Shown piece by piece: positions 1 to 64,000 of a stretch of DNA of 64,000 nt. Within the stretch, counting starts at the first letter, position 1, and the number at the start of each line of letters is the position of its first letter. The notes beneath the pieces were generated by a model. It worked only from the letters and a program-made list of their open reading frames with translations. It did not search any database and had not been told where the DNA came from. The stretch covers positions 6,882,001 to 6,946,000 of the forward strand of contig CP075494.1 of assembly GCA_021613535.1 (NCBI GenBank), read 5' to 3'. The DNA comes from Adineta vaga. Its lineage: Eukaryota; Animalia; Rotifera. The position numbers were made by a program, and so were the translations under genes.

Positions 1-1113
1 ATTGTTGAAACTGGTAAGTATCATTTTCCTCCCCTTTTCACACTCAATTTACTTTTTTGTTTTGCAGGTGATGAAGATAATTTATCTTCCTTATCGACTA
101 TGACTGTTCGCACTGAAAATCCTACTACAACAAGTGGAATTCTTCGTTCGAAAGATTTACGATCTGTCATTGAAACAAAACGTCGAAATTTTTCTCGAAG
201 TTATTCAAGTTCCGATAGTGAAGATAATAATAGCATCTATGAAGTTGCTCGTACAGCGAATCGAAAAAATACTCGTTCACGAAATTCTCTACAAGAATCG
301 GATTCAATAATTAATTCTCGTGAAAGATCATTTAGTAATATTGAACATGTTCCAAATGAGAATCCATCGAATTATAATCAACAACAAATCATTTCTACGA
401 ATAGTAATGATTATCTCAAACGAAAAAGTTTTTCACGTGCAAGTTCATCATTTTCAACGAATCGTTTATTATCAACGAATACAAATGATGATATCAATTC
501 CGATATATTAGTTACGAGTGGTTCTATAATTACGAATGATCGATCACGTAGTTTATCTGTTGATCATCGACTTGCAAATCATTCACAATTTTCTATTGCT
601 TCACGAATATCAATACGATATTCTACACCACGTGAATCAACAGTATTTACAAAAACGGAAGCACCAATGATCGTACGTTTATTACAACAAAGTCATCATC
701 AAGATTCAAATGATGCAATCAAAACAATTATTGAACATCAACGTTCACAATCGATATCAATCAGTCAAGAAAATCAACAAACACCCGTTATTATTGAAGA
801 AGATACGTTGCCATTATCGCCTCTAATATCAAGAAAATCGAATCGAAGTTTAAAATCTCCTATTATAAAAAAGATAAGTAATGGTGTTTCAAAATCCAAT
901 ATCATCGCTCCTACAATAGAACGTATTAATGTCAGTAATGCTCATGAAATATCTACATCATCTCAACAACATTCCGTTCTTTCGACATTGAAATATTCCT
1001 TGATTAAACATCAACAACAACGAAAAATTCCCGTTGAAGATGCATCGAATACGAACGAGAAAAAAGTGAAACATTCTCGAAGTCGATATCGAGCATGTTG
1101 TACGATATCGTGA
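1..1113 (+). CDS. 3' part of a gene encoding a Ser/Arg-rich protein ending in a polybasic tract plus CaaX box (RACCTIS*); 5' end outside window
   Basis: GT-AG intron 14-67 joins IVETG|DEDNLSSLST in frame to the ORF 100-1113. The C-terminus KKVKHSRSRYRACCTIS is a prenylation-type signal. Family not identifiable from this part. Confidence 0.75.
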   Translation: MVETGKYHFPPLFTLNLLFCFAGDEDNLSSLSTMTVRTENPTTTSGILRSKDLRSVIETKRRNFSRSYSSSDSEDNNSIYEVARTANRKNTRSRNSLQESDSIINSRERSFSNIEHVPNENPSNYNQQQIISTNSNDYLKRKSFSRASSSFSTNRLLSTNTNDDINSDILVTSGSIITNDRSRSLSVDHRLANHSQFSIASRISIRYSTPRESTVFTKTEAPMIVRLLQQSHHQDSNDAIKTIIEHQRSQSISISQENQQTPVIIEEDTLPLSPLISRKSNRSLKSPIIKKISNGVSKSNIIAPTIERINVSNAHEISTSSQQHSVLSTLKYSLIKHQQQRKIPVEDASNTNEKKVKHSRSRYRACCTIS

Positions 1114-2137
1114 AGGAAATAATTTCTCTTTTTTTAACCCGTGTGAATTTGATTTTCTTTGTGAATATTCTTAACAATCTCTCTCTCTCTCTCTTTAATT
1201 TTAAATCAATGTTTCTATTTAATCTATCCTTTATTGTGAACCAGTAACTCGAAGAGCAAACATACTAAAGCAATTCTATTTTGTGTGTATATAAATTAGA
1301 AAAGAATCTTTTTCGTTGTTTTATTTTTTCTTCTAAATAAACTTTGCTGGTCAAAGATATTTCATGATGAGTTTTTCATGGATGAGTAACTTTGCTTTTT
1401 CTCTATATGAACAAGACCTTCGAATGAATAACAAATCTTGTTCAAGGTTAAATTCATCATTTCTTTAGTTGATTGATAAGCTGATTTTATTAAATTATCG
1501 AGAACGACATCCGTCTGAACAACGATTATACAATGGAACTTTGTTTTATCTTTCTAAGAATAGATTTTTAGTTGTTAATCGAATTTCATGTATGCTCAAA
1601 TCAATATTCGACATTAGATGTGTCAAATTACATAAAAATTTGTTGTCGTCGAATACGCTTGATTGTTTTTCTCCTCTTCTTACTGATATGATTAAAAATC
1701 TCCTGTTTTTTTTTATCGATCAATATTTGATCATTTAGCAGATAAGAATTCGACAAAACAAACAACATACCAATCAATAATGCATAATATTTTCTTTTAT
1801 CCGATAGAATAAGAAGACAATATTATCTACGATTTTGTTCGATTGCTTCTTTTTTTCAAAAGATTTTCTTTATCCGCTGAGGATCAAAAGGTTTTTTTTG
1901 TTTGTCTCATCGTTCTATTTTTCAATCCATTTCGATAATGATTATGAAACGAAAAAGAAACTATTTTTTTTGTATCCAAAAAACAAACATTGAAAGAGAT
2001 TTTAATCATGACAAACACCCCTCTCAACATATGTCAATAGAAGAAAGTATTTCTGTTGACGACAAACACAATAGTTTCAACTGAAACGTTCGCATTTGTT
2101 TCGTTTTTTTTTCACTCAACTGTTGTTGTTGTTTAAC

Positions 2138-2594
2138 ATGGCCTCACGAAATGATTCGCGATATTCATCTGAACTAAATTATAATTCAGAATACGCCAAT
2201 AGCTATCAGCAACCCGATGGTGGTTATCAATACAACCCATGGGATTTCGAAAATCCTTGGGCACATGGTTTATTTAATTGTACAGATAATTGTGAGGAAT
2301 CATGTTACGGTACTTGGTGTTTTCCTTGTTTTGTATGTCATCTTGCATGGCGTATGGATGAATCATGTTGGATAACTTTCTGTCTACCCGGACATTTGGC
2401 TGTTCTACGAACAAAAATGCGTACTGCTTTTCGTATCAATGTAAGATGAATTTGAAGGAGAAAAGAAAATGAAAGATTTTATTGATTTTTTTCAGGGCAC
2501 TTATTTTTCTGACTGTTATACATCAACGTGTTGTCCGTGTTGTACAGCAGTTCAAATGGCTGGTGAATTAAGTTTTCGACGAGTCATGAGTTGA
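2138..2594 (+). CDS. PLAC8/cornifelin-family Cys-rich protein (exons 2138-2440, 2496-2594)
   Basis: WAHGLFNC...CYGTWCFPC...LRTKMRTAFRING...DC...CCPCCTAVQM is the PLAC8 domain pattern; phase-0 intron 2441-2495. Confidence 0.9.
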
Positions 2595-3645
2595 TCTTAC
2601 TTTTTTCTAAAAATTTTCTTCATAAAGACTTGTCTGATTGAAATATAATGCTTGAAGATAATTATCTATCTATAAATCTTCGATATTTTTTTCTTTGATC
2701 TACAGTTTCATACTGAAAAAACAATGAAGAATTTTTCTATAAATCGTTTTACATACACATGTCTATAGGCAAATGTGCGAGTGAAATATATGAATGGCGA
2801 TGTTGATAGTAGAAATGATTGAATTTCTTCTTTCTTTCTTTTCTTATGTCAAATATTTATGAACGTCGGGAGAGAATACGAAGAAAATGACTTTTCTACT
2901 ATCGCTTTTATACTTCGACTTGTGATACATATATATATTTATAGAAATCTATCGAACTACATGAAGATAACTGATGATTATTGCTATTCAATAATAATAG
3001 AATGTACAAAGAACAAAAAGATTTATTATTTTAGTCGAAATCCTGTCTATGCATTAGGAATTTCTTTCTTTCTTTTTCTTGGCAAACAAGACGTTGATTG
3101 AGAGTTTTACTTCAAAGCAATACTATTAAGGTTCATTTTCCAGCAAACTGAACGTATTATTATTATCGGTTAAACCTAGTAGAATATTTCATTAGTCATC
3201 TGACGTACGAACGAATAAATCATTAATATTTCCCACTGCAAAGAAAGACGACGACGACGAAGAAGAAGAAGAAGAGAACTAAATAAATGAAGTTAGTTAT
3301 ATTAAAAGGTTGTTCTAGTAAGAAAAAAGCTTAATAGTGACGTTTATTTCTTCTTGTCAATAGCTATACGTCCCTAAGGTCTTGCCAGTAGAAAATGAAA
3401 ATGCAAGAGATAAAGATTCGTAAAAAGGGAAAAAACAATGAGAGTAAGAGACCCATACGAAAGAATGTTTCTGCAAAGTCAAGAAAACTCAGCACGATAA
3501 AGAAAGAAGAAGAAAAAAGAAATCATTGTGGCATGAATTTCCTTCTCTCTCTCTCTTTCTTTCAATCAGTCTCTCGACGTCTTTTTTCCCCTGTTTTTGC
3601 CTGTCGTTCACTACAGTTTGTTAAATTCCGACTAGATCAAACTCA

Positions 3646-4379
3646 ATGGCGTCTCCAATTGACAATTTTAAAACGAGTCTTTTTGGGCAATTAAAAACAC
3701 TGGGTAATGGTGTTCAAGGTGCTTTTGAACAACGTATTGGTAAGTTCTGATTTTTTAGCAAAGGAAAAACCACAAGAATTCTTGTTTAGCACGTCCATTA
3801 ATTGCATTGAAACGTGATCTTGCTCGTTCGTCATCTAAACGTCGTACTTCATCGGATCAAGACCCAATTTCATCTTCGCAACAAACTTCATTTGTATCAC
3901 ATCAGGAATCATCATTATCGTCATCGCCACTCGAAATTATTGATTTTCAAGCAAATATTGATAAAATTCAAATCACACCAAAAGTTTCCGATGATTCATC
4001 TTCAACTAGAAATTCATTATCTCATCATAAAAATGTATCATTTGTGGATCATAATCGAGCAGAAAAAGATATTCGAGAAACAATTGATAATCTTATGAAA
4101 ACAGAAAGTTATAAAGAAGCAACAAATCACATAGATAAATGTACAGTTTCTAACGATTTTGAAAGTGATTTCCATCGACATTTTCAACAAATGATCAAAC
4201 CACGTCGAATTTCACTTGGTAACAGTAAAGATTTAGTTTACCAAGATTTATCAGCTGAAATCGTTGGTTATGTATTAAAACATGCTCTGCGATCGATTGA
4301 AAAAGAAGATGAAGAATTTTTCTTGTCTCATTGTCCAACAGTTAATCAGCAAGATGGAGATATTATTGACTTAAAATAA
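3646..4379 (+). CDS. Uncharacterised protein (exons 3646-3739, 3790-4379)
   Basis: ATG 3646 (MASPIDNFKTSLFGQLK...); GTAAGT...TTTAG intron 3740-3789 joins in frame to ORF 3807-4379. Confidence 0.7.
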
Positions 4380-4665
4380 CAATTATATGCTTGTGTGCTT
4401 TTCTATTTTGTTTGATTTGTCTACATATTTTATTACTAATTCTATATAATTGACACTCAATGCAGAACTGTGGAATTAATAAACAAAAACAAAGTATTTT
4501 ATAGGGCATTTTCTTGCTCTCTCTCTGTCTCTGAAATCTACATACAATGGAGCATAACAATGTCTTCTTAAAGTGTAGATCTCGTGCTGCTGATAATCTA
4601 ATTAGTTATTGAAGATTTATATTTATTCGAAAGGAAATAAATCATAAAACAAAAACTTTCCAAGT

Positions 4666-5948
4666 TTATTGTATAGGATGATACTTTTGCATGACATTAA
4701 TTAAATCTTCATAGATAACTTTATTAGCCGATACAGCCCAAACAAAATCGAAATGATTGTAATGTGGAACATATTTTTCGTAGACTAAACTTTGAATATT
4801 ATCAAAAACATAAGTAACATCAGTTGGATCAGCAAGCCAATCTTCACCTGCCCAGAATACTGCTGTTGGAACTTTCATTGAACGAATTGAATACATTGGT
4901 GGTATCGTTTGATTATAATGTAATTGATTTTCTTCTGGTGTATGATAGTTATAAGCTTGGAATCGATTTGATCTACCACATTGCATGAAATGAATCATAT
5001 TTTTTACAGATGTTCCAGAGGGTCCATGTGATGTATAAACAGGAATACGTGAAGCATTCAAATTCTTTTTATCTGGTCCACCAACAATGAACAACATATT
5101 TTCACACATCAATCGATCAATAAAAAACTCGCCACAAGCATATTTTCCAAGCCATTTGAGAATATTCGATGCAGGAAGAAATTCATTTCGACCAAATAAT
5201 TTATGCCAATAGCGTTCTAGTTGTTTACTATCGGTATCCAGATATTTCAAGGGTGTGCGTTGATGTCCAATTTGAGCAATCGGTGCTAGTGATGCATAGA
5301 AACTTACATTATTTTGAACAGGATTATTGAGATTTCCAAATTCAGCGAAAGCAATTAGTGTTCCTTGTGAATGTCCTATGTAACCAATTTGTATATGTTT
5401 AGTTGCATTGAGTATGTAATAAATCATTGATGGAAGATCGTCTCTTGCCATATCATCCCAACTAAAATCCCAAAAAGCTTCATCACGATTTGGATTGTAT
5501 TTAACATGAGCACGAGAATAACGATTTCCACGCATATTACCAAGCCAAACATCATAGCCCATATCTGCAAGAATAAAAGCAAGACTTTGTTCAGGAAAAT
5601 TCAATACCCATGTCGTAGCAGCATCAAGAAGACCATGTTGTAAGAGAACAGGCCGTCCTAACGAAGTTGATGATGAACCATTTCTACCGTATGGAATACG
5701 AAAAACACCCAAAATATAACCATCGTTCGTAATTACTTTATGTTCTTCGCATTTGTATCCTTTACTTTGAATTAATTGAGTAATATTCAAATCACAATCC
5801 GGATCAGTCTTGTGTATTTGTGATGCTGTTATCGTAAAGCATAATAAAACGATTAGAAAATGAATAATATCTACAATAAAAAATAATACGCAGAATTATT
5901 TTTCGATCGAAATTTCGACAACGATAAAATATACACACCTAAATTCAT
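4666..5948 (-). CDS. Lysosomal acid/gastric lipase-like AB-hydrolase, copy 1
   Basis: QHGLL, DVWLGNMRGN, GHSQG, DWLAD and YNHFDF motifs. A 10-nt first exon (5939-5948) and intron 5871-5938 give signal peptide MNLDIIHFLIVLLCFTITAS. Confidence 0.93.
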
Positions 5949-6280
5949 GTCACATGCAAATTCTTGTTTTGACTTGTCTTAAAATAGAACAGAATGATAA
6001 TAGCTGATAAACGTCTATGTTATCTTTATTTAATATGAATACTTTTTGAGTGATGAAAAAAGATAGTATTTAGAAGTATTTTTTTGAACTTTCGATATTA
6101 ACAAAAGAAAATCCTCTCATTTAGTTTTCGTTGAAATAAAAATTCAGCCTTGTAGTTTTCAGAGAATTTATCTTCATTATTACAACGAATAAATTCGAAT
6201 AAAATATGTGACAATTATTTATTAATAAATATTATTAATTAAAAAAAATCCAGTAGATGATTGAATAGTCAATAGGATAC

Positions 6281-7498
6281 TTAATTAGGTGGATGATATT
6301 TTTCCATAATATTAAGTAAATCAGCATAAATAAGTTTATTGGCCGATAAAGCCCATACGAAATCTACATGATTATAATCTGGAATATATTTTTTATAAAC
6401 AAGATTTTGAACATTATTCAGAATATAATTGAGATCTTCTGGATCAGCAAGCCAATCTTCACCACCAGAGAATATAGCTGTCGGTACTTTTATTGAACGA
6501 ATCGAATATGCTGGTGGTGTTGTTTGATTATAATGTTGTCGATTTTTATCAGGTGAACCGTAATCGTATGCTTGAAATGTATTACTTTGTACACCTTGTG
6601 CAAAATGAATCATATTCTTTACTGATGTACCATCAGGTTCATGTGATGCATAAACTTGAATACGTGTTTCATTTAAATTCTTCTTCTCAGGTCCAAAAAG
6701 AACAAAGAACAAATTTTCACATACTACTCGATCAATGATAATTTCACCACATGCAAATGTACCAAGCCATTTGGTAATATAATTAGATGGAAGAAATTCA
6801 TTACGTCCAAATAGTAAATGCCAATAAAGTTCGATATCTTTCATGATTGTTGCTGACGAAAGATATCGAATTGGTGATTTGATATGTCCAACGTGTGCTA
6901 CGGGTGCTAATGCTCCCCAGAAACTAACGTTATTTTGTACAACACTATTTGGATTACCGAATTCAGCAAAGGCAATCATTGTACCTTGTGAATGACCGAC
7001 ATAACCAATTTGTGTATGTTTCGTTGCATTGAGTATGTAATAAATCATTGATGGAAGATCATCTCTTGCCATATCATCCCAACTAAAATCCCAGAATTCT
7101 TCATCATGATTTGGATTGTATTTAACATGAGCACGAGAATAGTAATTGCCACGCATATTACCAAGCCAAACATCATAGCCAGCATCAGCTAGAATGTAAC
7201 CAAGACTTTGTTCAGGAAAATTCATTACCCATGTTGTTGCTGAATCAAGAAGACCATGCTGTAAGAGAACTGGTCGACCAGATGTTGTTGATTTTCGACC
7301 GTATGGAATACGAAATACACCAAGTATAAAACCATCTTTTGTAACGACTTTATGTTCTTCACATGGATAACCTTTACTTCTAATGATTTCAGTGATATTA
7401 TAATTACAATCCGGATCAGGTTGTTGAACCCGTGATAAAGTCATGGCATGACTGAATGAGCATATAAGAAGTAATGTTAAAAGAGATTTGTTCAACAT
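6281..7498 (-). CDS. Lysosomal acid/gastric lipase-like AB-hydrolase, copy 2 (intronless CDS)
   Basis: Signal peptide MLNKSLLTLLLICSFSHA; intact Ser-Asp-His triad (GHSQG, DWLAD, YNHVDF). Confidence 0.93.
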   Translation of the reverse strand: MLNKSLLTLLLICSFSHAMTLSRVQQPDPDCNYNITEIIRSKGYPCEEHKVVTKDGFILGVFRIPYGRKSTTSGRPVLLQHGLLDSATTWVMNFPEQSLGYILADAGYDVWLGNMRGNYYSRAHVKYNPNHDEEFWDFSWDDMARDDLPSMIYYILNATKHTQIGYVGHSQGTMIAFAEFGNPNSVVQNNVSFWGALAPVAHVGHIKSPIRYLSSATIMKDIELYWHLLFGRNEFLPSNYITKWLGTFACGEIIIDRVVCENLFFVLFGPEKKNLNETRIQVYASHEPDGTSVKNMIHFAQGVQSNTFQAYDYGSPDKNRQHYNQTTPPAYSIRSIKVPTAIFSGGEDWLADPEDLNYILNNVQNLVYKKYIPDYNHVDFVWALSANKLIYADLLNIMEKYHPPN

Positions 7499-7803
7499 TA
7501 TTGCAAATTGTTCCTTCTCTATAATCACCACAATCGACAAACACCGTATGAATATGAAATCTTATTTTTGTCAACTGTTAGATAATGGAAAATTAACAAA
7601 GTAGATAAAAACGTAGACCTGTGTTATCAGTTTTCTTTTGTTATTTAATGTAAATCTAGGACTCCGCTATGGAGTTGCTCGAGATTATTTTACTATCGTC
7701 ATTGTCTTGTGACAAACTGAGATATAAATATTTTACATTCTAATCTTAAGACCGGTGGTTTATTTATTTACGATGAACATTAGAATAAACTTTACTGAGA
7801 AAA

Positions 7804-9073
7804 TTATCTCGCTGGATGATATTTTTTCATTCGGTCAATTAAATCTACATAAATCATTTTATTTGCTGTCATTGCCCATACAAAATCTAAATGATTATAA
7901 CCAGGAAGATATCTTTCATAGATCAAATTTTCCACATTATCAAAAATAAAACTCATATCTTCAGGATCTGCAAGCCAATCATCGGGTGACCAAAATATCG
8001 CTGTTGGTATCTTCATTGGTCGAATTGTATATATCGGTGGAATTGTTTGATTATAATGTTGTTGATTTTTATCAGCTGAACCGTAATCATATGCTTGAAA
8101 TTGATTAGAATTGAACATCTGAGCAAAATGAATCAGATTTTTCACCGAAGTACCATCGGGTTCATGAGATATATAGACTTCCATTCGAGTATTATTCATA
8201 TTTTTCTTATCTGGTCCACAAATGAGAAATAGAATATTTTCACAAACTAACGGATCCAATATAACACTTCCGCAGGCATGTGTTGCCAACCATTTGATAA
8301 TATTTGACGAGGGTAAAAACTCTTTATAACCAAATAAGAGGTGAAACATATGTTCAGGATCTTTAGAAAGCATCGATAAATACTTCAATGGAGATTTCAT
8401 ATGTCCAACATGTGCTACAGGAGCTAATCCAGCATAAAAACTAACATTTTGTTGCAGATTATTATTGGCATTTCCAAACTGAGCTAATGCAATCAAAGTT
8501 CCTTGTGAATGACCGACATAACTAATTTGTGTATGTTTCGTTGCATTAAGTATGTAATAAATCATTGATGGAAGATCATCTCTTGCCATATCATCCCAAC
8601 TAAAATCCCAGAACTCTAAATCTCGATCAGGATTGTATTTAACATGAGCACGAGAATAATAGTTTCCACGCACATTACCAAGCCAAACGTCATAGCCAAC
8701 ATCTGCAAGCATAAAACCAAGACTTTGCTCAGGAAAGTTCATTACCCACGTCACTGCAGCATCGAGAAGACCATGTTGTAAGAGAACAGGTCGTCCTAAC
8801 GAAGTTGATGATGAACCATTTCTACCGTATGGAATACGAAAAACACCAAGAATGTAACCATCTTCCGTAATTACTTTATGTTCTTCACATGGATAGCCTT
8901 TACTTTGTATCAATTGAGTAATATTCAAATCACAATCAGGATCATGTTTTCTTATAGGTGTCGATAATGTTAATGTTGAATATAAGATCAAAATGAGAAG
9001 AGTACTCGACAAATCTATCTTGTGACAAAAAGTAAAAATTTCTGAATAATCCAAAATACTTACATAACAACAT
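7804..9073 (-). CDS. Lysosomal acid/gastric lipase-like AB-hydrolase, copy 3
   Basis: 10-nt first exon 9064-9073 and intron 9015-9063 give MLLYLSSTLLILILYS; triad GHSQG, DWLAD, YNHLDF. Confidence 0.93.
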
Positions 9074-9330
9074 TTCTTTGACAATATCTGTTTCTTGTCT
9101 ATGTTATCGCAAAAACTAAAAGATAGTTATTATATACATGTTTCTTTTAACCAGTACGTGTCTTTTGTTTTATCTTAGCATTATATGGTGTGATCGAAAA
9201 GATAAATACAATGAGTAAGTAGTTTGATAATTATCCTTAAAGAATACATCTATTGAGATTACTCTTCAATATATACATATAAGATTCTTTCGAAATTATC
9301 AAAAATAAAATATATAAAAACAAGAAAGAG

Positions 9331-10612
9331 TCAATAAGGTGGATGATATTTTTCCATAACATTTAGTAGATCAGTATAAATAATTTTATTAGCTGATAAA
9401 GCCCAAACAAAATCGAGATGATTGTATTCTGGAATGTATTTATCATAGACTAGATTTTGTAAATTATTTAGAATGTAATTAACATCAACTGCATCAGCAA
9501 GCCAATCTTTACCAGACCAGAAGATTGCTGTTGGAATATTTGATCCGGAAATATTGTATTCTGGTGGCGTTGTTTGATTGTAATGTAATTGATTTTTTTG
9601 TGGTGAACCATAATCATATGCTCGAAAGGTATTACTTTGTACACCTTGTGCAAAATGAATCATATTCTTTACTGATGTACCATCAGGTTCATGTGATATG
9701 TAAACGGGAAGTCGTGTATTGTTCATATTTTCCTTTTCTGGTCCACATAAGATAAATAAAATATTTTGACAAAGTAAATGATCAAGAATAACTTCACCAC
9801 ATGCAAATGTACCAAGCCATTTGATGATATAATTAGATGGAAGAAATTCATTACGTCCAAATAGTAAATGCCAATAAAGTTCTAGTTCCTTGGATGTTGA
9901 TGATAAATATCGAATCGGTGATTTAATGTGCCCTAAATGAGCTACAGGAGCCAAAGCTGCATAAAAACTAACATTATTTCGTACAGTACTCTTCTTATTA
10001 CCAAATTCAGCAAAGGCAATCATTGTACCTTGTGAATGACCGACATAACCAATTTGTGTATGTTTCGTTGCATTGAGAATATAGTTAACCATTGATGGAA
10101 GATCATCTCTTGCCATATCATCCCAACTAAAATCCCAGAATGCTGGATCATGGTTTGGATTGTATTTAACATGAGCACGAGAATAATGTTTCCACGCATA
10201 TTACCAAGCCAAACATCATAGCCAGCGTCAGCAAGTATAAAAGCAAGACTTTGTTCAGGAAAGTTCATTACCCACGTCACTGCAGCATCGAGAAGACCAT
10301 GTTGTAAGAGAACAGGCCGTCCCAACGAAGTTGATGATGAACCATTTCTACCGTATGGAATACGAAAAACACCAAGAATGTAACCATCTTCCGTAATTAC
10401 TTTATGTTCTTCACATGGATAGCCTTTACTTTGAATTAATTGAGTAATATTCAAATCACAATCAGGATCATGTTTTTGTACTTGTGCAATAGTTACCGAA
10501 GAAACGATTAAATATATGAGAAGAGAATAGAAAGCACCTAAAGCAATAAACAAAAATGAAATCAGGTGTTTTTCACTTTAAATGTGTTTGCAGGACACCT
10601 ACCGAGTATCAT
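9331..10612 (-). CDS. Acid lipase copy 4, split by a 1-nt deletion at about 10187/10188 (sequence error or young pseudogene)
   Basis: First exon 10603-10612, intron 10538-10602. ORFs 10020-10553 and 9331-10116 are two halves of one lipase. Copy 3 reads cgagaataatAgtttcc where this copy reads cgagaataat-gtttcc. Confidence 0.88.
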
Positions 10613-11082
10613 CGCGAACATTTTAATTTCTGTTTTTTTATTATCTCGACATACGCCGGATGAATAATAGCTTTGAGAATCTGTCTTTTCTTCTGTTTCA
10701 AATATAGAACAGACGAAAATAATATCAAATAACCTGTCAATACAGTATATTTTATCATTTTTCGAAGTTGAAAAAGTTTGTATAATTTGATGAACTCAAT
10801 GTCCTATTGGAATTGAACCATTGCACCTCCTCGCTAGTATAGATGTCGTTAAGAGAACTATGGTCATGATTGGTGGTAGAGTTCATGTGAAGTATCGATT
10901 GATTGATTTTATAAGAAAAGAAAAAAAATCTAGAGGGAGCTCTCTTTCTCCTGTATCGATAATATTATTAGTAATTAACGGTAAACTGATGTAAAAATTA
11001 ATTAAAATGCAATAAATATCCATAATAAGTATGTCAAATGAACATCTAAATATTTTTCAAATTTTTTTTGCCTTCATTCTAG

Positions 11083-14000
11083 ATGGATCAGTACATTGGA
11101 TCTCATAAATTAGCACCATATACATATCTACATCCAGGCCCAAGTGGTCCATTCCTCGAATTAAAAAATGAACCAATGAAACCTCCATCACCAAGTACTT
11201 CTGCATTATTACAACATAATCCAAGTTTAATCGACCTTTGTACAATTAATTTATATGAACGATTTTCTGAAAATAACTCAACACCAAATACTTCACCTTA
11301 TAAATCCTATAGAAGTCCGTCAAATCTTTATTTTTGTATTCCATCGATGACACAAACGGATTATTCATCTGATACGAATGATTCAAATACAAAATCGAAT
11401 GTTATACCTGATACGACAGCGTCACCTATCAGTTCAGCTGGTGATTGTAGTCCGAATGTTTCTTCTTGTACATCAACACCTTATTCAAGTCCAAAAGTAC
11501 GACATGCTTTTCAACAAAATTCACCACTTGATCTATGTGCTATAAAAGATTTACCATTGCCAATAATAAATCAACAACGTCTTAGTATAGAAAATAAATT
11601 CAATGATGAATTACCGAGTAAAAAAAGAAATTTGATTTTAAAATTCAACTTTTTTCTTTCATTAGTTATAGATTCTATGATTAAAACTGAACAAACATCA
11701 ATAGAAACTATCACAAAACATTCTCATACATCGCCTATTCTTCACCGTTTGCTAACATCACCAACAAAGATAAATGAATCACCTGCTGTACAAAATACTA
11801 CTGAACCAATTGAGAATGATAATAATAATAATAAGAGTCCACAATATCGGCCAAGATATTCACCATTTTATACAGGAGAAGAACAACTCAAGCCATCATT
11901 TCCATCGATAGATAATTTGCATAAGTATGCATATATTTAAACTATTTCTCAAACATTCTTTCATATTTTTGAATTTGTTTTAACAGAGATTGTCAATCAT
12001 TTCATAAATCATGTCGTTCACCTATCTTTGCTCGACGTTTACCTAATCAAAATCAGATCAAATGTGAAAATGATACCGATATTCATCACTTTGAATATAA
12101 TTCATCAAATAAATCAACGGCTTTACATTCATTAGATACTAATGGAGTTCCAAAGATTGATGACATGCATACAAATAACACATCATCTTCTTCAAGTTAT
12201 AATAATAAACGACCTTTAGAAACATCAACATTGCCAGAACAAGTTTTCATCAAACGTCGACAATCAAAAACAGTACCAAGTAAAATCATTTGATTGTTTT
12301 TTTTTCTATTTTATCTACGAAAGATATTCTTGTGATTTGTTAGCTATCAGTGTTCAACAAAATTATTGCATATCATATCCAAATACAGTTCCTCGATGTG
12401 TTGATTGTCAAACAGCAAATCCAAGTGATTTATCTTTACATCTTGCTGGTTGTCGATTTCAACATTGTCGAACGTAAGTAGTAACAAACTCTTTTCTATT
12501 TAATAAAGGTAACGTTTGAATTTAGATTAAAATATTTTGGTGAAAACATCTATGAATTTGATGGATTTACCACATCAAGTAATGCAAAACCACAAGATAT
12601 TGAATCTCTATGTACATCTAATTCGAGTAAGTGAAATTGATTATCTCAACTTTTTAATATTTTCTTTTATCATAGGTGGTCAACCAGTTTTGAATATTTC
12701 TGATGCTAATTATATCTTTACACGAATTGCGAAAGTTTTTTGTTTAATGTTTCATCATGAACAAAATGAACGAACAACACATAATGAAAGTAAATCGAAA
12801 TTCTTTTCTTTTTGAACTTGTCAAATGTTTATACGTTTTCTATTCATTCAAGAAAATATCATTTGGAAAAAATATATGGCAGGTTGGAGAGAAGTATGTG
12901 ATGATTGTTCAACAACACTATTTAATTATCATTATATGTGTAAACAATGTGGTTATATGGTATGCATTGAATGTTATAATCAATTTTCACAATTAACAAA
13001 CGAAAGACGAAAAAGTAAGGACAATTATCAATTGATTTATTGAAGAATATGTCTTTTCTTTAGAATTAAAACTTATTTGTACACATGATGAATCGTTTTC
13101 TCTATCAGAATTTATTCCATGGGAGGGTAAGTGAATCTAGAATTGATTTTATTGAATGAAAATATTTGACAATGCATTGTGTTTATAGTTATGGTTAAAT
13201 TACGCCATAATGTTATCGATTATCTAAGTCAATTAAAGCTTGATTATTCAATAAAATTGTACAATTCATCAAAAGCAGAAAATCTTTCAACTTTTATTAA
13301 AAGTTTAAAAATGAAACGATCACATGATGCTCGTGATGTTCAAAAGAAATGGTCATCTTTAGATTGTAATAATGATCCACAGATAGAATTTTATTGTAAT
13401 GATCGTCTACCTGTTTTTAATGAATGGATTAGTGAGAATGCAAAACAAGTAATTTTGAATGTCAATTAAAAATCTTCTTTTATTAATCTTTTCTTTTTTA
13501 GTTTTTTCGAAAAGTTTGGTCAACTAGTTGTCCTGTACTTGTCAAACAAGTACATAAAAATTTATCGGAAAAATTGTGGCAACCAGAAGCTTTTAAAGAA
13601 CATATGATTGATCATCGTGAAACACCAGCTTTATGGGATTGTGAAACATTAACACCAATTTTAACTAATGAAATAATATTGTCAAGATTTTGGGATGGAT
13701 TTGAACGTTTAAATAGTAAGTGAAATGCGAAAATTTTCATGGAAATTATTATTGATATTTTTGAATATATTAGTTCGATTACGAGATGATGAACATAATG
13801 GACGACCGAGAATATTAAAATTGAAAGATTGGCCAACAAAGAAAGATTTTGCTTCAGTTTTTCCGAACCTTCTTCATGATCTAATGACTCATATTCCATT
13901 CAGTAAGTAGAAATAGTTGTATTCGAAAAGATAATCAAACAAATTTATTCTAGGTGATTATACAAAACGATCATATGTTTATGATGGAGTTACATATTAT

Positions 14001-15220
14001 GGTGGAGCAATGAATATTGTCGAACGATTGCCATCATGTTTACTTAAACCTGATCTTGGACCAAAATTGTATATTGCTTACAGTAAGTTTTCCTATAGTT
14101 CATTGTAATGCTAAAATCAGTTTCAAGACTTACACGATGTATTACTTGCGTGTCTATAGTAAAAATTTGACTTCCGGTTTAGTTAATGGAAATAATTGCT
14201 AACGGATGTGTCATAAAATAACATTTTCTATATTTAGTTATTTCTTAACTTGACAATAGTTATATTACATAAATCTCTTGCTATTTTTCATTAGGTCAAC
14301 TTACAAGTCTAGCAACAAAGAAAGCGGGAACCACCAATCTTCATATAGATGTGTCAGATGCTGTTAATGTTCTTGTTTACGTTGGTATTGGTGGTCATGG
14401 AGATGATGGAGTAAATAAAGAAGAAGAAATTTCACGTAAATTGATCATTAGATAAAAAGAAGTCCATTGTTCACTTTTACTTTTGTTCTTTTTTTTATAG
14501 AAGTAGAAGCTGAAATATTAGATTCAAATATTGATGAAGCACAATTACAACGACTAAGAAATGGCGAACGACCAGGTGCTCTTTGGCATCTATTTCGTTC
14601 TGATGATGCAAAGAAGATTCGAGAATATATTGGACGAGTATGTAATTTCTTCGAAGATTAAATTCGTAATATTGAAATTATCTCTTCTATTTTTAGACGC
14701 ATCGTAAAGCACATGGTTCTGATTCTATACATGATCAAACAGCATATTTAGAAAAAGAAGATTTAGAAAAATTACGAGAATGGAGTAAAGTTGAATCTTA
14801 TCCAATTCTGCAATTTCTTGGCGATGCTGTTTTCATTCCAAGTGGTGCACCTCATCAAGTAGGTCAAATTTTTTCAGAATCAGTACAATCTTTTACAACA
14901 AAAATCAAATGTCTTTCATTCTAGGTGAAAAATTTACATTCTTGTATTAAAATAGCTGAAGATTTTGTATCACCTGAAAATCTTGATCGTTGTTTAATTA
15001 CCACAAATGAATTTCGAACCTTATCCAAAACACATACTAATCATGCTGATATATTACAAGTAAATATTTCTTCATATTTAATGTCTCTAGATTAAAATTG
15101 TTTTATTTTTAGGCTAAAAATATTCTTCACTATACTACACGTGATGCATTAAATTCATTGATCGAACCAACAAAAGTAGAACTATCACCAGAGTCTTCCT
15201 CTTCGCCTGTAAATAATTAA
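11083..15220 (+). CDS. KDM3: KDM3/JMJD1-family H3K9 histone demethylase (multi-exon)
   Basis: C6 finger [30 protein letters not shown]; JmjC motifs [73 protein letters not shown]; Fe-binding H/D/H intact; stop 15218-15220. Confidence 0.93.
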
Positions 15221-16083
15221 CAAGATTGTCTCTTTCTTTTTCTCTGATAGATAATGGATAATAAGTATTCATTCTCCTTCCATTTTTATTTATTGCATTT
15301 ATGTGTTTGTGAGGAGAAGAAGAAGAAGAAGAAGAGGAATTACTATAAAGATAGATCAGAAAACGAGTCATGTTCGTTTCTTTCTCAATATTTGTGTGTA
15401 TATGTGTGTTTGTCGATCTCACATCTTTTCTTTCCTTTTTGTCACTTTTCTTCTTTGTTGTTTTTTTTCAAGGCGCCTTCGTTTTCCTTTTTTGACATTT
15501 CATTTTTTCTTTTTCTGGTGCTAGCCTAAACTTCATGCATGGACCTTTCTCTTGTATTTTGTTGTTAGCTTTTGTCGTTGTTGTGGTTCTTGTTCATTTT
15601 GTCTTTAATGTTCATGTATGTTTAAACAACAGATAACAATAGGTACGTTTTTCGCCTGTTTGTATAGCATATTATCTAAACATTTCATTGTCTATTTACG
15701 AAAAAAGATCTTCTTTTCAAATTTTCATTGAACCGATCCAATGGATGAGATTATTAGAATTGATAGTTCATTAATCAACTAGAGAATAAGACAATCTCTG
15801 TACGAACAATACATGTATTGATTAAAGGCCGATAGTGTTTATGAACAGAGTTATTGACTATTACATAGGTACATATCAGCTGATAGACATTGATACATAT
15901 CAATAGTATCTCGAGACAACCCTGAGATATATTTATCAATGATATAAGTCAAAGACGTACAGCCTTTTACATGCCGGATTTTAATATATTAATTAGATTA
16001 AAATAAGAAACTTTATTTGTCTCGTTTATCAGTAATAGCTTACATTAAAAAAAAATATCGTTTATTCTTCTTTATCACATATG

Positions 16084-16275
16084 TTAATATCGCCTTCGAT
16101 GACGGCGATGATGAGAGGATTGATGACCGTACATATTTCTTTTTGGAACCGATGCTACCGGTCCTACTGGACCTACAGGTGCATATCCGAATTCAACATT
16201 ATAAGCTTGATGAATTAATGGATTGTTGCCCGGTGAATTCTGTTGATTGTGTGATGAACTGAAGAGAGAACCCAT
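16084..16275 (-). CDS. 63-aa microprotein with N-myristoylation motif (MGSLFS) and His/Arg-rich tail
   Basis: ATG in A-rich context, preceded by a GTATGT...CTAG 5'UTR intron (about 16304-16363); non-random composition. Confidence 0.55.
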   Translation of the reverse strand: MGSLFSSSHNQQNSPGNNPLIHQAYNVEFGYAPVGPVGPVASVPKRNMYGHQSSHHRRHRRRY

Positions 16276-16671
16276 TATTTCGACGATCAGAACCTTGAGT
16301 TGACTAGAAGTATAGTATAAAAATAATTATTTCTAATACACATTCAAGGCGAATTATACATACTGATTGCTACGATGCAAGTCAAAAACATATTGAGAAA
16401 AAAAATAACCTTTCTCCTATCTATATATCGATCAGGAAACTGATGAAAAATAGAGGAACTTGTTGTCGTAGAATAAATTAATGATATGGTTCGATGCTTT
16501 TTCGATAGATGTCTATGGTTCACAATGAATAATTATTGAATTTCACTGGTTCGTTTGCCTGTCAATATCAATGGACAAATGAATTTTTATCGGGTAATTT
16601 TTGTTCTATCAATCAAATTATTAACGCACCAAAATGTTTCCAGTATTTGTATAAATGAAAATTTTTTACAG

Positions 16672-17478
16672 ATGAATTATCAAAATCATCATTTAAAACG
16701 ACTACAACATCCAACTAATCCACACAGTCATTATTGTTGGCCTGCTTCTGATGTTGGAACAATAGAAGAGACGATTCAAAATTTCTCTCAATCAGTACTG
16801 ATTTTCTATATAGTATTTTTTCTCATGATAAATAATGAAATCTTATCTTTTAGTTCAATAGACCAGTTCTGCTTCATGCACGACGTGGTGGTGGTGGTGG
16901 TGGTAGAATAATAATCAACCGTTCTTGGAATCCATCGACATTCTTACGAAAACGAACGATTCATTATGATTTAGCCGAAAGTTTTATGGATCATTCAACA
17001 AATCCTTTATCATCAGAATTATACAAATCTCATTTCAAACATTCAACAAAACCATGGCCTAATGGACGTTTTGTTAATTATAAAGAAAAACTCGATCTAT
17101 ACAATGGAAATCTTATTCATGCTCCATGTATAAAAACGTTTCCTGTTGTATCAAAGCAAAAAAAACTACTAGAAACAATAGAAAAAGAACAAAATTCGAT
17201 GTCTCTATTGTCAACAATAGATTTACTCGATCCCGTCGTTCATGAGCAACGAAAAAAACTCTCTGACGAACAAAAAAGTTTATATGACGATTTTTACCGA
17301 AGTGGAAAATCATCTGAAGTAAATGAACAGTTATTCTAAAGTTTTCTTGATCTTTAACTTTTATTTTCTATAGGTTACGACAACGAGTCAGATAAAAAAA
17401 ATCAATTCTATCCATCATACAAAAATCTCATCTGTTTCAATGGGAACAGTGAATGAAAACGAAGCAGATGATCAATAA
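16672..17478 (+). CDS. Uncharacterised 3-exon protein
   Basis: MNYQNHHLKR...QS | FNRPVLLHARRGGGGGGR...SSE | VTTTSQ...ADDQ* joined by phase-0 GT-AG introns at about 16795-16853 and 17319-17373. Confidence 0.65.
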
Positions 17479-18715
17479 TAAGCACATTATGTAGTATATC
17501 CGTATCTTTTCTTCTTGTTATTATGTAGATTAGTATTAGTCAATATGTATATATATATTTTAAATCGTGTTTTTCTATCCTACAATCTATTCTTCCATTG
17601 ATTGTCAGATTCTGTTGTCTATCTTTTTTTTCTCGTCGTATTAGTCAGAAGATAAAAGAAAACATTCATTCATACATTGAGAATACTTTATAAAGAATGT
17701 TTGTTTTGTCCTTTTTCTGTGTGCGATAACATATCATTTTTACAAGCAATAACCATCAATGTGAAGATATTTCAATAAACGAATATAAAAAGTAAATTAT
17801 TTAGAATTATATTCTTATCATCTCCTATCGTAACTGTTCGCTGTTAGCAAAACAAATTTGAAGTAGTCGTATGAGTTTTGTACTTATTTAAGATCAGCTA
17901 TAGCTGCCTTTCTGTTCTGTGCATGAAACTATAGGAAAAGAATTCCGTTAAATATGATTTAGAATACAACGAAAGAAAGATAGTTAACATTGATAATAGA
18001 TGTCGCTGCAATACAATATTATCTGATTGATAGAAAAAAAACTAGAATGTAATTTATTTATTAACAAAAAAAATTGAATTCTATACATAAGTTTTTTATT
18101 CAATTAATATTTAATTTGAATTCGATTATATTTTTCGTATGTTTGTTTACAACATCAATGAGGTTTTAAAATGATATAGTAAAATGGCGATCATAAGGAG
18201 AAAATATGATCCAGTCAAAATGAAGTTCTTTGTTTATTCCCATTACCACTTTCTTTCCTTCCTTTCATGACTTTTTTCCTCTCTCCATCTTTCTCTCTCT
18301 CTTCGGGTCCTAAGATCTCGTGAATCAATCGTAAACGTCAATGAATGAGTCAAACCTATAACGATCATAGACATAAATTACATGTATTGATCATATTTCA
18401 GATTGTATCAATTGGACTTGTTATTTACATCATCATATTTTGAATATATTTACTGTTATCTTCATATTTGTCAAATCAATTTTCATTCATTATCATCACT
18501 TATTTTTCGTCACATATTCTCCTTCGTAAAAAGCAAAAACAAGCAGAACAACATCGTATTTTCCATGTATATTTATTTTAAAACATATGATTTTTTCCAT
18601 TAACTAACCCATCTTTCGTTTTGTTTTCCCTTTAGATGATATGTTTTCTCATATCATAATGAAATTGTCATATAATTATGAAATATTATCAACATTTAAA
18701 TCATAATTATCATAG

Positions 18716-22449
<3,734 letters not shown>

Positions 22450-23028
22450 TTATCTAAGCATATATAGAACAATAGAGAAATATATATGCACGTACACACA
22501 CACACATCTTATTCAATCTTCATGTTTGTTTTCTTTTAATTTATTGTTCTTTCTATAGCGTTATACTCTCGCAGTGATCTTTTGCTTTTCGTTTTCTAAA
22601 ATAAAAGAACACGGCGATGTCTTTGTAAATAATTTCCATTCTTTAAGAAAAAACCATGTTCTTCCGTATCGAAAAAAAACAATGCGTGTGCGCGCGCGTC
22701 TGTGTGTGTGTATATTTATAATCTAGCATTATGAAAAACGAAACTTGAAATATTAAGGATGGATAAGGAACTTTTTGTGTGTGCGTTTTTATTATTTCAT
22801 CATCTTCTTCTTCTTCTTCTTCTTTTTTTCTTTCTCTTTCTTTCTCTTTCACTCATATGTTTGTATAGTTTTGTATGACGCTTTCGAAATGTGTGTGTGT
22901 ATTAAAAAAAGAGAAGAATTTGAATACAAGCAAAACGAACAACAATAATAATAAATATTTGACTAAAAGCTATAAAAATCATTTTTGTTTCTCATTTTCT
23001 ATTATTAAAGATGTTTTGAAAGTAAAAG

Positions 23029-26000
23029 ATGTTTTTATTGATTGTACTACTCAGCTATGTCCTTGGGTGTGCGACAACAATTGCTATCTTGATATATTTG
23101 TATATACGTTATGGACTCGGTCCACGAGAAACAATTCCAGAACAGAATCAATATCAAACATTTCAGCCCATACCGGAAGTAAGTTTACATTTCTTGATTC
23201 CTATCCATATGTATTTTTTTCTTAGAATTTTCAATCGAAAAATCCGACTATTGATACAGTGAATTATATATTTCAATTTCTTTTCCAAGAAATGAAAGAT
23301 ACTTCCAAAATTAGACGTTATATTATTAAAAAATTGAATGTTGAATTTAATGAATTAAAAAATACTCGAATAGGAAAATTTTTTCTTCGAGATATTGTCG
23401 TAAGTTTTTAAATCAATAAATTCTCTTCAATTCATCTCTATTATCCATAGATACAAAGTTTTTCTTTGGGAAGAGAATGTCCTATATTAACTGATATCCA
23501 ATATCAACGACACGAACGAGATGAACGAAATTTAATCAAAGTATTTCATCAATGATATTGTTCAATTATAAATTTGTTTTCTTTTAGGAATTTCAAGCGA
23601 AATTTCATGCGGATTATCAAGATGGATTTTCTATAACACTTGATATTACACTTGCATTCAATCAAAAATGTCAATTATGTATTAATGTTAAACGTATTCA
23701 AGGATATTTACGTTTAGAACTTCGTCGTGAACCATTTTCTCATTGGTTATTAGTCTTTCAAGGTGAACCATTGATCGATTTAGATATCAAATCTTATTTA
23801 TCCAATCGTGAAGCTGCTCAATTATCACAAATTATCAAACAACAAATATGTCGTGCTATACGACGTAAACAAATCTGGCCAAATTATAAAATTCGTTATC
23901 AACCATTTTTTCCCACATCAAAACGCTCGTCACCCGACGAATGTTTAGCAGTTATTGATCCTTCTCTTATACCTGGTAAATTTTATATAACAATTAAATC
24001 TTGTGATCGTCTTTCAATTCCATATGAAATCTCCGATATAGAAAATGGTTCATCATTATTTATTTTTCTAACAATTAATATTAATAAACATATGTGCGAA
24101 GATTATTTATGTATCAATCGTGATCAATGGAAAAAATATCAAATTGAATTTCGTCCACACATTAATCAAATTCGTGTTAAAGAAGTTTTATATATGGATC
24201 GTATTGAATTATTAATTGAAGAATTGAAACTAATTCCAAATGAAATAGAAAATCGAATGATATTCGAAGAAGCATTCGATGATAGAAATGTTTTTTTACT
24301 TCAAATTCAAGGTGAAAATGTCCATAGATTAAAACAAGTAAATCGTTTATTAAAATATAAATCAATTGATAGTCTTGATCAAAAAATACAAATTGTAGTT
24401 GGTATACCAGTGTTACATAGTGTTCGAATACCACGTGCAGTGAAAACAATACCTATAGTAGAGAATTTTTCGATCGTTTTCTAAGTTAGAATTTGATTAT
24501 ATGTAGGATGAAGAGCTAACAGATACATTGCGACGGCGACTTTCAGGTTTAATTTCAAGTTTTTGATAATGTTTTGAAAAATATACCGTTTATTCTATTT
24601 TAGTGAGAAGTGATTCAACGATTAATTCGGACAATAGAAATCAAGTACGAACATCCAGTACAACGCGAGCAGTCAAACAGGTAAGTTAGAAAAATTTTAT
24701 TCTTAAATATTTATTTGAACTTTATAGAGAAATTCTTCAATGGATATGATCAATTTAATCATGGTGAATATCGATTTCCTCGAAACATTTCAAGCACGAC
24801 CGACTCTTACCCAAAAGCCTGGAACGGTATGTTTTTATTTTTCTATAAAACATCTCTAATCTCATCTGATTAATATAGTATGTGGAATTTAATCATGAAT
24901 TCAATTTTCAAGTTGGATCCGATGAACAATTTCTTAATATTTGTTTATGGTGTAAACCACCACTGGAGAGTGATGTACCCAATATTGATAGAAAATATAT
25001 ACTACTTGGCTATGTAAGTTATTCATTCAGTTTTTGTTGTAAAAAGCCTAATCGAAAAACAAATGGTCGTTTAAAAGAACATTAACAGTCTATGATATGA
25101 AAATGTACTCAAAGATGAGTAATTCGCAAAATTATAGGAGTTTCTTACCTATGTGATTAAACTAACGAAATTAAAGTTAAATAAAAACATACATAAAATG
25201 AATATTATAATTTCGATGAAAGGAACAAGCTTGAATCTAATTTTTCTTCACTATTTTTATGTAGACTACAATCGCTCTTTCTGAGGTTGTTCTTAACGCT
25301 CATATGAGTTTTAAACGTGAAACTCAAATGACACTCAATTTTCGTTCTGCTAATTCATCCAAATCGAATATGTAAGAACCATTTTGAATATCAATTCATA
25401 TTGAACGACACTAGTTTTCTTCATTCAGAGATGCATATCGAAAAGATCCAGCATGGTATGTTTCTTATTCTCATTCATTCATTCATATATCGAACACATA
25501 TTCTCTTCTAGTAAAAAACTAGCAGAATTGACTACACATAAAAATTTTGATGATCAAATGGCTCATGGTTTCGTTACTCTGGAAATCAGACATGAACCTG
25601 AAATAGAAAACATTCCAAATCATGAACTAAAACGAGAAGATCCAATTACTATTGAAACAATTACAGTCCATAACGAACAATTACTATCAGCTCCTCAAGC
25701 GATTTCAAAGTAATCTTATTTTGACAGGAAAAGTTAGAATTGAAATTTATTGCATTTTAGATTATCTGATCATATTTTTGAAGATCAAAATTTTAGTATT
25801 GGTACCAATTGTTGTTTTTGTCATAATAAAATTTGGATGAAAGTCGGCCGACAATGTCGAAACTGTTTGGCAACGGTACATCGAAAATGTGAAGACAAGT
25901 TTAGTATAATCAATTTTTGTACACACGAACATCCACGGTCAAGATTGGCCACTATTGAGAATGATTTGACTCCAAGTAAGGATGAAACAAAAGCACGACG

Positions 26001-26936
26001 ATCATTTCGTGCATTTGCAAACAAAACTACGTATCCTACGATCGGTGCAATATCGTTAGAATCACCAAGAACTGAACAATTAGAAACTTTTCACACAGAC
26101 AAACGACTTATTAGTACTAATCAAACGTCTTCAAAATTAGTTAGTGTTGCCGCATCAGCTTATAATAAATTAATAGAATTTCGAGCCAAACGTTCAGATG
26201 TTCGTAAACCACGCTCATCATCAGGTCAGAATAGTTCTATGTTCTTCATCTTCTAATAAGACATGTTTTAAATTTCTTCATAGTTAGCGAAAATATTTCC
26301 GAAGATGATCTTCAAATGATATTTTCGGTATGTTCGAACCATATTTAACGGAATGAGACCTTCAAACGTTTGTGTTTTTAGAAATGTTTAACTGACGAGA
26401 ATATCGATACAAAAAGTTTAGAAGATTTATTTCGCGAACAAGCTGTTGATCATGCCGAATTGTATGCAAAAGCAAATGCATATGGAGTGGAGTTATTCCA
26501 AGATTTAGATGTTGACGAACGGAAACTAAAACTCGAAAATGATGCTAGTTTTTATTGTATAAAATATTATTTCAGATGATTAATTTTTTATATTTTAGAT
26601 TAGTCGAGTTCAACAAGAAATTAATCTTCAAGATCTAATTCGTGATGAATTGATTATTGAAATGAATAATAATCTAACTGATGAAAATTTCAAAAGAAAA
26701 ATTCAAGCGAAAATTACGAATGTCGATGAAAAAGTTCAAGCACTAGGTATGTAATGAAAAGCTCTTCAACTAAAAAAAGTAAATGAACTTTCATTTCTTT
26801 TCAGCTGCATTAACAATTCTCTATTGTTCTGGTCCGTATTTTTTCACAGATTAATACTTTCAAAAACAAATCGTTCATTTTAGGTCTCAAACATTGTTAT
26901 CATCAACTAGATGCTAGAAATGATAGTTCTAATTAA
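23029..26936 (+). CDS. PDZD8: PDZD8-like ER lipid-transfer protein (TM anchor, SMP domain, degenerate PDZ, C2-like, C1 domain, coiled coil)
   Basis: N-terminal TM; FQFLFQEMKDT...ELRREPFSHW...IRRKQIWPNYKIRYQPFF (SMP); C1 finger H...CCFCHNKIWMKVGRQCRNCLATVHRKC; C-terminal ALAALTILYCSGLKHC. Confidence 0.88.
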
Positions 26937-27109
26937 TCTCCCTGTGAACCAACTAACTCTATCGTATATGCAATATGCTCAATCTACTTGTGATATGTAT
27001 ATTTTTTAATGATTAATAATAAATTTAAGTCTTTCTTTTGTTTTGATTAATATTTTCATATATAGTAATGAAAATAATAATTTACTATGTGATTTTGACC
27101 TTTTTCTAG

Positions 27110-27457
27110 ATGACTGAAGTAACTGATGGTCAAAGTGACCAAGCTCAACAAAAGATTAAGCAATGGCTTAATAAGCCAATGCGTGTTTCAATTGTTGATG
27201 GACGTGTACTTGTTGGTGTTTTACTTTGTACTGATCGTGATCAAAATCTTATCTTAGGAAATTGTAATGAATATATTGGTTCACCAAGTGAACAAGAAGA
27301 ATTTCGTGTACTTGGCCTTGCTTTAATACCTGGTCAACATATAAAATCGATATATATTGACGAAGGTTCATCACCCACACAATCTTCAAATCCGTCTCAT
27401 ACATCAATTACAACAACGAATGATCATATTTTAGATGATGATAAAAGTGATGGTTAA
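27110..27457 (+). CDS. NAA38: NatC auxiliary Sm-like subunit NAA38/LSMD1 (Mak31)
   Basis: LNKPMRVSIVDGRVLVGVLLCTDRDQNLILG...RVLGLALIPGQHIKSI. Confidence 0.9.
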   Translation: MTEVTDGQSDQAQQKIKQWLNKPMRVSIVDGRVLVGVLLCTDRDQNLILGNCNEYIGSPSEQEEFRVLGLALIPGQHIKSIYIDEGSSPTQSSNPSHTSITTTNDHILDDDKSDG

Positions 27458-27558
27458 TTTTGTCTTTTGTTTTGTTTTTCGAAATAGTTAATGGACTTTT
27501 TTGTATTTATGTGATTAGTTCTTTTTCTTTTTCTCTTTTTCTTCTTCTTCTTCTTCAG

Positions 27559-28592
27559 ATGTCTTGCAAAAGAGGAAGCAATAATCGAACACGTAAACAA
27601 AAGTATCAAAATGCATCAACATTTAAAAATAATATGTATGACACAAGTAAAATGACAAAAGACATCAATGCAATTGAACATAAAGGTTTATGTGAACATT
27701 GCAAACAATTACTTGAATGGCGAGTACATTTCAGAAAATATAAACCATTAACACAACCAAAAAAATGGTAAATAAACTTATCCTAATGTAAAGAAGAGAG
27801 GAATGAAATAGATCTACATCAACACCCATTGTTAGACCATGATAGACAATTTTCCATGACTGTCCATGAAAGAAGACCTTGACATCAAATTTGTTCATAC
27901 AGCATTACTAATATCATGTCAAGGAATGGCATCTATTGTGTATGTTTATAAACTAATATAGAAAAAGATATGAACTTCTAACAAGGTAATAACAATGCAA
28001 TTTCCATTCGTGCTAATTGTATGAAAATGATTAGATGTTCATGGTCTGTCTTATTAACCTCTCCTTGATGGAAAATGAGGTCAGAAAAAGAAACTAAAGA
28101 ATTTTGATTTTTTTTTTGTAGTGTTCGTTGTCTTCAAAGAAATATTCTACGAGCTTATCACATTATTTGTGATGATTGTGGGGTTAAAGATAATCTTTGT
28201 TGCAAATGTGGACAGAATCCAGATGCACCTATCGAGTAAGATTATGATTTGATTTGATCGATATTTGACAATATTGTCTCTTTTAGACGACCTGTTCCTG
28301 CTGTTGAAGAAGAACGTGAACAAGTTGAATTTGAAACTGATGTTAAAATGCTTCGAGAAAGACAAAGACGTATGATTTATTTCATAGTAAAAACATCTTT
28401 TATTTAAAAAAAAATTTTTTCTACAGGTAAATTTCATCGTCTAATGAAACAAGGGATGTCTGGAGAAGAAGCTTTAGCCCAAGTAAACGTTTCATCTAAA
28501 GGTACAGAAAACGATGATGATGATGATGATTATGATGATGATATGATGATGATAACGATGATTCGGAATTCGATGAAGAAGAATCGACTTAA
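27559..28592 (+). CDS. C9orf85-like (DUF2039) Cys-rich protein with acidic tail; apparent 1-nt deletion in the (GAT)n tract near 28543
   Basis: MSCKRG...QKYQNASTFKN...GLCEHCKQLLEWRVHFRKYKPLTQPKKC|VRCLQ...YHIICDDC...CCKCG. Adding one base restores ...DDDNDDSEFDEEEST* (stop 28590-28592). Confidence 0.88.
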
Positions 28593-28633
28593 TATACACG
28601 AACATATTTTTTCATTGTTATCGTTGTTTTTTC

Positions 28634-30962
28634 TTACGAAATAAAAAGATCATCAAACAAAGAATTAAAATACTGTATAAATATCGACCATAATGAATGA
28701 ATTAATAAGGATGGTTCTTTTTCACGTAAAAATGGTAAATAATCAAGTATAAGTTGAACATTGTCTTCTTGATATCGATAGAGACAATCAAGTGTTAATG
28801 GTCGATATGATTTTATTGCTAATATTGAATCTAATTGTCGTCGATATGTTTTTACACCTAATGAAAGTTGTTCAATAACGAATTCATGTGTTTCAATGAT
28901 TGTTTGCATGAGATTGGTTTTAGTTGAATGAAAATAATTTAAAAAATTCGTTTGAAATTCAGTTAGATACATTAAATGATAAAGATATAACGATGATTTT
29001 GGTAAAAGATAAACAGAGAAATTCTTCAGATCTAAATAAGTTATTTTCATTGAAATCAAATGCATTCCAATATCATCATGATAAAGATTAGAATTTGAAT
29101 TGAAATAATGAGGAAGTGATTTTCTTTGTAAACAATGAGAAAGAAAATCAATAAATAAACGAATTGTATTCAATAAATCATTGATGAATAATGAATCTGA
29201 AGAATATTGTTCAAAGAAATAGAAAAGTGTATGCTTAAAAATTTGAAATGAAAATTGGCCTTGAGTTCTTCCATAGAAATAATTCCATACAATCGAAGCA
29301 AAACGTATATGATTAACAGACAATAGTTGAATTAGTTGACTTTCAATTGCTGCGTAAGTATACGTCCATGTTGTATTGGATGATGATGATGAAAGTATTT
29401 TGTCACATGCATGACATTTCTCATTTGTTGATATATCATGTTCAATATCATTGAATCGAATAAAACAAGTCTTATCAAATAATTTATGAACATTCAATGG
29501 CCATAAACGTTGTCGTTCTTCGAAATTCAAACGTATGTCTTGTGGCCATGATTGAATACGTAAAACAAAATAAATCGATGTTTGATCAACATCAAGATCA
29601 TACGAATAAGTTAATTTGGAATTATTAACAATGATCTGTTGTATATAATCCGGATCTTTTTGTGAAATATAACCAAAATTTGTATGATTATTATTATCTA
29701 ATTCGTTAAAATACATTTGAGCTAGATGATGTGTTGTATTCGCATAGAGAAATGGACGTAAATACTTGTTCAATTTAGAACCTGAAAGTAGAGATAAACA
29801 TTGATCACAAGACGAAAAGATTCGCCGAATGTCTTTTGTTGGAGATGTAATCGATTGAAACGTATTCCAACGTGCGTATTTTGTCATATATACAAATTTG
29901 TGATCATGATCGAAGATAAATGGAGGTGCATCAGATTTTTGAATGTCACTATTAATAAAACAGAACGATGATAGAGAAATGTAAAGAGAAAACTCTTACG
30001 TTAATTGTATGCATTGAAATTGTTTATGTTCAATTAAGAGAGATTTTGTTCGACGATGTATTCGAATAAATTGTTGTTGTGAAATATTAGAAATTACTGA
30101 ACTGAGAGTTTGACATGGGTGCGAAAGAATATTTTGATGAAATTCATTGAGAAAATGGTTATGATGAGAGCGAGGAAAGGAAACAGGTAGATTTGCGGAG
30201 AAGATTTCATTGGATGATGAACATTCAAACTCGATCTGTTCATTATAAGACAAAAATGAAAGTTTCGTTGGATCGATGGATTGGCACGAGGAAAGAATTG
30301 GATTAGTATCAGCAGATGAAGAAGATGAGGAAAGAATTAGATGATCTTGAGAAGAAAATGGTGTTGTGTTGCATGATAAAGAAGATAATGAAGTAGCAGA
30401 AAGAGATAACGAAGGTGATGAATCAAGTGAATCTGAAATAGAAATGGTTTTCTTTTTGTTCAAATGATTTTCATTTTTGAAATTTACCGAGTACAATTTC
30501 ATCAGTAAAGTTTGGTACTTGTTGATCATCACTGATTTCTGTTTCTTTAGTAAAAAACTGTCCCATTATTGAATCTTGTTCATTTATAGTGACAATAATT
30601 GGTTGTGTTAGATCGATAACTGTGTGATTTGTTTGTAAATTATCACATTCAGTTGGTAATTGAATACATAAGGATGTAGCGGGTGAATGTATTAATATAA
30701 ATGGATCATTAATTGTTGCTATTGTTCCCGCTGAAGACAAGGAACATCGAACAATTTGTTCCTCACACTCTTCATTTTTACTACATATATGATCATATTC
30801 ATTGACAGCAGGTAAATGCGGAATAACAATATTGGGTTGTTTTACTGATGAAAATGATACAGTTCGTTTTTTACCCAACCGTTTATTAAAAGACGCTGTT
30901 GATGGAACATATATTCGATGTTTATTTTTGGCACCAGATTTTTTACCAATACAATTACCCAT
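28634..30962 (-). CDS. Mab-21/cGAS-like fold protein with N-terminal MGNC acylation motif, catalytically degenerate (exons 30488-30962, 30000-30432, 28634-29948)
   Basis: Introns 30433-30487 and 29949-29999 join three ORFs in frame. The C-half has the Mab-21 pattern: SWP...ERQRLWP...TWTYTYAAIESQL...FKHTLFYFFE...CLQRKSLPHYFNSNSNL. Confidence 0.72.
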
Positions 30963-33900
30963 TGTATTATTGCTTTGAACTAACTAAAACATTAGAGAGA
31001 AAAATGAACAATGAATATTGAATTTCTTTCACTAATCAAAATGGAAGCTGTACTAAATAATATAGCAACAAGATTCGTATCGATATGTTTAAGTTTTCAA
31101 GTGTGCCGTGTTCATATATATATATGTATATGTATATATGTGTGTGTATGAAAATTATGGTCTCTCCTCCTCTTTCTCTCTTTGTCTTTTATTTGAACTA
31201 ACAAAAGTATAGTATATGTTTGTGCATTGTTCTTCATCCTCTTTACCTATCAATGTATTACTCCGTACTACTTATTGTTATTGTTTATGAGCTGAATATA
31301 CACTGATCAAGTAGAACAGAGAGAATTCTTGCTCATTGAAATGAACTTTCTTTCTTCTCTTTTATCTCGTTCTCTTTTATTTGTCACCGAAACGTCATAT
31401 AAACATCAGAGATGATGTGATTAAATAGTATTAAATTAATAAGCTTGATGAAAAAGAAAGAGCAGTGGTTTAATTTTCGATAGATAGAGAATCAATTGAG
31501 AATACTATGCAAACTCTAAGCTAACTTAGTAATGTTTATATAGAAAGAAATCTTACAATAGTTTAAATTTCATGCTATGAACAAAGAAATTGTCATCTCA
31601 GAAAGGAGTCGATCGAAATGTTTGAAAAAAAATTTTCTTTTGTATAACACAAATCATGCTTACGTCAATGAAATATAAATAAACTTCTGAGAATACGTAC
31701 TTTACACAAGTTATATGTTGCTAGAAGGGATTCTGGTTCGAAGTATAAACACTTGTTGTCCTTCCTTCATTCCTGCTCTCATATCACAAATGAGAACGAG
31801 AATATGTAGCACCTGCTCATTGATATTCAAAGAGAAAGAAGAAGAAAAAAGTGTTTACCAGCATGAAATGTGCTTGAGAAACAACTTTGAAAAAAAGAAA
31901 CCGAAATGATAACAATGAGAGAAATTTGTTTGATTGATATTCTAGAAAAAGAAAAAGAAATGAGACATTATGACGTATCTGATTTCGTGTTCATAGATAA
32001 ACGAAAAAAAGAAACGAGGACAAGGAACAAAAGTTATAGGAGAAAATTATTTTACTACCTTAGACGACTAGCAACATATGAATTGACCTCGAGATGTTCT
32101 AATGACATTCATATGAATATTTCTTTTTATTTTTGTGTTGAAGGCGTTTCTCTATTCTTCTTCTTCTTCTTTATTTAAAACATCTGTCAACATGCTTCAA
32201 TCATTTTCGATACTCTATTCCAACAATCATCTGTCTTCAAATATTAGGAAAAAAAGTGATTCTTTCAATGTCTCGTTACTGTTTGTTACATACTAAACTG
32301 CTTTCAGCTGTATACATATATGTCTAACATACAATTATTGCCTCAATATACTTACTTCCAATACGCCTTAGAGATAAGATTTGATCATTATATATTTATA
32401 TATGATACGATGATGTCACACACACACAGGAGAAAAGAAGGAGAGAGAGAGAGAACCTTGTATATTAGTTAATGGCATTCAAGGAATTGAATTGTTGTTA
32501 CACATCGAATCTGTTGGTCTCATATGACTTGAAAAGATCACGTCAATATGTACCATTTGGTTAATCAGACATTATTGAATGACGAATATGATTATACAAT
32601 GTTTAATGAAGATGTTTACATATATGTTCTATGAACTTCTATGTCTATGTTTTATGTATCTATGCATGAATAACGAACTACATCGATTTGGCTATTTACG
32701 TTTTATTTTTATGTAAATTCGATTGAATAAAAAAAGAAAAAGAAGAAATTTTTATTACATCATCATTGTCATTATCGTTGACTTTTGTCTATAAAATTGT
32801 ACAAGAGTAAAAGTTATAAAGACAGATGTACAGACAGATAGACAGACAGATGTAAAGTCAAGATAACAAGACAAGGTGTTGCACTTATCAAACGATTAAA
32901 TCATAGAGAAATCATTAATACAAAATAATCTATTCTAGAAAATAACAGACGCGGAACGAAAAGACATTCTCTTAACTGATTAAGATCAATATTATAACAT
33001 ATAGAATAGTGCAAGAGTCATCACCGTACAATTTACTTATCTCTCATATGACAATAAAACGATGAGAAGAGAAAATAAAGTATTCTTTGTCATTTATATG
33101 TGAAACTTAATGGATTAATAGTTGAATGACGATGATGATGACAATCTTAATCAAAAGACTGCATGTGTTTGATACTTAATATTGTGATATATCACATTGA
33201 TTTTTGTCTAATCATAAAGACAGTCTGTCTATCTGTCTGTAAAATGAATCTGAAGTTTACACGTATGACATTGAATAGTTCTATCAAGGATATTTGTCTG
33301 TGCAAATAAACATCGTCTCATTTGTAAAGAACTGATTAGCATTAATATGGGTTTTGAACCGTTATCGAAAAATAGAAATGATTTTATCATAGAAATAATG
33401 TATTTAAATAGGCATAATAATCTTGAGAGTGTTGGTACGCCTTCCTTCTATTCATTTTATTTCTTTGACAATTAATTCGATGCAAATTTATTAAATAACA
33501 GTTTTCAATGAGCATATTTTGGTGAATCATTCAATTGTACTCTCGTTCTTATATAAGATCTTTTTTTACTGATGCAATTCACGTTAACATTGAGCGTTTA
33601 TTCTCAGAGGAAATCATATGTTTGTTAGCCTAAATGCATCGCTTTACGATGATAGAATTGTACATATATGATCTGTAGCAATATAAGTCAGATGAAAACT
33701 ACTTAAATCGACTATGCTTCTTTGTTTATATCCATTACTCATTTAATAAAAAAAAAGAAACATTGAGTAGATGGACATCATATGCAAATGATCTTCTACA
33801 TTGACAATCACTTATGGATTCAATATTGCAATAATTTCTAATCTACTTCTGTCATTGATGATAATATTTTTTCAAGAATAATGGTAATCTGATGAGAGTT

Positions 33901-34225
33901 CGTATTGGTGTTCGATTCAATGACTTATTCGAATAGAAATTTCTACCGTAAATAAAACATCTAAAATGAATGAACATGTACTGTATTGACCTCACGTTTT
34001 CATCTAATCATGATACAAAACAATTAGTTTTATCTCATAGACAAAAACTGATGTTGATGTCGCTGTCTCACATCTATACATTCACTTTATTTCTGTCACC
34101 ATCAATATAGCGATTCGTCAATTGACGGTTGTTAACAAATAGAATTTTATGAGTCATTTAGTTTTACTATTAGTTTTAGAGAATTTTCTTTTATAGATAT
34201 ATGGAAGAACACTCACCAATGTAGA

Positions 34226-36692
34226 ATGCCACTACGATTTCGTCGAAAACGTGTACTACTTGTATTCTTTCTATTTCTTTCGACAATTTACTTGATAAAT
34301 AAGCAATTAAAACATCCATTAGACATTGATGAGCAAGCTTATGTACCAAAAGATGAAAAAAAATCAGTATCGTACAAATCACAAATTAGTAAAAAAATAG
34401 TTGAAATTAACGGAGAAAAGGTTCAAAAAATTGATTGGCATGATTATGAATCCATTGCTCGTGATAATGCTCGAACAGGTATTTTTAATTATTGATTAAT
34501 GTGTATTAGTTCACTTGTTTCTGTGAATTAGGAGTAGGTGAAGGTGGTGTAGGCGTTGAACCTAGTGCACAAGAACGGAATAGTCCTGATTTTCAACGAC
34601 TATATCGAGAAAATGGTTTTTATGCTTTCATATCCGATAATATTTCTCTTCATCGTTCCGTGAAAGATATTCGTCATTCTGAGTATAGACATATATTTGA
34701 TGTATTTATTGACAATGTTTATTATCTATTCTTTTTGCTTTAGTTGTAAGAAGAAACTTTACTTAGCAGAATTACCATCTGTAAGTAATACTATTTTCTT
34801 CGAATAATTTCAGTTATAGTTTTTCTATAGGTTACCATTATTATTCCTATTCATGATGAACATTTAACAACTTTACTTCGATCAATTCATAGTATATTAA
34901 ATCGAACACCACCAAAACTGTTGACAGAAATATTACTTGTTGATGATGCTAGTGGCAAAGGTATAGATTTAATCGAGAATATATTGATTTCATATTGTTG
35001 TTTTTCATTTCTTTTCAAGAAAGTTTGAAATCTCCACTCGATGCTCATATTACTAATTTAACCAAAACTCGAATTATTCGTCTTCAAAAACGTGAAGGTC
35101 TCATTCGTACACGATTGGCTGGTGCTCGTGAAGCTAAAGCTGATGTTCTAATCTTTTTTGATTCACACATTGAAGTTAATATCAATTGGCTTCCTCCTTT
35201 ACTTGAACCGATTGCTTTGAATTATAAGACGAGTGTTTGTCCATTCATTGATGTGATTAAATGGGAAACATTTGCTTATGTTGCACAAGATGAAGGTTTG
35301 ATCAAATCTTTTCGAACGACATATTTTATGGAATAATTGATATTTGTAGGTGCTCGAGGTGCATTTGATTGGGGAATGTTCTATAAACGATTGCCATTGT
35401 TATCTGGAACTGAAAGCAATCCAACTGAACCATTTGAGTAAGAATTGAAATTTATGAATGACCAAAATAATCGGTTTTTATTGGTAGTAATCCAGTGATG
35501 GCCGGTGGTCTTTTTGCAATAAGTAAGAAATGGTTTTGGGAATTAGATGGTTATGATGAAGGTCTAGATGTTTGGGGTGGTGAACAATATGAAATGTCAT
35601 TTAAAATTTGGCAATGTGGTGGACGTCTTGTTGATGCACCATGCTCAAGAGTTGGCCATATTTATCGACAATTTAATCCACATGGTGGTTTTCATTTTGG
35701 TGATTATTTATCACGCGTATATTTATCTATCAATTGATATTATCCTCTCAATCTATTCACAATATATTTTAGAATCACAAAAGAGTAGCCGTTGTTTGGA
35801 TGGATGAATATGCAGATTATATTTATAAACGAAATACTCGAATACGGTAATATAGAATTGACATCTATGGTAAAGCATTCGATTCTTCTGCATTTATAGC
35901 AATACAGACCCAGGTGATGTTAAAAAACAAATTGCACTACGAGAAAAACGCAATGTAAATCATTCAAATGGTATTTTTTCATGATAATCTTATTATTGAA
36001 CGAATGAGTCAGATTTGAGTATAGGTTCATGGAACATGTAGCATTCGATTTACCTCAATATTACCCACCAGTTCCATTACCTCCCTATGCCGAAGGAGAA
36101 GTAAACAATCAACTAAATTCTTTTTAAAGCTTTGTCTCACGGCTCTTATATATTTAGATTCGAAGTATGGCTGCAGCTTTATGTATAGATACAAAACATG
36201 GTGGAGAGCAGGCCACATTTGGTCTTGAAAAATGTTTAAAAGATCAACAAGGGAAAAGTGGTGAACAGGTGACCGTTGAAAATTGCGATTTCATGAAGAA
36301 AAGTTTCTTTTTCTCGTTTAGGAATTCGAATTGAGCTGGCGACAAGATATTCGACCGAAAGGTCGTGAAGTTTGTTTCGATGTACCAAAACGAGGTAAAC
36401 GTATTCCGGTAGTACTCTTCAATTGTCATGGTAAACATTTACTATTTACTATCGCATTCATTTGAATTTATTGTTCTCAATATTCATAGGTATGCGTGGT
36501 AATCAACATTTCGTTTATAATCCAACTAATTTTCATATTTTACATGTTTCAACCAATTTATGTTTGGATTGTGATATCGAAAGTAAAATGATTTTTATGG
36601 AAGAATGTGAATTCGAAAAGAAAACACAAGAATGGAAATTTTCTTCGTTCAATGATACATTAATTCTCAAGGATCTAAAAAAATTTTTCTAG
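34226..36692 (+). CDS. GALNT10: Polypeptide N-acetylgalactosaminyltransferase, GALNT10/17-like; apparent 1-nt deletion at about 35949
   Basis: Type II TM; DWHDY...[48 protein letters not shown]; ricin lectin domain. REK(CG-)QCKSFKWFM needs one extra base. Confidence 0.88.
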
Positions 36693-37896
36693 TAATTTTC
36701 ACAAGCCTTTCCTGTGATACTTTTTTTTTCTAATGGAATATAATAAATCATAGTAATGATCTAGCGATTCTTTGAATTTATATGACTCTTCTTTTCAAGA
36801 ATACAATTTTTGAGTAAGAAAGAACACATGCCTTTGACGATATCGATACAATTATCTTCTTTCTCTCTCTCTCTCTGTTTTTTCTATCAGAGAAAAGAAT
36901 CAATTGATAAGAATAAGTGATTCTATTGTTTATTGAATTTTAATTAGGAAGGAAAAAATGAAGTTTGATTTTCACTTATTTCAAGCTTCAGACGAATTCA
37001 ATTTCTCTTACAAAAGATTCATTCATCCATAAAAAACTGCATGCGAAACAAATGTGCCACTTGTTTCGTATATGTGCATAACACATCTCTTAAGTGGAAA
37101 CTTAATCTATTAAACGCCGCCCACTACTCAATTGCTTCCGGCTGTCTGGTCGCGCTTATATGCACACGTTTGAAAAAAAAATCGATCGATAGAGGTAACT
37201 GTTTTTCCATATTCATCCTAACATGACAACATCCATCTGTCAACAATATAGATAGACGATCGGTGGTCGTTCGCATTCTTTTTCTTTTTGATTCTCTTTT
37301 ATTTCTCAGGAGAGTTTCGAATGGCTGTTCATGAATTAATGTTATAAATATGAAATGAGATCGACGGACACTGACCAAAATGATCGCATGTCTCCGTCTG
37401 CCTACATTATCACTCTCGTTCGTCGTTGTCTATAATCAAACTAGTTCAAAGCATGCGCGAACACATGTATAGAACTGAAATTTAGTTAGCTTTCTCTTTT
37501 TTTATTTATGGAAATCGCATCATCGTCATATGGATCATTCTTCTTTTCTGACATATAAAAAGAGTCAAATAGGCTTGATTAAAAGAAAGAATAAAAGATC
37601 TATCTATTGCTGTAGGGGGTGACAACAATTCATCTGTCTATAGAAAAGCTAATTATCAGACGATGTATTGCACCGGCTGTTCAACGATTTTCTCATTAAG
37701 ACAAAAAAACGAAGAATTGTTCAGTCGCATTATTTGTTTGATATATGTAACAAACGAGAGGAAAAAAACATGGTTATTATCATTCTTATATTATCCCATA
37801 CACGACAAATATTATTCATGCGTTTTTGTTTTTGTACAATACTTTTTTAAAAAGTGAACAGAAAAGAGAGAAAAAATGCAGTTAGATAATTAAAGC

Positions 37897-37922
37897 CACA
37901 CACACACACACACACACACACG
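37897..37922. repeat. (CA)n microsatellite in the COE 3'UTR
   Basis: cacacacacacacacacacacacaca read directly. Confidence 0.9.
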
Positions 37923-37997
37923 AAGTCAGATGCACGTAAATACGACAAAATAAATATATAGATGAAGAAAACAAATTGAATAGAGAATAGATATGTT

Positions 37998-41301
<3,304 letters not shown>

Positions 41302-43962
41302 CTGTAAGAAAACAACAAATTCTATCGTTGATCTGAAATAATATATATCCAATAAAATCTATTTCAATTGAAAATCGACCAATAGGGATAGAAAATAAAA
41401 TAAATATGCTATATTTTACTCCAGGGAAGTGAAGGTTTTTTTTTGTCTTAGAATTTGATCGAATAAAATTAATACCTGAAAAGAAGTTTTAATCGGGTAT
41501 GATAGGTTTCTTTTTTTAGAAGTCGACGGGTGTGACATGTATTGTCATTTCTCTACGTATTTTTATTCCTACCAGGAGATTATGGGTACCAATGGGAAAC
41601 ATTAAGTTGCAAGAGCATATATATATATATATATATTCGAGCTCTCCTACGAGACCTCGCGCACTCCACCAAAGAAGAAAAAAAAGAAAGATGAGGGAAT
41701 TTGTAAATGAAACGATTAATCTGTTTTTCTTCGAAGAGAAAAAGAGAGAGACAGAAAAAAGAAGAAGAGAGAGAGGGAGAGAAAGGGAGCGTGAAAAGGT
41801 CAAAATGATGAAGAAAAAATGATGTTCTTCGTTTTTTCCCTCTTCGAGATAGAAACAAATTGTGTTTTTCCTCTTGACTTTTTTTTCCTTTCCTTCTCTG
41901 TCTTTTTTGCGTTAGACGCTAATAACCAATGAGAAATAAAAACGATAGATCATGAGCCAATCCCTGATTAGTGACAAGAAAAATGATCATGATCAACATC
42001 TTTCTTCGTACCAATCCATTTTTCATCAATAATACTTACAAAGACTGACTTTTTGTTCGTTTCATCATCTTTTATATATGATGATATAAGTAGAGAATGA
42101 ATGAATACGATGTGTGATCGTTGTTCCACTCAATCAGGCGCCGTTCTTTAGCGTCTTTTGCTCTCTTTTCTTATATCTTTGGAGAAATCAACGAGACTAG
42201 GGAATTCTTCTTTCCTGTCTTTCTACAACGAAAAAAAAGAGGCATTATTGTTGAATGAGAGAGACAGGGAGAATACTGAAAATCGACAAAAGACATTAAT
42301 ATGTGCGTGTATGTAATAGAACAAATCAACAGATATATGATAAAAGAGTCGAGGGTGTCGGATGAGTTTTTTTTAATCGCTTATCAGAAAAAAAAAGAAA
42401 AGTCATCTTCTCCGACTTATTATCATTCATGACATAGATATTAGATAGAAAATGATCATTTTTACGACTCCTTAGAGTCATATACAAAAGAGAGTTCGAT
42501 TAATGTTCAGATATTCCTATCGCATGTGCTTTAGTTCTTTCTTATCATTTTTTGTAAAGGACAAGTGAATCGTTGATATTAATGATAATTGTCTTTTTCC
42601 TTCTCGCTCTCTCTCTCTCAACGCAAATGAAATAAAACTCACGAACAGGTGGAGTGTTTTGATGAGAAAAAAAGGGAGAAAGACAACTATGACACGTCTA
42701 ATTTTCGTTTTTGGATGATTTATATACATCAGAAGACGATGAATTAAACTTGTCAAAGATTAGACATGCTTGAAAAGAATTATTCGTTAATTAGATCAAG
42801 TTTAGTTGAAGAAAAAAATATGTTTTTCTTTTAAAATCTATTCAATCAGAAACGTAAGAAGATATAACAAGTGTATGTGCTAAAGATTGCAATCAAACAG
42901 ACACATACATGCATACATATCCATTGCATCATGTTTCACAGATTTGATCGTATCAAAACAGAAAAATCTTCATTCGTCTTCTTTTTCCAAGTTTAAAATG
43001 AACAATTCAATTGATTGTTTTCTTCAAGTGATCTTCATTGGTTTTGTTTATGTTTTTGATCATGACTACTCAATAATTGATAGTTTTGAAACTATCTGAT
43101 TACATTCGTCACAGTATGAAACATTATGTTTCTATCGTCTATTTAAAAGTTAATTTCAGAACAATATTAAGACACCGTTGCTTACATCATAACATACTTA
43201 TGATCTTCAAAGAAAAATAGACCCCCTGGTTTACTTTAAATACATTATTGTCGTCAAGAAGAGAACAATCATGTCTTCCTTCTTCTAACACAATATGCCG
43301 CTGTCTGTCTAAAATATCATCAATGAAGAAGCACCTTGTACAATGTTTTGTTCTTCTTCGAAAGATATTGTCTGTTGAACTTTCGATTTCGGATATGTTT
43401 GATGTAAAAGTATTTAACAAACTATAGTTTTGTTAGATTTAAATATTCATGTTGCTTTACATACTATTGTTGATTGAGAATTTCATTACTCAAGACAATT
43501 GAATCGATGTTCTCTGAAGACTTGAGAACGTGAATGGGCTATGTAATCAAAGAATCGAATATTAACAACAATGCATTGTTGAATTATTTGATTGTTAATT
43601 AATAAAATTTATCTATCTATTTCTAATCTAGAAATGTAGCATGTAGAAGATGCGTGCATGCTCATCATTGATTCAAATGATGTACTTCAATTTGTTTCAT
43701 CACTTACTTGACAATTTGTTGTCGAGAAAAGAATAAATTCAATTTTCAAGTATGACGTGACTTGGAAATTTTTTCTTTTCTTGGTTTAACCTATTTTCTC
43801 ATCATGTTCAAGATATAACTTGTCAATCATCTTTTACTTTCATATGTTATTCTTCTCTTTTTTTTGTATTCTCGAGACTTTCTTTTTTTCTTTCTTTTTT
43901 TACGTCACAAAATTTTAATGTATGTGCACATGTAATAATGACAAATAATGATGAAGTATGCA

Positions 43963-45296
43963 ATGACTACTGTTGCTTTCGACAACGATGTTATTAAAAG
44001 AAAAAGCAATTTCAATCGGTCGGTGAAGTGACAATAACAAAACTGAAAATTTGATCGGATAGTTATTGTCAGAAGTAAAAATGCAAGACGGAGATTCATT
44101 AGCTACATTGTATGCAGAAGCACATCGAAGCACAAAAGTTGATTATGAATTACAAAGAAAACGTTCGTATCAACAGCAACGTCTTTCCCAACCACTTATG
44201 CTATCATCAGATGCTGACATTAATAGTAAATCTATACGTCGTCAACTGAAATCATCTACTTATGAACCACCGATGTCTGATCGTGAAAGTTGGTGGCGAA
44301 CAACAATCAAAGTAGGATTGCACTGACATTGAAACTTTTCAATATTCATATTTATCAACCCTAGGAGACACCAATTCCTGGTACATATGATACTCATTTG
44401 AATACATTTATCAAAGAAGTGACGACTCGTCCTATGACGTATAGTTTTAAAAGTGATGGACGACGACGTGATCCGCAACCTTTAGAACCAAAAGGCAAAG
44501 AATTACTACCTGGTGCCTATTCTGTACAAGATTCTCTTGATGAGTACATTATTGTTGTATTGATTTGTTTCGATTTTCATTGAAAAAAAAACTTGTCTAG
44601 AATGTTTCGACGTCGACTTTCATATGGTTTCAAAAGTCCTACACGAGAAGATTCCTTGAAAAAGACCGTGCTAGGCAATCATGACAAGGTAAAAGAAACG
44701 CAATATTTTGTTTGTTTTATTTCTATAATGAATTCTAAAAGAAGAAAACGAATTTGAATAATTGTTGTACTTTTATTTTAAGAACCGAGGAACATACATG
44801 AAACATATAAGAAAAACTATTTTCTATTCGTAGGATATTGATGTTGCACCTGGATTGTATGAAACACAAAAATATCATCGAATTGATGTTCCTTCTGAAT
44901 CAGTCAGGTTTGAAAACATATAGAATTCAATTGTTATCTATAATGAATATTTTAGACATAGTTTTTTTAAATCTAAGAGTAAACGAAAATTATTTCCATC
45001 GGTAAGTTTATAAATATATATAAGTCTCATATGAATTCATGTTATAGCAAGATGGTCCAGCACCCGGTGATTATGAACCTCGAAGTAAAGTGATCGACCC
45101 TAAAAGTCCAACGATAACATCTTCATTTCGAAGTCGTACTGATCGTTTTCAAAAGAAATTATTCAATGTACCTGGCCCAGGTTCTTATGCTGAATTAACT
45201 GATATTCCTCCATGGAGACAAATCGACACATATTCGACTTATGGTATCTTTTTTAATGCTAATTTTGCTCAGACAACGAAATCAACTTCTGCGTGA
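43963..45296 (+). CDS. STPG4: STPG4-like sperm-tail PG-rich (SHIPPO) repeat protein; start uncertain
   Basis: RESWWRTTIK|ETPIPGTY plus repeated PGAY, APGLY, GPAPGDY and PGPGSY motifs across short-intron exons. Confidence 0.72.
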
Positions 45297-46259
45297 TATC
45301 TTTATCTTTCTTGTATTCATATTATTGACAATCAATAAATGATATGTCTATTGTCATAAACAGTGCGATCGAAGAAGAGGTGCATTCTTTTCTATTATTC
45401 AAGTTTATTGATTGATTTTGAATAACAAAATATGTAACAATTTCATTAAAGAGAACTCAATTTTTACTTAGTAAAACAGTGGAAATTATCTAAAATAGAC
45501 ATATTTATTAATATGCTATTAATTACTTGATTATATTTATCTATAACTGATGTGTTTCTATAAAAAAAATAACTTTTGTGCGTTCTGTTAACAATATTCT
45601 TTTGAAAATATCCTCTTATCAAACATGTAACAGAAGAAGACGATCCACACACCTAAAATAATCTTTTATGTCAATTTGCTCATATAACGTTCTTTCCTAG
45701 TATGTAATAGTGATCTTAAGAATTTGTTTCACACTTAAAAACAGGTCATTTGTAAATTAACTGCTAAAAATAAATCGGAAGGAAGTCATTAAGAAAAAAG
45801 CATTTCTCAGGAATGTTAACGAAGCTAATACATTTTTAATTACTACCTGTAAAACCGATATAAATACCATTTTTCAAATAAATTCTCTCTCTTAATCTGA
45901 ATGAAAGTAAAAGGAACAATGCTCTTTTTCTAATTTCCATCATTTATTTCTATTGGCATACAAAAGTAACATGCCTGAAAGAATCTTTTCATTGTTTTTA
46001 CTACTTAAGATCAAGTTGTGTTTAGTTCTTCTTGTCGAAGAAAAACTAAAGAAGAGATTGTTAGTAAATGACATCTATCGAACACTGCTCTTTTACACGA
46101 ACGAATCGTTGCCAACGAACACTAACATATGTATATGTAGAGAAAAAAAAGGTAAAAGAATCTAGTCCTAGTAGTATTAACGTTACAATGTTTCGATGAA
46201 CGAATTGTTTCAAAAAAAGACAATGTTTGTTTTTAGATTTTTATGATAATTCTTGAATC

Positions 46260-48891
46260 ATGAACGAGTCTCCTACAACAAGTACTTCGATAAACCACAA
46301 TGAATCCAAATCTAATATTGTAAACAAAATTTTCTATCGATTTTCTTCCTTAAAACTATCATTTGTTTTGTTTATTTATTAATTAAATAAAACTAGGAAC
46401 TTGAACGATCGCCAGTTGCATCATGGACAACAGCAGATGTTGAACGATGGCTTGAATCTTTAAATTTATCGAATTATATCAATCGACTTTGTAAAGAAAA
46501 TGGTATCGATGGTTTAACATTACTTCTTATGAGAGAAGATGATCTGAAACAATCTCCATTATCGATTGAACGTTTGTGTGATATTAAAAAATTATGGTAT
46601 CATATTCGTTTACTTCAATGTCAACAAAATGATTTTTATTTACCATTAAACGATCAAAATACGAAACAAAATCATTCATCATTATCTCCTTCGCATTTAT
46701 TAGGGACAAATAATGATTCATGCTCAATTCATACAGAAGAAAACGTCATTGTCAAGACATTGAAAGCAGAAAAACGAAAAACTTTCGTTAGTTTTCTTTA
46801 TGCATTAATGAGTGGTATATGGACTTCATTTATAATGGTTGTTGTACATAACCGTGTTCCAAATGTGCAAAAGTAAGAGAAATGACTTTTGAGGATGTCT
46901 AGATTAACTCGAAAGACGTTTTCTTTTCCTATTGAAGATATCCTCCATTACCTGATCTTTTTCTTGATAATATACCATTGATTCGTAAGTATTTCTGTCG
47001 AAAGAAAAGATGAACATTCGCATTTGGTTTGCTTTCTTTTTTTAATTTTTATAGATTGGGCATTTACTGTTAGCGAGTGTTTAATTGTTGTTATGGGTAT
47101 TACTTTCTTATTGATTTTAATTTTTCATAAATATTCGTAAGTAAAACAAGATTTGATTAAGTTTATTATAATGAAAATTCTTGAATAGGAGTATTATATT
47201 ACGACGATTTTTTGCTCTTGGTGGCACGATTTTTCTCCTTCGATCAATTACAATGCTGGTGACATCGTTGAGTGTAAGATCTACTTATGGGTGTATTGCA
47301 TTTTTAATTGAATGTGACATGGAGTAGATTTCTTTTCCTTTCTTCTCTTTATAAAAAAATCGTGCAAGCATTATGTTTGGGTTTTTTTCGTATTATTTTA
47401 GCACGTCTCAAGCACTAGGACGTCAGAAAACACCCATCAATCTTAGATAATTGGAATAGAATGAGATTACTTGTCTATAAGCTAGAATGAAAAACAATCA
47501 GTTAGAGAGCATTGAAGAATTAATAGAATAATATAGAAAGGAAAGACGATTTATAATAAGAGATCGTAGGTGTTCGTCATGTAGCTATCACCAACTGTTA
47601 TTCTAAGAAAAAGTCTTCTGACATGGCAGAAAGATAAGAGCTACTTAATAAACGAGTATCTATAGGCATGTATTGTCAAATGATCAAGTTGGAGAGTTTA
47701 TTTCGGTACAATCTCGTAAATTTCGAAAGAATTAAATTTAATTATAGAATATTCGATGATTAATCATATATGTTCCTATTCACCGGGGTAAGTCGACCTT
47801 TAGAAGTAAATCGAACGATTCATCTAAGTGTAACGAGTCAATTAATTATGTTATGATGATTTTTGATTTTTTAAAAACACGATAAATTTGTTTAGAAAAA
47901 AGAACGAACATTTTTCGGTGCAAATTTCGACTTACTTTTGAAAAGACTTCATCATCCATACTCACAATGACACATCCTCATAAACTCTAGTGGATCTGTA
48001 TAAAAAGTGAAATATATGCATTGTATCGATTGCATCAAATGTTTTTTGTTTAAGTCATAAAAATTTTATATACAGTTGTATTAGTGTAGATCATAAACAC
48101 CTGGTTTTCTGTTTTCTATTCAATAAAAAAACCTTCGATTTATCCTAGATTTCTGTTACTTTTCATAGAATCTACACTCTTAGATTTTCTAATGAACATC
48201 AATTTTTCGTTTCTAGGTTCCCGGTCATCATCTTGAATGTACACCGTTGGTAAGTATTTCCTTCTTTCTTTCTTTGTCTAATATAAATATCTTAGCAATA
48301 TGGTACAACTGGAGAAATATTTACTCGTTGGCTTCAAATCTTTCTTTTCCAAGGCTTATCCATTCACGGTATCCGTTCATGTGGTGATTATATGTTTTCA
48401 GGACATACAGTTATGTTAACTCTATTAAACCATTGTATAACTGAATGTAAATTTTCATCTTTGTTCCTTTTCATAAACTCAAAATTAAAATGAATGTTAA
48501 TTTTCATTTAGATACAACATCGGATTTCTATGTTATTCATCTTCTTTCATGGCTTTGTAATATACTTGGAATGATATTAATCTTAGCAGCACATGAACAT
48601 TATACAATTGATGTTTTAATTGCATTCTTTTTAACCAGTCGTTTATTTCTTTATTATCATTCATTAGCAAATAATGCTGTTCTACATTCAATAACAGATA
48701 ATCGTTTATCGATATGGTTTCCAATGTTTTCATATTTCGAACGAAATACTCAATGTATGGTTCCAAATGTTTTACGTATACCATGGCCATTAACATTAAT
48801 ATATACACATGAAGAAGTCGATGGTAGTGAGAAAAAGTCAATGCCTACATGTGATAATAAGAAATGTATGCACGGCAAAAAACAACAATAA
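46260..48891 (+). CDS. SAMD8: Sphingomyelin synthase-related protein SMSr (SAM domain plus SMS catalytic domain)
   Basis: SAM: [13 protein letters not shown]...[15 protein letters not shown]; HNRVP...[34 protein letters not shown]. Confidence 0.92.
47780..47940. mobile_element. Possible decayed MITE/pogo-type remnant in the long SAMD8 intron
   Basis: GTAAGTCGA (47788-47796) and AAGTAAATCGAA (47804-47815) face inverted TTCGACTTACTT (47926-47937); no clear target-site duplication. Confidence 0.25.
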
Positions 48892-49815
48892 AATGTGATA
48901 ATATTTTCGGTTTTCCTTTTCTTTTTTTTTATTGAAAATATTTTTTAAATCCGGTGTGTTTTTGTATGGTATTTCTTGCCTTCCAATCCGAACAATAAAA
49001 ATAAATTTATTTTTTAGATAATCGCCAAGTGGCGAAACTCGTATATGTATGTGTGTGTGTGTATGTGTGAGAAAAAAAGAGCAACTCTAGTCTTTATTTC
49101 CAATGGGTTGAATTCTTAATGGAAAAAGAAAATGTAAGTAAATTTCATTTGTTCTTTTTTATATTGATATCGTTAGTAGGGAGATTTTTTATTGTGTGTC
49201 TATATCAAATGACATATGTGAATGAATAAATGTTGATAAAAGATAAATATTTTTCTTAAGTAAAAGAACAAGCGAGATTTTATTCAACGTTAGTAGAAAG
49301 ATTAATATACCTTCATGGATATCAGTTATCTGACAATACCACTCTTTTTTTTCTATTATGAATGAGGGTCGTTGAAATAAATCATAGTTGTTTGCTTGCT
49401 GTTTGAGAGATCACGAACGTATTTATAATTCATGAAATAAGGCAATCGTAGGATAATAGCTATCTCGCAGTATATCATTAAACAAATCGTATGCGATAAG
49501 AACGATGCAATGACAGTACATTTTCTTCTATTAAAACAAAATTACATTCTCTTTCTACAACTTCATATATATAAGCACGTAAAAAACAGACGTCACTGCT
49601 ACTTTTATTGAACAAAGATTGTATTTCCTTTCATGATAATAATTCATCCATAAAACAGCAAACGCAAATAGACCTTTAAAGAATTAACTCTCACATTTAT
49701 TTTTCTATGAGATTTGTTCTTTTTTTTCTCTCTCTCTTTTTCTGACATTTTTTCTCTAACCTATATTGTTATACAATAAATTCTTTGCATTTAGAAAGAT
49801 TATTTACTAATAAGA

Positions 49816-51560
49816 ATGTTTAATTCCACTCTACCAAATCCTTCGAAATCGAACTCGAATGAATTATATCAATATGTTTCAATACCGTCATCATCAAATC
49901 CTTCGACATGGACTATTCGTCAAGTTGAAGAATGGCTAGAAATGAATCATTTCAATGATTGTATCGATATTCTTTGTCATCAAAATCAAATCGATGGTAA
50001 ACATTTGATAAATTTAAAACAAAATGATATTTTATCTCTAACAAAAAATAATCAACTATGGTTACAAATCAAAATCTTACAAAAATCTTTACAACAATCA
50101 ATTACAATTCAACTTGAACCAACTGTTCTTAATACTTGTACATCTTATGATCAAATAGAAGAACAATTAACAACAAATTGTTGTTTAATCACTTCTATTC
50201 GTTCGGATCGAAAGAAAACTTTATTAGCTTTTTTTATGCTTTTAATTACAATCTTTTTCTCATCATTTATTATTACTATCGTTGATGAACGTTTACCTGA
50301 TCCAAAAACGTTTCCACCATTACCTGATCTTATCTTAGAAAACATCGAACAAATACCATGGGCATTTTCTGTTACAGAAAAATTAATTCTATTAGAAATG
50401 ATTACACTAATTATAGTAGTTCTTCTACATCGACATCGGTAATGAATCAATCGACTAATTTCGTTGATAAATATGTTTATTTTTAGAATGATTATTCTTC
50501 GTCGATTATTTACTATTGTAGCAGCATTGTATTTTCTTCGAAGTTGTACAATGCTTTTCACATCGTTACCTGTAGCAACACGAATAACAGACTGTCAACC
50601 AAAGGTTTGAATTGTTCAAATAACAAAATAGTTTCTCTTATTTTTATTTATAGCGATTGGATAGTTTCGTTGCAAGATTAAACAAAGCAATTATAATCTT
50701 TCTAGGCCAAGGAATGTCATCATTTGGTGTTAAAACTTGTGGAGATTATTTATACAGTGGACATACTTGTACTCTAGTATTAGCAGCACATTTTATTAAT
50801 GAATGTATGTATAATTATGAAGCACTGTTTGAGATAGATGTGAGAAACTCACAACCCTTATTTTCTTATGTTACTCATTCACAATCTTCAAATATTCTTA
50901 TCAAAATCAGAAAACATTTTTGTCGACTTACGCCTGAAGTGTTATCTGATGTATATATAAAAAAATGATTCATTCTCGAACGAATCTCACTATCTTAGAT
51001 CAAAGGTTTTCGTACTCTTAAAAAATAAAACATATTGATAAATAAACGAATCATTTTCGACGTACATATTTTTTTTACAGATACTCCACGTACTTATCAT
51101 CTACTTCATTTTCTCAGTTGGATTACGACCTTTACTGGAATGTTCTTTATCTTAGCTGGACATCAACATTATTCCATTGACATTCTTATTGCTTGGGTAC
51201 TTAGTTCTCGTCTCTTTGTTTACTATCATACGTAAGAATTACTTAAAACTAGAAGACAAACTGTAAATGTATTGATTTTATTTTAGTCTTGCAAACAATC
51301 GAATATTTCTTCAACGAGATATCAATCGAATGCGTCTTTGGTTCCCTTTTTTCACTTATTTTGAAGAGAACATCAAAACAGCAATTCCCAACGAATATTG
51401 TCTCCCAAAATGTCTTTCTGACGCACGAATAACCATCAGTAATTGGACAGAAGCAATACGTTACATGATTTATTGGCTGATATTTTTCTTGTTTATTATC
51501 ATTACTTATTATCTTTCGTTCTCGAAGAAAACGATTTTATCAACATTGATTGAACGATAA
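49816..51560 (+). CDS. Second, divergent SAM-domain sphingomyelin synthase-family paralog
   Basis: SAM: WTIRQVEEWL...IDGKHL; DERLP...FPPLPDL, LRRLF, CGDYLYSGHT, AGHQHYSIDI; extra hydrophobic C-terminal segment. Confidence 0.9.
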
Positions 51561-51812
51561 CATCTATTTGCTTATTTTTCCAAACCGGTGTATATAGACG
51601 AAATGAAATCTACATGTTTTGAATGAATTCTATGCATATTCCTGTCAGATATCAATTTGAACATTAAACATCTTGTTTATTTTTTTTTTCTAAAAATATA
51701 CTTCAATTTTTGTGTTCTATTTCTTGTTTGTTTGTTTTTTTTGTCAGTTTATTGAGAATAATATAGTGAATGAAAAGATTTAATCGTCATCTCGTTTTTT
51801 TTCAGAGAGACG

Positions 51813-53261
51813 ATGGTCATGGGTACGGCACATGGTTCACAAAATTCCGATCTATTTCGACAACAAATGATCCGTAATCAATTACCAAATGAATCATCGA
51901 TAAATACCGAAGGTTTATTAAATGAATATTATTTTGAGACAAGTAAACAAACGGATCAATTAGTTCACGGAAATTTCTCATGTTCACAAATGTTAAATAT
52001 CTATACAAATAAACAAGAAACGTATCTATCGATAGGTTTACATAGTTCTAAAGATGGAAAAAATCAACGTGAACCATTGAATCTTGTCATTGTACTTGAT
52101 GTATCAGGTTCCATGGGAGAATATTTTCATAGAAAATCTCCTTTATCTGAAAGTCAAACAGCAACGAATAGTAGAGATGAAAATAAAATCGATATTGCAA
52201 AGCAAATACTTCATGAATTAGTCGAACATATGGACAGTGAACATGAACGATTAGGAGTTGTTTTATTTAATCATAATGCAACACTTCTTCAACCAATTCG
52301 TTTGATAAAAAATATAGATCGCGAGATTTTGAATGATCGAATCGATCATATTCGTGCTGATGGGTCGACAAATATGGAATCGGGTATGACAATGGCTATT
52401 TCGATGTTAACTGATATGCTCGATGAAGATAATGAAAGTCGTACGAATAATAATCGAATCCTTTTTCTAACAGATGCATTACCAAATGTTGGCGGTAGTG
52501 AAAAATGTCTTCTTGATTTAGCTAAACGTGCTGTTGAACGTTCTTCGATCTATATAACTTATATTGGAGTTGGTTTAGATTTTAATAGTGATCTTGTTTA
52601 TGAATTAACAAAAATTCGTGCATCAAATTATTTCAGTGTTCATTCGAAAGAAAGTTTTCGTCGAATTCTTCTCACTGATTTTAATTATATTGTTACACCA
52701 ATTGCATTTAATGTTCGAATCTTTGTTGAATCAAATAAATATGAAATTGATAAGGTTTATGGTATACCAGAAGGAGAGAATACGGTTATTTCAAATCATA
52801 TTATTACAATTGATAGTTATTCAGCATCAGCTATGGATAAATTAAATCGTATTAAAGGAAGTCTATTTTTAGTAAAATTAAAAGAAACAGTTTCTGTACA
52901 CGATCATTCATCTGATAATCAAATACGATTGACAATTAAATATGAAAAAGCAAACGACGGACAACAACAAAGTTTACCATCAGAAATGATCTCTATTAAT
53001 GGTTTTAATATGAACGAAAGTATTCGAAAAGCAATACTTCTTGTGCAATATGCAATACTTATTCAAGCAATTCTTCGTGATGTTAGTGAGCATACAAGAA
53101 CCTGTGATAATGAAGTGAAATTAAGAATTTCTCGAACGATGAAAAATGATTTATTGAAATTCCGAACACATTTTGTTGAAGAAATGAAAGTTCTTGATGA
53201 TGAACAATTAACACGTGAACTTGATATTCTCGATCAATTTCGTTATGCCGAGGAAATTTAA
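51813..53261 (+). CDS. Intronless von Willebrand factor A domain protein of microbial type (HGT candidate)
   Basis: 482-aa single exon; LNLVIVLDVSGSM, GSTN and ILFLTDA form an intact MIDAS; flanks EGLLNEYYFET, YLSIGL and IRKAILL. Confidence 0.88.
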   Translation: MVMGTAHGSQNSDLFRQQMIRNQLPNESSINTEGLLNEYYFETSKQTDQLVHGNFSCSQMLNIYTNKQETYLSIGLHSSKDGKNQREPLNLVIVLDVSGSMGEYFHRKSPLSESQTATNSRDENKIDIAKQILHELVEHMDSEHERLGVVLFNHNATLLQPIRLIKNIDREILNDRIDHIRADGSTNMESGMTMAISMLTDMLDEDNESRTNNNRILFLTDALPNVGGSEKCLLDLAKRAVERSSIYITYIGVGLDFNSDLVYELTKIRASNYFSVHSKESFRRILLTDFNYIVTPIAFNVRIFVESNKYEIDKVYGIPEGENTVISNHIITIDSYSASAMDKLNRIKGSLFLVKLKETVSVHDHSSDNQIRLTIKYEKANDGQQQSLPSEMISINGFNMNESIRKAILLVQYAILIQAILRDVSEHTRTCDNEVKLRISRTMKNDLLKFRTHFVEEMKVLDDEQLTRELDILDQFRYAEEI

Positions 53262-53745
53262 TAGCGACATTGTTTTTCTTGAGAAACTAATATCATAAGA
53301 CATATTTTTTCTAGTTATGCTCTTTTGATTTCATGTGTCAAACAATAAGAGAAAACAAGTGAGAAGAAAAAAAAACCAAGGTCAATCGAATTTCGCGTTC
53401 TTATTATTTTTTTCACTTAAGTCAGGTGATACACTTGATTATTATTTTCAAGCGTTTTTTTCTATTTAAATATAGATGGTTTCTATATTTCAATAGACAT
53501 TTTCTTTCTTTTTTTAATTCAAACTCTAAGTTTAAAACAATTCTCGAGCTTTTTACATTATTAAAAAAAGAGCGAGATGTTCTCAAAAAAACAACTACAC
53601 TCGATATGATTCTTTATTTTCCTTTCTTTTTCTTTCCATTAACATATCTGACCTATAATTTTCTTATTGATGAAAGAAACGACAGAAATTACTACGTTTC
53701 AGTAGAAGAAAAACGATTCCATTATGATTATTTACATCTAGGAAT

Positions 53746-56181
53746 ATGCTTTCGAATGATTCATTACCAACAGTACGAAAACCAACTTTATCATTGAGAT
53801 CTTCATCATCAGTATCAGCATCACTGTTTTCACCATGTAAGGACGAAGAAAAACATCAACAATCCGACAATGACGAAACAACTTCGACAGATACTGTTGT
53901 TCGTCATACGACATCATGGCGATGGATGATAGTTTTTGGCTCATTTGGAGCGCATTTTGTTGCTGATGGTGTTCTCTTTTCATTTGGTATTCTTATGCAT
54001 ATGATTAAAGATGATCTCAAAATTGAATTACATACAGTTGGAATCATTGCGTCCTTATTTGTTAGTTTACCATTGTTTTTAGCACCTTTATCGAGCGCCT
54101 TAGTGAATAGAATCGGATGTCGATGTATGACTATGTTAGGTGGATTTCTTTGCTCAGCGGGTTTATTTATCGCTTCAATGCTTGGAAATTTTGTTGGCGC
54201 TTTGATTGGAATTGGTATAATTTGTGGTAAGATTTGAGGGTGTCGGATTTGTTTTGTGTTATTTGGATGAAATATTTTTTGTATAAAGGAACTGGTTTGT
54301 CATTTGTTTATGTTCCAGCAGTAGTTATAGTAGCACATTACTTCGATGAAAATCGTGCAATTGCTACAGCACTTGCTGTTGGAGGAACAGGTAAGAAATT
54401 GCTATTAAATTCTTTACAAAAATTTCAATGCTAAACATATGAAAGGTTTGGGAAATGCAGTTGTTGCACAAATTATTCATATTCTTAATGATTATTACAG
54501 TGATTGGCGTGATACAACATTATTATTGTCCGGTGTACTATTTACAATTGTTGGTTTTGGTGCTCTTTTTCGTCCAGTAGAATTCTCCTTTCAACGTACG
54601 AATAATAAACATTATGAAAAGACAATGATTGATCATCGTTTACCACCAAATAGTATGACATCCATAGAAAAGCTACAACATTTTGTTAAAGAAATGGATC
54701 AACAATGTGCAACACGTCAAGCACAACAATCTGTAAGTATCTCAACATCAAATCATGAAACACCTGACATCGATTTATTTGATTCATATTCTGCGGATGA
54801 CATTCGAGAACTTGAAGATGAATTTGATGAAAATTTTCAAGTAAAAATACCTTTATCAAAATTTCGACACTTTCAAAGAAGTCAAACAACTTCGGATAAA
54901 CCTCTTGAAAAGAAAAGTTCCTCAACAAATTATCTATCTCGTTTTTATTCTCTTCCACACGAACAACAAGATAAACAACTATTAGAAGTCTATTACCAAC
55001 CTATTAGTCAAAAAGATATATTCTATCCGGGAGATGTTCCAGTCAAATCTTCCAGTTTAACTCAAGCAAGTTGTCCAAATCTAATTCAATCCTATTTCTA
55101 TGAAGAATCAGAAACGATAGTTTCCGATGATGATTCTGATTCAAATCATAGTCAACATCATCATCATGTTTTTTATCGTAAAGGTTTAACATTTTGGAAT
55201 ACGTTACGTCGAATGTTAGGTTTACAATTATTTCGTGATTATCGCTATATGATTTTTTTTATTTCACAATTTTTATTCTATTTATTCTATGATCTTATCT
55301 ATCTTTTTCCAGGTTAGTTTAATCTTCGAATAGGATTTTTTTCTTCTGTTATCATGAGTTTATTCTAGTTGATTATGGTGAAACTGTTATTGGGTATGAT
55401 AAAAAACAAATGACAATGTTAGTAACAATACTCGGTTTGGGACAATTTTTTGGACAGATTTTCTATGGACTGCTAGCAAATTATTCAGGAATTAATGAAA
55501 TGATATTTTATAATATTGGCGCTGTTCTTTGTGGAGTTGCTAGTATTCTTATACCATTTGTTGCTAAATCATATATAGCTTTAATAATGATTATTTTACT
55601 TTTTGGACTTTCCGTATCAGCAAATTATGCCTTAACATCTATTATTCTTGCGAATATGTGTGGTATAGAATTATTAACATCAGCTTATGGTCTGATTTTG
55701 CTTGGACAAGGTTTATCTTCGTTGGCAGGACCAGTAATCGGAGGTAAGATTAAACTAAGCGAGCTATTTTCTATCAATTCGTCGAATGTGTTTTTTTTCG
55801 TAAACGATGAGGATTGTTCTTAACGTTTGAATCGTATATTCAAAAATATGAAAACAACAGGTAAAAACTAGATATTGCATATGTCATTGTATACGAAGTA
55901 ATGAATCGTATCAATGACGATGGTAAATAATTCAAGGACATTATTCTAAAAATAGAATCAATCGTATTGTTGTTTTTGTCTATTCTATAGGTTGGATTGC
56001 TGAACGTTATGGATATAAATCATCGTTAATTATTGCTGGTATATTTATGGGTGTATCTGGTTTTGTAACATTATTAATACCATTAATTCAACGATTACGT
56101 ACTCGAAAAGAGAAGATAAATCAAGAAAAAATAACTGAAACAAACACTTCGACAGTTAGGTCAGATAGCACAGAGTGTTAA
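53746..56181 (+). CDS. Monocarboxylate transporter, SLC16/MFS family
   Basis: WRWMIVFGSF, SALVNRIGCR, G(T)GLSFVYVPAVVIVAHYFDENRAIATALAVGGTG, long central loop, AYGLILLGQGLSSLAGPVIGGWI. Confidence 0.92.
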
Positions 56182-56486
56182 GAAAAAATAAAGAATAATT
56201 TCTTCAAAATTGTTTCATTTCTCAACTTTTTTTCTCATTCATTTATTTATTCTTTTCTAGTCGTTTGTTAATTATTAATATCTCTAATCCACTAAAATAG
56301 TGTATATCCTTTTTTTGTATAACCTGTATATATAAAATACATTCAAAGAATAAAACTACAGCGCCTCCTATCAAAGTAATCAAATTACAGGACTCTAGAT
56401 TTATTCATTTTGATTGATCTGAGTAAATCAAAAATCGATCGAGAGAACAAAAGAATAGACGTAAGCTATTTGAATCATAAGTAACG

Positions 56487-57455
56487 ATGGCAACTAGTTC
56501 TAATTCGAATAGTTATGATGTATATATACCAATAGATGTAATTCCAACTTATATATAATTTTGTAGTCTTGGGTACTTGGAATTGGAATGAAGAATTAAA
56601 CGCAAAAGCTCAAGAAGCTTTCAATGTATCTTTATCGAAAGAAATTAATACTTTTGATATAGCTGAAATATATAGTCATATGGAGAAAGGTAAAGAAAAC
56701 ATCTGATATTCATAAGTGAATATGTAATTACGTTTCTAGTGAATGTTGTATTGTTCGATACAGAACAAGTCAATCAACTTCTACTAATGAAGATCTTGTT
56801 CTTGCTACAAAATTCCTTCCTTATCCATATCGATTAACTTATCTAAATTCACTGATCAATGCACTTCGAGCAATTTTAGAGAGATTACAAGTATATAGCA
56901 TCGAAATTCAATCAAATCGAATATTCACTTCTTCGACGATCATCTGAAACATTTGGACATATTACTGAATGTCATAAACGAGGTGTTGCCGTATTAGGAT
57001 ATTTTCCTCTCGTAAGTTTAAATACAAATTCTTGTACAATCAATAAATCTATTATTATACTTTTGAAAAATCTAAATGAGGTTATGGGTCACCTGACAGG
57101 AAAATATTCAAAATCAAATCCAGCACCTTCCGGTTGTTATTTCTCAGATATTGATATGAATGAATTAGAACCATTATCGGAAACAATACGACGAATTGCT
57201 GATCAACACATTGTTAGTGTTTCGTCTGTTGCTTTGAATTATGTTATATATAAAGGTACGGTACCTTGGTTTATTTTTCTGTATGTAAAAAGTATGTCAT
57301 TTTTTCAGGTGTCATTTCTCGTGGTGGTGCTCGAGATGGTAAACAAGCGGAGGGAAAATGCTGGTGCTTTTGGATGGCGTTTAAGTAATGGAGAAATTAT
57401 TGAACTTGAAAGTCATCCTTTAACATCACGTTCATCATTCTGGCAACATAGTTAA
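56487..57455 (+). pseudogene. Aldo-keto reductase (pyridoxal-reductase-like) pseudogene with internal deletion
   Basis: LGTWNW, FDIAEIY, LATKFLP, LERLQ then directly NQIEYSLLRR...GYFPL. The segment with the catalytic His and GVSN motif is absent, and the unspliced frame from ATG 56487 stops at 56556-56558. Confidence 0.78.
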
Positions 57456-58386
57456 AATTATCATATCTATTTGCGTTTATTTGAGAAGTTTTATTAATAA
57501 AAATGCATCGCATTTTACTATTTTACCTTTTATATAAACTATTGTTTTATTGATAAATACATTATCAATCATACTACAGTTCAAAAGTAGCATCGTACCG
57601 AAATAGAAATTATCTTTTAAGAGTATTGTCTATCGTGATAGGTACTTCCTCTATCTCTTTGAAAGTTGTCAAAATGATATATAATCATCATACCATAGCA
57701 TCCGGCAATGAAGCAGAATTATTTGTATGTTAAAATCACTCTTCTATTTCAACAAGACATCTTATCCCAGAAATATTTGTCATACGTCATTTGATTATGT
57801 ATACAATTGCGTACATAACTCTATTTTATCATGTGTATATTAGATTTCCGAGATATATTATTGCTTACTAATAATGATGATATATAATACGATGAACAAT
57901 AGATACATAACGTGTATAGAATTCTTCTAAAATAGTTCTATGATTTATGAATTTGTAAGAATTGAAAGGAATACAGATGTGAAACAAATATCATGCTCAC
58001 ACCTACACTTTTAAATCAAATTTCCCTTTCTTTCTGTCATCAACAAGATGCTCATGCGATGAACAATAATTTTTGACTGATTGACAAGAAAATAAAATCA
58101 TTTCTAATTCAAAATCCAATTATCCAATGTACATTTAGTAATCCTAAGTTACATCAGTATTTATATACATGATTCTTTCTTTCTCAATGAAACAACAGAT
58201 CTCTAATCATAAGGATTTCGCTTATGTAGTCATACATATCTTTTTTTTTATAAATTTGCGAGACACAATTACGCAACTAGGTATTTGAATAAACTAAAAA
58301 TAGAAATACTCATTATCATCATCATAAAATAAAAAATATATCGACGTTTTGTTTTTTTATATAAATATCTAGTTTATGTGTTTGAT

Positions 58387-58394
58387 TGACGTCA
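58387..58394. promoter_or_regulatory. Perfect CRE palindrome TGACGTCA upstream of the neuropeptide gene
   Basis: Exact 8-mer about 370 nt upstream of ATG 58756, with a TATA-like TTATA near 58495. Confidence 0.4.
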
Positions 58395-58755
58395 TTAAAC
58401 TGTATCGAGAGATCTTTTAAATAGAGATCAAATATTTCTAAAACGACGCATGACATATTCAATTTCATTATTCACGCAATCTTCCCGTCCTTATTATAGA
58501 CTGAAAAAAAGAATTCTTAAGCGACAGTCAAGATTCATTATTTAAGATAATTTACTCAAATCTTGATCACTGTCGTTCATATCTTGCGTGTTATTCACTA
58601 TTTTGAAGATTAAGAGAGGAGAGAAAAAAAGGAAACTAAATCCAATAGCGATTTAATAGGTAGGCGAAAAGATCATAGAATATAAACATATATTTTTCTT
58701 CAAGCTACTATTCAGTCGCATTATTATCTTTTCATAGCGTTCAAACATCATCATT

Positions 58756-59181
58756 ATGGTTTCTCTCAAGCAATTTGTATGCATTAGTGGTAATCTCGAT
58801 TCTTTTAATAGATAATGATCAATATACGCATGTGATTTTTTTTTTCGTTTGTTTAAAGGTTTAGTGCTTGTATCATTCGTTATCTTCACCCAACAACAAC
58901 CGCTATCAAATCCATCATCGGATGAAGACTTTCTTTGGAACAAACGCATGATCTATGGTCATTCTAGTGCATTGATTCCACGTTTTCGTGGATCAAACTT
59001 AGGTATTTTCGTACGCAAACGTCCATCTGTTGCTATTCCTGAACATTCCGTCAATCGAAGAATAGAATCTCGCTCAACACTACTCAACGATGAAAATATA
59101 CCTTCGGAATTCCGCAGTAATCATGAACAACGACATTCTGATGATTACTCTGACAATCCTGGTCCAATGTTTGGCCGATAA
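58756..59181 (+). CDS. Neuropeptide precursor (exons 58756-58789, 58859-59181)
   Basis: Signal peptide MVSLKQFVCISGLVLVSFVIFTQQ; KR, RKR and RR cleavage sites; C-terminal ...PGPMF-G-R* amidation signal. Confidence 0.8.
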
Positions 59182-60268
59182 TAACATTTGTGCCCTTTTC
59201 TTGTACACATATTTGAAACAACAACAAGAATTATAAATAAAAAATAGTTTTCGTGTACGAAACTTAAGTCCAAGAAAAAAAATGCTAACAAAGATTTGAT
59301 AAACTATATCGATTTATAAATAGTGAAGAAATGTCCTTAAAAAGTAACGAGCATCAATGAAACATCTACCAATCTTGTGTGATTATTCATAATCAATAAA
59401 ACATGATTTTTGTTTGTCATTATCCCTTGGTAATTGCAGAAGCTTTCTTTTACTGATCGGATTATGTTTTGAAATGCATATTGAACAAAAGGGAAGACTA
59501 TTTATAGATCACACTGCTTAAAAGATATTACTTTCAGTTCGACGATCTAATTGAAGAGTTCAAATTTAGTTCGTTTAGTCATACACTAATAAGGATACCG
59601 ATTATTTACGATTGGATTTGTTCTTACAGTCTTTCGGTAGAAGTCTTAGTTATTATTGATCGTATTACTATACTGCCGTTTAAATCAGTTGATTGAGAAC
59701 ATGACGATAATTTTACAATTAGAAACATAGATAAGTTATTGAAATCATGTCATTTATCTGTCGTTACAAATATAAATTTACGTTTTTTTTTCACTTCAGA
59801 ACATATCTGGTACAGAAAGTTCTACTAGTTAGTAGAATGTGAATACACATGAATCAATAGTGTCAATATTTATATTTTCTGACTAATAATAATTCTGTAT
59901 TCTCGAAATTCTTCACAAAATTTTCATCTTTATCATCACGTCTGGGTTTTTTTTTATTGAGAAGAATGAATGCAATTTCTAAAACAAACAAACCAAGAAG
60001 AAAGGAAATGATACGACAGACAAGAAAGTCTAGTAAAGAAAATGACGATGCATATCATTCCAGACCATAGAAAATAGCAAATAATAAACTATAAGAGAAT
60101 AATATATCGTCATCAATTTGGTTGACTGACTGGCTGATCATGTGACATTTATATACAAAACAACATACATACACACATACATTCACATACATAAACAAAA
60201 AAAGATAGGATTAATATAGTTCATATACAAAAGACAAGAAAAACGATGTATGTTCTATTGAATATATA

Positions 60269-62059
<1,791 letters not shown>

Positions 62060-62079
62060 GGAGGTAATTTAGTTCATTA

Positions 62080-62566
62080 TTAGTCAACTTTTTTCGAAGA
62101 AGCGACGACGTTAGTAGTGGTTGATGTAGAATTTGGAATTAATTTATCTAATGAATTATGTGAACGTGATCGACCGTGCGATTCAAGATTCGAAGCTAGA
62201 AGAAAGAAATATGAATAGTAAAATCAATTAGTTTTTCGTTATTAGATGTTTCGAATCAAACTTTTGAAATCATTATATATAGATGATGTCAAAATGGAAT
62301 TCGATTTTAGTTTTTCGAGATGTTAGACTCCACACAATTAGAAAATAGAATTGTGCAGAAACACGATCTCGATCCTACTCAATTATGTTTTTAGACAATT
62401 CGATTAAAATAACTTACGTGTTTTAGATAGTTGTTGAGTAATACTATGTCCGTAACGATACCAAGCAAGAAAAATAGCAACAAGAGCAATGAATAACCAA
62501 ATAATTAAATAAGAAGTAAGACGAAATTCGAAATCGACCTCTATTTTTGAAGATATTTTGGTTTTT
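62080..62566 (-). CDS. Unannotated spliced ORF (exons 62418-62566, 62080-62195) encoding a single-pass membrane microprotein; no in-frame ATG
   Basis: Canonical GTAAGT...TTCTAG intron 62196-62417 keeps frame: (I)EVDFEFRLTSYLIIWLFIALVAIFLAWYRYGHSITQQLSKTPSNLESHGRSRSH...SSKKVD, ending in TAA TAA TGA. Confidence 0.6.
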
Positions 62567-62754
62567 CTGAAATAGATAATAGAATAAATTAAGAATATGT
62601 TCTGTGTTCATTCACAGCTGACCAGTTTCTATTTCGAATACAGTAGAAGAAGAAGAAGAAGAAGACAAAAACGAGAGAAAAGACAAACAAATTGACCACA
62701 CAAAAGAAACAAAAAACATTATACAGATGATAAGATGAAGTTTCTGCTTGAAAA

Positions 62755-63977
62755 TCAATCCATCGGTATATCGGCTTGTTCTTTTGTATAATTATTACTT
62801 TCTTTCATACTTCGTTGAATGTTTTCAAGAATACGTGTAGTTTCTTCATCATCATCAACATGAGCTTTTGTGGAATCAGTGTGTCGATCTGTATCATGAT
62901 TACTACCATTCGATTTTGAATGTTCAATAGGTGATCGTGAATCATGTCGATGACGATGATGTCGACGAGATGAAGAAGTTGGAGTTCGCGATCGAGAACG
63001 ACGATGACGACGTGATGAACCAGAACTAAATTAGAGAAAAACCAAAATATTTTACTCAACATTCTAGAGATTGATTTACCGTGATCGTTTATGGCGACGT
63101 CTATCACGTGAACGTGAACGTGATGATCGATAATTACGTGAATGTTTGGATGAACGATGTCCTGATCTAAAAAATAAATATTCTTATTGATGTTTATACG
63201 TTTTTTTTCGCTTTACCTTGATCGTGAACGTCTTCGATCTTTATCTCGACTGGAAACTTTTTTCGATCGACTACGACTTCGACTACGTTGAGATGATCGA
63301 TAATCTCGATTGTAATAATCGTTTCCATTTCGATCACCACGATCCTTCCTAGATGAGGATGATGCTGATGGTGAACTACAAAAAAATAAAATTAGTAGAA
63401 TAATTCTTTATCATTTCATCTTACCTTCGATGTGATTTTCTTTCCAATTCATATTTTTCATTGTATTCACCGACACGTTTCTGTAAATCAGCTAGTTTCT
63501 CACGTATTTGAATAAAACCCAAATGTAATTTTCCACCGAAATGATCAGCTAAACGACGATCATTATCATGGATACCTAAATAAGCTGAACACACTTCACA
63601 GACACGTAATTTCTGTTGTTGATAGGTTGATGCTGGCATTGTTGCACGAAATTCTTGTTCCGAATCGACTTTTGATTTTCGTAGTTCTTCAACTTCTTCC
63701 AATAATTTCATCGATTCATCAACTAAACCTTGTGCACCTAATTCTTCAGCTCTCGCTAATTTTGTACCAATATGTTCACCTAATTCATGAATTAAATTCA
63801 TCTAAAAACGAAGAAAAAGAAATTTTCTTCTCAAAAATCAACGCAAAAAGATAAAAACTATTTTACTTTTCGTGCTGCTTCTTCACCTAATTCTTCCTGA
63901 GTTTCTCGAAGTTTTCGTTTTGCAGTTTCAGTTTTTCGATCAGCTTCAGCAACAAATTGATTTAATATATCTAACGC
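62755..63977 (-). CDS. LUC7L2: LUC7-like U1 snRNP-associated splicing factor (LUC7L/LUC7L2 type), 3' part
   Basis: MPASTYQQQKLRVCEVCSAYLGIHDNDRRLADHFGGKLHLGFIQIREKL followed by RS-rich exons; stop at 62755-62757; 5' end outside window. Confidence 0.93.
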
Positions 63978-64000
63978 CTAAAATTCAAACAAAATCTTGT

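Follow-up and report, generated by a model that had tools for sequence, protein, structure and literature searches.

A conserved AUG-less reading frame for a predicted membrane microprotein in the trans-spliced YY1 leader of bdelloid rotifers

The question raised by this locus is whether the short gap between a LUC7-like gene (LUC7L) and a YY1-like gene of Adineta vaga encodes a protein of its own and, its open frame holding no ATG, from which codon and on which mRNA such a protein could be made. Animal mRNAs for two unrelated proteins are rare, and conserved proteins without any AUG start are rarer still. The earlier note on this DNA had placed an AUG-less ORF for a membrane microprotein on the YY1 transcript, and the proposal was followed up computationally in the window, by which we mean the whole 64,000-nucleotide stretch of contig CP075494.1 (positions 6,882,001 to 6,946,000). 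A literature search for bdelloid bicistronic, non-AUG or operon cases found nothing relevant.

All coordinates given for the LUC7L-to-YY1 interval were verified on the minus strand and are presented in Table 1. The zinc-finger exon of the YY1-like gene matched PDB entry 1UBD (YY1) in a single stretch with 186 bits, and the ATG of the gene lies 20 nt beyond the end of the microprotein ORF in the A. vaga window. No Rfam family match was obtained when positions 61900-62900 were searched.

Table 1. Features of the interval between the LUC7-like and YY1-like genes, in coordinates of the window.
Feature	Position	Strand	Basis or remarks
LUC7-like upstream exon	63424-63801	-	Pfam LUC7 match, 124 bits
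Last coding exon of LUC7-like gene	62755..63025	-	Stop TGA 62757-62755; exon start set by RNA joint 63025|63080
LUC7L 3'UTR	62607..62754	-	RNA contigs stop at 62617/62607
(TCT)n tract within LUC7L 3'UTR	inside 62607..62754	-	
Conserved block in LUC7L 3'UTR	62638-62619	-	Alignment of loci
Outron: pyrimidine-rich tract and TTTCAG acceptor for spliced-leader trans-splicing	62567..62606	-	
YY1 mRNA leader exon 1 (149 nt)	62418..62566	-	A-rich 5' part, ATA codon, TM-helix codons; conserved in 12 loci
Invariant ATA, proposed start	62542..62544	-	AAA ATA G; A at -3, G at +4
Hydrophobic TM-helix codons, then conserved AWYRYG motif	62461..62520	-	Translations
Leader intron GTAAGT...TTCTAG (222 nt)	62196..62417	-	Spliced in four RNA runs
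Intron RNA hairpins, covarying (n=2)	62372-62315 and 62305-62250	-	Structure and covariation controls
ORF part of leader exon 2	62083..62195	-	Tail: HGRSRS, Ser/Thr-rich stretch, C-terminal SKKVD
C-terminal SKKVD, KKXX type	62097-62083	-	Translation
ORF stops TAA TAA TGA	62074..62082	-	First stop at same place in 12/12 loci
Mini-uORF ATG AAC TAA, two codons	62069..62077	-	First ATG of mature mRNA
YY1-like gene, first coding part	61621..62059	-	ATG 62059-62057; contiguous with leader exon 2

The structure of the transcript was read from RNA contigs of four runs belonging to three studies; such contigs cannot prove that both ORFs lie on a single molecule. The joint 62195|62418 was present in all four runs, and depth within the intron 62196-62417 was zero. 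One contig, seen in the four runs, spans 61958-62195 and 62418-62568 and carries exon 1, exon 2 and YY1 coding sequence, so that both the two-exon joining claimed earlier and the unspliced run of exon 2 into the YY1 ATG are borne out. Contigs break off at 62566/62568 with non-genomic letters that read CTTACCAAG, then AG, in RNA sense. The nine loose letters together with the AG at 62568 are the end of a spliced leader (SL) exon, ACAACTTACCAAGAG, which is followed by a GT donor. This exon sequence is carried by 44 SL RNA genes in the genome, as against none in a reversed control, and contains no ATG. The bdelloid spliced leader has been described as 23 nt long (PMC1925144).

Since contigs end at the 62567 acceptor in SL sequence, the interval consists of the LUC7L 3'UTR followed by a trans-spliced, two-exon 5' leader of YY1, which answers the question left by the earlier note as to what lies 5' of 62566. 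The possible intron at 62622-62567 that it also listed is unused, because LUC7L contigs read through 62622 to 62617/62607. Among the RNA contigs listed, none bridges 62569-62606. LUC7L and YY1 are on the same strand with a short gap and a trans-spliced downstream gene, an arrangement expected of an operon resolved by spliced leader. A YY1 mRNA coding for two proteins would show that organisms using spliced leaders are able to retain genuinely bicistronic mRNAs.

The frame is open from the acceptor at 62567 and runs for 80 codons from the ATA at 62544-62542, encoding a hydrophobic helix followed by a tail rich in Ser and Thr; coordinates and translation agree with the single open frame, TM helix, Ser/Thr tail and triple stop described before. 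No ATG occurs in any frame of either exon before the ATG-AAC-TAA at 62077-62069. When the same exons were shuffled, the probability of finding no ATG was 0.02 and that of any frame being open through both exons was 0.009. Absence of ATG together with a frame open through both exons recurs in 11 further loci, and with no ATG before the stop in 12/12 loci the ATG deficit noted earlier in these exons holds. The frame is closed shortly upstream in both A. vaga copies, the open genomic frame of C5 being only 67 codons long and the C2 ohnologue having a TAG immediately before the exon. ATG starts upstream in database proteins P0002-P0010 were rejected as read-through calls on genomic DNA with inconsistent frames. 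As the mature mRNA, made up of the spliced leader and both exons, holds no AUG before the ORF stop, the microprotein most likely starts at the invariant AUA.

Comparison was made across 12 loci: the two ohnologues of A. vaga, one locus of Rotaria magnacalcarata, and nine on rotifer contigs that come from metagenomes or read assemblies. The C2 ohnologue of A. vaga retains the ORF. In R. magnacalcarata it corresponds to an annotated 'partial' product of 85 aa, with 80% identity over exon 1, ending 10 nt before YY1, and the layout of A. vaga and Rotaria is repeated in the nine remaining rotifer loci. LUC7 lies upstream of the ORF and YY1 in 11 of the 12, the remaining one being a Rotaria contig too short to reach it. 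The distance from ORF stop to YY1 ATG ranges from 10 to 61 nt over the 12 loci. The mini-uORF noted earlier is equally constant: ATG-NNN-stop is found 2-5 nt past the ORF stop in 12/12 loci, with a variable sense codon.

Conservation at the level of codons, which had been set as a check on the proposal, was found in these relatives. The dN/dS ratio was 0.20-0.46 in all 15 pairs of the first six loci, at a modest synonymous divergence (dS 0.3-0.7). Variable sites at first, second and third codon positions numbered 21/12/32 in exon 1 and 16/9/30 in exon 2 (ten loci), similar to the 8/12/24 counted in the first codons of YY1. Indels in the tail were all multiples of three, while the lengths of the intron, 5' leader and spacer were not so restricted. 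The microprotein frame contained zero stops in the ten loci counted; the other two frames of exon 1 had up to five per locus and none in a few loci. Observed changes placed at random left the frame open with P = 0.02-0.14 per pair, and the hydrophobicity of the helix was maintained despite many replacements. Mean pairwise identity of the leader intron was 76% versus 77-84% in the exons; given this equal conservation and the modest dS, nucleotide-level constraints act here too. On this comparative sequence evidence, the encoded peptide is under purifying selection and the reading frame is a genuine conserved protein-coding frame with a predicted product. The central claim of an AUG-less microprotein ORF on the YY1 transcript is upheld by the spliced contigs reaching YY1 and by codon-level purifying selection over 12 bdelloid loci.

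With respect to the start, all 12 loci have ATA, embedded in AAA ATA GA(G/T), which supplies A at -3 and G at +4. The near-cognate codon in strong context, as first proposed, is therefore shared by these loci, and an ATG at 62542-62544, which would have removed the non-AUG part of the proposal, was seen in no ortholog. Conservation of both peptide and nucleotides begins at ATA, and ATA is rare among Ile codons elsewhere in the ORF (6/62, first ten loci). Its invariance was not accepted as proof of a special role and is weak evidence when taken alone, because 8 of 21 amino-acid-invariant degenerate codons, examined as a control, likewise use one codon in every locus. Several loci have further in-frame AUA, AUU, AUC or ACG codons upstream in the A-rich leader, which are possible alternative starts. 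No conserved hairpin was found downstream of the AUA. Near-cognate starts, AUA included, can use Met-tRNAi, and some genes initiate only at non-AUG codons, although AUA is absent from the most efficient near-cognates ranked in the same review, which are CUG, GUG, ACG and AUU (PMC5666671).

The product is a predicted single-pass membrane microprotein with a short acidic N-terminus, one TM helix and an HGRSRS tail. AlphaFold2 modelling of the Rotaria orthologue gave one long helix (residues 3-46, pLDDT >90 in the core) followed by a disordered tail. Acidic residues precede the single TM helix and basic residues follow it, a charge distribution from which the tail is probably cytosolic. In 12/12 loci the ORF ends in SKK[VLIF]D and then stop, which places Lys at -3 and -4 from the C-terminus, and these lysines show synonymous AAA/AAG changes between loci. 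From this KKXX-type ER-retrieval ending we infer residence in the ER.

Database searches were conducted with the A. vaga exons separately, and full-length searches used database protein P0001. The T-cell leukemia translocation-altered protein family, TCTA (PF15128), was the only Pfam family that exon 1 matched in both A. vaga copies, and for four orthologous products it gave the best or sole Pfam match, the matched region always being the TM helix and the following aromatic-Gly motif. A TCTA cluster was also second in an ESM Atlas feature search. The best score, obtained with exon 1, was 22.1 bits (E 1.3e-4), with 11.8-18.8 bits in five relatives, against a Pfam gathering cut-off of 27 bits; positions 24-55 of the 92 in the profile were matched and positions 1-23 and 56-92 were not. 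A profile search from rotifer peptides over 1.84 billion representatives recovered no TCTA proteins, and membership in this family was rejected on these three grounds. The eight matches of the profile search were all read-through ORFs or fragments of the same conserved ORF, and six of the loci behind them, when fetched, all had the LUC7-ORF-YY1 layout.

Taking these results together, we consider it fairly probable that an AUG-less microprotein ORF on the YY1 mRNA is initiated at AUA, with leaky scanning to YY1. A conserved 80-codon frame without AUG on this mRNA means that two proteins are probably made from one message. Initiator Met-tRNA would start the microprotein at AUA with low efficiency, and most scanning ribosomes would pass this codon and then meet the conserved two-codon mini-uORF. 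The YY1 AUG would be reached by leaky scanning or rapid reinitiation.

Other explanations of the locus can be weighed on the same evidence. Because a contig may extend over two genes without representing one transcript, and trans-splicing of the bdelloid spliced leader could resolve units, the contigs might represent two overlapping mRNAs merged by assembly, a microprotein transcript ending inside YY1 and a YY1 transcript with its own 5' end; the microprotein would still be AUG-less. This is unlikely, as the ORF stop is only 10-61 nt from the YY1 ATG in the 12 loci, a space that holds no conserved AG acceptor or pyrimidine tract, and the contigs continue unbranched in four runs. The zero depth of the intron further indicates that no transcript starts within it. 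Alternatively the frame might be untranslated, exons and intron being kept for a regulatory role in YY1 expression at the RNA or DNA level. An intron as conserved as the exons (76% versus 77-84%) and bearing covarying hairpins, the lack of an AUG, and repeated TCGA-containing motifs in both exon and intron would fit such elements. They would not be expected to have substitutions that track codon position with dN/dS <0.5 in every pair, frame-preserving indels inside the ORF only, or a helix that stays hydrophobic through many replacements; nor would they account for a frame without stops in ten loci where the others of exon 1 have up to five, or for a KKXX motif exactly at the stop in 12/12 loci with synonymous AAA/AAG changes. 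We regard this explanation as very unlikely. The two exons had also been suggested to be an alternative, membrane-anchored C-terminus of LUC7L, with a late LUC7L donor spliced to the 62567 acceptor, whose phase (1 nt completes the codon) does match, in the copy studied here, that of the final LUC7L intron. Between loci the acceptor switches among phases 0, 1 and 2, and because exon 1 of the C2 ohnologue begins in phase 0 with the LUC7L phase unaltered, a fusion there would reach TAA after one codon. The four RNA runs contain no such joint, and what they have at this acceptor is the spliced leader. For these reasons the suggestion was abandoned as extremely improbable.

A further explanation retains the frame and its mRNA and concerns the start codon only. 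ADAR-type A-to-I editing of the third base of AUA (62542) would create AUG in perfect context in a fraction of transcripts, so that a single trans-spliced mRNA would be switched from producing YY1 to producing the ER membrane microprotein. AUA is the sole Ile codon that A-to-I editing can convert to Met, it is invariant in the 12 loci, and the target A and its two neighbours make up U-A-G, the triplet that ADAR enzymes prefer. The genome has an open frame with a dsRNA-binding motif and an A_deamin domain, and the adjoining intron is unusually conserved. When the aligned sequences were paired by hand, the intron block AATCGAATTCCATTTTGA matched almost the full complement of the exonic letters flanking AUA, with a C facing the target A. 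When RNAduplex was used, however, the best duplex employed the AATCGAATTCCATTTTGA block in one locus only and the A was usually paired with U; the block instead pairs within the intron, in the second hairpin, with covariation support. The exon-intron duplex scored z = -2 to -4 against simple shuffles but was rejected as an editing substrate, as its partner was inconsistent between loci, it had no covariation support, and the local fold was not above shuffles (exon 1 with the 5' part of the intron, z = +1.15). The four RNA assemblies have A at 62542 and no other letters over 62418-62568, although contigs would hide a minority form, and a genomic G is found at the site in no lineage. We consider editing very improbable, and initiation at the unedited AUA remains the preferred reading.

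The AUG-less ORF lies on the mRNA of YY1, a master regulator, and with initiation at AUA the locus would offer a clean natural system in which to study how the strength of a start codon governs the proportion of two proteins made from the same message. Within bdelloids this organisation is old, being kept by both ohnologues and by at least two families (Adineta, Rotaria). AUG-less genes are invisible to gene finders, and in the collections searched the microprotein was unannotated or marked 'partial'.

With respect to known proteins, the product resembles TCTA (PF15128) in the region of the TM helix and aromatic-Gly motif and differs in its sub-cut-off scores and in leaving the flanking profile positions unmatched. 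The product also resembles those type I and type III ER membrane proteins that carry a C-terminal dilysine (KKXX) signal for COPI retrieval. The microprotein shares with them Lys at -3/-4 (12/12 loci), a single TM helix and a charge pattern that fits a cytosolic tail; it is far smaller than classical KKXX proteins, and its ER localisation and topology are predicted.

As regards initiation, conserved non-AUG upstream coding regions include the AUU-initiated uCC of antizyme inhibitor/ODC mRNAs and the ACG-initiated uORF of plant GDP-L-galactose phosphorylase. As in these, the 5' leader of an mRNA for a regulator holds an AUG-less ORF whose peptide is conserved, and its conserved near-cognate codon would allow the majority of ribosomes to continue to the main ORF. 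In contrast to them, the YY1 leader appears to encode a free-standing membrane protein and not a sensor peptide that works inside the ribosome; its proposed start is AUA, its mRNA is trans-spliced, and another, minimal uORF comes after the first. Genes translated only from non-AUG codons include EIF4G2/DAP5 (GUG), TEAD1 (AUU), and yeast GRS1 (UUG) and ALA1 (ACG) (PMC5666671). The microprotein is predicted to be like these in being a conserved protein whose sole start is a near-cognate codon in good context; while they are main ORFs, the rotifer ORF is the first of the two cistrons on its mRNA. The locus also resembles the bicistronic mRNAs of animals and viruses that work by leaky scanning, such as Sendai virus P/C (ACG start), where an upstream cistron free of strong starts leaves the downstream ORF reachable on one mRNA. 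It differs from P/C in that the microprotein and YY1 ORFs do not overlap but lie 20 nt apart, with a conserved two-codon uORF, and in that the rotifer upstream cistron is without even an AUG of its own.

Between the LUC7-like (LUC7L) and YY1-like genes, on the minus strand of the window, two small leader exons were located whose coordinates match exactly those of an earlier note, which had proposed that a hidden, AUG-less membrane microprotein ORF of 80 codons, starting at ATA 62544-62542, shares the YY1 transcript. A single frame was open from the acceptor through both exons to the triple stop, and the first ATG in any frame of either exon was that of the two-codon uORF at 62077, so that the claimed lack of an ATG before this point held. 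In shuffles of the same two exons the probability of finding no ATG was ~0.02 and that of a frame open across both was ~0.009.

Features of the locus, elements shared by the 12 loci compared, and the ADAR-type gene
Feature	Position	Strand	Basis or occurrence
LUC7-like exon	63424-63801	-	Pfam LUC7 match, 124 bits
LUC7-like gene stop TGA	62757-62755	-	sequence
Leader exon 1	62566-62418	-	sequence + RNA contigs
Leader intron GTAAGT...TTCTAG	62417-62196	-	sequence + RNA contigs
Intron hairpin 1, ~60 nt	62372-62315	-	RNAalifold
Intron hairpin 2, ~60 nt	62305-62250	-	RNAalifold
Leader exon 2, start	62195	-	sequence + RNA contigs
Microprotein ORF stops TAA TAA TGA	62082-62074	-	sequence
Two-codon uORF ATG-AAC-TAA	62077-62069	-	sequence
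YY1-like gene start ATG	62059-62057	-	sequence
YY1-like zinc-finger exon	60272-60598	-	PDB 1UBD (YY1 zinc-finger domain), 186 bits, one stretch
Pyrimidine tract + AG acceptor			12/12 loci
A-rich stretch, 9-30 nt			12/12 loci
AAA ATA GA(G/T)			12/12 loci
43 codons to phase-1 donor			12/12 loci
Intron 213-234 nt			12/12 loci
Exon 2 ending SKK[VLIF]D + stop			12/12 loci
ATG-NNN-stop, 2-5 nt past ORF stop			12/12 loci
YY1 ATG 10-61 nt past ORF stop			12/12 loci
ADAR-type gene	L028:1084-2628 = G000 C6 ~10381948-10383492	-	515-codon open frame

Contigs of four RNA runs from three studies were aligned to 59800-64000. All four runs contained the joint 62195|62418 with zero depth within the intron, demonstrating that the contigs are RNA from which the intron had been removed, and in each run one contig spanned 61958-62195 plus 62418-62566/62568, which makes the small exons contiguous with the YY1 coding sequence; the splicing and the probable shared transcript were as the earlier note had envisaged. 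The RNA contigs ended at the acceptor, 62567, and that of run X1 carried nine extra non-genomic letters, in RNA sense CTTACCAAG, then an ambiguous AG. Across six genome contigs (100.8 Mb), ACAACTTACCAAGAG followed by GT was present in 44 copies, versus none for the reversed control, and these are spliced leader (SL) RNA genes with a conserved body downstream. A bdelloid leader of 23 nt, carried by more than half of transcripts, has been described (PMC1925144). The sequence 5' of 62566, for which an SL, an intron or a LUC7L exon had been considered, is the spliced leader, and ATG is absent from the SL exon. The possible intron 62622-62567 was unused, as LUC7L contigs crossed 62622 and ended at 62617/62607.

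The 3' end of LUC7L RNA lies only 40-50 nt upstream of the YY1 SL acceptor on the same strand. LUC7 precedes the leader in the same orientation in 11 of 12 loci, the short Rotaria contig ending too early, and this spacing appears operon-like; the RNA contigs of the four runs showed no precursor that covers both genes. The final part of the LUC7L 3'UTR contains a conserved block, TTCGAAATAGAAACTGGTCA (62619-62638, minus strand), which the window copy shares with the fetched loci L010, L011 and L014 and in part with the Rotaria contig; the block may belong to the 3'-end signal. At the (TCT)n tract of this UTR (window position 62645, plus coordinates) RNA contigs from runs X1 and X6 lacked 9 nt, with several single-base differences nearby, which suggests that the repeat varies in length between alleles or strains. 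The second A. vaga copy (C2) is expressed as well, as an unplaced contig end in run X5, ATAAAATCTATC, is identical to the initial 12 nt of C2 exon 1. A second X6 contig over the YY1 zinc-finger exon (60297-60518, 22 differences) is probably RNA from the C2 ohnologue or a different strain, and one low-depth X5 contig in which 62185 is joined to 62492 (non-canonical ends, AG..TG, plus strand) probably arose by misassembly or template switching between repeated TCGA-rich motifs.

In the C2 copy (L002) the order of LUC7L, two-exon leader and YY1 was retained; its frame is open and carries a 6-nt in-frame deletion. A word search with exon 1 returned one protein, P0001 of Rotaria magnacalcarata (85 aa; 'unnamed protein product, partial' at NCBI), with 80% identity over exon 1 and a gene 10 nt upstream of a YY1 homologue. 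Further searches, with P0001 and with an exon-by-exon profile run against 1.84 billion representatives, returned rotifer-type sequences only. Most of these were gene calls of prokaryote style that read through on rotifer contigs from metagenomes or read assemblies, and fetching the contigs behind the matches added nine loci. Gene calls on these public bdelloid contigs (L010, L011, L014, L021-L024, L031, L033) cross splice sites and introns, and the N-terminal parts of P0002-P0010 were rejected as artefacts of such calls. In the resulting 12 loci, whose exon 1 sequences share at most 90% pairwise identity, exon 1 and the part of exon 2 preceding the stop were all free of ATG, and none had replaced the ATA by ATG.

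For codon counts the exons were handled separately with the split codon excluded, and the A. vaga exons were searched unjoined. Values of dN/dS were 0.20-0.46 in all 15 pairs of the first six loci, and variable sites by codon position in ten loci numbered 21/12/32 in exon 1 and 16/9/30 in exon 2, compared with 8/12/24 in the first 32 YY1 codons. The ORF frame contained no stops in these ten loci, while the two alternative frames of exon 1 held up to five per locus and none in a few; random placement of the observed differences left the frame open with P = 0.02-0.14 per pair. Acceptor-to-stop lengths of exon 2 varied by multiples of three only, a restriction not seen in the intron, 5' leader or spacer. 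The helix stayed hydrophobic despite many replacements, and AWYRYG (AWYRFG in one locus), HGRSRS and the C-terminal SKKxD were kept with synonymous changes. This codon-level conservation, for which the earlier note had asked, identifies the frame as coding on comparative grounds.

In the AlphaFold2 model of the Rotaria orthologue a single long helix spans residues 3-46 (core pLDDT above 90) and the tail is disordered; charges are acidic before the helix and basic after it. The chain ends in the four residues KKXX, the classical dilysine signal for ER retrieval, which needs a free cytosolic C-terminus in order to work. The placement of this signal exactly at the stop in 12 loci speaks for the importance of terminating at this point. 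TCTA (PF15128) was the sole Pfam family found, always at profile positions 24-55, and with a best score of 22.1 bits against a cut-off of 27 and every score below it, membership was rejected; a TCTA cluster ranked second in the ESM Atlas (0.75) is a lead only. The predicted microprotein is TCTA-like at most.

With respect to where translation would start, conservation of the peptide as well as of the nucleotides sets in at (T/A)CAAAAATAGAG, and the strong ATA context described earlier, with A in position -3 and G in position +4, was present in 12/12 loci. ATA is otherwise a rare Ile codon in the ORF (6/62, first ten loci); its invariance alone is weak evidence, since 8 of 21 comparable codons were also invariant. 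Some loci have further in-frame AUA, AUU, AUC or ACG codons upstream, and no conserved hairpin was found 3' of the AUA. The acceptor lies 0, 1 or 2 nt out of phase with the conserved peptide, depending on the locus, so no in-frame upstream part, whether SL or LUC7L exon, is conserved; the alternative that these exons form a LUC7L C-terminus was rejected on this variation and because in C2 a junction with LUC7L would run into a stop one codon further on.

Conversion of the AUA into a start codon by A-to-I editing we consider very unlikely. AUA is the only Ile codon that editing could so convert, its target A sits within U-A-G, a triplet favoured by editing, and the genome encodes a frame, in fetched locus L028, with a dsRNA-binding motif (41 bits) and an adenosine-deaminase domain (A_deamin, 174 bits), the latter occurring at no fewer than six other genome loci. 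However, A was read at the site in all four RNA assemblies, although contigs hide minority forms, the best complementary intron block is occupied in an intron hairpin and the local fold was no better than shuffles; this evidence is the stronger.

Weak near-cognate initiation at the AUA with initiator tRNA is the simplest mechanism. Such initiation is possible at AUA, and genes including DAP5 and TEAD1 start at near-cognate codons alone (PMC5666671). As the leader lacks an AUG, most ribosomes would scan past, meeting the conserved uORF as first AUG and then that of YY1. The uORF ATG had A at -3 in every locus examined for it, and the YY1 AUG came 1-52 nt later; in L009 and L011 the two overlap, the uORF stop and the YY1 ATG forming TAATGG. 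The sense codon of the uORF was variable in the 12 loci; conservation of its presence and not of its peptide suggests a gating or reinitiation role.

The leader intron was itself conserved, with 76% identity on average in the first six loci versus 53% for the 60 nt upstream of the acceptor. Its two hairpins are conserved and supported by covariation in ten aligned rotifer loci: 92.4% of hairpin cells were paired, versus 29-53% with slid partners, and 12 pairs showed double changes versus 5.0 in shuffles (0/500 reached 12). Hairpin 1 has an invariant 19-mer in its 5' arm (62372-62354). The hairpins account for much of the nucleotide-level constraint and leave the coding evidence untouched. No Rfam family matched them; they could be miRNA-like precursors, or splicing or translation control elements. 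The 5' arm of hairpin 2 carries CCATTTT (62291-62297, minus strand), its CCAT core present in 10/10 aligned loci, which resembles the YY1 core binding motif (CCAT). Vertebrate YY1 is reported to autoregulate via first-intron sites.

Taken together, RNA contigs, conservation and the coding signature support the main reading of the earlier note, that the trans-spliced YY1 mRNA of bdelloids carries a coding ORF, conserved, AUG-less and so far unannotated, whose predicted product is a small membrane protein. Related known kinds are conserved non-AUG uORFs and leaky-scanning bicistronic mRNAs.
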